Part shown: one piece after another, positions 1 through 47,907 of the stretch
Layout of the letters: each line of letters begins with the position of its first letter
Position numbering within the stretch: position 1 is the first letter of the stretch
Source of the DNA: an uncultured Chryseobacterium sp.
GTDB taxonomy: Bacteria > Bacteroidota > Bacteroidia > Palsa-965
Assembly: GCA_964394965.1 (NCBI GenBank)
Contig: CAYMZV010000001.1
Location: 1-47,907, forward strand
Length of the DNA: 47,907 nt
Reading direction: 5' to 3'
Notes under the pieces: model-generated
Databases searched by the model: none
The model's input: only the letters and a program-made list of their open reading frames with translations
What the model was told of the DNA's origin: nothing
Translations under genes and position numbers: made by a program

Positions 1-609
1 CAACGCGCCTATTCGGAAAAGGATCTTCCCACTGGAGAAACAAAGCGTGAGTTGTATGAAACCGGTCGTGCGTTGCTCGGGGCAAATGGATATGTTGAAA
101 TCGGTCTTGATCATTTTGCGTTGCCGGGGGATGAATTGCTGAATGCTGCATTGAGTGGAAAACTGCACCGGAATTTCATGGGTTATACCGAACAGGAAAC
201 TTCGCTGTTGATTGGATTGGGCGTTTCGGCCATCAGCGATGCGGGAACACAATTTGTGCAGAATGAAAAAACCGTGGAGGAATGGAATGAGGCTGTCGAT
301 AAAAATCAATTCCCTTTTTTCCGTGGACATCAATTGACCGAAGAGGATTTGATTTTACGGAAACACATTTTGAATATCATGTGCAAGGGGGAAACGGGTT
401 GGTACAATCCTTTCGAACAATGTCCTGCAATTGATCATGCTGTTTCCCGTTTGCAGGAATTGGCGGACGACGGACTTGTGAAGTTGGATCCGTTTTCGGT
501 TTGCGTAACAGAAAAGGGAAAACCGTTCCTGAGGAATATCGGTATGTGTTTCGATGAGCGTTTGCAGCGTGCAAAACCAGGGGAGGAAATATTCAGTCGG
601 ACCGCATGA
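1..609 (+). CDS. hemN: Oxygen-independent coproporphyrinogen III oxidase (radical-SAM HemN family), C-terminal part; the 5' end lies outside the window
   Basis: Frame 1 is open from base 1 (QRAYSEKDLPTGETKRELYE precedes the first listed Met), so the gene is cut by the window edge. The sequence reads like the HemN C-terminal region (GYVEIGLDHFALPGDEL, LHRNFMGYT, LIGLGVSAIS, GKPFLRNIGMCFD). The stop overlaps the next start (ATGA at 606-609). Confidence 0.8.
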   Translation, partial: QRAYSEKDLPTGETKRELYETGRALLGANGYVEIGLDHFALPGDELLNAALSGKLHRNFMGYTEQETSLLIGLGVSAISDAGTQFVQNEKTVEEWNEAVDKNQFPFFRGHQLTEEDLILRKHILNIMCKGETGWYNPFEQCPAIDHAVSRLQELADDGLVKLDPFSVCVTEKGKPFLRNIGMCFDERLQRAKPGEEIFSRTA

Positions 610-1931
610 AAAAACCGGGTAAATCATCAACAAATACTGAAAGTTCACACTACGCGGGTATCTTTGCGGCAAACGAGCAAAACGATAGCCTTATGAAACG
701 AGATATGGAAATGCTCAACTCCCTGTTCGAATTTGCAACGGAGGGGATTGTCATTTGCAATGACAAGGGTGAAATACGCCTTGCAAATCCGGCCGCGGAA
801 AAAATGTTCGGCTATGAAAGGGATGAATTGAAGGGACAAAAAATCGAGGTTTTGATTCCAATGCGTCACCGTCAAGGACATATTTCACATCGTGACGGTT
901 ATGTGCAAAAGCCCGAGCCGCGGGTGATGGGAAGCGGTCGCGACCTGCATGGTGTGCGCAAAGACGGTTCCGAAATAAAAGTTGAAATAAGTCTCAGTCC
1001 ATTTATCACAACGGAAGGGAAATTCGTGATGAGTTTTGTGGTGGACATTTCCGAACGAAAAAGGAACGAAGTCGAATTGCGTCTTGCACATGAACGGTTG
1101 CAGCAAACCTCGGAAGCATTGTCGCTTCTCAATGCAGAGTTGGAGTCGAAAGTGCAGGCACGTACGGAAGAGTTGGCGGAAGCCATTCACAGTCTCGCTC
1201 AATCAAAACGTGAAGTGATGCGCGCACTTGAAAGGGAAAAGGAATTGAATGAATTGAAATCGCGTTTCATTACCACCGCTTCGCATGAATTCAGGACACC
1301 GCTCGGAACCATCCTTTCTTCCGTTTCGCTGATTGCCCGTTATGATACAACAGAGGATGCCGAAAAAAGGAAAAAACACATTGAACGGATAAAATCTTCC
1401 GTGAACAACCTCACTGAAATCCTCAACGATTTCCTTTCCATCGAAAAACTCGAGGAGGGAATTGTACGCTGCAATCCGGAAACATTCGATTTCAAAAAGC
1501 TGATGCACGACATGAGCGATGACATGCGCAACATTGCCAAGGCGGGGCAAACAATCACATTGGATTATTCCGGCGCATCCGAAGTTTGCCTGGATCGCCA
1601 ATTGCTGAAAAATTCAATCATCAATCTTTTTTCAAACGCAATAAAATATTCTCCCGAAAACAAACCGATTCATGTCAATGTTGAAATCGGAAATGATAAA
1701 TTGAAAATGAATATCCGGGATAACGGCATCGGCATTCCCGAAGAAGACCAGCCGAATATTTTCGAACGTTTTTATCGCGCAAAAAATTCAGGCAATATCC
1801 AAGGCACCGGTCTTGGATTGAACATTGTAAAAAAATATGTGGAGCTGATGGACGGCACGATTTCTTTCGAGAGCCGTTTCAATGAGGGAACAACATTCAC
1901 TCTGGAAATTCCAATTACCGCAAAATCATAA
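606..1931 (+). CDS. PAS-domain sensor histidine kinase (cytoplasmic; no TM segment seen)
   Basis: 441-aa ORF with a PAS-like region (FEFATEGIVICNDKGEIRLANPAAEKMFGYERDEL) and a coiled-coil linker. Kinase motifs present: H-box SHEFRTPL, N-box NLFSNAIKYSP, G1 DNGIGIP, G2 GTGLGL. The start overlaps the hemN stop. Confidence 0.9.
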   Translation: MKKPGKSSTNTESSHYAGIFAANEQNDSLMKRDMEMLNSLFEFATEGIVICNDKGEIRLANPAAEKMFGYERDELKGQKIEVLIPMRHRQGHISHRDGYVQKPEPRVMGSGRDLHGVRKDGSEIKVEISLSPFITTEGKFVMSFVVDISERKRNEVELRLAHERLQQTSEALSLLNAELESKVQARTEELAEAIHSLAQSKREVMRALEREKELNELKSRFITTASHEFRTPLGTILSSVSLIARYDTTEDAEKRKKHIERIKSSVNNLTEILNDFLSIEKLEEGIVRCNPETFDFKKLMHDMSDDMRNIAKAGQTITLDYSGASEVCLDRQLLKNSIINLFSNAIKYSPENKPIHVNVEIGNDKLKMNIRDNGIGIPEEDQPNIFERFYRAKNSGNIQGTGLGLNIVKKYVELMDGTISFESRFNEGTTFTLEIPITAKS

Positions 1932-1936
1932 CCGTC

Positions 1937-2995
1937 ATGAAAAAAATCCTGCTCATCGAGGACAACATGGAGATGCGTGAAAACGCCGCTGAGATTCTCG
2001 AGCTTGCAAAATACACGGTGTTCACCGCCGAAAATGGAAAGGAAGGCGTTCGCCTTGCACAATCCGAAAAACCCGATCTTATCATTTGCGATATCATGAT
2101 GCCCGAACTCGATGGTTACGGCGTGTTGCACATGCTTTCGAAAAATCCGGAAACATCTTCCATCCCATTTATTTTTCTCACTGCCAAAGCCGAAAAAGCC
2201 GATCACCGGAAAGGAATGTCGATGGGTGCGGACGATTACCTCACAAAACCATTCGACGACATGGAATTGCTCGGGGCTGTGGAAGTGCGCCTGAAAAAAA
2301 GCGAACAGTTGAAAGCGCAATATTCACGCAACATCGAAGGGCTCAACGAATTCCTCTCCGAAGCGCAAGAACTCGGCGATCTTGTAAAACTTTCCGATAA
2401 AAGGAAAGTGAAAACCTTCAAGAAAAAAGATGTCATTTACCAGGAAGACGCTTTTCCTGCCGGAATCTTTTTCCTCAACAAGGGCAAGGTGAAAACAAGC
2501 AAGATCAATGAGGATGGAAAAGAATTCATCACCGCGTTGATCAACGAAGGTGAATTTTTCGGTTACGGCGCATTGCTCGAGGAATTGCCTTACAGCGATA
2601 CTGCGGTTGCCCTCGAGGAATCCGAAATATGCATCATTCCGAAAGAGGATTTTTTCTCCCTGCTTTTCAATAGCCGCGAAGTGGCGAGTGCATTCATCCG
2701 GATGCTGTCGAATGATGTGAAAGACAAGGAAGACCGTTTGTTGCGTTTGGCATACAACTCCGTTCGCAAGCGTGTGGCCGAAGCGCTGTTGCTTTTGAAG
2801 GAACGTTATGAAGACGGCAAAAAAGAAGTTTTCAGCATGGCGATTTCACGCGAGGATCTTGCCAATCTCGCCGGCACCGCGCCGGAAACCGTCATCAGGA
2901 CCTTGTCGGATTTCAAGGATGAGAAATTGGTTGAAGTGAAAGGCAGCACAATCACCTTGTTGGATGCGGCGAAATTGCAGAAGATGAAAAATTAG
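1937..2995 (+). CDS. Hybrid response regulator: CheY-like receiver + cNMP-binding (Crp/Fnr-type) domain + Crp-type HTH
   Basis: 352-aa ORF starting 5 nt after the kinase stop. Receiver motifs are LLIEDN, DLIICDIMMPELDG and LTAK. A Crp-like beta-barrel follows (IFFLNKGKVK...GEFFGYGALL), then a C-terminal HTH (REDLANLAGTAPETVIRTLSDF). Confidence 0.85.
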   Translation: MKKILLIEDNMEMRENAAEILELAKYTVFTAENGKEGVRLAQSEKPDLIICDIMMPELDGYGVLHMLSKNPETSSIPFIFLTAKAEKADHRKGMSMGADDYLTKPFDDMELLGAVEVRLKKSEQLKAQYSRNIEGLNEFLSEAQELGDLVKLSDKRKVKTFKKKDVIYQEDAFPAGIFFLNKGKVKTSKINEDGKEFITALINEGEFFGYGALLEELPYSDTAVALEESEICIIPKEDFFSLLFNSREVASAFIRMLSNDVKDKEDRLLRLAYNSVRKRVAEALLLLKERYEDGKKEVFSMAISREDLANLAGTAPETVIRTLSDFKDEKLVEVKGSTITLLDAAKLQKMKN

Positions 2996-3023
2996 TTGCA
3001 GCATCATTTGTTAGAAAATTGTA

Positions 3024-3055
3024 AAATGGCTTTTCCCCACGGAAAGGCCATTTTT
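3024..3055 (+). terminator. Intrinsic terminator after the response-regulator gene
   Basis: AATGGCTTTTCC / GGAAAGGCCATT forms a 12-bp stem (one G-U pair) with loop CCAC, followed by a T run. Confidence 0.6.
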
Positions 3056-3125
3056 CGTAAGAGGGAATTTTGTTGTAAATTCACTATGCTGCAAATTACC
3101 ATTCAATTCACACAAGAAAATTTTC

Positions 3126-6100
3126 GTGAAAAAAATCTACGCACTCTTCCTCCTTGCATTTTTCTTCGGAACAATTGCAACGGCTCAGAAATTCATGAAT
3201 GAACCTGTCTTGAGCCAACGCCCTGCCGCCAAAAAAGTCACTTTCTGGGATGTGCAGAAAGCATTCGCAGATTATTGGCAAGACAAAACGCCCAGCGATA
3301 CCGAATCCGAAAACGCGGAAGACGGCGGCTACCAACAATACAAAAGGTGGGAATGGTTTGTGAAACAACGGACCTATCCGTCGGGAAATTTTCCAAGCCC
3401 CGATATTCTGTTTACGGAATACCAGCAATACAAGAATTCACCGATGCGCAATTCGCAGAACAACACGACAAGCGCCAATTGGTCGTTCATCGGACCACAC
3501 ATTGTTCCGGGCGGCGGAGGCGGTGCGGGAAGAATCAATTGCATCACATTCGATCCCACCAATTCAAACATCATCTGGATCGGTGCCGCGTGTGGAGGAT
3601 TGTGGAAATCCACCGACGGGGGAGTGACATGGAGTTCGAATACGGATTTGCTTCCCTCGTTGAGTGTTTCGGACATTGTCATTGATCCGACCAATTCACA
3701 AATCATGTATCTCGCAACGGGAGACAAATACGGTATTTATTGGCAATATGAAACTTGGGGACATTACAGCGCAGGAATCCTGAAATCAACCGATGGCGGG
3801 TTGTCTTGGAATACAACCGGCATGACTTACGTTTCATCCAACGTCACCGTCATCCAGCGATTGATCATTGATCCCAACAATACGAATATCCTTTTCGCCG
3901 CAACAAACGTCGGTGTTTTCAAGACAACCAATGGCGGAACATCCTGGAACAATTTGCGTACGGGAAAATATTACGACATCGAATTCAATCCGGGAAACGA
4001 CAACATTGTTTATACCGGTGACAGTACAGGATTCTTGCTTTCCGTGAATCAGGGAACAACCTGGAATTATGTGGCAGGCGTTACATCAACGGGAAGGACT
4101 TCCATTTCGGTTACGCCGGCAAACCCTTCTGCGGTTTATTGCTGGAGCGAAGGCGGGAATTTATATTACTCGAATAATTCCGCCACTTCATTCACTGCAC
4201 GAACGGATCCGAGCAGCGCTTCAACACCCTACGGATATTACGACATGGTGCTTGAAGTTTCTCCCGTCAATGAAAATATTTTATTCGCCGGCGGATTGAG
4301 TGTTGCAAAATCGGTTGACGGTGGCAATACGTGGACGACTGTTTCCGATTGGTCGGGGTGGCCGAATTCAAATTATGTACACGCCGACAATCACGCACAG
4401 AAATTTTTGCCGGGAAGCAACAACGTGATTTTTTCCTGCAACGATGGTGGAATTTTCAAATCAACCGATCAGGGAACTACGTGGTCCGACCTGAGCAATG
4501 GCATCGACATCAAGCAATATTACCGTCTCGGTGGATCTTTTCTAACACCGAACCTGATTTATGCCGGAGCGCAGGATAATGGAACCGATCGCGTGACGGC
4601 AATGAGTTCCGCCACGCAAGTGTACGGTGCGGATGGACAGGAAGCGTTAGTAGATTATACCGATGACAATACCGTTTTCGTTTCTTCACAGAGCGGAAAT
4701 TTTTCAAAGTCAACGGATGGCGGAGTGACATTCAACGGCCTGAGTTCTTACGGTTGCGATTGGACTTCGCCTTTGATCATGGATCCGACAAACCATGATG
4801 TGATGTGGATGGGTTCGACCGATGCGATGAAATCCATTGACAATGGAGTGACGTGGACCAATTCTTCCAACGGCGCTTTCGATGGCGGCTGTGTTTATTC
4901 ATTGGAAGTTTGTCATGGAAATCCGAATTACGTTTATGCTGCCACTTTCGGCCACATTTACAGAACCACCAACGGGGGAAATACATGGACAAACATTACG
5001 GCATCACTTCCCGTTTCTCTCGCTGCGATTACAGGAATTACAATCAGCGATCAGAATCCGGATAAGGCGTGGGTGAATTTTTCCGGATTTTCTGCGGGCA
5101 ATAAAGTTTATTATACGAATGACGGTGGCGTGACGTGGACAAATTATTCCGGAACATTGCCCAACATTCCTGCGAATTGCATCGAGTATCAGAACGCAAC
5201 AAATGATTTGCTTTATCTCGGAACCGACTTCGGCGTTTTTTATCGCGATGCTTCCATGGCGGATTGGCAACCGTACAACACCGGTTTGCCGAATGTGATT
5301 GTGGATGAATTGGAAATCAATTACGGTGTGAGCAAACTGCGCGCGGCAACTTACGGAAGGGGATTGTGGGAAAGTGATCTCGTTGTTTCCACACTGAACA
5401 ATCTGGATGCAAGTGCATTCACCATGACGTATCCTCCAGCCACCACTTGCGATACTGTCATTGCACCATCCATCAAAATCCGCAATGCAGGTATCGATAC
5501 CATTTTCAGTGTCGACTTGCATTACAAGATGGATGCACAATCGTGGCAGGTTTACAATTGGAGCGGCACACTTCCTTCATTGGCAACGGCGAATATTGTT
5601 TTGCCGACGTACACGCTCACTCCAACCACGCACACGGTAACCGCATACACGACCAATCCGAATTCATCAACGGACCAGAATCTGTACAACGACACGATCG
5701 TGCGCACATTTACGATTTTCGGAAATCCGCTTGCAACAACGGCTCCTCCAATTGTCCAGGGATTTGTGCCTGCCGCTTTTCCTCCGACGAATTGGACGCT
5801 GCAGAATTCCTCCAACTTATGGTCGCGCTCCAGTTCGGTCGGCGGTTATGGAAATTCAACGCAATCGGCGATGGCTAATTTTTACAACATCAACGGCGGC
5901 AACGACAAACTCGTTACGCAGTATGTCGATTTTTCAAATACCGTTGCGCCCATCACGTTGTATTTCGATGTTGCGTACCAGCCTTACGGACCGAGTTATT
6001 CCGATTCGCTTGTTGTTGAACTCTATTCCGATTGTCCGGGAATTCCGGAACGGATTTATGCAAAGGGAAGTTCAACGTTGGCCACTGCGCCGGCTTCCAC

Positions 6101-6536
6101 CAATGAATTTCTCTCGCCGCTGAATTCGCAATGGAGAACCGATACGATCCATCTCGATTCGTTGGCGGGAAGGCCTGCCATGGAAATCCGTTTCTGCGCC
6201 ATCAGCGGTTTTGGAAACGATTTGTATCTCGACAACATCAATCTCACTGCAAACGGTTTGGGAATACAGAATCTGCAGAATGATTTTCTCTTTTCGATTT
6301 ATCCGAATCCCGCCAACAGCAATTTCAATCTGGAAATGTCATCGCCAACCGAATCCAAAATGGAAATCGACATTTATGACATGATGGGAAATCTCGTACA
6401 GGCCAATCCCGAAAATGCGGCCGAGGGAAAAAATTATTTCACGCTTGACGTTTCCCGTTTCAGCGAAGGGATCTATCTCGTGCAGGTACGTGAAAACGGT
6501 AGTGTTAAAACACAACGAATTTCCGTCTTGAAATAA
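3126..6536 (+). CDS. Secreted BNR/Asp-box repeat protein (sialidase/GH74/sortilin-like beta-propeller) with a T9SS C-terminal sorting domain
   Basis: 1136-aa ORF with a GTG start and signal peptide MKKIYALFLLAFFFGTIATAQ. About ten Asp-box motifs are present (STDGGVTWSS, STDGGLSWNT, TTNGGTSWNN, SVDGGNTWTT, STDQGTTWSD, SIDNGVTWTN, TNDGGVTWTN and others). The C-terminus fits the T9SS sorting pattern (IYPNPANSNFNLEM...IDIYDMMGNLV...SEGIYLVQV). Confidence 0.85.
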   Translation: MKKIYALFLLAFFFGTIATAQKFMNEPVLSQRPAAKKVTFWDVQKAFADYWQDKTPSDTESENAEDGGYQQYKRWEWFVKQRTYPSGNFPSPDILFTEYQQYKNSPMRNSQNNTTSANWSFIGPHIVPGGGGGAGRINCITFDPTNSNIIWIGAACGGLWKSTDGGVTWSSNTDLLPSLSVSDIVIDPTNSQIMYLATGDKYGIYWQYETWGHYSAGILKSTDGGLSWNTTGMTYVSSNVTVIQRLIIDPNNTNILFAATNVGVFKTTNGGTSWNNLRTGKYYDIEFNPGNDNIVYTGDSTGFLLSVNQGTTWNYVAGVTSTGRTSISVTPANPSAVYCWSEGGNLYYSNNSATSFTARTDPSSASTPYGYYDMVLEVSPVNENILFAGGLSVAKSVDGGNTWTTVSDWSGWPNSNYVHADNHAQKFLPGSNNVIFSCNDGGIFKSTDQGTTWSDLSNGIDIKQYYRLGGSFLTPNLIYAGAQDNGTDRVTAMSSATQVYGADGQEALVDYTDDNTVFVSSQSGNFSKSTDGGVTFNGLSSYGCDWTSPLIMDPTNHDVMWMGSTDAMKSIDNGVTWTNSSNGAFDGGCVYSLEVCHGNPNYVYAATFGHIYRTTNGGNTWTNITASLPVSLAAITGITISDQNPDKAWVNFSGFSAGNKVYYTNDGGVTWTNYSGTLPNIPANCIEYQNATNDLLYLGTDFGVFYRDASMADWQPYNTGLPNVIVDELEINYGVSKLRAATYGRGLWESDLVVSTLNNLDASAFTMTYPPATTCDTVIAPSIKIRNAGIDTIFSVDLHYKMDAQSWQVYNWSGTLPSLATANIVLPTYTLTPTTHTVTAYTTNPNSSTDQNLYNDTIVRTFTIFGNPLATTAPPIVQGFVPAAFPPTNWTLQNSSNLWSRSSSVGGYGNSTQSAMANFYNINGGNDKLVTQYVDFSNTVAPITLYFDVAYQPYGPSYSDSLVVELYSDCPGIPERIYAKGSSTLATAPASTNEFLSPLNSQWRTDTIHLDSLAGRPAMEIRFCAISGFGNDLYLDNINLTANGLGIQNLQNDFLFSIYPNPANSNFNLEMSSPTESKMEIDIYDMMGNLVQANPENAAEGKNYFTLDVSRFSEGIYLVQVRENGSVKTQRISVLK

Positions 6537-6559
6537 AATTGATAATGACTGATTAACGG

Positions 6560-6590
6560 TGCCGAGCTGAAGTTCGGCATCGTTTTTTAT
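6560..6590 (+). terminator. Intrinsic terminator after the BNR-repeat gene
   Basis: TGCCGAGC-TGAA-GTTCGGCA hairpin followed by TCGTTTTTT. Confidence 0.6.
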
Positions 6591-6749
6591 TGGAGCGGCG
6601 AATTTGTTTTTTCTATCGGCACTTCTCCTGCCATCCGTTGCAAGTCCGTCCTCGCACATTCATCGCACTTCGGGCTTTCCACTCCTGTCAGGGCTATTCG
6701 GAAATGTTATCTTTTCTACAAACAGAAAGAATCATTCATCTGCACATCA

Positions 6750-8168
6750 TCAATCATTGATCATCAATTTCTCCGTCAGCTTCTCCTCTTTCGATTCAAC
6801 CGAGATGAAATAAAAACCCGGATCGAGTTGTGCCATCACATTCAACTGTTGCACGTTTCCCGAATTTTCCTGTTGTTCGAAAACCAATTCCCCCAACGAA
6901 GAATATATTCTCACGGTCGGGTTTTTCATCGGCTGCAAAAGTTGCACGTGGATTTCACCCGCCGTCGGGTTCGGATAAATCAGGAATGTGTTGGCGGGAG
7001 TTGGCGATTGCACCGAAAGCGTTTGGCAATTCGTCAACGGATCATTTCCGGAAGCGACAATGATCGGTGAAAACAGGTTCACCATATTCTGTAATCGCAA
7101 TTGGATATTGTCGATCGAGTGTCCATTGGAAAAACAATTGTTCATGTAGTTGTAATTGTTCACAATATCCGCTTGGTAAACCGGAGCATTGCCGCCAAGC
7201 GAAACGAAATATTGCCGGATGCCTTCACTGCCATACGCAAACGGATAGAAATAATAACTCTGGCACAGGTTCGTTTGCGCATAACATTCCCAACTTGTCC
7301 GCCCAAGGATTTGTCCGTAATTGTAATTCACCACCACATCCGATCCTTGCGCAAACAGATAAACTGCGGGTGTATCATTTTGCTGTTGAAAAATATTCCG
7401 ATCCATTACGCCACCGAAAAAATTCCCCACTCCTTTCACTTTCGCGTCATACGTTCCTATGTTCAATGTTCCATCAATGCTTCCGAGATCGGGACGTGCA
7501 AAGGAAATCGGCGACGGCACACATCCATACGTGGCCATGTCCGCATCGGGATTCGGTGCATTCGCAATGGCAAAACAATTCGTGGGCTTTTCACTCGCCT
7601 GATCGGTGAATGCAGTGGCGAGTGCAATGAATCCGCCCGCACTTTCTCCCGCAATAAAAACATTGTTCACATCACTCGAATCGATACCATTCCTGTTTTT
7701 CATGAAACGGATTGCGCCTTTCGCATCCTGCATGCCGCGGAAATTCGCACGGAAAATTTCGCTGCTGTCGCTGATGTATCCGCAGGGTGCGGAAATATTC
7801 GTGTTGCACACTGCGTACATCGTATAGTTCGCCGCCTTGTGTGTTCCCAAACGGTAATTGATATTCGCAACCACCCAACCTTTCTTGGCAAGGTTCCGCG
7901 ACAGATAAACCAAATCGACATCCGCCTTGCTTCCTGAAATCCACGCACCACCGTGCACGAGCACCATCACGGGGCGCAAACAGTTTCCATCGCCGTGCGG
8001 TTTGTAAATATCCATCACCAGTGTGTCGGTATTTCCCGCGTAGTCAATGGCGGTGCCGTAATTCACATTCAACAAGCTATCGTACGCATACACACTTTGC
8101 GTGTACGGCGTTTGCGCGCGCAGGAATGCAAAAAATAAAATCGAGAGGAGTGTAAATTTTGTTTTCAT
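6750..8168 (-). CDS. Secreted alpha/beta-hydrolase (carboxylesterase/lipase type) with a T9SS C-terminal sorting domain
   Basis: The ORF runs 6750..8207. I prefer the ATG at 8168, which gives signal peptide MKTKFTLLSILFFAFLRAQ. It has VLVHGGAWISGS and the nucleophile elbow GESAGG. The C-terminus fits the T9SS pattern (LIYPNPTAGEIHVQL...IYSSLGELV...GFYFISV). Confidence 0.8.
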   Translation of the reverse strand: MKTKFTLLSILFFAFLRAQTPYTQSVYAYDSLLNVNYGTAIDYAGNTDTLVMDIYKPHGDGNCLRPVMVLVHGGAWISGSKADVDLVYLSRNLAKKGWVVANINYRLGTHKAANYTMYAVCNTNISAPCGYISDSSEIFRANFRGMQDAKGAIRFMKNRNGIDSSDVNNVFIAGESAGGFIALATAFTDQASEKPTNCFAIANAPNPDADMATYGCVPSPISFARPDLGSIDGTLNIGTYDAKVKGVGNFFGGVMDRNIFQQQNDTPAVYLFAQGSDVVVNYNYGQILGRTSWECYAQTNLCQSYYFYPFAYGSEGIRQYFVSLGGNAPVYQADIVNNYNYMNNCFSNGHSIDNIQLRLQNMVNLFSPIIVASGNDPLTNCQTLSVQSPTPANTFLIYPNPTAGEIHVQLLQPMKNPTVRIYSSLGELVFEQQENSGNVQQLNVMAQLDPGFYFISVESKEEKLTEKLMIND

Positions 8169-8241
8169 GTTTGGGGCGATGGAGGAATGAGAAAGTAAAA
8201 ATAGCACTTAAATAAAAGCCTTCCGTTCAACTGGAGTGTGG

Positions 8242-8454
8242 TTATTCCAAAATAAACTTCCCGCAGGAAAGCGTCCCATCCTTTGAAAGGATTCTGTAAA
8301 AATAAATTCCGGTTGCCTCCTTCGAAATATCAACTGAAGTGTTTTCTGAAAAAATATTTTTTGTTTCGATAATTTTTCCAAGTGAGTTGCAGATTTCAAT
8401 TTTTTCACCTGAAAATTTGCAGGTAAAACCGCTCAACAATCCATCAATCCCCAA
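8242..8454 (-). pseudogene. Orphan fragment encoding only a T9SS C-terminal sorting domain (gene remnant)
   Basis: This 70-aa ORF matches only the last ~55 aa of a T9SS sorting domain (KIEICNSLGKIIETKNIF...VDISKEATGIYFYRILSKDGTLSCGKFILE*). There is no passenger domain or signal peptide, and tRNA-Asn plus its terminator lie directly upstream. Confidence 0.5.
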
Positions 8455-8465
8455 TCTCTTGAAAC

Positions 8466-8500
8466 AAAAAAACCACTCGCCTTAATTGCAAGTGGTTTTC
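8466..8500 (-). terminator. Intrinsic (potentially bidirectional) terminator downstream of tRNA-Asn
   Basis: AACCACT...AGTGGTT stem flanked by an A run on one side and a T run on the other. Read on the minus strand, the stem is followed by TTTTTTT. Confidence 0.55.
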
Positions 8501-8506
8501 TGTAAG

Positions 8507-8580
8507 CTCCTTCTCCTGGGCTCGAACCAGGGACCCCATGATTAACAGTCATGTGCTCTAACCAGCTGAGCTAAGAAGGA
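8507..8580 (-). tRNA. tRNA-Asn (anticodon GTT)
   Basis: The 74-nt reverse complement folds as a cloverleaf. Acceptor TCCTTCT/AGAAGGA; D arm GCTC-AGCTGGTTA-GAGC; anticodon arm CATGA-CTGTTAA-TCATG; T arm CCTGG-TTCGAGC-CCAGG; discriminator G. No CCA is encoded. Confidence 0.9.
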
Positions 8581-8702
8581 TAATATTTTCTGGTTACCGA
8601 ATAATCTAAAGAACGTTTATTCCCGCTACCCCTTTTCCGGCTTTTAGGGCTTTCCCCCCAAAAACGGGTTGCAATATTAGTCAGCATTGACGAATTATGC
8701 AA

Positions 8703-8710
8703 TACATTTG
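8703..8710 (+). promoter_or_regulatory. Candidate Bacteroidota -7 promoter box (TAnnTTTG) for the PfkB-kinase gene
   Basis: Exact TACATTTG lies 20 nt upstream of the ATG at 8730. No good -33 TTTG at canonical spacing. Confidence 0.35.
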
Positions 8711-8729
8711 CCGAAATCTTTAGAATTCT

Positions 8730-9653
8730 ATGAGCTTATTAGTCGTTGGAACCGTCGCATTTGACGCAATTGAGACCCCTTTTGGTAAAACCGACAAGAT
8801 TATCGGAGGGGCGGCAACCTACATTTCACTGGCTGCATCGTATTTCACGAAAAACATTCATCTCGTTTCGGTCGTGGGAGATGATTTTCCCAATGAATCG
8901 CTGGAAATGTTGAAGAAACACGGCGTGGTGCTCGATGGATTGCAAATCAAGGAAGGACAAAAATCCTTTTTCTGGTCGGGGCGTTATCATAATGACATGA
9001 ATACGCGCGATACGCTGATCACGGAATTGAATGTGCTTGCCGATTTCGATCCGGTTGTTCCGGAATCAGCCCGCGAATGCGATTTTCTCATGCTCGGCAA
9101 TCTCATGCCTGTAGTGCAGCAAAAAGTGATGAACCAATTGAAAAAACGCCCGAAACTGATTGTGCTCGACACCATGAATTTCTGGATGGATACCGCCATG
9201 GATGAGCTGATGAAAACAATTGCGGTGGTGGATGTGCTGACAGTGAATGATGCAGAAGCGCGACAACTTTCGGGAGAATATTCCCTGGTGAAAGCGGCAC
9301 AGAAAATTTTGGCGATGGGACCGAAAGTGCTGATCATTAAAAAGGGGGAACACGGTGCATTGCTGTTCAACAAGGAGCAGGTCTTTTTCGCGCCGGCACT
9401 TCCGCTCGAAGATGTTTTTGATCCGACAGGAGCCGGAGACAGTTTTGCAGGCGGATTCATCGGTTATCTCGCCGAAACAAAAGATATTTCTTTCGACAAT
9501 ATGAAACGTGCAATCATTTTCGGTTCGGCAATGGCATCTTTCACGGTTGAAAAATTCGGTGTGGAAAGGTTGATGGGATTGACCCAGGATCAAGTGGACG
9601 AACGTGTGCAGGAATTCATTGATCTCGTTCAATTTGATATTTCACTGGTGTAA
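8730..9653 (+). CDS. PfkB/ribokinase-family sugar kinase
   Basis: 307-aa ORF with ribokinase-like layout and the C-terminal signature DPTGAGDSFAGGF. Confidence 0.85.
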   Translation: MSLLVVGTVAFDAIETPFGKTDKIIGGAATYISLAASYFTKNIHLVSVVGDDFPNESLEMLKKHGVVLDGLQIKEGQKSFFWSGRYHNDMNTRDTLITELNVLADFDPVVPESARECDFLMLGNLMPVVQQKVMNQLKKRPKLIVLDTMNFWMDTAMDELMKTIAVVDVLTVNDAEARQLSGEYSLVKAAQKILAMGPKVLIIKKGEHGALLFNKEQVFFAPALPLEDVFDPTGAGDSFAGGFIGYLAETKDISFDNMKRAIIFGSAMASFTVEKFGVERLMGLTQDQVDERVQEFIDLVQFDISLV

Positions 9654-9676
9654 AAGGAAAAACGGTTTCAAAAAAC

Positions 9677-9709
9677 AAAACCACTTGTCATAATGGCAAG
9701 TGGTTTTTT
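9677..9709 (+). terminator. Intrinsic terminator after the PfkB-kinase gene
   Basis: AAAACCACTTG-TCATAATGG-CAAGTGGTTTT stem followed by a T run. The sequence closely resembles the hairpin at 8466-8500. Confidence 0.6.
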
Positions 9710-9751
9710 CATGGATTGGATTTCGACACAATCGGAAAACTTCCTGATTGA

Positions 9752-10630
9752 TTATCTGTTCTTGTCCGCTGGCGTCGGATACAAAATCCTGAACGCATTG
9801 AAAACAGCCTGGTGTTCGATTGTCGCGTGATCTTCCTGCGGCAAATAATCATAATAGACAGAGACATTTTTACTTTGTGTGTTTTTTATTTTTTCCACCA
9901 ATAAATTTGCATCCACTTCCATCACATGCGGCGTGCTGCTCGGCGCAAGTCCCTCTTTTCCCACTCCGATGTAAATATCCGTCTGCTGCGAAAAATTCCC
10001 CAACAAAATATCCGATGGCTGATTCAACAATGAACCATTGTCCCACCATAAACTCGGACTGATAATGATGTACTTATTGAACAGGGTCGGTTTCTTCAAT
10101 AGAATCTCCGTTGCCAAAAGTCCTCCCAACGATTCGCCGATGATTGTTTTCGCAGTTGTTGTCTTGTATTTTTTTTCGATGAACGGTTGCAGTTCCTTTT
10201 CCAGAAACGCAATGAAATTATCGGAATGTCCGGCGGTGGGAAATCTTTTCTTGTCTTCTTCCACGGTTGTCGGATAAGTGAAATCCCTTTTGCGGTCGAC
10301 ATTTGCAATTCCCACCACAATCGATTTTGGAACACGGTTGATCCACGGAAAACTGTTGAATTGAACGAGGCCCACTATGTGAATGAAATCTTCGTCGGCA
10401 GATCCGTCGAGCAAATAAATAACGGGATATCTGACCGTATCGTTTTTGTTGTAGCCGTCGGGAAGATAAATGTTCAGGATTCTTTTTTCATGCAATTGCA
10501 CCGATTGTATTTCGTCAATGACGCCGAGTACAAACGGTTTGCTGCTGTCGGTTTGCGTTGGCTGGACGGTTTGTGCAAACGCAAGTGAGGTGAAAAAACT
10601 CAGGATGAAAATTGCGGTTGGTATTTTCAT
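9752..10630 (-). CDS. Secreted alpha/beta-hydrolase ('putative esterase' / siderophore-esterase-like family)
   Basis: 292 aa with signal peptide MKIPTAIFILSFFTSLAFAQ and nucleophile elbow GESLGG. PVIYLLDGSADEDF and ISPSLWW are typical of this esterase family. Confidence 0.8.
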   Translation of the reverse strand: MKIPTAIFILSFFTSLAFAQTVQPTQTDSSKPFVLGVIDEIQSVQLHEKRILNIYLPDGYNKNDTVRYPVIYLLDGSADEDFIHIVGLVQFNSFPWINRVPKSIVVGIANVDRKRDFTYPTTVEEDKKRFPTAGHSDNFIAFLEKELQPFIEKKYKTTTAKTIIGESLGGLLATEILLKKPTLFNKYIIISPSLWWDNGSLLNQPSDILLGNFSQQTDIYIGVGKEGLAPSSTPHVMEVDANLLVEKIKNTQSKNVSVYYDYLPQEDHATIEHQAVFNAFRILYPTPADKNR

Positions 10631-10806
10631 TTCTTCATTGGTTTTGATTCTTCTAATTTATCAATTCGTGAAGAGTGGTGCAATATCTTTTTCTCGGCGC
10701 AATTCATCGGGCAAGAAATAATTCTTCAATGGGATTTTTGTCACAACGCGCGAAGGCACGGTGTTTTCGGACTGACTCCCAATAAAAAACAATTGCGTCG
10801 CTTGTT

Positions 10807-12918
10807 TCATCCGACTTCCATCCAATCCACAAAAACCAAATTCGATTTTCCTTCGTGTTCCATCCGCACAAAAACACCAACAGGAATGATTTCGTTCGGA
10901 ATGATTTTTTCGTCTTCGTTTTTTGTCCTGATGTAAATGATATTCGTCTCGACATTTTCAACCAGAATGTATTTTGACAATTCCACTTCAAACCAATCGG
11001 GAAATCCGTTGATCGTCAATCTTTTTTTCACCATTCCGGAAAAGGGCAATTGCGAACTGGTTTTTTCACTCGCCTCTCCTGCCGAAAAATTGAGCGTGAA
11101 TCCGGCAAGCAAATTCCGTCTGCGTTTTCTGGTGTTGCCGAGAATTTCCGAAGGAAGCAATCCGCTGAAGAATTCTATTTTCATCCATTGTTCGGGAACG
11201 ATTGAAATGTTTGACAGGCGAACCGACAGAAAGAAAATCAGGTATCCGCCCGACAGGAATGCGTTCAACAGGGTCTTGTTTCCGATTGCCGTTCCATAAA
11301 CAAAACACGTTCCGGTGTATTCGATTGCAAAAACCAGTACCAATGCGCCTGCAATGAAACTTGCCAACCGCGAAGTGTTCAACTCGAACGACCCGGGTTT
11401 TGTTTTTTCCCCGAGGGATTGGTTCAGTGCGTTGTTCAGGAATGAAACATAGACAAGCATCTCCGACAAAAAGAAAAACAGCGTAACAATGGCGAGCGAA
11501 TGCACCTTGTCGTTCAACAACCAGAAATCATAAAATCCGTGTGCGAAAGCGGCGAAGAGAAAAAACAGTGGAATGATCCAGAATTTTTTCGGGTGGCGGA
11601 ATTTTACCAAAACAAATCCATACGCTGCGATTGCGCTCGAAGCCATGTGCGATACGGATGCCGTGAGCGCGCGCGAATGAATGACCTCCAATCCGTATTG
11701 CGAAATGTACAGGAGATTTTCAAAAAATGCGAAACCCAATCCCGCTGCGGATGCGATGAGCAAATAGTCAACCGGTTTTTTGATGATATTGGTGAAATGC
11801 AATAAAATGAGAAACGGAATGAGCTTCACCAATTCCTCAATGAGACCGATTCCGAGAAATGAAAAAAGAAAATCGTTGCCGATATTTCCGTTCGTCCAGA
11901 AATGCAGCACGTGATGGTAAAATTGGTACAGCAGCCACGACCCCATAGCCAAAACCGCTCCGATTCCAATGGCAAGAAAAAAATGTTTCCATTTGATGGG
12001 CGACAAAAAACTGAGCATGCGCAAAAAAACCAGCCACGTAAATAAGATCAGGAAGTCGCCGAGGATTCCCCAGAGCGGCAAGGAGCCGAGCATTTTTGAA
12101 AATTTCAATTTGTAAAAAGACATCAAATCGCCTTCGAGAAAATATTCCTTGTAGCGGATTTCTTCCGGAACGGCATTCGCACTTTCCGGATCGGCAAGCA
12201 ATTTTTTTAGTTCGTCCCGTCTGTCGGACAAGTCGTAAATGATGGCAAGATTTTCCCACGCTCCTGTTTTGTATCCGTCGACAATGATTTCCGTAAGGAA
12301 ATGCGGTTCGGCGGCTTCGGGTCCCGCTTCGTACATGAGGATTTTCCCTTGCGTGTAATTCAGGTATTTCATCAGCTTGTTTTTCACCTGCCGCAAATAA
12401 AAGGAAGCATTCTCATTGTCGTGATCGCTGGACTCGATGTACCAATTGGCGAGAAATAAATTCCCGATCTCATTGGCTGTGGAATCATTTTCCCTGACGG
12501 AGAGATCGGCGTAATAATTGAAAATCCGAAATCCCTCCTCGTTGAATGCGCGTTGATCGGGAGGGGAAAACGATTCTTCCTGTTGGAGAAAATGGTGGTG
12601 AATCAACTGGAAATTGTAATCGAGATCGTTCGGCGATTTTCGGATTTTATTCCACAGCGCATTGGTCACGAGCCACGGCTGGTGTGTTTTTTCGCCGAAT
12701 GAAATCTGTTTGTCGTCATCGGGAAATTTCGGTTCTGGAGAGGAGATCGTAAATGCAATCCAGATGGCAATGAGGGAAGTGAGTGCGGCAATGAGAAAAT
12801 TGAAATCGCCGAAATCGAAAAAATTCCGTTTGTGAATCCTGTCATCCTTGAATTTCCACCACAATAAATAGCCGGCCATGATGAAAAGCCAAACTATTAT
12901 TATTTTGAGAATCAACAT
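10807..12918 (-). CDS. PrsW-family intramembrane metalloprotease with large extra N- and C-terminal domains
   Basis: PrsW motifs sit in a polytopic core: EELVK (GLIEELVKLIPFL), FAFFEN and HGFYD. The listed ORF reaches 13119, but I prefer the ATG at 12918 (MLILKIIIVWLF...), because the extension overlaps the divergent msrA promoter region. Confidence 0.75.
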   Translation of the reverse strand: MLILKIIIVWLFIMAGYLLWWKFKDDRIHKRNFFDFGDFNFLIAALTSLIAIWIAFTISSPEPKFPDDDKQISFGEKTHQPWLVTNALWNKIRKSPNDLDYNFQLIHHHFLQQEESFSPPDQRAFNEEGFRIFNYYADLSVRENDSTANEIGNLFLANWYIESSDHDNENASFYLRQVKNKLMKYLNYTQGKILMYEAGPEAAEPHFLTEIIVDGYKTGAWENLAIIYDLSDRRDELKKLLADPESANAVPEEIRYKEYFLEGDLMSFYKLKFSKMLGSLPLWGILGDFLILFTWLVFLRMLSFLSPIKWKHFFLAIGIGAVLAMGSWLLYQFYHHVLHFWTNGNIGNDFLFSFLGIGLIEELVKLIPFLILLHFTNIIKKPVDYLLIASAAGLGFAFFENLLYISQYGLEVIHSRALTASVSHMASSAIAAYGFVLVKFRHPKKFWIIPLFFLFAAFAHGFYDFWLLNDKVHSLAIVTLFFFLSEMLVYVSFLNNALNQSLGEKTKPGSFELNTSRLASFIAGALVLVFAIEYTGTCFVYGTAIGNKTLLNAFLSGGYLIFFLSVRLSNISIVPEQWMKIEFFSGLLPSEILGNTRKRRRNLLAGFTLNFSAGEASEKTSSQLPFSGMVKKRLTINGFPDWFEVELSKYILVENVETNIIYIRTKNEDEKIIPNEIIPVGVFVRMEHEGKSNLVFVDWMEVG

Positions 12919-13133
12919 TTGAATGCTAAAGTAGGAATGAAAAATGATGAATGACGGATGATGAATTTTCTTTTTTTCCCTTACTGAAATCTTAAGCGGG
13001 AAATTTTTTCTGAAATAGCCCCGTCCCGATGCTTCGGGATGGAAAGCGGGAACAGGGTTTGTAGAAAAGGAAATGTTGCGCTCCAACCAATGTTTAATCT
13101 GCAGATCATCAGTTTCCACATTTGCACATTGGC

Positions 13134-13141
13134 TATCTTTG
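13134..13141 (+). promoter_or_regulatory. Candidate -7 promoter box (TAnnTTTG) for msrA
   Basis: Exact TATCTTTG lies 33 nt upstream of the ATG at 13174 and 72 nt upstream of the ATG at 13213. Confidence 0.35.
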
Positions 13142-13212
13142 TCAATAGGAAAAGCCTGTTAAAATTCCACAAAATGAAATCCGTTTCCATGTCTTTCAAC
13201 GTAATTCCCTGC

Positions 13213-13878
13213 ATGAAACGATTTCTCTATCTGCTGTCCACCTTGCTTCTCGGAAGCGCGTTTACAGCCTGCGGACAAACGAACGCAGCCGACAAAAAAA
13301 ACAACGATAGCGCGAATAAAAAATCAACCACTATGTCAACAACAAATATGGATACTGCAACTTTTGGTGCCGGATGCTTCTGGTGTTGCGAAGCTGTTTT
13401 CGAAGAATTGAAAGGCGTTCAATCCGTGACTTCCGGGTTTTCTGGCGGGACAACAAAAAACCCTTCGTACGAGGATGTGTGTACGGGAGCAACCGGACAT
13501 GCGGAAGTGTGCAACATTGTTTATGACACCACCGTGATTTCGTTTGATGAATTGCTTGCCGTTTTTTGGGAAATGCACGATCCGACACAACTGAACCGCC
13601 AGGGAAATGATGTGGGAACGCAATACCGTTCGGTTATATTTTATCACAACGACGCGCAAAAGAAAAAAGCGGAATATTACAAGCAACAGCTCACCGAAAA
13701 AAATACGTGGGGAAAACCGGTGGTGACTGAAATTTCCCCGTTCACTGTTTTTTATCCGGCGGAAAATTATCATCAGGATTATTATTCACAGAATGGCGAA
13801 CAGCCGTATTGCCAATATGTGATCAAGCCGAAAGTGGAAAAGTTCAGGGAAGTCTTCAAAGATAAATTGAAGGATTGA
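13213..13878 (+). CDS. msrA: Peptide-methionine (S)-S-oxide reductase MsrA with a lipoprotein-type signal peptide
   Basis: Active-site motif GAGCFWCCEAVF with a typical MsrA core (GHAEV, YRSVIFY, YHQDYY). N-terminus MKRFLYLLSTLLLGSAFTAC has a lipobox. An alternative in-frame ATG is at 13174; the ORF extension to 13039 is unlikely. Confidence 0.9.
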   Translation: MKRFLYLLSTLLLGSAFTACGQTNAADKKNNDSANKKSTTMSTTNMDTATFGAGCFWCCEAVFEELKGVQSVTSGFSGGTTKNPSYEDVCTGATGHAEVCNIVYDTTVISFDELLAVFWEMHDPTQLNRQGNDVGTQYRSVIFYHNDAQKKKAEYYKQQLTEKNTWGKPVVTEISPFTVFYPAENYHQDYYSQNGEQPYCQYVIKPKVEKFREVFKDKLKD

Positions 13879-13895
13879 TTCAGGAATCACCAATG

Positions 13896-13929
13896 AAAAA
13901 CGCCGGAGAGAATTTCTTCGGCGTTTTTT
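13896..13929 (+). terminator. Intrinsic terminator after msrA
   Basis: AAAAACGCCG...CGGCGTTTTT stem followed by a T run. Confidence 0.65.
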
Positions 13930-13954
13930 ATTGCAGTGACCGTTTGAACGATGG

Positions 13955-14233
13955 CTATTTCATTTTTTTTATTCGCGCCATCTTGATGACGTAAACAATA
14001 ACCAGGATCATTCCCAATCCGAGAAACAAGGTTGTTCCGCCGATTTTTCCCATTGAAAGATAAACCGCTGCAATGAGTGAAGGCACCTTTGTGTCGGAAT
14101 TGTTTTCGGCGTAAGTGACAAAGCAGAAATAGATGACGGCAAGAACATCGGCCGCGACTGCACCAACCAAAATCCTTTTCGCAAGCGATTTTTGCAGGTC
14201 GATATCTTGTTTGGAAGGGTTGTTCTGTTCCAT
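13955..14233 (-). CDS. Small hypothetical membrane protein (two predicted TM helices)
   Basis: 92 aa from the ATG at 14233 (MEQNNPSKQDIDLQK...) with two hydrophobic stretches. I did not recognise a family. The longer ORF to 14326 looks like read-through of noncoding sequence. Confidence 0.5.
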   Translation of the reverse strand: MEQNNPSKQDIDLQKSLAKRILVGAVAADVLAVIYFCFVTYAENNSDTKVPSLIAAVYLSMGKIGGTTLFLGLGMILVIVYVIKMARIKKMK

Positions 14234-14382
14234 GGCGATGAAATGTTTTGCCAAGAATAGTGAAAAAAATTCAAGGGGAAAATTTGAGTTGCGTTGTGGG
14301 ATTTTGCCACAAAAGCACGAAGACACGAAGGTTTGAATTGAGAGTTAAAAAAATTATCGCCTGGAATGCTTTTTCAAGCGGC

Positions 14383-15225
14383 TTATTTTATTTCCTCAAT
14401 CTTCGAAACATTGATCAGCACTTTGGTAAAATGATGTGCCGAGATTCCGTGCGTGAGTGTACCGGTGATGCGCACTTTTTTATTGAGCAGCGGCTGAATC
14501 ATTTTATCGTCACCGATGAGTTGAATGCGATCCACATTCTTTTCCGTCACGTCCAATCCTTCATGCGTTTGTGCCGGCGTCGCAATCACGTTGAGCGGTT
14601 GCGAAGGCCAGATCACATCGTATTTTTCCTTGTTGTCGCTTTTTGGATCGCCTCCTTTTGCATTCGCACTGAAACCGGTATTCTCCTCCATCAATCCTTC
14701 AACCGTAACGGTTTCCGGCTCGTATTTCACATCAACGGCTTGCGCTTTTTTCAGGTCGGTGATGTCATCGCTTTCGGTAACGATTTTCCAGATTCCATTT
14801 TGTTTCGCGTAAATGAGCGATGCAGGATACGTTGAAGTGCTGTCGTGCACCGTCACTTTTTTCGTGATCCTTATTTTCCAACTGCCGTCGGGTTGCTGCT
14901 CTTCGCTGATGTATTCGGCCAACTTCATTTTATAATCGGGGTGTGCCGTGAAATAGGCTTCCTGCCGTTTCACCACATCGTCGCCGGAAATCCTGTCGCC
15001 ATAATACAAAACCGTATCCGCATAAAATGATTTCATGATCGGCGCATTTTTCAAATCGAGCGATGCCGTCCAACTTTCAGTGAGCGATTCCCAACTGGAT
15101 GCGGTATCTTTTTTCATTACGGAAACAGTTACGGAAGAATCGGAATTGTTTCCTGCGGATTTATTGTTGCTGCAGGAACAGACAACAAATGCGATGGGGA
15201 GAAGTGGGAGAAACAGTTGGCGCAT
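14383..15225 (-). CDS. Hypothetical lipoprotein
   Basis: 280-aa ORF with a lipoprotein signal (LPLLPIAFVVCSC). Coding-like composition; family not recognised with confidence. Confidence 0.6.
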   Translation of the reverse strand: MRQLFLPLLPIAFVVCSCSNNKSAGNNSDSSVTVSVMKKDTASSWESLTESWTASLDLKNAPIMKSFYADTVLYYGDRISGDDVVKRQEAYFTAHPDYKMKLAEYISEEQQPDGSWKIRITKKVTVHDSTSTYPASLIYAKQNGIWKIVTESDDITDLKKAQAVDVKYEPETVTVEGLMEENTGFSANAKGGDPKSDNKEKYDVIWPSQPLNVIATPAQTHEGLDVTEKNVDRIQLIGDDKMIQPLLNKKVRITGTLTHGISAHHFTKVLINVSKIEEIK

Positions 15226-15234
15226 AAAAAATAA

Positions 15235-16104
15235 TTATTGCACGAATGGAATGAGTCCGCGTACACCCATGTCAACAACGGTGTCGCCATTGAGTGGTTC
15301 GTAAATGCCCGGCGTACTGTGTTCAACCCATTCGAAACTATGGTTGGTGGAAAGCGATACGACAATATGAATGTCATTGGTTTCATTTCCGGTGATGGTA
15401 AGCGGAGAGGAAAATTGTCCCGTCACCACACACGATCCTTGTGGAATCGGAGAGGTTGCAAAAATCGGATTCGGAACAGTTGTCGCTCCCGGAGGCGCCT
15501 GCCCTTGTGTCACCTGTGAAAAAGCTTCAAACGCCCAATAACCCTGTGCCTTGTTTGCGTTGATGGTGACAGGAATGGTATTGGGTTTATAGGTCCTGAT
15601 GTACGTGTTGAATCCGATGAACGATGCGAGCCTTCCTGTGAAATCAACACTGTTCGCACGAACTTTCACATCGTAATTCTGATACGCAAGTGAAACGCGA
15701 ATGTAATTGTAGGAACCGGGCGCAATGTTTTTCAATGGAATGGAAAAAAATTCCTGTCCTTCCCCCACCACATGCGAACTGTCGAAATCAATTGCATTCG
15801 GTCCGCCCAAAGTGGTTTCAGGTGCGCGATAAAGAACAGCGCCTCCGCCAAGTGCAGTGTACATGCTCGGATCCAATTCAATGTAATGTGACGACATCAA
15901 ATGAAAGACGGGACATTGCGCACCATGATTTGCAGGTACTGTGGAAATCTGTCCGAGATTATCGAGACGGACTTGTGTGCTGTCGAATTTGAAAGTGAAG
16001 ATCAATCGCTTTGCTGGAGGATTCGGATCGGGAGCCACATCTTTTTTGCAGGCGATCACCAGCAAAACCGAAACAACAACGGAAAAACGGAGAAAATTTT
16101 TCAT
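15235..16104 (-). CDS. Hypothetical lipoprotein
   Basis: ATG at 16104 gives MKNFLRFSVVVSVLLVIACKKD (lipobox). 289 aa, beta-rich, family not recognised. Separated by 9 nt from the downstream lipoprotein gene, so probably co-transcribed. Confidence 0.6.
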   Translation of the reverse strand: MKNFLRFSVVVSVLLVIACKKDVAPDPNPPAKRLIFTFKFDSTQVRLDNLGQISTVPANHGAQCPVFHLMSSHYIELDPSMYTALGGGAVLYRAPETTLGGPNAIDFDSSHVVGEGQEFFSIPLKNIAPGSYNYIRVSLAYQNYDVKVRANSVDFTGRLASFIGFNTYIRTYKPNTIPVTINANKAQGYWAFEAFSQVTQGQAPPGATTVPNPIFATSPIPQGSCVVTGQFSSPLTITGNETNDIHIVVSLSTNHSFEWVEHSTPGIYEPLNGDTVVDMGVRGLIPFVQ

Positions 16105-16297
16105 TGGGAAATGGTTGACCGAAGAACCCCTTCGGAACGGCTGCAAGATACGAAGGGAAAAGGAATTCTGAATTTTGAGTGCTGAATTTTAAATTCCATT
16201 TAATCTTTTCAATACTAAAATTTAAAATCCATAGTCAACAATTTCCTTTCTCGGGAAAAGCGTTATCACAACTTCGCCATACCGTGTGGTCGGCCCG

Positions 16298-17056
16298 CTA
16301 TTTTTTATTTCTCCATTCCTTCAAATGCCCGATCATCATCTCTCTCACTTTTTCTTTCAATGCAGGCAAATCTTCCAGCGTCATTCCTCTTGTCTCGATC
16401 GGTTTGTCCCACACACCATAAATGGGTCCGGGTGCAAATTCAACGGGATGATTCGGTGAAAGTTTTTCTCCGCTGTTCAGGATTGTCAAAACCGCTATCG
16501 GGGTTTTGGTGAGAATCGCCAAGCGGAAAGCGCCATCGCGGAATTCCAAAAGTGGCGGATCCAATTTTCTATTGCGTGTTCCTTCGGGACAAAGAAAAAC
16601 GGAAATGTTTTCGTCCAGCGATTTTTTCATGATCTCGATGCTGCGGTTCCTGTCGGCACGGTCAGCGCGATTGACGGACATGTAGAGGTTGCGGATGATG
16701 AAACCCATCAACGGGATTTTCGTCAATTCCGCTTTTGCCAAAAAACGAAACGTGTTTTTGCAGGCCAGGGCGTAAATGGGAATGTCCAATTGTGACCGGT
16801 GATTCGCAACAATGACATACGTTTTTTCCGGATCAACGAATTCGGTGTTCTTGATTTTTGCTGGAATGAAAAAAAGCCAAGTCAGGATTCTCGCCCAACT
16901 CCGCGAAATGATTTGGTGTGCGATGTGCGGCGATTTTTTTTTCGGGAAAACAAGGAATACGAATGCGTAGAGGATGGTGGTGACTAGCATCGTCGTCACA
17001 AAAACGAGCAGTGCATAAATTCCGTAAAGTGTTTTCAGTATGCGGATGAAAATCAT
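16298..17056 (-). CDS. plsC: 1-acyl-sn-glycerol-3-phosphate acyltransferase
   Basis: 252 aa with an N-terminal TM segment and acyltransferase motifs NHRSQLD (HX4D) and CPEGTRN. Confidence 0.85.
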   Translation of the reverse strand: MIFIRILKTLYGIYALLVFVTTMLVTTILYAFVFLVFPKKKSPHIAHQIISRSWARILTWLFFIPAKIKNTEFVDPEKTYVIVANHRSQLDIPIYALACKNTFRFLAKAELTKIPLMGFIIRNLYMSVNRADRADRNRSIEIMKKSLDENISVFLCPEGTRNRKLDPPLLEFRDGAFRLAILTKTPIAVLTILNSGEKLSPNHPVEFAPGPIYGVWDKPIETRGMTLEDLPALKEKVREMMIGHLKEWRNKK

Positions 17057-17133
17057 GGGGGAATTTTCGATTGGCGATTTTAGATTTCAGATTGAAAATA
17101 AATTAAAAATCTGCATTCCAGAATCTATTTTTT

Positions 17134-18042
17134 TCACTCGCTGAACACCAGCCCTTTTCTGTTCTTCGCCAAATGGTTTTCATACAACAGGTGAATCAAT
17201 CCATCGGCCATTCCAATTTGTGGAATATATATTTTCTGTATTCCGGCATTTTTCATTACGGCAAGAAAAATTTTTCCCGCAGGCACAATCACGTCCGCGC
17301 GGTCGGGATTCAATCCGAGAATTTCTATGCGTTCCTGAAGCGTGAATGAACTGATGAAGTCATTCAGCTCCGTCAATTTTTTATACGACAGCGGACGGTT
17401 CTGTTTTTTGCGCGACATCTTGAAAATCTTGTTGATGTTTCCACCCGAACCGATTCCCGTCAATGGATGATAATCCTTGGTCACCTTTTTTATCCACTCC
17501 TTGAATTCCGTCCACAGCTCCTTGCTTACAATGTCGTTGAGGAATCGGATCGTTCCCACATTGAAAGAGCGTGAGGCAACAACCGTCCCTTTCGAAAACA
17601 GGGTCAATTCCGTACTTCCGCCACCCACATCGATGTACAGGTAATCGCTTTCGGAACTCATGTGTTCTGCAATGTGATTGGAATAGATGATCTGCGCTTC
17701 CGTTTTTCCATTGATGATTTCAATGGCGATTCCCGATTCATTCAAGACGTGTTCGGCAATTTCCACGCCGTTGGCCGCTTCACGCATTGCCGAAGTTGCA
17801 CAAGCCTTGTAATCGATCACCTCATGAAAATCCATGATGTGGCGAAACGATTTCATGGCAAGGATGAGCTTGTCTACCTTTTCCTTGGGAATTTTCTTGT
17901 GGATGAAAGCATCGTCGCCGAGACGCAACGGGATGCGGACTAAATCTGCTTTTTTGAAAATCGGGCCATTCTTGCTCTCGTAAACATTTCCGAGTAACAG
18001 GCGAACTGCATTTGAACCAATATCAATGGCGGCGAACTTCAA
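17134..18042 (-). CDS. ppx: Ppx/GppA-family exopolyphosphatase
   Basis: 302 aa with actin-like ATPase motifs AAIDIGSNAVRLL and DVGGGSTE. Overlaps the ppk stop region by 20 nt. Confidence 0.85.
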   Translation of the reverse strand: MKFAAIDIGSNAVRLLLGNVYESKNGPIFKKADLVRIPLRLGDDAFIHKKIPKEKVDKLILAMKSFRHIMDFHEVIDYKACATSAMREAANGVEIAEHVLNESGIAIEIINGKTEAQIIYSNHIAEHMSSESDYLYIDVGGGSTELTLFSKGTVVASRSFNVGTIRFLNDIVSKELWTEFKEWIKKVTKDYHPLTGIGSGGNINKIFKMSRKKQNRPLSYKKLTELNDFISSFTLQERIEILGLNPDRADVIVPAGKIFLAVMKNAGIQKIYIPQIGMADGLIHLLYENHLAKNRKGLVFSE

Positions 18043-20227
18043 TCGTTTTATTTCTTGCTTTCAGTCTTTTCTCTGCCTTAACTTTCTTTTCGAGGAAGTT
18101 CCGGATTTCTTCCTGTGCAACCAGCGGTTTTTTCGAAAGCGTCCGGCGATAGGAATTCTCTTCCTTGCCACCGAGTATTCTTGCCTTGCGATTGTCGCGG
18201 AGCTGAAGACCGATCACATGCTTCAACTCTGTCTGGTTTTCCCTGTTAAAAATCGGAACGGCTACTTCTGAACGGTGATCCAGATTTCGCTGCATCCAAT
18301 CGGCCGAAGATATAAAATACTTTTCATCGCCGCCGTTGCAAAATATGAACACGCGGCTATGTTCAAGGAACCTTCCGACAACACTGATCGCCTCAATGTT
18401 TTCACTGTATCCTTTCACACCCGGAACAAGTGCGCAGGTTCCACGCACGATCAATTTTATTTTCACTCCCGCCCTGCTCGCCTCATACAATTTCAGAATC
18501 ATGTCGCGGTCAACCAAGTTGTTCAGCTTGATGATGATCCATGCCGGTTCTCCCTTTTCCACATTGTCGATTTCACGTTGGATCAATCCCACAAAACGCT
18601 TCCGCATTGTAAACGGTGAAACGGACAGGTGTTTATAACTTCCCGGTTTCAGGTTGTCGTGGTAAAAGTCAAACATCCGTTGCACCTCTTCCGCAATCCG
18701 ATTGTCGGCCGTAAGAATCGCCTCGTCGGTATAAATCCTTGCCGTGCTTTCATTCATGTTTCCCGTACCGATGTGTGCATAATTCACCAGCACACCATCT
18801 TCACGCCGCGTAATGAGAAACAATTTCGAGTGCACCTTGATTCCCGGCACTCCGAAAATCACGCGCGCTCCCTCTTCCTGCAATTTATTCGCCCAGAAAA
18901 TATTGTTCTCCTCATCAAAACGCGCCTGCAATTCCATCACGACAACCACCTCTTTTCCATTCTTGATCGCATTGATCAATGCATTCACGATGTTGGAATA
19001 TCTCGCAACACGGTAAAGCGTAATCTGGATTTTTTTCACGCGCGGATCAATGGAAGCTTCGCGCAACAAATCGATGATGTGGTGGAACGAATGATAAGGA
19101 TAATGCAAGAGGATATCATTTGTCTTCAACACATTGAACATGCTTTCGCCCGGTGTGAATTTCGGATGGGAAAGCGGTTGCGCATCGGGCCATACCAAAT
19201 CCTTGTGGCCGAGATCGGGGAATGAAATGAAGTCCTTGAAGTTGTGGTAACGCGATCCGGGAATGATATTGTCCTGCTTGATCATTTTCAATTTCTTGCG
19301 CAGGAACCGCAACAGGTCGGGAGCAATCGCCTTGTCGTATAAAAAACGGACGGGCGTTCCCTTTTTCCTTTTCTTCAGGCTTCCCGAAATTTTTTCAACG
19401 AAACTTTTTGAGATATCATTGTCAATATCCAATTCCGCATCGCGCGTGAGCTTGATCGTGTATGCACTGATGCGTCCGTATTCGTGTGCAGGAAAAATCT
19501 GCCGCATGCAATAACGCAACACATCATCGAGGAGAATGATGTATTTGTGGAAAAGCTTGCTCGGCAAAACAACAAACCTGGAAAGTGTGTCGGTCGGGAT
19601 TTCAATCAACGCGTAACGCGATTTTTTATTCCGCTCGCGCCGCTCCAATTTGATGGCGAGATAAATCGACCTGTCTTTCAGATAGGGAAACGACGGTGCG
19701 CTGTCGAGCATGATCGGAAAAAGTGACGGCATTACCTTTTCACGGAAATATTCCTCCACAAAAACGCCCTGCTCGTGTGTGAGTCCGCGTTCGTCAATGA
19801 TGTGAATGCGCTGGCGTTCGAGTTCGTGCAGCAATTCATTGTAAATCGTATCGAAGCGGTGGGAAGCTCCCAACACACGTTTTTGCAATTGGTCGAGAAT
19901 TTTTTTTGCGTCGCCGCCCAGCAGGTCCTGTGCTTTTTTCCCGAGTTTGGTCATGCGCTTGAGCGTGGCCACACGTACACGGAAAAACTCATCGCGGTTA
20001 TTGGAATAGATTCCGAGAAAACGCAACCGTTCCAGCAATGGATTCGATTTGTCTTCGGCTTCCTGCAACACACGGTCGTTGAATGAAAGCCAGCTCACTT
20101 CCCTATTGATCAGGGGCAATTTTTTCTTTGCGATTTTTTTCCTGAAAAATTTTTTCCTGAGCGTTTTTGTCTTCAGGACTTTTTTCCTCCCCGTAACTTT
20201 CTTTCTCGCTATTTTCTTTTTATTCAT
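18023..20227 (-). CDS. ppk: Polyphosphate kinase 1
   Basis: 734 aa with PPK1 hallmarks (NREVSWLSFNDRVLQEA, two PLD-like HxK regions IKVHSKLFLI and RFLEHSRVFIF). The first ~36 aa form an extremely Lys/Arg-rich extension. An alternative TTG start at 20119 would remove it. Confidence 0.9.
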   Translation of the reverse strand: MNKKKIARKKVTGRKKVLKTKTLRKKFFRKKIAKKKLPLINREVSWLSFNDRVLQEAEDKSNPLLERLRFLGIYSNNRDEFFRVRVATLKRMTKLGKKAQDLLGGDAKKILDQLQKRVLGASHRFDTIYNELLHELERQRIHIIDERGLTHEQGVFVEEYFREKVMPSLFPIMLDSAPSFPYLKDRSIYLAIKLERRERNKKSRYALIEIPTDTLSRFVVLPSKLFHKYIILLDDVLRYCMRQIFPAHEYGRISAYTIKLTRDAELDIDNDISKSFVEKISGSLKKRKKGTPVRFLYDKAIAPDLLRFLRKKLKMIKQDNIIPGSRYHNFKDFISFPDLGHKDLVWPDAQPLSHPKFTPGESMFNVLKTNDILLHYPYHSFHHIIDLLREASIDPRVKKIQITLYRVARYSNIVNALINAIKNGKEVVVVMELQARFDEENNIFWANKLQEEGARVIFGVPGIKVHSKLFLITRREDGVLVNYAHIGTGNMNESTARIYTDEAILTADNRIAEEVQRMFDFYHDNLKPGSYKHLSVSPFTMRKRFVGLIQREIDNVEKGEPAWIIIKLNNLVDRDMILKLYEASRAGVKIKLIVRGTCALVPGVKGYSENIEAISVVGRFLEHSRVFIFCNGGDEKYFISSADWMQRNLDHRSEVAVPIFNRENQTELKHVIGLQLRDNRKARILGGKEENSYRRTLSKKPLVAQEEIRNFLEKKVKAEKRLKARNKTIEVRRH

Positions 20228-20390
20228 AGAAGGGGAACGAATTACAATTGCTGCTAATTTACGAATTAGGAAAAAAAGAAAGGACCGACTCCGATTGCTT
20301 TTTCCCGATAACTATTTTATCGTTGACCAAAGTAAAAATAAAAGTAAAATGCCCGATTAAGGGTGGTTTACATTAGTTTAACAAACCTCC

Positions 20391-20885
20391 CTAGTGCCCG
20401 TCATTCTTGGGAAAATCATAGAAAATCATTTTGCCGTCGAATCCAAGGGCCTGTTTCCAACTGCGGTGATTGAATTCAATTCCTACAATTCCGCACGTTG
20501 GCATTTCATTCAACGTTGTTCCTCCGAGCAGGTTTGCCGTTTCTGAAATCGCAGGATTGTGACCGATCAGAATTGCACAATCATGTTCATCGGGCAACGA
20601 TTCGATGATGGCAATATATTGTTTACTGTTCGTATTGTAGAGAAACTGGTGAATGAGGATTTCGGAAGCGCTGTAATTCAGGTGCCGCGCAAAAATGAGT
20701 GCTGTTGAAATTGCGCGTGTCGCCGGACTTGTGATGATGATTCCGGGATGAACATTTTTTTTGATCCGCGCAGCCATATCGTGTGCATCGGCATATCCGC
20801 GTTCGTTGAGGGGCCGGTCAATATCCGAAATGCCTGGAATATTCCAGGTCGACTTCGCGTGGCGGATAAGATAAAGGGTTTTCAA
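20391..20885 (-). CDS. sixA: Histidine-phosphatase superfamily protein (SixA-like phosphohistidine phosphatase)
   Basis: 164 aa with the RHA motif (LYLIRHAKS) and a conserved His later (LIGHNP). TTG start. Confidence 0.75.
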   Translation of the reverse strand: MKTLYLIRHAKSTWNIPGISDIDRPLNERGYADAHDMAARIKKNVHPGIIITSPATRAISTALIFARHLNYSASEILIHQFLYNTNSKQYIAIIESLPDEHDCAILIGHNPAISETANLLGGTTLNEMPTCGIVGIEFNHRSWKQALGFDGKMIFYDFPKNDGH

Positions 20886-20889
20886 TTCG

Positions 20890-20922
20890 AGGAAAATATT
20901 TTCCTTAAAGGTAATATTTCCT
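20890..20922. promoter_or_regulatory. Perfect 16-bp palindrome plus an adjacent half-site copy, 5 nt upstream of the sixA start
   Basis: AGGAAAATATTTTCCT (20890-20905) is followed 3 nt later by AGGTAATATTTCCT (20909-22). Confidence 0.3.
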
Positions 20923-21012
20923 GCAGGGATTTTTTACTGAGGGATGTCAGCGGTTTCCGGGAAAGAAAAATCGTAAAAGAGTCAACGAGGAATTGATTTC
21001 AATAAAAGTGTT

Positions 21013-21444
21013 TCAATCCACAGCAGTTGCCGAACTAACCTGGATGGACCAATTGGCCGTTTCCTGTGGCGGATAGGCATGAATGGTAAATGATTTTGTG
21101 GAATTCGGATCGTAAAATTCATATTGAATGAATTCTTTTGTATCAATCACGGTATTGGTTTTTGATTTAAACGTAATCGTGAGACGAACATCTTTAAATC
21201 TTGCCACCGAAGCGCTGTTCCCGATCGTCCCTTGAATGAAATACCCGTCGGTTGCATACTCGGCATCGTGAAAAAGTCCCGCCGATCTCGTCATCACTTT
21301 GTTTTCACGCATTGTCCCGTCTGCGGTCAAATACAATAGCGGATTTGATTCCTCCCTTATTTTCAAATTGGCTTTTAATTCTTCGGGCGATGCATTGAGC
21401 GGCGGCTGATTTTGATTCGCATTTTGACGCGCAGTCATTATCAA
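21013..21444 (-). CDS. Hypothetical protein (beta-rich); the N-terminus may be disrupted by a 1-nt homopolymer indel
   Basis: 143-aa ORF (TTG at 21444, ATG at 21438), family not recognised. An out-of-frame ATG at 21479 begins MKKTKIAF... and would join to give a signal-anchor-like N-terminus if one base were added in the A7/T6 runs. Confidence 0.5.
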   Translation of the reverse strand: MIMTARQNANQNQPPLNASPEELKANLKIREESNPLLYLTADGTMRENKVMTRSAGLFHDAEYATDGYFIQGTIGNSASVARFKDVRLTITFKSKTNTVIDTKEFIQYEFYDPNSTKSFTIHAYPPQETANWSIQVSSATAVD

Positions 21445-21508
21445 TGCTGCAACAAAAAAGCAATTTTTGTTTTTTTCATTTCATTGAATTTTGCCTGAAT
21501 TCCATCCA

Positions 21509-22018
21509 TCATTTCACAACCTTTAAACAGGGAAGAAAATCCTTTTTCTCACGGTTGTATCCAATCAGCAAATACCGGTCTCCCGATTGGTTGAGCTTGA
21601 ATCGGTCAATGATTTCAATTAGATCCTGAAAAATATGCTTTGCCACATTTTCATTCATCGCCTGGAAAATCATCAATCGTTGTCTTGCCCTTGCCACCAA
21701 TAGTTTTTCAAAATCGGGTTGGATATGCTCTTCAAAACTGATGCCCCATTCTATTTCTGCCGCAAGCCCAATGTCCACCAGCTTACTGCGGTTGCTGTAC
21801 CAAAACACATCATACAACCATTCCCCATAATCCACTCCCTTGACTCCGGATGCGGCAACAGAAAACCCATTGTCACTGCCGATTTTCAGTAATCGCGTTT
21901 TTATCTCTTTCGTCCAATACTCATTTGAATCCCATTCTTCACAGTTGGAAATGAATTCATCCAACGTGGAGACGATGCTGCTTTCCGTTGCATTGAATAA
22001 GGTTGCCATATTTTTCAA
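21509..22018 (-). CDS. Hypothetical cytoplasmic protein
   Basis: 169-aa ORF with coding-like composition and no signal peptide. The motif pattern EWLYDVFW...LAAEIEWG...DFEKLL loosely recalls PD-(D/E)xK-type folds; this is speculative. Confidence 0.55.
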   Translation of the reverse strand: MKNMATLFNATESSIVSTLDEFISNCEEWDSNEYWTKEIKTRLLKIGSDNGFSVAASGVKGVDYGEWLYDVFWYSNRSKLVDIGLAAEIEWGISFEEHIQPDFEKLLVARARQRLMIFQAMNENVAKHIFQDLIEIIDRFKLNQSGDRYLLIGYNREKKDFLPCLKVVK

Positions 22019-22132
22019 GTGCTTTTAATATCCAACAATCTTTTCCCGAGAATGGGCAAATTAACCTGAAAATTTCCTGAAAATCAATATTTTTTTCCTA
22101 AAGAATAAATAAATATAAAATATAATACCATT

Positions 22133-22195
22133 TTAATGACATTAATATGATCGATAAATCTTCTTTTTATTATTTTATTTCACAAATAGTGAAAT
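22133..22195. promoter_or_regulatory. Two palindromes inside an extremely AT-rich spacer (candidate operator sites)
   Basis: TTAATG-A-CATTAA (22133-22145) and ATTTCAC-AAATA-GTGAAAT (22177-22195) lie in the roughly 22040-22240 stretch, which is almost entirely A/T. Confidence 0.3.
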
Positions 22196-22236
22196 TTATA
22201 TAAATAAAATATTGTAACATTACGTGGGGTTGATTC

Positions 22237-22265
22237 AAAAAAATCCCGCCTCATGAGCGGGATTT
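22237..22265 (-). terminator. Terminator-like hairpin with no annotated gene upstream of it on the minus strand
   Basis: AAATCCCGC-CTCATGA-GCGGGATTT. On the minus strand the stem is followed by TTTTTTT. No ORF of 60 aa or more feeds into it. Confidence 0.45.
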
Positions 22266-22486
22266 ATGTGCCTGAGACTGGCGCCTCGGGCTACGATATA
22301 CAGGTGGGTCCTGTACTAAAAATTATTATTTCAATCCCTGATGACTGATTCAAGTCCCTTCAGGTTGCAGATACATATCAATTGTCCGACAAATTAAATC
22401 CTAAAATTCCAAAAAGTCAAGTAAAAATTGCCAAAAGGGCAATAAATAACATTTTATAGGAAATTATTCGTTGCCTATTCGTCCGG

Positions 22487-22494
22487 TAATTTTG
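22487..22494 (+). promoter_or_regulatory. Candidate -7 promoter box (TAnnTTTG) placed 4 nt before the ATG of the XRE gene, implying a leaderless mRNA
   Basis: Exact TAATTTTG, then ACTC, then ATG (22499). Confidence 0.35.
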
Positions 22495-22498
22495 ACTC

Positions 22499-22873
22499 AT
22501 GCACATTGGGGAAAAAGTCAAGGCAAGGGCAAAAGAACTGAGAATCGGTCCCACCGAACTTGCCCGCAAAATCCGCACCTCGAAGCAAAATGTATACGGC
22601 ATTTATAGCCGTGACTCCATTGACACCGCCCTTTTGCAGAAGTTAAGCAAGGCTTTGGAGTTTGATTTTTTCGCCTATTTCGGCACTACCGGATACTCGG
22701 CAGCCAACACACCCCGCAATACCGGATACCGAACCAAAAAGGGAAACATTTCGCCCGAAGATGATATTCTTTCAACTCGCAGGGAATTGAACGAATTGCG
22801 CGAAAAGTATGAGTTGCTGAAAGCGCTTTATGAAGCCAAGACGGGAAAAAAAGTTCCAGGATCGCTTACCTGA
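22499..22873 (+). CDS. XRE-family helix-turn-helix transcriptional regulator with a C-terminal coiled-coil
   Basis: 124 aa with an HTH_3-like N-terminus (IGEKVKARAKELRIGPTELARKIRTSKQNVYGIYS) and a C-terminal heptad-like ELNELREKYELLKALYEAK. Confidence 0.75.
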   Translation: MHIGEKVKARAKELRIGPTELARKIRTSKQNVYGIYSRDSIDTALLQKLSKALEFDFFAYFGTTGYSAANTPRNTGYRTKKGNISPEDDILSTRRELNELREKYELLKALYEAKTGKKVPGSLT

Positions 22874-22907
22874 AAAATCAATCGTCGGGATTTTGACGAA
22901 TTGTCCA

Positions 22908-24266
22908 CTACCTTTTCAACAACCACTGCTCCGGATCCATTTTCCCCAATCCGCTTTTCCACACTTCGAAATGAAGGATCGTTTGCCCTTGATCGGCATC
23001 GTTTGAAACCTTCCCGATGTTCTGTTTGATTTTCACCTTGTCGCCCTGCTTGACAAAAACTTCTGCAAGTTTTGCATAAACCGTAAGGTAGTCGCCGTGA
23101 CGGATAATGACGAGCCAACCGCTTCCGGGAATATTCGTAACGCCGGTTACTTCCCCGTCAAAAACCGCGCGTGCAGACGCATCAACGGTTGTTGCAATGT
23201 CAATCCCATTGTTGTTGACATAAACGTCTTTCAGGACAGGATGCGGTTGTTTTCCGAAATGTCCTGTGATCGTTCCGGCGATAACGGGCCAAGGCAATTT
23301 TCCCTGGTTTTCCTCAAAACTGTTTCCCAGATTCTGCTCCACTGGAGTGAGTACAGGCACTGGAGGAGTGCTTGAATTTGCAGGATTCGTTTTTGTCGGA
23401 TTATTGTTTTTGGGAGCGGTTGCATTATTTGACGGCGTTGCTTTTGCAATGGCACGCTGCGCTTCATCACTTATTATTTTCTGAATCGCCGCATCAATAT
23501 TCGCCCTTTCCGTTTTCTGCTTGGCGAGATCGGTTTTCAGTTGCTCCTCCTTGCTTTGCAAATCGCGGAACGTTTTATCCTTGTCATCCTTTTCCACGGC
23601 GAGCTGTTCCTTTTCCGTTTCATTCGAACCGAGCAATTCTTTTTTATCCGCTTTCTGATCTTCGAGTGCGCGGATATTTTCATTCAATGTTTGCTGGCGA
23701 TCCGCTATTTTTTCAGCCTGCTCTTTTCTGCTTTCCCCAATCTGTTGCATGTAACGCATCCGCAAAAAAGCCTGATTGAAATTGTCCGCCGAAAAAATAA
23801 ACATCATGCGCTGATACGCATCCTGGTTGCGATACGCGTACACGATCATGTGCGCATAGGAACGTTTCAATTGTGCAATCTCCGTATCGAGTTGCGTCAC
23901 CGTTACATTGTTGTCCGCAATTTGCAAATCGAGCTGGTTGATTTCACTGTTGATTTCACCGATCATCGATTCGCGCGCTTCAATTTTCTGATTCAGGGCA
24001 ACGAGCTGTGAAAGCGAAAGGGTTTTTGTGCGGCGCGTTTCCTTCAACAACTGATCGGTGAGATCGATCTGTGATTGCAAATCTTTTTTCTTCGCCGTAA
24101 GTGCAGCCTTGTCCTGTGTTTCGACTTTCGGCTTGGACGATTTCTTTTTTTTCTTCGCTTGTGCAAATACAAACGGAGATGCGATCAGCAGCATGGCCAG
24201 CGCGATAAAAATGGCAACAAACTGCTTCGTGTCAATCTTCCGGTTAATGTGGCTGTTGTTGGTCAT
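22908..24266 (-). CDS. Murein hydrolase activator / M23 (LytM) peptidase with a long coiled-coil (EnvC-like)
   Basis: 452 aa with a signal/TM segment and ~250 aa of coiled-coil. The C-terminal M23 domain reads GIDIATTVDASARAVFDGEVTGV...IIRHGDYLTVYAKL. Confidence 0.85.
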   Translation of the reverse strand: MTNNSHINRKIDTKQFVAIFIALAMLLIASPFVFAQAKKKKKSSKPKVETQDKAALTAKKKDLQSQIDLTDQLLKETRRTKTLSLSQLVALNQKIEARESMIGEINSEINQLDLQIADNNVTVTQLDTEIAQLKRSYAHMIVYAYRNQDAYQRMMFIFSADNFNQAFLRMRYMQQIGESRKEQAEKIADRQQTLNENIRALEDQKADKKELLGSNETEKEQLAVEKDDKDKTFRDLQSKEEQLKTDLAKQKTERANIDAAIQKIISDEAQRAIAKATPSNNATAPKNNNPTKTNPANSSTPPVPVLTPVEQNLGNSFEENQGKLPWPVIAGTITGHFGKQPHPVLKDVYVNNNGIDIATTVDASARAVFDGEVTGVTNIPGSGWLVIIRHGDYLTVYAKLAEVFVKQGDKVKIKQNIGKVSNDADQGQTILHFEVWKSGLGKMDPEQWLLKR

Positions 24267-25152
24267 CGTTCAGGAGTGGTTGGCAATCTTCGGGAAATGA
24301 AAATGGGAATTCAAGTGGTCCGTTCAAGCTGACGTGTTTATAATCCACTTCCAGCCGTGCGGATTTCTGCACACCCCTTGCGTAAAAAATGGCGTGGTTG
24401 GGAAAACTCATGGAATCCACTTTCTGGAAATCGCTGTAATCGGATGTAAAAGTTCGGTTGGCGGCATCGATGAAAAGGATCTTCAATATCTTAAACGTAA
24501 CCGGCTCAATGGATATTGTCTGGAAAGGATCGGACGGCGGACCGGGATTATTCAGCGCCCGTTGCAATTTCCGCTTGCGGATGGTGCTCAATGTATAATT
24601 GCATTCGTCCATATTGATCGACGATTTCAATTTTTCATCCTCCTCATAAAACGAAACGCTGTTTCCCACCAAAAGCGATTGCATCATGTCGAGATCGACG
24701 TCTGTCTGCAGCAATTGGCTGAGGAATGCAAAATCCCCCTTGAAACATTTTTCACTTGGAAGATAGACAACCATTTTTACGGAGTCGCAGGTGATGAGTA
24801 CACGCGCAACCTTTATTCCGATAACGGGATCTGTAATCAACATCCATATTGCGCTGTCCTTTTTCATTCGCACCGTAACGTTGAATGAATATTTCGAGCT
24901 GTCCAAGGTCGCATCGCAATCCATTTTTCCCGAAAACCAATTGTACTGGAATTCGCTTTTGCGCATGTCGGCAATCAACGGATCCGGTGCGCGACGATCG
25001 ATCTTGCAATTCGAATTTGTCGTTGCGGGCTGATTGGCATTGGCGGCTTGGTGTTTTTTTGTTTTGCAGGAATCGAAAGAGAATGCCGTTACGAGAACAA
25101 CGAGCAGCAACGCAATCTTCGGTAAGTGAAATTTATCTTGGAGGTTATTCAT
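24244..25152 (-). CDS. Lipoprotein, DUF4292 / LolB-like family (assignment from memory and gene context)
   Basis: 302 aa with a lipobox (AFSFDSC). It sits between a TPR protein and an M23 peptidase, as in other Bacteroidota. Overlaps the next gene by 23 nt. Confidence 0.6.
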   Translation of the reverse strand: MNNLQDKFHLPKIALLLVVLVTAFSFDSCKTKKHQAANANQPATTNSNCKIDRRAPDPLIADMRKSEFQYNWFSGKMDCDATLDSSKYSFNVTVRMKKDSAIWMLITDPVIGIKVARVLITCDSVKMVVYLPSEKCFKGDFAFLSQLLQTDVDLDMMQSLLVGNSVSFYEEDEKLKSSINMDECNYTLSTIRKRKLQRALNNPGPPSDPFQTISIEPVTFKILKILFIDAANRTFTSDYSDFQKVDSMSFPNHAIFYARGVQKSARLEVDYKHVSLNGPLEFPFSFPEDCQPLLNDDQQQPH

Positions 25153-25158
25153 TCACGA

Positions 25159-26613
25159 TTATTCGTTGTCGTTCATTTTTTTCGAGCTGATTTTCCTGTC
25201 GAGATCTTCATTCGAGCCGCCTTTTTCTTTCGCCTTTTGCCAATAGGTCAATGCAGCATCCGCATTTCCCAATCGGTACTGAATGTTACCCATGCACTCG
25301 TTCATGCGCGCATCATCGGGCGCTTGGTCCAGTCCGAGTTGCAACCAATTGTTCGCTTTCTTGAAATCCTTTTTGTTGTACGAAAGCACAGCGAGATAAT
25401 AGTAGGCGTCGGGTTGATTCGGAAAAAGGTCGATGACCTGTTTGCAGTCTTTTTCCTGTGCAACATCATCCTTCAAATTGTAATCGATCGTCATCAATCT
25501 TTTCCACGATCCATATTCCGTCTGGCCAAGTGCAGCGGCTTGATGATAAAAATCCTTTGCGTCGGAAAATTTCCCTTCCTTGAAAAGGTAATCTCCGCTC
25601 AATGAAAAAACACGTGCATCATCCGGATTTGTCTTTCGCAGGATGGAACACAACGTATCCGCTTCGGACAATTCATCTTTGCCCAATGCTTTTGAAGAAT
25701 CGGCAATGGGATAATTGGAATTGAGATATTCTATTTTCGCATCCAAGTCTTCCGGAAAACCGAATGCGTTTTTTGCCGTGATGAAAGCCTGTGGACGATC
25801 ACTCAAGGCATCGGAGTGTTTTTCAAACCAAGCCCTTTTCAATTGCAGGCGGACAGCCTGTGGAAAAACGGTTTGCATTTCTCCGTAAAGCATTTCTTCT
25901 TTTGCGGGTTCGTGGTTTTTTTCATAAAAATCCCCAAGCCGGTAATAATTTTTTTCCGTCGGAAAATACTTCACCAATCCTTTCAGCGTATTTTCCTCTT
26001 CCTCCTTGTTCGGAATAATTTCGCACACGGAAATTTTTTCATTCGCCAACGTATCGGAGATCCCCTCGATGGATTCGATTTTATCGTACACTTTCAATGC
26101 ATCGGAATTCTCACCTACCTTGCGCAAGGCATCGGCATAACGGAAAAGCAAATCGGCATTTTTCGGATCGTTGTCAGAAAGCGCCTTGAACACTTTCACC
26201 GCCTCTGCATTCTGATTGTTCGCCTGCAACGCTTCCGCATAACGCAGTTTATAAAAATGATTGTCGGGTGATCCTTTTTTATGCAGGACAAGAAAACGTT
26301 TTGTATCGGAAGAAAGTTCGTCCGCCGCTTTCGCATAAATCAGTGCCTGATCGAATTGTTTCAACTGCAAATAAACTCCGGCGATTTCATAATTCGTTGC
26401 CGCACTTTTTTTATCCATCGAAAGGCATTTCTGGAAATCGACAAGCGCCTTTGTGTAATTGCCCAAACTCTTGTCGATGCATCCCTGCACAAAAGTTTCC
26501 TGCTCGATCGCTTTTGCAGAACTCATGTTGTCCAATGCGCCCTGCTCCTGTGCCCTGCAGAAAAAACCTGCAAACACAAAAAGGAAAAACGGGACAGAGT
26601 GATTCCTGCGCAT
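25159..26613 (-). CDS. Tetratricopeptide-repeat protein (secreted)
   Basis: 484 aa with a signal peptide and repeated TPR-like helices (A..Y..AL......A, e.g. NYEIAGVYLQLKQFDQALIYAKAA). Confidence 0.8.
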   Translation of the reverse strand: MRRNHSVPFFLFVFAGFFCRAQEQGALDNMSSAKAIEQETFVQGCIDKSLGNYTKALVDFQKCLSMDKKSAATNYEIAGVYLQLKQFDQALIYAKAADELSSDTKRFLVLHKKGSPDNHFYKLRYAEALQANNQNAEAVKVFKALSDNDPKNADLLFRYADALRKVGENSDALKVYDKIESIEGISDTLANEKISVCEIIPNKEEEENTLKGLVKYFPTEKNYYRLGDFYEKNHEPAKEEMLYGEMQTVFPQAVRLQLKRAWFEKHSDALSDRPQAFITAKNAFGFPEDLDAKIEYLNSNYPIADSSKALGKDELSEADTLCSILRKTNPDDARVFSLSGDYLFKEGKFSDAKDFYHQAAALGQTEYGSWKRLMTIDYNLKDDVAQEKDCKQVIDLFPNQPDAYYYLAVLSYNKKDFKKANNWLQLGLDQAPDDARMNECMGNIQYRLGNADAALTYWQKAKEKGGSNEDLDRKISSKKMNDNE

Positions 26614-26619
26614 GAAAAA

Positions 26620-27636
26620 TTATTTTATCAATTTGATTACGGTATAATCCCCAATGCTCAAATCGCCATTAGCATTCACAATCTCGACAAAATTCCCAAC
26701 CATCGAATTCCGGATTTTCGAGTTTTGGATTTTCGAATTCGTCTGAATGATGCTGTTCGTGACAACGGAAGAATCGATCACCGTATTGTCGCCGATGGAA
26801 ACATGCGGACCGATTTTGGAATTTTTAAGAATGACATTATTGCCGATGAAACAAGGCGGAATGATTTCGGAATTTTCGTTTTTCAGATTTGCAGCAACCA
26901 GATCCTTCTCGTCTTTCTTGAATTCCAGCATGCGCTGATTGGTATACACCGTCGCGTCCTTGTTTCCGCAATCCAACCACTCGGTCACTTTTCCGGGAGA
27001 GAACTTCAGGCCTTTCGTTTTCATGTTCTCCAACGCATTCGTCAATTGGTATTCCCCTTTGTCGCGAATGTCATTGTCAAGAAGATATTGCAATTCTTTC
27101 CGTAAGTTTTTTCCGTCGCGGAAATAATAAATCCCGATGATGGCAAGATCGCTTATGAAAGTTTGCGGCTTCTCGATAAAATCCGTTATCGTATTTTCCG
27201 AATTCACTTTCACGACACCGAATGCGCGCGGATCCTCGATTTTCTGCACCCAGATAATCCCTTCCTGCGCAGTATCCATTTTGAAATCGGCCTTGAACAA
27301 TGTATCTGCGAAGGCAACCACAACTTTCCCATCCAGCGATTCTTTCGCGCACATGATCGCATGTGCGGTGCCAAGCGCCTCTTCCTGATAAAAAATGCTC
27401 CCTTTCGCTCCCAGTTTTTCGGCAACACCTTTCAACATCGCTTCCACCTCTTTTCCGAAAGTCGGACCGATGACGAATGCGATCTCTTCCAACTTCTCAT
27501 TGCAAACAGTCGCGATATCCTCCACAAGCCGCTGCACGATCGGTTTGCCCGCCACGGGAATCAAGGGTTTCGGAACAGTGAGTGTATGCGGGCGCATCCG
27601 TTTTCCCATACCCGCCATTGGGACAATTATTTTCAT
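26620..27636 (-). CDS. Sugar-phosphate nucleotidyltransferase with a C-terminal left-handed beta-helix
   Basis: 338 aa with N-terminal motif MAGMGKRMRPHTLTVPKPLIPVAGKPIV. The C-terminus has hexapeptide-like repeats (IGNNVILKNSKIGPHVSIGDNTVI). Confidence 0.8.
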   Translation of the reverse strand: MKIIVPMAGMGKRMRPHTLTVPKPLIPVAGKPIVQRLVEDIATVCNEKLEEIAFVIGPTFGKEVEAMLKGVAEKLGAKGSIFYQEEALGTAHAIMCAKESLDGKVVVAFADTLFKADFKMDTAQEGIIWVQKIEDPRAFGVVKVNSENTITDFIEKPQTFISDLAIIGIYYFRDGKNLRKELQYLLDNDIRDKGEYQLTNALENMKTKGLKFSPGKVTEWLDCGNKDATVYTNQRMLEFKKDEKDLVAANLKNENSEIIPPCFIGNNVILKNSKIGPHVSIGDNTVIDSSVVTNSIIQTNSKIQNSKIRNSMVGNFVEIVNANGDLSIGDYTVIKLIK

Positions 27637-27718
27637 AGAATTTTGTAATGGGTATTTTTAGAATAAGCTGATTTCAGGTTTTAGATTGAACATTTTTTCA
27701 TGCACAAGTCCAACGTCC

Positions 27719-28156
27719 TTATTTTGTTCCAGTAGAGCCGAAGCCACCGGTTCCCCTTTCGGAAGAAGCGAGTTCGTCGGAAATTTTCCATTCCACGCGT
27801 TCGTGTTTTGCAACAATCATTTGCGCCACACGTTCGCCGTCATTGACAGTAAACGTTTCGTTGGAAAGATTGACAAGGATCACTTTTATTTCACCTCGGT
27901 AATCGGCATCGATTGTTCCGGGGGAATTCAAAACGGATATTCCATTTTTCGCAGCGAGGCCGCTTCTGGGACGAATCTGCGCTTCGAAGCCTTCGGGAAG
28001 TTCAATGAACAATCCGGTTGGAACGATAGCGCGTTCGAGAGATTTCAGGATGATGGGCTGATCAAGATTTGCGCGCAGGTCGAGGCCGGCGGAAAGGGGG
28101 GTGGCATACTCGGGAAGAGCATGTTTGGAGCGGTTGATGACGGGGACTTTCAGCAT
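27719..28156 (-). CDS. dut: dUTP diphosphatase
   Basis: 145 aa with dUTPase motifs [17 protein letters not shown] and [10 protein letters not shown]. Confidence 0.9.
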
Positions 28157-28174
28157 CAGATAAAGGTACGGTTT

Positions 28175-29698
28175 TTAAGAAAGTGTTTCGGTTTCTGCGC
28201 TGTTGCGCCGGAGAAATTGTTGCGGCTTTTCAATGAGGATCACCACGGCGAGATAAACCAGAATCAGTGAATTGTTCAACAGCAAATTGACAGTTCCAGG
28301 AGCGGAGAATAGATATTTCCCGACGAAGAAAAGTGCAATTGCCAAAAAGAGATAACCGAGAATGCGGACAACATCATAATCGACGTGATAATATTTCTGT
28401 CCGATGAAATACGAAAGCACCATCATCATTCCATAACAGATGAATGTCGCCCAAGCGGAACCCATGTATCCGCCCACATACACATTCGAAGAGGGAATCC
28501 ATGCGAAATTCAGGATGAGTGTGATGGCCGCACCGAAAAGTGTAATCCACATTCCGAATCTTGTTTTTCCAGTCAGTTTGAACCAAATGGAAAGGTTGAA
28601 ATACATGCCGAGAAATAAATTCGCAAGCAGTAAAATCGGAACAACAGCCAATCCCGACCTGTATTCTTTCCCGACAAAATATTTTATCCATGAAATGTTC
28701 AATGTTGTTCCAAGAAAAATGATCAGGCAGAAAATGACAAAATATTTCATCACTTTTCCATAGAGCGAATGTGCATCCTTGTCTTTTTGCCGCGCAAAGA
28801 AAAACGGTTCTGCGGCATAACGGAATGCCATCACAAACAAGGTCATGAGAATTGAAATCTTGTAACACGCCCCATAAATTCCCACTTGCGTTTCTGCAAT
28901 TCCGCTCGGCAAAAGGTATTTGATCAGGATTCGATCCATGGTTTCATTCGTCATTCCGCCAAAGCCGACAATGAGCAAGGGAAGGGAATAATTCATCATC
29001 CGTTTCCACATGGAGAAATCGAATCCGTAACGGATGCGTGAAATTTCTTTCGAGAGTAAAACCAGTGAAACGATATTCGCTGTCAATTGCGCAATGAACG
29101 AATATCCGATTCCGATTGCCGGATTGTACAGGTTCCCGAGAAATGAACCTGCGTGTTTTTCAGAAAAGGATTTGCAAACGCCAATGAAAAATAAGTTGAG
29201 CAGGACGTTGATGGAAATATTGATCATCTTGATGGTTGCAAACCGTCTCGCCTTGTTTTCCTGTCTCAATTTTGCAAATGGAATCGCAGCGATTGCATCT
29301 GTTCCAACAATGAGAATCGCCCACCAGATAAAATCGGTATGGCCGGGATAACGCAAAAGGTTTGCCAGGTCGTTGGAGAAAAAAATAAAGGGAACACTCA
29401 GCGCCAATGTCGAAACCACAAGCGAACGCAGTGTCGTGGAATACACCATGTTCTTGTCGCTTTCGGAAACGGAAAAATTAAACAATGCGGTTTCCATTCC
29501 ATACGTGAAAAGAATATTGAGGAACGAGATGTAAGCGAAAAATTCAACATTCAAACCAAAATCCGCAGGCTTGCCGAAAATGTATGTGAAAAACGGAACC
29601 AGTGCATAATTGAGCATTCTCCCCAAAATGGTGGGAAGTCCATACACGGCGGTTTGACCCGCCAACTTCTTAAGTGGATTCGCGCTCATGATTATCAC
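28175..29698 (-). CDS. Polysaccharide/oligosaccharide flippase (MOP/Wzx-like polysaccharide biosynthesis protein)
   Basis: 507 aa, polytopic (about 12-14 hydrophobic helices). The dut-flippase neighbourhood is typical of Bacteroidota. An alternative ATG is at 29689. Confidence 0.8.
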   Translation of the reverse strand: MIIMSANPLKKLAGQTAVYGLPTILGRMLNYALVPFFTYIFGKPADFGLNVEFFAYISFLNILFTYGMETALFNFSVSESDKNMVYSTTLRSLVVSTLALSVPFIFFSNDLANLLRYPGHTDFIWWAILIVGTDAIAAIPFAKLRQENKARRFATIKMINISINVLLNLFFIGVCKSFSEKHAGSFLGNLYNPAIGIGYSFIAQLTANIVSLVLLSKEISRIRYGFDFSMWKRMMNYSLPLLIVGFGGMTNETMDRILIKYLLPSGIAETQVGIYGACYKISILMTLFVMAFRYAAEPFFFARQKDKDAHSLYGKVMKYFVIFCLIIFLGTTLNISWIKYFVGKEYRSGLAVVPILLLANLFLGMYFNLSIWFKLTGKTRFGMWITLFGAAITLILNFAWIPSSNVYVGGYMGSAWATFICYGMMMVLSYFIGQKYYHVDYDVVRILGYLFLAIALFFVGKYLFSAPGTVNLLLNNSLILVYLAVVILIEKPQQFLRRNSAETETLS

Positions 29699-29827
29699 TA
29701 CGAAATTGCCATTAAAACCCGCTTCATCCTTGCCTTTTAACGCTTTTTATACACGGTAAGGCGTTAACATCCCGTTTGGCCTGATTTTGGGAAGGCAAGG
29801 GCAGCACATGCTAGAATTTTTTTATTC

Positions 29828-29835
29828 TACCTTTG
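29828..29835 (+). promoter_or_regulatory. Candidate -7 promoter box (TAnnTTTG)
   Basis: Exact TACCTTTG lies 25 nt upstream of the ATG at 29860. Confidence 0.35.
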
Positions 29836-29859
29836 CCCCGAAAACCTAAACCACCTCAA

Positions 29860-30354
29860 ATGAAATCATTGAAACTTGCCGTTCTTTTCGGCGCACTCAG
29901 TCTCATTTTTATGGGCTGCCCCTATGAGTCAACCGTCCCGGTTGATGACCAAGCAAAATCCATTGTCGATAAATCCCTTTGTGGAAAATGGGAAGACAAG
30001 AGCGATGACAATTACACCTATAAAGTGACGCTTGACGATAATCTTTATACCATCGTAAAAAAGGAAAACAAGGGCAAGGACGATCCCATTACCTACAATG
30101 GATTCCTTTCCGATTTGAATGGCAAAACATTTTTCAATGTTTGGGAAAAACCTGCTGACGCCGGTACGATCATAAAATATTATATCTATCGCGTTGACAA
30201 ACAAAGCGACGATCGCATCAGATTGCAGGGAATGACACACAATGTCACCGAAGATTTCGACAATTCACAGGCGTTGAGGGATTTCATCACGAAATACCAA
30301 GACTTGAGTTTCTTCTGGGATTCAAGCGAAGAAGTGACTTTCCTGAAAGACTAA
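29860..30354 (+). CDS. Hypothetical lipoprotein
   Basis: ATG at 29860 gives MKSLKLAVLFGALSLIFMGC (lipobox). 164 aa, family not recognised. The listed ORF starts at a TTG at 29833. Confidence 0.55.
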   Translation: MKSLKLAVLFGALSLIFMGCPYESTVPVDDQAKSIVDKSLCGKWEDKSDDNYTYKVTLDDNLYTIVKKENKGKDDPITYNGFLSDLNGKTFFNVWEKPADAGTIIKYYIYRVDKQSDDRIRLQGMTHNVTEDFDNSQALRDFITKYQDLSFFWDSSEEVTFLKD

Positions 30355-30374
30355 TCCATCCTTCGATAAAAACA

Positions 30375-30408
30375 AAAAACCCGATTCGTATTCTGAATCG
30401 GGTTTTTT
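30375..30408 (+). terminator. Intrinsic terminator
   Basis: AACCCGATTC-GTATTCT-GAATCGGGTT followed by TTTTT. Confidence 0.65.
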
Positions 30409-30432
30409 ATTTGAGGTTTTATCATCCTGAAA

Positions 30433-30473
30433 GTTCCGCAGCGATAAATTCTCTAATCGCTCAAATGCGGAAC
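30433..30473 (-). terminator. Two-tier hairpin downstream of the enoyl-CoA hydratase gene (no T run; weak terminator call)
   Basis: GTTCCGCA+GCGAT...ATCGC+(TCAAA bulge)+TGCGGAAC, lying between convergent genes. Confidence 0.3.
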
Positions 30474-30489
30474 ATATCGAAAGCGAGAA

Positions 30490-31314
30490 TTATTTACCTG
30501 AAAATTTCGCTTTCCTTTTTTCGAGAAATGCGGAAGCGCCTTCCTTGAAATCCTGTGTTGCGCAACAACGTCCGAAAGCGGAAATTTCAAAATTGAATCC
30601 GTCCACTCCGGCAGCATAATAGGCATCCACACATTTCACGATTTCTGCAACGGCAAGCGGTGCCTTCGTAAATATTTTGAGTAAAATTTCCTTGCATTTC
30701 AAAATCAATTGGTCTGCCGGAACAACGTGATTGGCCAAACCGAGACGATGCGCTTCCGTTGCATCAATCATGTCTGCCGTCATCAACAGTTCCATCGCTT
30801 TTCCTTTCCCGATCAATTGTGTGAGACGTTGTGTTCCTGCATAACCCGGAATCAAACCGAGATTCACTTCGGGCTGACCGAATTTCGCTTTTTCAGAAGC
30901 AACGCGCATGTGACATGCCATTGCAAGTTCGCATCCGCCACCGAGTGCGAATCCATTCACTGCGGCAATCACCGGCTTCGGACTCAATTCTATTTCACGC
31001 ATGATGGTCTGACCTGTTGCGGAAAAATTCGAGCCTGCAGGTGCATCCAATTCCGTAAACTCGGAAATGTCGGCACCGGCTACAAATGCTTTTTCTCCTG
31101 CACCCGTAAGAATGATTCCTTTCACTTCAGGATTTACAAGCGCAAAACGAAATGCTTCATGCAGGTCATTGAGAGTCGACTGGTTTAGCGCATTCAGTTT
31201 ATCGGGACGATTCACGGTTACAGTATAAATTCCGTTGTCCAGTTCCGTAAGCAGGTTCTGAAGTGTCATTGTTTCCAGGGTTGATTCTGTGTCGGCAAAA
31301 ATTGTCTGGGTCAT
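30490..31314 (-). CDS. Enoyl-CoA hydratase/isomerase (crotonase family)
   Basis: Crotonase motifs LTGAGEKAFVAGADI and AAVNGFALGGGCELAMACH. A second ATG at 31269 would give a more typical 259-aa product. Confidence 0.85.
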   Translation of the reverse strand: MTQTIFADTESTLETMTLQNLLTELDNGIYTVTVNRPDKLNALNQSTLNDLHEAFRFALVNPEVKGIILTGAGEKAFVAGADISEFTELDAPAGSNFSATGQTIMREIELSPKPVIAAVNGFALGGGCELAMACHMRVASEKAKFGQPEVNLGLIPGYAGTQRLTQLIGKGKAMELLMTADMIDATEAHRLGLANHVVPADQLILKCKEILLKIFTKAPLAVAEIVKCVDAYYAAGVDGFNFEISAFGRCCATQDFKEGASAFLEKRKAKFSGK

Positions 31315-31477
31315 CCTTTCGGAGAATTTTGTTGTGGGTAAAGATAACTATCAAAAGAGGAAATCGCCGATTGTCGATTGCCGATTTTCAATTGTTTTGG
31401 GGATTTTTTCCACAATCCGATGAGGAAAAATGTTTTTTTATTGTGTTTCCCAGAGTGCGGTTGAAATGAAACGCAAT

Positions 31478-31510
31478 AAAAAAACCCGACAGAGAATTCC
31501 GTCGGGTTTT
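31478..31510 (-). terminator. Intrinsic terminator for the lipoprotein gene ending at 31530
   Basis: AAAACCCGAC...GTCGGGTTTT. On the minus strand it is followed by TTTTTTT. Confidence 0.6.
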
Positions 31511-31529
31511 ACAATTCAGGATTGGGAAT

Positions 31530-32153
31530 TTATTTTTTGAGATCGAACGAATTGATCATGTTGTCCAACTCCGCCCCGTTTTGGTCTTTCTCGGATGCCA
31601 ACGTCCATGCGGTAATGTAGTACATGTTTTTTGTGCCTTCGATGAATGCTATTTTGTAATAAATGTCGGACGGGATGCCTGCAACATTTGCAATCATATC
31701 CACAATTTCAGCATCATGTCCATTGATCGTTGTCTTTTTGATATTCGGTTCCGCTTTCGCTTTCATCGATTCTTTCAAATGGTTCATGACAACCAGGCGA
31801 TAATTTTTTTCAGGAGTTTGTTTGTCGTCATAAAGGGAATCGTCGGAAGCTTCCTTGATGAAATCCGTTTTCGATTCGCAAATAGCAACCACATATTCTT
31901 CATTCGCAGAATCATTGTATTGGAAGGAAGCCTCGTCATTCAGCGAAGAGGAAGAATAAAAATGATTGGGAACCTTGATTGTGTAATCGATGCTGTCGAT
32001 TTTCGGAGTGAAAAAATCCTTGTACGGATCTGTGTTTACTACCGAGGCGGAATCATTTTTTCCCCCTTTGCCGAACATTCCATTGCAAGATGAGAATGTA
32101 AGGACGGCACAGACAGAAATTGCGCCGATGATTGTAAGCGGTTTGAAAGACAT
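31530..32153 (-). CDS. Hypothetical lipoprotein, paralog A of a tandem pair
   Basis: 207 aa with a lipobox (LTFSSC). Shares blocks with the next gene (LNDEASFQYNDSANEEYVV / LNDEASAQYEDTVNELYII; YYITAWTL...MINSF / YYVTIWTL...MINSF). Confidence 0.6.
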   Translation of the reverse strand: MSFKPLTIIGAISVCAVLTFSSCNGMFGKGGKNDSASVVNTDPYKDFFTPKIDSIDYTIKVPNHFYSSSSLNDEASFQYNDSANEEYVVAICESKTDFIKEASDDSLYDDKQTPEKNYRLVVMNHLKESMKAKAEPNIKKTTINGHDAEIVDMIANVAGIPSDIYYKIAFIEGTKNMYYITAWTLASEKDQNGAELDNMINSFDLKK

Positions 32154-32188
32154 GGGCTTGAGTTTAGTTGGTTGGTTTAGGTTTGCGG

Positions 32189-32196
32189 CAAATGTA
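32189..32196 (-). promoter_or_regulatory. Candidate -7 promoter box (reverse complement TACATTTG)
   Basis: CAAATGTA on the plus strand, 36 nt upstream of the start at 32153. Confidence 0.3.
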
Positions 32197-32244
32197 GGAA
32201 AATAGGGAATGTGGCAATGGCGGTTTTTGATTGCGCAACCGCAC

Positions 32245-32892
32245 TCATTTCACAACACGAAAAGAATTGATCATGCCTTCCATTTCAGCATGATTGATTT
32301 GCTCGCTGGTTGAAAGCGTCCATATTGTCACGTAATACATATTTTCGGGGCCTTCAATGAAGGCGAATTTATATGCAATGGTTTCTTCAATCCCCCTGGC
32401 CTTGGCATTGACCTCTTCAATTTGCGCATCAAGATTGTGGATGGTTTCTCTCCTTTCTATTCTTTTCCCTTTGATTTTTATTGATTTTTTCAAACTCCGC
32501 ATTTCAACATTCCTATAATTTTCAGCCACCGAAAGTTTCTCCTTGTACTTTTTATTTTCTTTCATCACGTTGACAAAATCGGCTTTGGACTCGTCAATGA
32601 CAATGATATACAATTCGTTTACCGTATCCTCATATTGTGCAGAAGCCTCGTCATTGAGTCCCGAACAGGCATAAAGGTGCTTGGGAATATCCAATGCATA
32701 TTCCTTCACTTTAACGGTACGCAAATCGTGCGCAGTGTCGTGAACGAAATCCGGCTTTTTGTCGCCATAACCACCATAAGACACTTTCCTTGGTTCCGCC
32801 ATTTTTGCAAATGCAGAAACGGTGAAAATGGCAAGGAAAAACATTCCGGCAAAAGCTCCTATCGCTTTGGGGATCAACAACTGTTTTTTCAT
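32245..32892 (-). CDS. Hypothetical secreted/membrane-anchored protein, paralog B of a tandem pair
   Basis: 215 aa with an N-terminal hydrophobic signal/anchor. Clear similarity to the 31530..32153 product along the whole mature region. Confidence 0.6.
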   Translation of the reverse strand: MKKQLLIPKAIGAFAGMFFLAIFTVSAFAKMAEPRKVSYGGYGDKKPDFVHDTAHDLRTVKVKEYALDIPKHLYACSGLNDEASAQYEDTVNELYIIVIDESKADFVNVMKENKKYKEKLSVAENYRNVEMRSLKKSIKIKGKRIERRETIHNLDAQIEEVNAKARGIEETIAYKFAFIEGPENMYYVTIWTLSTSEQINHAEMEGMINSFRVVK

Positions 32893-32934
32893 TGATAAGG
32901 GGTTTGGGCGAAATTAGATAATTTAGGATACACC

Positions 32935-33582
32935 ATGAAAGCGCGTCACATTATCCTCATCGTCCTATTGGCATTTTTCTCCCTGCTGATGTTGCGCACC
33001 ATGATCCCGTATTTTTCCCTGCGCGATGATGTCTCATTCTTGAAAACAAAACAATGGATCATCGAAAATCAGGTCTGGAAAATTGCCTTTTTTACGCATG
33101 TCTTCACCAGCATTTTCCTGCTGCTTTCCGGATTCACACAATTCTTTTCCCCGTTTAAAAATGCCCAACTGCACCGCAACGTCGGGAAAATGTACATCGT
33201 CATCCTGCTGTTTGTTTCCGGACCGGCCGGTTTCATAATGGCATTGTATGCGAATGGTGGTATTATATCACAACTTTCGTTTACGATATTGGCTTTGCTG
33301 TGGTTATTCGCCACCGGAAAAGCATATCTCGAAATCCGAAAAAGGAATTTTATCGCTCATGGGAATTTCATGATCAGGAGTTATGCGCTGACATTATCCG
33401 CCGTTACACTCCGTTCCTGGAAAATCGTCATCACCCTCGCATTCCACCTGCCTCCGGTAGACACTTACAGGATCATCGCATGGATGGGTTGGGTTCCGAA
33501 TATTCTGATTGCGGAATATTTAATCCGAAAAGGTTGGGGAAAAAGAATACTGCGGGGAACGAACAGCGCGACTAAAACATAA
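32935..33582 (+). CDS. DUF2306-family integral membrane protein
   Basis: 215 aa with about six TM helices. The sequence pattern (FFTHVFTS...HRNVGKMYIV...HGNFMIRSYALTLSAVTLR) matches my memory of DUF2306. Confidence 0.65.
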   Translation: MKARHIILIVLLAFFSLLMLRTMIPYFSLRDDVSFLKTKQWIIENQVWKIAFFTHVFTSIFLLLSGFTQFFSPFKNAQLHRNVGKMYIVILLFVSGPAGFIMALYANGGIISQLSFTILALLWLFATGKAYLEIRKRNFIAHGNFMIRSYALTLSAVTLRSWKIVITLAFHLPPVDTYRIIAWMGWVPNILIAEYLIRKGWGKRILRGTNSATKT

Positions 33583-33583
33583 C

Positions 33584-36500
33584 TTACATTTTCGCCGCCA
33601 ACACACACGTCCGTTTGTATTTCTTCACTTTTCCATCCGTTGTGAACGCTTCAAAATAAATCACGTACGCACCCACGCGCGCCTTCGTGCGATCATCCAT
33701 TGTTCCATCCCAAGAGAAAGTGCCTTGCCCCGTTCCAAGCGAAACCTGGTGCTCGAGGATTTTCACTTGTCTGCCACGCGAATCATAAATCGTGACATTT
33801 GCAACATATCCCGGATCCGTAAAATTGTAATCGATGTTCAGCACATCATTGTAGCCGTCACCATCGGGAGAAAAAATCTGTTCGGTAATTGAAACCGCCC
33901 CGTCGTCAACTCCTCCCGGATTGTATTCCGAATTCTGTTGTGTCGGTGTTGCAAATCCGGATGTTTCGGAAGCGGAATGCCAATTGGTTTGATCCTGGGT
34001 TGGACGGTCAAAGTCAATCCGCTCGAGGGAAACCCCTTTTGTATTTTGCAACAGGGCGAATTGCCAGCTCGGCAAATAAACGAGACGGTCGATGATGTGA
34101 AATCCGGTGTCGGCAAGAACAACAATGTCTCCGCTGACATTCATTGCAGGAACATGCGGCATGTCGAGACAAAGGTCAAGGTTGGTTGGAACAGGATATT
34201 GTTGTTGTACTGTAACACCACTTGTACTCAACACAAGATATTGTTTCGGGAAAAGCAAATACCCTTCCGGAGCAATCACATTGAAATCCGTCAGCGTATT
34301 CGCAATCGTGTCCTGTGTACACCACAACAGGTTTTTCAGGTCAATCACTTTTTGCGAACGATTGTAAATCTCGAGGAAATCAACTCCATTCGCATTCGGG
34401 TCATACAGAACTTCATTGATCACCACATCATTCGGCATCGCCGCTTCGGGAAGGGCGAACGGCGCAGTATTCGGTGTCGACAATTGGTTTCCGACACAAT
34501 CAGTAATTGCCGTGTTGGCGGTAACGTTATAAGTGATTCCCGCAACAATGGAGGATGGCAATTTCAAATCGCATTTTGAAAAATCGGTGGAGATGGGACG
34601 AACGCTTATCGGGATTCCGATGCTGTTGTCAATGGAATAGGTATTCACATTGACCAATGTAATGCTGTCGAGCGGTTCGGAAAAAAACAAACGAATGCTG
34701 TCCGTCGCGAGTACAGACACGCGCAGCAAATGCGGAGGTGTGTTGTCCGGATTATGCGCATACACACTGTTGCGTGCGCCGGGCGTTCCACCCGCACTTG
34801 CATTCGAGGCAATCCAATTTGTCATTCCCGCACACGGATTCAACGGATCGATTTGTTCGAGCGACCATCCCCCATTTTTCTTTACCGAATTCTGATACCA
34901 GGTGTCGGAATAAGCTATGCTGTGCATCACTTCCCCTGTTGACGTGCGCAACGTGATGCTTGCTCCCGTATTCGTGAGTGAAGGGAAACTTGTTACACCC
35001 ACCACATTTATTCCTGTGAAAAGCGGTGCACCGGTTGTCGTTGTCAATACCACAAAACTGTCGGCGGGAAGAATGACGGCAGGAATGGCATGGGTGGATG
35101 TTCCTGTGGAAATTGTCCAATTGTTCAGCTGAATGGGAAAAGCGGTTGTGTTTTTCAATTCAACATATTCTTCTCCGGGCAATTGTACAACCGGCGTTGG
35201 ATCCGCCATGATTTCATTGATCACCACATCGAACGGTTGGATGCGATGATAGGAAAATGTTCCGGTGTTTGGACTTACCGGATTGCCGACACAGTCTGTA
35301 AGTGCCGTGAAGGTTGCCGTATAGCTGGTGTTGTTTGTCAATGCCGTCGCGAGTGTGAGCGTAACGCATTGCAGGGTGGTTGTGTCATAATACAACGACG
35401 CCGGATTGCCGATGCCGGCGGAAATCAGGTAGTTCGCCAACACGTTTATCTGCGTCGGGGCAATCGCTTCATTAAAACACAATTCAACATGCAAGCTGTC
35501 TATCGCAAAAACCGATTGCAAGATCGGACCGGTGACATCCGGGGAATTATTGAAAACGGAATTCTGTGCGTCGGGCGTTCCTCCTGCAACTGCATTCGAG
35601 GCAATCCAGTTTCCCGCCACCGAACAACCCGCAGGGGCATTGGGATTGATCATTTCCAAAGTCCATCCACCGTTTTGTTTGACCGCATCCTGATACCACG
35701 ACAATAAATAATCAACCGAATCAATCACATTACTGGCCGGATCAAACAGTTTCAAATTGTCTCCCGAATTATTCAACGATGGAAAAGTCGCCAATCCAAG
35801 TGTCGGTCCGTAAGGCGAGAAAAGTGCAGTGTCTGCATTTGCACAAAGAATTACAAATCCTCCGGCAGGAATAAGATGCGCTCCAAGCGCGCCGGTTGAG
35901 GTTCCATCGGTGAATGCCCATCCGTTCAAGTCGAAATTGTTTGCACTGCGATTGAACAGTTCCACGAATTCCGTATTCGGCAATGCAACAACCGGAGAAG
36001 GATCGGCCATGATTTCATTGATCACCACATCGCGGTACGTCGGATTTCCTATTGGGAAATAACTGAAGTTTGCCGTTGCCGTTGTAATCGCATTCGCACT
36101 TAAATCCTGAACATTCGTTACGGTCAATGTATAATTTGTTGCGCTCACAAAACTGCTCGAAAAAGTCAAATGCACAAGCGAATGATTCACGGCATCGCGA
36201 ACAGCGGTCGTTGGAACACCGATTGAATTGTTGACGGAATAATTTGCGGCAACCTGTGATGTTGCCGGATCAACGCTTTCATTGAACACAACATCCAATT
36301 GCGTTGCGGAAATCACATTGACCGAAGAAATTGTCGGAGCGGTAACATCAACGATAATCGGTCCGACATAAAAATCATCATAATAGAATTTCGTGATGTT
36401 GGAAACGGTGTATTTGCTGAACACGCCGAAATAAGCGGAAGTGGTATGTGTGGCGTCGAATGCAGTTCCTTCCGATTGGAAATTCGTTCCGCCGGTTGTG

Positions 36501-37018
36501 TCGGAATACAAATTCCAATTTCCCGTTGCATCGCGTGTCACTTTTATCCGCAAGGTGTTTGTCGTCGCAGCGCAATGCCCATTTATCCCATCAATGATTT
36601 TTGTTTGTGTTGCGCCACTCTGTTCCCATAAATCCACACTGTCGAAAGAACCGTTTTCACCCAGACGCACATAATAACCATTGACAGCTCCTTTCAAGTT
36701 TGCAATATCGGAAACGAGATAGATGCGTGCATTGTTATTGTCCGAAGGCGCAAAACTTTCCTTGATCCAAAAATCCCATTCCGAATTTGCAACCGATGTG
36801 CTCGGTGTGGAAAGATAGGCCGTATCGGAAACGCTTCCATTCAATTGCAACTGATGGCCGGTGTTGACAATATAATTCACCGCATCGCCCGACCATGTTG
36901 GGGCATTCGTAAAATCTCCGTCAGTAAAATCGTCCGTTACTTGTGCGCGCGAAACAATTGCAACACACAAGGCGAGGCAAAACAGGATACTTTTCAAAAC
37001 AATTTTTTTGGAAAACAT
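33584..37018 (-). CDS. Large secreted protein with three lamin-tail-like (LTD) modules and a gliding-motility/T9SS type-B C-terminal domain
   Basis: ATG at 37018 gives signal peptide [26 protein letters not shown]. Three LTD-like modules are present ([71 protein letters not shown]). The C-terminus reads [18 protein letters not shown]... Confidence 0.8.
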   Translation of the reverse strand: [1144 protein letters not shown]

Positions 37019-37086
37019 GAGAGGTAAAGATAGGAGAATCAACTATTCGCCTATGTTCGTTTTGTGAAGAAATTCTGATTTTTTCA

Positions 37087-37236
37087 TTTGCATATATTCA
37101 TATTTGTCGCATATTTGCGCCATGAAAATCCAGAGCATGAAACGCAAGGAAAAGAAACCAACCCAATCGGGAAGGTGACCTGCGTATTATGCAAACAATA
37201 ATAAACAGCGGCCTTTCCAAATGGAGAGGCTTTTTT
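37087..37236 (+). promoter_or_regulatory. Promoter + 18-codon mini-ORF embedded in a stem structure + intrinsic terminator, upstream of asd (candidate attenuator/leader or independent ~115-nt sRNA)
   Basis: TTTG (37087-90), a 19-nt spacer, then cATATTTG (37110-17). ORF 37122-37178 encodes MKIQSMKRKEKKPTQSGR*. Stem GCATGAAACGCA (37135-46) pairs with TGCGTATTATGC (37181-92). Inner hairpin at 37157-76. Terminator GCCTTTCC-AAAT-GGAGAGGC-TTTTTT at 37211-36. Confidence 0.4.
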
Positions 37237-37363
37237 ATTAAGCGCCAAATGCTAATCAAAATCGAATCCGTGAACTGCAAATCTTTCTTTATCATTTTCG
37301 GTTCCCCGAATTCGTAAACTTTTCGCAGTTCGTAGATTCGCAAATATTTGTAATTCATAAACA

Positions 37364-38359
37364 ATGAAAATAGCCGTAGTAGGAGCCACTGGATTAGTCG
37401 GCACCAAAATGTTGCAGATACTGGAAGAGCGAAATTTTCCGGTCACAGAATTGATTCCTGTCGCTTCGGAAAGGTCGGCGGGAAAAGAGATTTCCTTCAA
37501 GGGAAAAAAATACAAGGTGGTGACACCGCAAACCGCAATTGAAATGAAACCGTCGATTGCATTGTTTTCCGCCGGTGGAGGAACTTCGCTCGAGTGGGCG
37601 CCGAAATTTGCAGCCGCGGGAATTGTCGTGATTGATAATTCTTCCGCTTGGAGAATGGACCCGACAAAAAAACTGATCGTTCCCGAAATCAATGCGGATG
37701 CGCTGACGAAAGAGGATAAAATCATTGCGAATCCGAATTGCTCCACGATCCAAATGGTCGTTGCGTTGAATCCATTGCACAAAAAATACAAAGTGAAACG
37801 CATTGTGGTGAGTACGTATCAATCGGTAACCGGCACCGGGAAAAAGGCGGTGGACCAATTGATGAATGAACGGGTCGGAGCGAAAGGTGAAATGGCTTAT
37901 GCCTATCAAATCGACATGAATGCGATTCCGCAAATCGATGTGTTTCTTGAAAACGGTTACACGAAAGAGGAAATGAAAATGGTAAACGAAACGAAAAAAA
38001 TCATGCGCGATGATTCCATTCGTTTGACGGCAACCACCGTTCGCATTCCTGTCATGGGTGGACATTCGGAATCAGTGAATGTGGAATTTGAGAATGAATT
38101 CGATCTCGCGGAGGTGCGCGCCTTGCTCGAAAAATCCGAGGGCGTAAAAGTCATTGACGACATAAAAAACCTGCAATATCCCATGCCGCTCATTCATGCG
38201 CACGACAAGGATGATGTGTTTGTGGGAAGATTGCGCAGGGACGAAACGCAACCGAAAACATTGAACATGTGGGTCGTCTCCGATAACCTCAGAAAAGGCG
38301 CTGCGACAAATGCCGTACAGATCGCGGAATATCTGGTGAAGGAAAAATTAATCGGATAA
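37364..38359 (+). CDS. asd: Aspartate-semialdehyde dehydrogenase
   Basis: 331 aa with N-terminal Rossmann motif MKIAVVGATGLVG and active-site region IIANPNCSTI. The length and C-terminus are typical of Asd. Confidence 0.9.
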   Translation: MKIAVVGATGLVGTKMLQILEERNFPVTELIPVASERSAGKEISFKGKKYKVVTPQTAIEMKPSIALFSAGGGTSLEWAPKFAAAGIVVIDNSSAWRMDPTKKLIVPEINADALTKEDKIIANPNCSTIQMVVALNPLHKKYKVKRIVVSTYQSVTGTGKKAVDQLMNERVGAKGEMAYAYQIDMNAIPQIDVFLENGYTKEEMKMVNETKKIMRDDSIRLTATTVRIPVMGGHSESVNVEFENEFDLAEVRALLEKSEGVKVIDDIKNLQYPMPLIHAHDKDDVFVGRLRRDETQPKTLNMWVVSDNLRKGAATNAVQIAEYLVKEKLIG

Positions 38360-38414
38360 TTTTTTCCACAAATAATTTTATCCAATCTTTGGAATGCTTT
38401 TTGTAAAACACATC

Positions 38415-38972
38415 ATCATGAAATCACCTCTCTTTTATTTTCTCGCGGTTTTTATCTTGGCTGTCGCTGCCGATTCAAACAATGCCATTGACGAAAAAAA
38501 CGGATTCAAGAAATACAAATTGGGAACAGTGATAAATTCCTATTCCGGATTCACCTATGCCGACGCAAAGCACCAGTCCACTCGTCCCGATTCCTGCAGT
38601 GTGGTTTATCAAAAGGATCCGGAGATGGCGGACAATATCGGCGAAGTGAAAGTTTCAAAAATCTATCTGACAACAAGTGCGGACACGATCACGAAGATTG
38701 AAGTTCCATTGGGAGAACCGGCCATTTCAAAAGTGTTGGATGCGTTTACAAAAGAGTTCGGCAAATACGAAACGGTCGAGAAGGATGGAAATCCGATTTA
38801 CAAATGGGCGGGAAAAAATGTGACATTGAGTTTGGTTGACAATGCGCACCGAAGGGGAAACAAGGATTATGCAAAAGGCCCTTCCGATGTTATTTCGGTC
38901 ACTTCCAAAGACATGGATTTGGTTCGGAAAAGATGTTCGCAACACGCCAACAATTCCGCCGACAGTTTGTAA
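38415..38972 (+). CDS. Hypothetical secreted protein
   Basis: ATG at 38415 gives signal peptide MKSPLFYFLAVFILAVAADS. 185 aa, family not recognised. Confidence 0.5.
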   Translation: MMKSPLFYFLAVFILAVAADSNNAIDEKNGFKKYKLGTVINSYSGFTYADAKHQSTRPDSCSVVYQKDPEMADNIGEVKVSKIYLTTSADTITKIEVPLGEPAISKVLDAFTKEFGKYETVEKDGNPIYKWAGKNVTLSLVDNAHRRGNKDYAKGPSDVISVTSKDMDLVRKRCSQHANNSADSL

Positions 38973-38977
38973 GATTT

Positions 38978-39614
38978 TCAGAAGGCGATTCCCAATCCGC
39001 AAGAGCCCCTGATTTTCTTATTTTCCGAATCACCCGCCTCTTTCCACACTTCGAATTTCAGGTAGACACTTTTTCTTTGGGGAATCATGCGAATGAATCC
39101 TCCATAGAAACCACTTCCTGCATTTCCATTCATAAAACCGCTGTATCCATATTCCGCGCCGATTTTCAGAATGGGTAATCCTGCGGCGACCCCCCCCACT
39201 GAAAATATATTTTTTGAAAATCGTACTGTTGTTGAGATCGGAAAGTCCGGCTCCCCCTCGTGCAAAACAATCGACGTAAGGACCGAAGCAGAATATTTTT
39301 TCCGCATTGAAAGAGATCGTCGTGATTCCTTCCTGAAGACCGCCGTAAATGCAAAAGGCAGGAATCGCTTGATGCCCTGGAGCGGGTTTTGCGGACTGTG
39401 CCTGTTGTTGCGTTGGAGGATCCGTCGTTTGATTGACAGGATTGACCGTAGCCGGATTGCTTTGGTTTTGTGGAGGATTGTTTTGTGTGGTCGGACTCGT
39501 TTCCACTTTTTTATCTTTCTTGAAATAATAGCCTTTCAAATATTTGCGTTTTTCCAACGTGCAGGAAGACGCAATGGCGATCAGTAAAAATAAAAGTGGA
39601 AAAAGTTTTTTCAC
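38978..39614 (-). pseudogene. Outer-membrane lipoprotein gene split by a frameshift at a G8 homopolymer (C8 on the plus strand, 39190-39197)
   Basis: The N-terminal part (39614 down to the tract) has lipobox LIAIASSC, a P/Q/T-rich linker, then beta-strand-like sequence. The C-terminal part continues in another frame (VAAGLPILKIGAEYGYSGF...GLGIAF*, terminal Phe). Removing one G fuses them into a single ~211-aa ORF. Confidence 0.6.
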
Positions 39615-39659
39615 GGTAAGCTAATGCGAACGCATTTTTAAAATTATCCGGAAGGAAAT

Positions 39660-40655
39660 TTACAATTGGGAGTCTGTCGGGGAATTTCCCGGAGAATCTG
39701 ATTTCCCATTTTGCGAATCTGCAGATTCCGTTGCGATCGGAAGTTCATCTTTCCGCTCGGGCACTTCTGTCGCGGCAACCGGTTTTTCGATTTCCACATC
39801 AGGAATAAAAACCGGCCAGCGACGCAACATGTCAAACATTCCCAAGCCAAGTGCAGTGGCAAGCACGAGTACGATTCCGATTTTTATTCTTGGCAATGGA
39901 TGAATGCTGGAAAAAAGTGTGAAGTAGGTGAGCAATAAAAATGTGGAAAGGAGAAAAACCACAATCGCGAAAAAAATATTTGTCACAAGAATCCTGCGTG
40001 TGCTCAACGGTTTCATGTTTTTCCCAAACAGCCGCCGTTGAAAAACGATGAGCAGAAAAACACCAACGGAAATCGCCGCATCGGCAATATTGAACACGGG
40101 ACTGAAAAATGTGAATGATTCATCCGCCCGCGGCACCCATTGCGGAACATTCAGATTCGCTTCGTCGGGAAGCCAGTGTGGGTAATTTCCATGCCACACC
40201 GGAAAATAAAACATGTCGACTACCTGACCGTGGAGAAATTTTTCATAACCGCCATTCGCCGGAAACGCTTTTGCAACATTCTGATCCCAAGGATCGCTGT
40301 TTTCAAAAATCTTTCCGTAAAAAACGCTGTCGAGAATATTTCCCAATGCTCCGGCAAAAATCAACGCAACACAAACGATCAATAATGGACGGGTGTTTTT
40401 CTTGAAGAGCGTCCACAGGTAATATCCGATTCCTGCAACTGCGGCGAGGCGAAATAAACTCAACAACAATTTTCCCCATGCTCCGTCACTGATGGTAAGT
40501 CCGAATGCCATTCCCGGATTTTCCACAAAATGCAGGTAAAACCAATTTCCCGTCACATTGAATGCCTGTCCAAGATACATGTGTGTCTTGATCCAGATCT
40601 TGATGGATTGGTCAATGAATAAAACTCCAAGAATGATTGCGAGTGCTTTTTTCAC
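39660..40655 (-). CDS. lspA: Lipoprotein signal peptidase II with a ~120-aa C-terminal extension (two extra TM helices plus a polar tail)
   Basis: LspA motifs FVENPGMAFG, GALGNILDSVFYG and FNIADAAISVG. I prefer the GTG at 40655 (MKKALAIILGVLF...) over the listed TTG at 40748, which would make the 14-bp inverted repeat coding. Confidence 0.75.
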   Translation of the reverse strand: MKKALAIILGVLFIDQSIKIWIKTHMYLGQAFNVTGNWFYLHFVENPGMAFGLTISDGAWGKLLLSLFRLAAVAGIGYYLWTLFKKNTRPLLIVCVALIFAGALGNILDSVFYGKIFENSDPWDQNVAKAFPANGGYEKFLHGQVVDMFYFPVWHGNYPHWLPDEANLNVPQWVPRADESFTFFSPVFNIADAAISVGVFLLIVFQRRLFGKNMKPLSTRRILVTNIFFAIVVFLLSTFLLLTYFTLFSSIHPLPRIKIGIVLVLATALGLGMFDMLRRWPVFIPDVEIEKPVAATEVPERKDELPIATESADSQNGKSDSPGNSPTDSQL

Positions 40656-40679
40656 GGTCACAAAGATGTCGAAAAAACT

Positions 40680-40749
40680 ATTGCCGATTTCCGGTTTCCA
40701 ATTGCCAATTAATAAAATTTGGCTAAATGGAAAATCGGAAATCGGCAAT
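40680..40749. repeat. Perfect 14-bp inverted repeat (ATTGCCGATTTCCG / CGGAAATCGGCAAT) with an imperfectly self-complementary 42-nt spacer, between dksA and lspA
   Basis: Arms at 40680-40693 and 40736-40749. The spacer contains TTTCCA...TGGAAA, which extends the stem. Confidence 0.7.
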
Positions 40750-40773
40750 TAATAATTCGGCAATTATTTTCTT

Positions 40774-41475
40774 TTAATGATTCTGTCCGAGTTTTGCGTC
40801 AATGCTCAGTGTTGCGTGTGGCACACTGCGCAGACGTTCTTTCGGAATCAATTTTCCGGTAACGCGACAGATTCCATAAGTCTTGTTCTCGATACGGATT
40901 TGTGCGTTTTTCAGATTCTGGATATATTTTTCCTGACGGGCGGCAAGGTGTGCGGTTTCTTCTTTTGAAAGAACATCCGATCCATCTTCAAGCAACTTGA
41001 AAGTCGGGGAAGTGTCATCGGTTCCGTGATCGTCTTTGTGTGAAAGGGTATTTTTCAGAAGTTCGTAATCGCGGGTTGCCTCTTCGAGTTTGCTGTTGAT
41101 TAGGATTTTGAACTCTTTCAATTCAGCATCGGAATAGCGGGAACGATTATCTACAGGAGCCGCTTTTACAGCTTTGTTTGCATTTGGTTTGCCGGTTGCC
41201 ACTTTCACTATCGGAGGAAGCGTCGGCTTTTTCACTTGCGCGGCGATTGAGGGACGGGCAGGTTTTGTTTCAACGGTTTTTTTCGCCGGAGCGGGTTTGG
41301 TTTCTTTTTTAGGAGCGGCTTTTTTAGCCACGACTTTTTTCTTCTCCGCTTTTGCAGGCTTGGAAGATTTTGGTTTCGACTTCGTTTCCGCTTTTTTGGC
41401 AGCCCCGGATTTTTTTGCCGGAGCTGCCTTTTTAGCTGGTTTAGAAGCCTTCTGAGCTTTTGCTTTCTTGGCCAT
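40774..41475 (-). CDS. dksA: DksA/TraR-family regulator fused to a ~105-aa Lys/Ala/Pro-rich histone-H1-like N-terminal region
   Basis: The C-terminal 125 aa are DksA-like (coiled-coil SDAELKEFKILINSKLEEA...; finger region YGICRVTGKLIPKERLRSVPHATLS with only one Cys). The N-terminus is KKAAPAKK-type low complexity. Confidence 0.8.
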   Translation of the reverse strand: MAKKAKAQKASKPAKKAAPAKKSGAAKKAETKSKPKSSKPAKAEKKKVVAKKAAPKKETKPAPAKKTVETKPARPSIAAQVKKPTLPPIVKVATGKPNANKAVKAAPVDNRSRYSDAELKEFKILINSKLEEATRDYELLKNTLSHKDDHGTDDTSPTFKLLEDGSDVLSKEETAHLAARQEKYIQNLKNAQIRIENKTYGICRVTGKLIPKERLRSVPHATLSIDAKLGQNH

Positions 41476-41491
41476 TGTAGTAAAGGATCAA

Positions 41492-41944
41492 TTAAAAGTG
41501 ATCAAACGCGCCGCGTGCATCTGCATCGCTGTTTGGCTCGTCACGATCGTCACCGATTTCCGGAGTTTCATCATTCATTTCCAATGCAGGCTCATCTTCG
41601 TGCATCAATTCCTCGTGATGAGGTGCAGGAGCTGCGGGTTTTTGAACGACTACCGGTTTTTTTGGAGCTGCAGGCGCTTTAGGGGCCGCAACTTTTGCAG
41701 GAGCTACTGCTTTTTTCACAACGGCTTTTTTAGGAGCCGCCTTTTTTGCAACAGCTTTTTTAGGAGCCGCTTTTTTCTTTGCTGGTTTCGCCTTTTTAGC
41801 TGCTGCCTTTTTTTTGGGAGCTGCTTTCTTAGTTGCTTTTTTTGCGGATTTTTTTGCCGCTTTTTTTACAACTTTTTTGGCGGATTTTTTCTTGACCGGT
41901 TTTGCCTTCTTGGCAGCCTTGCCTTTTTTCGCCTTTTTAGCCAT
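41492..41944 (-). CDS. Histone-H1-like Lys/Ala/Pro-rich basic protein with an acidic C-terminal tail
   Basis: 150 aa. Residues 2-115 are almost only K/A/P/V (AKKAKKGKAAKKAKPVKKKSAKK...). The last ~35 aa are acidic (HHEELMHEDEPALEMNDETPEIGDDRDEPNSDAD). It starts 13 nt after the ileS stop. Confidence 0.7.
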   Translation of the reverse strand: MAKKAKKGKAAKKAKPVKKKSAKKVVKKAAKKSAKKATKKAAPKKKAAAKKAKPAKKKAAPKKAVAKKAAPKKAVVKKAVAPAKVAAPKAPAAPKKPVVVQKPAAPAPHHEELMHEDEPALEMNDETPEIGDDRDEPNSDADARGAFDHF

Positions 41945-41957
41945 GGGTGTGGAAAGT

Positions 41958-44900
41958 TTAATTGTGTTTTGTAATGTGTACTAACGTTTTAATCTTCTCG
42001 TCCACTTCTACTGCGACTGATTCTTTTTCATGAAAATCATTCACCAGTTCAAGTGTAGTAGCCAGAGTTTCAGAGCAAATATAATTGAAATTATTTCTCA
42101 CAGCAGAGACAAGCAACTCATGCGATTTTATCTTCACATCGATTTTGTCCGTTACTTCAAAATCCTTGTCCTTTCTAATGTTCTGAATGCGATTGACAAG
42201 CTCCCTTGCCAGCCCTTCTTCCCTCAATTCGGGCGTCAACGTAATGTCAAGCGCAACTGTAAAACGACCATCAACAGCCACCAACATTCCCGGCAAATCA
42301 CCCACAAGTATCTCAACCTCAGCTAGTTCTATTTTTATTGTTTCGCCGTCCAACACCAAATTGAAGAATCCGTTACGCTCCATCGATGCAATGTCCTCTT
42401 GCGTGAAAGCCGCAAATGCGGCCGCTGCCGACTTCATGTGCTTGCCGAGTTTTTTCCCCAGCAATTTGAAATCCGGCTTAATCTTTTTTACAAAGACACC
42501 TGATTCCGTGACATATTCCAGCGCTTTTACGTTCGTTTCGGCCAAAATGAGGTCTTTTACCAACTCCAAACGGGCACGGAATTGCTCGTCCAAAACCGGA
42601 ATCATGATGCGTGTAAGAGGTTGACGAACGCGAATATTTTCTTTTCTGCGCAACGATCTCACCAACGAAGAGAATTTTTCCGCAAGCTCCATGCGTTCTT
42701 CCAACTCGTGATCAATTAATTTCTCATCCGTTTTTTTGAGAAGCGTAAGATGAACGGACATTTCCGTTTTTTTATTTTCAATCGCATCCGCATTCAGGTT
42801 GTGATACAACCAATCAGCAAAAAATGGTGCGAATGGACTCATCAATTGCGCAACCGTATTCAAACATTCATACAGCGTTTCATACGCAGCCTGCTTGTCG
42901 CGCGTCAATTCACCTTTCCAGAATCTTCTTCTCGAAAGCCGAACATACCAATTGGACAAATGCTCGTCAACAAAATTTTCTATCGCGCGCGCTGCAGGTG
43001 TGGAATCATAATCGTCGAGACGTTCGGTGACGAATTTCAACAAGCTGTTCAAGCGGGAAATGAGCCAACGGTCCAATTCCGTCCGCTCTGAAACCGGAAC
43101 GATATTTTTTTCATCGAACACAAACTTGTCGATGTTGGCGTAGAGTGCGAAGAAGGAATATGTATTGTAAAGCGTTCCGAAAAATCCGCGTTGCACTTCC
43201 GCAATTCCATCCTTGTCGAATTTCAGATTGTCCCACGGCGACGCATTGGTAAACATGTACCAGCGCGTTGCATCGGGGCCGTACGTTTTCAGCGTTTCAA
43301 AGGGATCGGTGGCATTGCCCAGGCGTTTCGACATTTTCACGCCGACCTTATCGAGCACCAACCCGTTCGAGATGACATTTTTGTAAGCGACAGAATCAAA
43401 ACACATTGTTGCAATCGCGTGCAAGGTGTAAAACCATCCGCGCGTTTGATCCACTCCTTCGGCAATGAAATCGGCAGGGAAATATTTCCGTCCGTCGATC
43501 AATTCCCTGTTCTCGAATGGATAATGCAATTGCGCATACGGCATCGCACCGGAATCAAACCACACATCGATGAGATCCAATTCGCGGAACAGTTTTTTTC
43601 CGTTTCGTTCCAGAACAATATCATCCGAATACGGACGGTGCAAGTCGAATGTGTTGTAATTCTCTTTTGAAAAATTTCCCGGAACAAATTTCTCCAGCGG
43701 ATTTTTTTCCATGAATCCCTTTTGAATCGAATTTCCGATTTCGTTTTTCAATTCTTCCACCGAACCCACACAAATGATTTCGGTGTGATCTTCCGATTTC
43801 CAGATCGGCAATGGAATTCCCCAAAAACGCGACCGCGACAAATTCCAGTCCTGCAGATTATTCAGCCATTCGCCGAAACGTCCCGTTCCCGTTGATTCCG
43901 GTTTCCAATTGATGGTCCTGTTCAATTCCGCCATCCGCTCTTTCATCGAGGAAGCCTTGATGAACCAACTGTCGAGCGGATAATATAAAATCGGTTTGTC
44001 GGTTCGCCAGCAATGCGGATAATTGTGTTCGTACGTTTCCTTCTTGAATAATTTCCCCTCCTGCTCCAATTTCAAAACGATCCGTTCATCGACACTCAGA
44101 TATTCATTCGTGCGCGTAACGATTTTCGAAATGAGGTTTTCCAATTCGCCGCCCGAAAGTTTTTTCAAACGCTCCGCTTCCGATTTTTTTTTCTCATCGG
44201 ACAAATATTCCGCCTTCACGAATTCATTGGCAAAATCCTTCACCTCGGGACGGAATTTCCCGCGCAGGTCAACCAACGGAACGGCTTTTTTATTTTCATC
44301 CAACACCAGCATCGCAGGCACACCCGCAGCTTTCGCCGCACGCATGTCATCCGCACCGAACGTAGGCGCAATGTGCACTATTCCCGTTCCGTCTTCGGTA
44401 GAAACAAAATCGCCCGCAATCACACGAAATGCATTTTCCGGATTTTCATTGGGCAAAACGTAAGGGAGGAGCTGTTCATATTGCAACCCGACGAGATCGG
44501 AGCCTTTGAATTCGGCAATGGGTTGCCCTCCCATCATGAATGGTTTTCCGCTTTTTTTTACTTCACTAGAAAAGTTTTCAGGGTTTGTTTTCCCATGAGG
44601 ATGTGGATCTGTAAGTCCAGCGGGAACAGAGGGAGAAAAATATTTTGAAACAAGGTCTTTGGCAAGAATAACAATGATTGGATCTTTACCTGGGAAAAAG
44701 GGATGGAATGTTTGTATAGAAACATATTCAATATTATTCCCAACTGCTAACGCTGTATTCGACGGAAGCGTCCAAGGAGTTGTTGTCCATGCAAGAAAAT
44801 AAACATCACCAGAAGTTTTTCCTCCTATCAAACTTTCGACTTTCGACTTTTGACTTTCAACTAATTTAAACATCGCCGTCGCCGTCCGATCCTTCACGTT

Positions 44901-45506
44901 GCGATACGTTCCCGGTTGATTCAATTCATGCGAAGACAAACCTGTTCCTGCCGCCGGAGAATACGGTTGAATCGTATAACCCTTGTACAGCATATTTTTC
45001 TTGTACAGATCCTGCAACAGCCACCACACACTTTCGATGTACGAATTTTCGTAAGTGATGTACGGATGTTTCATGTCCACCCAATAACCCATCAGTCGCG
45101 TCAACTCCTCCCATTTGTCGGTGTAACGCATTACCGTTTCGCGGCACTTGTGATTGTATTCGTCAACGGAAATTTTCTTTCCGATATCCTCTTTCGTAAT
45201 TCCCAATTCCTTTTCCACACTCAACTCAATCGGCAAGCCGTGTGTATCCCAACCGGCTTTCCGTTTTACCTGTTTTCCCTTGAGTGTCTGGTAACGGCAA
45301 AAAATATCTTTCATCGCACGTGCCATTACGTGATGGATGCCGGGCATTCCATTGGCGGAAGGCGGCCCTTCGTAAAACACAAACGGTTGTGCGCCTTCGC
45401 GTGAAGAAACGCTTTTTTCAAAAACATGATTCTGATCCCAGTCGGCCAACACTTTTTCGGCGATGTCGGGAAGATTGAGATTGGAAAATTCGGGGTACTT
45501 TTTCAT
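41958..45506 (-). CDS. ileS: Isoleucine--tRNA ligase (long, type-2-like form)
   Basis: 1182 aa with HIGH-type motif PSANGMPGIHHV, KMSKS motif KMSKRLGN and editing-domain signature WTTTPWTLPSN. Confidence 0.95.
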   Translation of the reverse strand: MKKYPEFSNLNLPDIAEKVLADWDQNHVFEKSVSSREGAQPFVFYEGPPSANGMPGIHHVMARAMKDIFCRYQTLKGKQVKRKAGWDTHGLPIELSVEKELGITKEDIGKKISVDEYNHKCRETVMRYTDKWEELTRLMGYWVDMKHPYITYENSYIESVWWLLQDLYKKNMLYKGYTIQPYSPAAGTGLSSHELNQPGTYRNVKDRTATAMFKLVESQKSKVESLIGGKTSGDVYFLAWTTTPWTLPSNTALAVGNNIEYVSIQTFHPFFPGKDPIIVILAKDLVSKYFSPSVPAGLTDPHPHGKTNPENFSSEVKKSGKPFMMGGQPIAEFKGSDLVGLQYEQLLPYVLPNENPENAFRVIAGDFVSTEDGTGIVHIAPTFGADDMRAAKAAGVPAMLVLDENKKAVPLVDLRGKFRPEVKDFANEFVKAEYLSDEKKKSEAERLKKLSGGELENLISKIVTRTNEYLSVDERIVLKLEQEGKLFKKETYEHNYPHCWRTDKPILYYPLDSWFIKASSMKERMAELNRTINWKPESTGTGRFGEWLNNLQDWNLSRSRFWGIPLPIWKSEDHTEIICVGSVEELKNEIGNSIQKGFMEKNPLEKFVPGNFSKENYNTFDLHRPYSDDIVLERNGKKLFRELDLIDVWFDSGAMPYAQLHYPFENRELIDGRKYFPADFIAEGVDQTRGWFYTLHAIATMCFDSVAYKNVISNGLVLDKVGVKMSKRLGNATDPFETLKTYGPDATRWYMFTNASPWDNLKFDKDGIAEVQRGFFGTLYNTYSFFALYANIDKFVFDEKNIVPVSERTELDRWLISRLNSLLKFVTERLDDYDSTPAARAIENFVDEHLSNWYVRLSRRRFWKGELTRDKQAAYETLYECLNTVAQLMSPFAPFFADWLYHNLNADAIENKKTEMSVHLTLLKKTDEKLIDHELEERMELAEKFSSLVRSLRRKENIRVRQPLTRIMIPVLDEQFRARLELVKDLILAETNVKALEYVTESGVFVKKIKPDFKLLGKKLGKHMKSAAAAFAAFTQEDIASMERNGFFNLVLDGETIKIELAEVEILVGDLPGMLVAVDGRFTVALDITLTPELREEGLARELVNRIQNIRKDKDFEVTDKIDVKIKSHELLVSAVRNNFNYICSETLATTLELVNDFHEKESVAVEVDEKIKTLVHITKHN

Positions 45507-45535
45507 TGTTGAAAACGCTCCTTATTGGAGGGACG

Positions 45536-45543
45536 CAAAAATA
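45536..45543 (-). promoter_or_regulatory. Candidate -7 promoter box (reverse complement TATTTTTG) for ileS
   Basis: CAAAAATA on the plus strand, 30 nt upstream of the ileS ATG (45506). Confidence 0.35.
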
Positions 45544-45555
45544 CGGAAAAGGGAC

Positions 45556-45576
45556 GTGAGATGTGAGATGTGAAAT
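45556..45576. repeat. Heptamer tandem repeat (GTGAGAT GTGAGAT GTGAAAT)
   Basis: Three consecutive 7-mers directly upstream of the candidate ileS promoter. Confidence 0.8.
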
Positions 45577-45591
45577 GAGGGAGAAAAGCTG

Positions 45592-46257
45592 TTATTTCTT
45601 CCCCGGTTGCGTTGGAATGGTCAAGTGAACCGCCCTGAAAAGTGTGTCGTGCAGCGGATTTCCGAGGGAATCATATCTTTTCCAGAGACCGACGGGAGAA
45701 AAGTTGAAAAGGTCGCCTTCCGCATTCTTTTTCCCGTTCATGAAATAAACCGTACAGAAACCTGTTCCCGCAGAATCGGTTTCAAACGACTCACTCGTTT
45801 TTCCATTCCTGAAAAATTCCGTCCGCTGCATTTTCCCGTTGTCAAGACGCGTTCCGTTTACCTGCGCCTGTCCATTGTCGTACCACGCACGGTATTCGAG
45901 CAATGTTCCATTGTTTGTTTTGGAAATGGATTTCTTTTTCCCGTTCGGATAATACGCCGTCCACTGCCCTTCCGGTTTTCCGGCGAGAAACGTTTTCTGC
46001 TCGATCAATTTTCCATCGAGCGAAAAGTCCTTTTCGGAAAATGTGCTGTCTTGCATATCGGGCATTCCCGCTGCATAGGCAATGGCAATGATGTTTCCAT
46101 TGTCGGACAGGTACTTGAAACAGGTATCGTGTTCGGTGAAAATTTCCCAATGGATATTCCTGTTGTTGAGCACGATTTGCCCTTGCGATGTGATGACACG
46201 TTTCCTTCCGCAGGAAAAAAGGGAAAAAACCAACAATGAAAAAATAAAAAAACGCAT
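45592..46257 (-). CDS. Lipoprotein with MORN-variant / YwqK-like repeats
   Basis: 221 aa with a lipobox (FSLFSC) and repeated G.W..YY.NG.K motifs (GQWTAYYPNGKKK, YRAWYDNGQ, FFRNGK, YFMNGKK). Confidence 0.7.
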   Translation of the reverse strand: MRFFIFSLLVFSLFSCGRKRVITSQGQIVLNNRNIHWEIFTEHDTCFKYLSDNGNIIAIAYAAGMPDMQDSTFSEKDFSLDGKLIEQKTFLAGKPEGQWTAYYPNGKKKSISKTNNGTLLEYRAWYDNGQAQVNGTRLDNGKMQRTEFFRNGKTSESFETDSAGTGFCTVYFMNGKKNAEGDLFNFSPVGLWKRYDSLGNPLHDTLFRAVHLTIPTQPGKK

Positions 46258-46258
46258 C

Positions 46259-46885
46259 TTATCGGGTATGATTGTTTTCCAAACTGTCGACGATTTCCTT
46301 TTTGTCCTTGTTCATGTAAAATGAAACGGTCTTCCTGAAAGTGGAGTCGGAATGTGAATCGTAGAGTTGTTGCAGGATGTCATTTCCCTCTTTCATTTTT
46401 CCAAGCATGATGAGGTCGATCCCCTTGTTCATCAACAGGAAATCGTAATGACGGCCTTGCGGACTCAACGTATCCAATGCGGCATTAAAATGCGTCATTG
46501 CATTTTGGAAATATGTGTTTGCGGTAACGGAATCGTTTTTTCGCTGGTAAAAAGTCCCGATGGTGACATAAAAAACGGGATCATTCGGTTTGAGCCGATT
46601 CAATTCTTTTGCTGTTGCCAAGGCCCTGTCGTATTCTTTCAGTTTATCGAGAAATGCCAACTTGTTCCAATACGCGGTGAAATAATTGCTGTCGATTTTT
46701 GTCGCCTGATCGAGCATGCCGATCGCCTGTTGGATGTCCTCGTTTTTTCCCGAACGCGTGAGCATGCATGCGCGGTCGTTCAATTTTCTCGCCTGGGAAT
46801 CGACAACGCCTTTCGGATGATCGGCTTGATCATCGCAGGAAAAAAACAAAACCGGAAAAAGTATCAGAAGGGAAAAGCGTTTCAT
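46259..46885 (-). CDS. TPR-repeat lipoprotein
   Basis: ATG at 46885 gives MKRFSLLILFPVLFFSC (lipobox), followed by TPR-like helices. The listed ORF extends to 46981 through a direct-repeat region. Confidence 0.7.
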   Translation of the reverse strand: MKRFSLLILFPVLFFSCDDQADHPKGVVDSQARKLNDRACMLTRSGKNEDIQQAIGMLDQATKIDSNYFTAYWNKLAFLDKLKEYDRALATAKELNRLKPNDPVFYVTIGTFYQRKNDSVTANTYFQNAMTHFNAALDTLSPQGRHYDFLLMNKGIDLIMLGKMKEGNDILQQLYDSHSDSTFRKTVSFYMNKDKKEIVDSLENNHTR

Positions 46886-46892
46886 GCAAGAT

Positions 46893-46929
46893 TGTTGGAA
46901 AATTGGAAAGTTGAACTGTTGGAAAATTG
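46893..46929. repeat. 13-bp direct repeat TGTTGGAAAATTG x2 (period 24) just upstream of the TPR-lipoprotein start
   Basis: Copies at 46893-46905 and 46917-46929. Confidence 0.7.
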
Positions 46930-46984
46930 TAAAGCGGAAAAACGGTTTTAATTTTATTGATCGTAGCCTTTCAATTTTCAACTT

Positions 46985-47401
46985 TTAAATGGTGGCAATC
47001 ACTTTCAGTTCGATGGCGATGGGGGTGGGAAGGCAATTGATTTCTAGTGTGGTTCTGCAAGGCGGATTTTCCTTGAAATATTCGGCCCACAGTTTATTGT
47101 AAATGGGAAAATCGTCTTTCATGTTGGTGAGGAAAACGGTGACGTCAATGATCTTGTCCCAACCGCTTCCGGAATCTTCCAGGATATATTTCACATTCTG
47201 GAAAACGCTGCGGCATTGTTTTTCGATGTCGTAGGAAATTATTTTCCCGTTTTCATCGAGTTCCACTCCCGGAATTTTTTTCGTCCCCTTTTCGCGCGGA
47301 CCGACACCGGATAAAAACAGGAAATTCCCCACGCGTTTCGCATGCGGATAAAGGCCTACAGGTTCAGGCGCTTTGGAAGAGTTGATGGATTGTTCGGACA
47401 T
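46985..47401 (-). CDS. ridA: RidA/YjgF-family reactive-intermediate deaminase
   Basis: 138 aa with a typical RidA core (FLFLSGVGPRE...QCRSVFQNVKYILEDSG...IIDVTVFLTNM...PCRTTLEI..LP..IAIELKVIA). Confidence 0.85.
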   Translation of the reverse strand: MSEQSINSSKAPEPVGLYPHAKRVGNFLFLSGVGPREKGTKKIPGVELDENGKIISYDIEKQCRSVFQNVKYILEDSGSGWDKIIDVTVFLTNMKDDFPIYNKLWAEYFKENPPCRTTLEINCLPTPIAIELKVIATI

Positions 47402-47405
47402 GCCG

Positions 47406-47413
47406 CAAAGGTA
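47406..47413 (-). promoter_or_regulatory. Candidate -7 promoter box (reverse complement TACCTTTG) 4 nt before the ridA ATG, implying a leaderless mRNA
   Basis: CAAAGGTA on the plus strand at 47406-47413. The ridA start codon is at 47399-47401. Confidence 0.35.
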
Positions 47414-47445
47414 ATGTGCTGATGTGCTGATATGCTAATGTGCCG
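47414..47445. repeat. Octamer tandem repeat (ATGTGCTG ATGTGCTG ATATGCTA ATGTGCCG)
   Basis: Four consecutive 8-mers fill the gap between the ridA -7 box and the first 124-nt repeat unit. Confidence 0.8.
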
Positions 47446-47907
47446 ATGAAAATACTTAAGCGTTACCTCTTCTCCACCTTGGCATCCCAAACTTCACCCA
47501 CGGTTAGGGAGAAGAAGCCGGGGTGGTGAGATGGTGAGGGTGAAGTGAAAAATAAAAAGTATTCTACCGGTGAAAACACTTAGCCGTTACCTCTTCACCA
47601 CCCTGGCATCCCAAACTTCACCCAATGGTCAAGGAGAAGAAACCGGGGTGGTGAGCTGGTGAGGGTGAAGTGAAAAATAAAAAGTATTCTGTCTATGAAA
47701 ACACTTAACCGTTACCTCTTCACCACCCTGGCATCCCAAACTTCACCCACGGTTAGGGAGAAGAAGCCGGGGTGGTGAGATGGTGAGGGTGAAGTGAAAA
47801 ATAAAAAGTATTCTGTCTATGAAAACACTTAACCGTTACCTCTTCACCACCCTGGCATCCCAAACTTCACCCACGGTTAGGGAGAAGAAGCCGGGGTGGT
47901 GAGATGG
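47446..47907 (+). repeat. Tandem array of 124/125-nt units (3 full units plus 89 nt of a fourth) that continues past the window edge
   Basis: Unit starts at 47446, 47570, 47695 and 47819. Units 3 and 4 are identical over the visible 89 nt. Units 1 and 2 each differ from unit 3 at about 7 positions, and unit 2 has one extra nucleotide. No ORF of 60 aa or more on either strand. Confidence 0.9.

Follow-up and report, generated by a model that had tools for sequence, protein, structure and literature searches.

What kind of element is formed by the near-identical repeats that stand directly upstream of ridA, at one end of a DNA stretch from an uncultured Chryseobacterium sp.? The whole 47,907-nt stretch that was analysed, here called the window, is an ordinary Bacteroidota chromosomal region, with genes for T9SS-tailed proteins, ppk, ppx, ileS, lspA and asd. 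Tandem Repeats Finder reported an array at 47446-47907 with a period of 124, 3.7 copies, 93% matches and a score of 817, the sole tandem array with a period of at least 40 in the whole window. The 30-nt core of the unit had 3 matches in the window as compared to 0 in 100 shuffles, and pattern and nhmmer scans retrieved no further copy of core or unit in the 47.4 kb of the window outside the array. Together with the independent contigs described below, these results bear out the initial annotation, which had seen at least 3.7 near-identical units of 124/125 nt upstream of ridA, running off the window edge: the array is open-ended within the window, and it is real rather than an assembly artefact. 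What that annotation had observed is thus confirmed, and what it made of the observation is supported only in part.

The units fall into two subtypes, a (124 nt; units 1, 3 and 4) and b (125 nt; unit 2 and a distal unit, D, present in other contigs). Unit 3 (47695..47818) was taken as the reference unit. Of the full-length units in the window, the ridA-proximal unit 1 (47446..47569) has degenerated most; its departures from unit 3 are at positions 8, 15, 28 and 34 and in the last 4 nt. Unit 2 (47570..47694) carries a 1-nt insertion, a different apical segment and a GTG as the start of its mini-ORF; the subtype-b apical sequence, GGTCAAGGAG, is common to unit 2 and unit D (contigs L001 and L005), as is the reading frame. 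The first 89 nt of unit 4 (47819..47907) are identical to unit 3 and are cut by the window end. Since units 3 and 4 are identical, the assembly, and with it the window, stops inside the array.

A look-up of the exact RidA protein led to 10 metagenomic contigs that carry the array, drawn from ENA (six assemblies), Logan (two runs) and JGI (two metagenomes); the samples in which the organism is present include those behind ERZ27245408, SRR8464962 and JGI 3300028573. Units 1 and 2 have the same sequence and the same order in the ten contigs (unit 1 is identical across all 10, and unit 2 in every contig that reaches it), and sequence variation is concentrated in the inner units, with the unit after unit 2 found in three versions that are 1-3 SNPs apart per 124 nt. 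The flanks are nearly invariant among strains (2 mismatches in ~21.4 kb of comparisons, ~99.99% identity). Contig L001 reads D-3'-2-1-ridA, which from the ridA side gives the order 1-2-3'-D and an alternating a-b-a-b pattern. The window has one extra identical subtype-a unit relative to L001, and unit content and number differ between the two (1-2-3-3..., at least 5 units with D, in the window vs 1-2-3'-D in L001), all of these being short-read assemblies. As read from these contigs, the array comprises at least 4-5 units, and at least 5 in the window's version when D is counted. All short-read contigs break inside the array except L005, which continues into the far gene but in which the array has visibly collapsed, with two units left. 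Extending the contig, a check proposed with the first reading, was successful for the gene at the far end and fell short for the array itself, inside which the other contigs break and which L005 holds in collapsed form.

The ridA gene (46985..47401, minus strand) codes for a 138-aa protein of the RidA/YjgF family (Pfam PF01042, E 9e-26) and is preceded by its own promoter module, outside the repeat (47402..47448, minus strand). This module consists of a Bacteroidetes-type -7 box, TACCTTTG, at 47413-47406, 4 nt before the ridA ATG, and of 8-nt repeats at 47414-47448 that precede the box and at which unit 1 ends. The same succession of octamer repeats, TAnnTTTG, ~4 nt and ATG was found in the closest relatives (L094, L091 and L011) and in many other loci. 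Since ridA has this promoter module in between, the array lies upstream of the ridA promoter and not in a ridA 5' UTR or leader. On the other side, contig L005 places a co-directional (minus-strand) membrane-protein gene upstream of the array, and unit D begins ~6 nt after the stop codon of this gene. The array fills the whole gap, from the stop codon of the upstream gene to the conserved ridA promoter. A protein search with the 111-aa C-terminal fragment of the upstream gene retrieved no homologue, and tblastn in the fetched loci revealed relatives at 28-33% identity, in different positions.

Within the array, near -7 boxes were found on the minus strand only. Each unit has one such box, TACTTTTT, in its linker (47810-47803 in unit 3), and a second one, TATTTTTC, lies in the linker at 47803-47796. 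The TACTTTTT boxes lack the conserved G of TAnnTTTG, and on the plus strand no TAnnTTTG occurs beyond 46000. A simple terminator scan found no terminator-like site in the array.

An inverted-repeat search resolved the unit into a pair of inverted arms (34 nt each), the 27-nt apical segment that they enclose, and an A/T-rich linker of 29 nt. In unit 3 the C-rich arm lies at 47702..47735 (CACTTAACCGTTACCTCTTCACCACCCTGGCATC) and the G-rich arm at 47763..47796 (GAAGCCGGGGTGGTGAGATGGTGAGGGTGAAGTG). The equivalents of the C-rich arm are at 47577-47610, at 47826-47859 and, by register, at ~47453-47486; those of the G-rich arm are at 47514-47547 and 47643-47672, with a partial one at 47887-47907. The linker between hairpins (47797..47825) reads UUUUCAUAGACAGAAUACUUUUUAUUUUU on the minus strand. 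The arms are gap-free and 73-77% complementary (76% within the unit), and a G-rich arm can pair either with the C-rich arm of its own unit, leaving a 27-nt loop, or with that of the next unit, leaving a 29-nt loop. In RNAfold the own-unit and cross-boundary registers fold equally well, both at ~-53 kcal/mol on the plus strand.

The minimum-energy fold of unit 3 (RNAfold) is a single nested, imperfect hairpin of ~95 nt, with -53.2 kcal/mol and a z of -6.8 for plus-strand RNA and -44.4 kcal/mol and a z of -3.8 for minus-strand RNA. The plus-strand fold is the more stable (by ~9 kcal/mol) because of a difference in G-U pairs, of which the consensus has 4-5 on the plus strand vs 1 on the minus strand, a difference that is not significant with 5-6 informative pairs. 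Three pairs of complementary blocks had been described in the unit, in the crossing order A B C A' B' C', and from this order a pseudoknot or mutually exclusive folds had been proposed. The blocks themselves are all present (A at 47707-47712 with A' at 47749-47754, B at 47720-47731 with B' at 47767-47778, and C at 47740-47748 with C' at 47787-47795; B/B' gives 12 bp including one G-U), but the inverted arms and the RNAfold result indicate that the nested ~95-nt hairpin suffices. In this fold B:B' grows to 14 bp and a small stem forms at the apex. The outer pairing joins the first portion of the C-rich arm (5' side, with block A) to the last portion of the G-rich arm (3' side, with block C'). 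A:A' and C:C' amount to alternative registers, made possible by the recurrence of CTTCACC (two copies in the C-rich half of the unit) and GGTGA(G/A) (three copies in the G-rich half); a pseudoknot was rejected, since one nested hairpin accounts for all blocks. A G-quadruplex was rejected as well, as the G tracts would allow two tetrads only and hence a weak structure.

We searched for the unit in related genomes and in larger collections, as had been suggested along with the first reading, and found it in neither. In 80 loci from GTDB, all of them from uncultured Bacteroidia MAGs with RidA proteins of 83-93% identity, blastn, nhmmer and Tandem Repeats Finder detected neither a sequence resembling the unit nor any tandem array upstream of ridA. 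Four more loci from the closest RidA clusters (94% identity) had neither unit nor array, so that 84 RidA-orthologue loci in total (83-94% identity) were read as DNA. One nhmmer match, with 10.7 bits in the ileS start region of L094, is noise. Exact-pattern scans gave 0 matches in GTDB genomes, JGI metagenomes (two patterns) and IMG/VR, and blastn gave none in plasmid and phage collections. In the relative with 96% RidA identity, for which the gene table alone was used, only 130 nt separate ridA from its upstream neighbour, a divergent 575-aa gene. Throughout the closest RidA clusters (96% and 94%) the upstream neighbours all differ, and they include a fructosamine kinase gene 34 nt away and a divergent 543-aa gene. 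A MAG that encodes a 33%-identical homologue of the far gene has a PemK/MazF toxin cassette in the equivalent gap. Judged by these sequence comparisons, the array is confined to one species-level lineage and sits at a synteny breakpoint.

Rfam families were compared with the array at an E-value threshold and with the whole window at the gathering threshold, which only a tRNA passes. The best score in the array is 22 bits, for mir-1224 (gathering score 105), and the best matches overall, at no more than 22 bits vs gathering scores of 38-230, are chance miRNA-like matches to the hairpin. The only CcsR1 match in the scan lies outside the array and has 14 bits vs a gathering score of 65. The remark in the initial annotation that the repeat was not recognised as a described RNA family is consistent with all of these scores. 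In a related MAG we found an unrelated array of palindromic units (102 nt x 2.9) with inverted arms, which takes up all of the sequence between the stop codons of two convergent genes, one of the YjbR family and one SprT-like. By analogy, this second array suggests that amplification of terminator-region palindromes recurs in this clade.

For a comparison of selection on structure and on coding potential we used six distinct unit sequences, from the window and from other contigs, all of one species. None of the 35 hairpin pairs shows a compensatory (double) change; 12 of them vary, with 3 kept by wobble and 9 broken. By our own count, variable columns are about equally frequent in stems and outside them, and by our own reading 3 recent transitions are tolerated on the plus strand and 3 on the minus strand. 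In the mini-ORF, the ratio of non-synonymous to synonymous changes is 3:1 between units 1 and 3 and 5:2 between D and unit 2, which is near neutral. Compensatory changes in the blocks and purifying selection on the mini-ORF, whose joint absence had been named at the outset as evidence against a functional RNA or peptide, were both absent among these within-species variants. The unit thus appears to drift without detectable selection on base pairs or mini-ORF, in a one-species sample with little power for covariation. This pattern fits a fast-evolving repeat homogenised by recombination, and not a constrained RNA or peptide. The invariance of units 1 and 2 in all contigs, for its part, could point to constraint rather than youth.

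We favour, at about even confidence, the explanation that the array is a young, lineage-restricted, copy-number-variable intergenic minisatellite (VNTR) made of palindromic units. Its architecture would be like that of a REPIN or BIME cluster, and its role probably that of a terminator or insulator at most. The array consists of head-to-tail intergenic units with a period of 124 and 3.7 copies, and in the short-read assemblies unit number and content vary while the flanks are conserved. The inverted arms, the single nested hairpin, the position from stop codon to promoter, the lineage restriction, the lack of constraint and the hypervariability speak for the minisatellite explanation, and precedents for it are the second palindromic-unit array in the related MAG and the tandem REPIN clusters of Pseudomonas.

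According to this explanation, the 3' end of the upstream gene would have carried a palindromic module resembling a terminator, which was amplified locally, and unequal recombination or replication slippage between units would have homogenised the resulting array. The same exchange may have yielded the alternating subtypes a and b and the differences among strains in unit number and content. Given that its two neighbours are minus-strand genes and that it adjoins the upstream stop codon, the array is most plausibly transcribed on the minus strand, as a tail of the upstream gene; the near -7 boxes are likewise found on this strand only. In the resulting minus-strand RNA, every unit would fold into a hairpin of ~95 nt, with the U-rich tract UUUUCAU...CUUUUUAUUUUU behind it. 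The stack of hairpins could serve as redundant weak terminators or 3'-end protectors, which would insulate the ridA promoter from transcriptional read-through. What speaks against a minus-strand terminator is the markedly greater stability of the hairpin on the plus strand, the antisense strand of both flanking genes; in addition, the minus-strand hairpin has a weak AU-rich base (CACUU/AAGUG) and a large loop, no more than four U follow it directly, and the simple terminator scan was negative. The predicted plus-strand stability and the G-U bias, which is not significant, would fit a plus-strand RNA better than a minus-strand terminator.

Among the alternatives, a tandem array of small RNAs survives best, and we regard it as possible, if on the improbable side. 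The units would give rise to hairpin RNAs of ~95-105 nt that act in trans or as a sponge, by one of three routes. Cleavage at the U-rich linkers may release them from the upstream gene's 3' UTR (minus strand), in the way that RNase E generates CcsR1-4; each unit may be transcribed from its own near-consensus -7 box; or the RNAs may derive from a plus-strand antisense transcript. The folding energies, which lie far beyond those of shuffled sequences on the plus (z -6.8) and the minus strand (z -3.8), and the bias of G-U pairs towards one strand are in line with such RNAs. So are the start of the array right after a stop codon, the U-rich linkers between hairpins, and the presence in every unit of one TACTTTTT near-box, ~7-10 nt before the hairpin base on the minus strand. 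A precedent for the first route is the origin of the CcsR RNAs in the ccaF1 3' UTR (PMC8034643).

Conservation with compensatory substitutions, by which an sRNA family would be recognised, was not seen here: the unit is absent from the 84 loci, double changes were found in 0/35 pairs, and 9 of the 12 variable pairs are disrupted. The unit also has no match in Rfam and no homologue in any relative or collection searched. The near-boxes lack the conserved G, the scan found no canonical terminator, and the strand that folds better has no promoter-like box and is antisense to both neighbours. That the locus is a lineage-specific, multi-copy structured RNA locus, producing at least 4 hairpin RNAs of ~95 nt from one precursor as trans-acting regulators or as a protein or RNA sponge, whether by linker cleavage of the 3' UTR, as a Bacteroidia analogue of CcsR1-4, or from the plus strand with its more stable fold, we consider distinctly unlikely. 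Should the units be expressed as discrete RNAs, they would represent a new and very young sRNA family in a phylum in which few have been characterised.

A cluster of REPIN- or MITE-type mobile elements, in which the ~95-nt palindrome is the mobile unit, with copies at other genomic sites and a transposase encoded elsewhere, is also unlikely. Such a cluster shares with the array its hairpin, formed by two inverted arms around a short spacer, and its tandem repetition including a flanking linker, as in ordered REPIN clusters (PMC3116915). The intergenic position at a synteny breakpoint, which in another MAG holds the PemK/MazF cassette, would likewise suit a mobile element. However, the window has no second copy in 47.4 kb, and no collection yielded a match even though the organism is present in at least 10 samples. 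Pfam domains of transposases, integrases or RAYTs (and of Cas proteins) are absent from the 39 window genes, and target-site duplications are not discernible. With REP/REPIN elements the array has in common the inverted repeats with a short spacer, the hairpin and the tandem copies including flanks; it departs from them in that the arm ends bear neither a GTAG nor a CGTC tag and that neither arm is a palindrome in its own right. GTAG/CTAC and CGTC/GACG occur in two places only, the linker between units 1 and 2 and the apical loop of D. Among the three options of the initial annotation (a structured ncRNA array, a small-peptide locus and a REP/BIME-like satellite), the satellite fits best in architecture; as no dispersed copies were found in the window or in the collections, it looks like a local minisatellite rather than a generic REP.

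A locus for small peptides, in which every unit encodes a peptide of 27-30 aa on the plus strand, with translation starting at an ATG or GTG that lies in A-rich surroundings of the kind found in Bacteroidetes, is very improbable. The mini-ORFs are present as first described, with a start codon after an A-rich stretch in every unit, and units 2 and D share one alternative frame. Nevertheless, the units have two different C-termini: subtype a ends in ...SPTVREKKPGW (27 aa) and subtype b in ...SP(N/D)GQGEE(T/A)GVV(S/R)W. The two subtypes are read in different frames, which upholds the early remark that the frameshift in unit 2 weakens the case for a peptide. The 3:1 and 5:2 ratios of non-synonymous to synonymous changes correspond to the neutral expectation, the mini-ORF lies inside a hairpin of -53 kcal/mol, and the plus strand has no promoter box. 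There are no maturase or transporter genes nearby, among the 39 window genes. The concatenated array peptides, used as a stand-in for dispersed copies of the unit, had no protein homologues, which is uninformative because such short ORFs are probably not indexed. The same applies to a 36-aa minus-strand ORF, which had no match in the look-up.

Three further coding scenarios were rejected. A type I toxin-antitoxin system is contradicted by the peptide, which has too little hydrophobicity for a type I toxin, and RiPP precursors by the lack of a conserved frame and the absence of maturases. TGA codons do occur in all three frames of the unit, as previously noted (unit positions 82, 90, 96 and 101), and a recoded TGA was dismissed on the grounds that neighbouring genes such as ileS are intact under code 11. 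Finally, a spurious tandem duplication at a contig end is hardly credible: the array does sit where the window ends, and short-read contigs all break there, but ten contigs, obtained from different samples with different assemblers, concur in units 1-2 and in the ordered, distinct variants, while L001 spans 1-2-3-D and L005 extends as far as the gene beyond.

If the minisatellite reading is right, the locus carries little biological weight and represents one more bacterial intergenic minisatellite with palindromic units. It could be of use as a VNTR strain marker for an uncultured Bacteroidia species, and it would account for the breaking of short-read assemblies upstream of ridA. It would also illustrate how a terminator-like palindrome can be amplified until it fills an entire intergenic gap at a synteny breakpoint.

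How, then, does the array compare with known repeat systems? With CRISPR arrays and attC clusters it shares regularly spaced repeats with dyad symmetry. The initial annotation had already judged it not to be CRISPR-like, and this view holds: in place of unique spacers, the two segments between the arms recur from unit to unit, successive arms have opposite orientations, and no cas genes or Cas domains are found in the window. Integron attC sites are defined by R''/R' boxes (RYYYAAC...GTTRRRY), by extrahelical bases in the L box, by cassettes between the sites and by an intI gene nearby. The ends of the array hairpin resemble RYYYAAC/GTTRRRY on one side, with ACTTAAC and GTGAAGT on the plus strand and ACTTCAC and GTTAAGT on the minus strand. 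An integron attC cluster (CALIN) was rejected, since only one R box matches per strand, the arms are gap-free with no extrahelical bases, 29 nt separate the hairpins, and cassettes and intI are missing.

The MIRU-type VNTRs of mycobacteria are tandem intergenic units of ~50-125 bp between co-directional genes, polymorphic and with a mini-ORF in each unit; they occupy ~40 loci per genome, and their mini-ORFs overlap the stop and start codons of the neighbouring genes. The array is like them in its tandem intergenic units, its co-directional neighbours, its polymorphism among strains and its mini-ORF per unit. It differs from them in being known from one locus, in its long palindromic units, and in that the downstream gene has its own promoter. 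ERIC/IRU elements are imperfect palindromes of ~127 bp, and pneumococcal BOX elements contain boxB modules in tandem; both are dispersed families, of Enterobacteria and Streptococcus, respectively. The array resembles them in unit size, imperfect dyad symmetry and intergenic location, whereas sequence similarity and dispersal are not seen.

Among tandem sRNA arrays, LhrC1-4 of Listeria is comparable. In the CcsR or 'cuckoo' case of Rhodobacter, four homologous sRNAs, CcsR1-4, are processed by RNase E from the ccaF1 3' UTR (PMC8034643). There, as here, 4-5 homologous hairpin units of ~100 nt lie in tandem downstream of a gene and have C-rich stretches, with AU-rich linkers in which RNase E could cut. 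Unlike the array, which has no homologue and no covariation, the CcsR and LhrC families are shared between species and have entries in Rfam, and their promoters, processing sites and targets have been defined.

The BIME-2 arrays of E. coli, with their alternating REPs, are comparable to the array in architecture. It differs from REPINs and BIMEs in its 34-nt non-palindromic arms, in having no GTAG/CGTC tag, no dispersed copies found and no RAYT in the window, and in its host, a member of the Bacteroidia as compared to a Proteobacterium. In Pseudomonas fluorescens SBW25, near-identical hairpin-forming REPINs occur, together with their flanks, in ordered tandem clusters (PMC3116915). Like the array upstream of ridA, these clusters are intergenic, comprise few units over several hundred bp, and repeat an inverted-repeat hairpin module with its flanks head to tail (PMC3116915).

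The ridA gene, which lies beside the 124/125-nt palindromic array, is preceded on the minus strand by a −7 box (TAnnTTTG) with the ATG 4 nt downstream of it and, immediately 5' of this box, by 8-nt tandem repeats of the consensus GCACATYA (window 47402-47448). Such repeats, present in 3-4.4 copies, were also found at the RidA loci of the closest relatives, as CATCTGCA x 4.4 in one (L094:1722-1770) and as ATTAGCAC-like octamers in two others (L091:4960-5000 and L011:5930-6000), with position and motif kept across RidA orthologues of 93-100% identity. Given this conserved layout of box and octamers 5' of the ATG, ridA looks leaderless, with the octamer repeats forming a putative upstream promoter element.

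Similar repeats precede the neighboring genes. In the promoter region of ileS, (CACATCT) x 3 (window 45540-45580, minus strand) is followed after about 12 nt by a TATTTTTG box, 30 nt before the ATG; the CACAT(C/T) motif of this repeat is similar both to the ridA octamers and to the CACTTCACCCTCACCATCTCAC stretch in the C-rich (minus-strand) arm of the array unit, a likeness that may point to the kind of sequence that gave rise to the unit. A further repeat, (TTGGAAAA) x 4.9 (window 46895-46933), lies in the gap that separates the ridA stop codon from the next gene, which encodes a TPR-like lipoprotein and likely starts at 46886 (minus strand); this brings to three the consecutive genes of the window that have a 7-8-nt tandem repeat shortly 5' of the start.

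The array is bordered at its other end, opposite ridA, by a gene coding for a membrane-anchored protein (L005:3-338, on a same-species metagenome contig that crosses the array; homologue at L012:2800-4263 in a related MAG). The protein carries no Pfam domain and had no match in a search of 5.8 billion proteins; relatives detected by tblastn in a few MAGs are only 28-33% identical, and their position relative to ridA varies between MAGs. In L012, two ORFs are placed between the far-gene homologue and ridA (L012:4331-4923), one for a PemK/MazF-family toxin (E 1.5e-24) and, upstream of it, one of 74 aa for a putative antitoxin with no Pfam match, indicating that the same intergenic position accepts accessory DNA in another species.

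Just downstream of ileS, an ORF (41492-41944, minus strand) containing 15/30-nt tandem repeats (41709-41890) encodes a Lys/Ala-rich protein of 150 aa, with no Pfam match. Since similar repeats occur in several relatives (L013:12156-12277, L014:10562-10805 and L094:6692-6840, the last at the same position after ileS), this is probably a histone-H1-like basic protein.

Other arrays were found in related MAGs. At the end of one contig, a 76-nt-period array with a GTTGT...ACAAC repeat (L079:14-205) looks like a CRISPR array. Another, a 102-nt x 2.9 tandem array with 93% matches and inverted arms (L030:11364-11657), spans the entire space that separates two convergent genes, one of the YjbR family and one SprT-like; it is unrelated to the 124/125-nt array of the window and gives this clade a second minisatellite with palindromic units.
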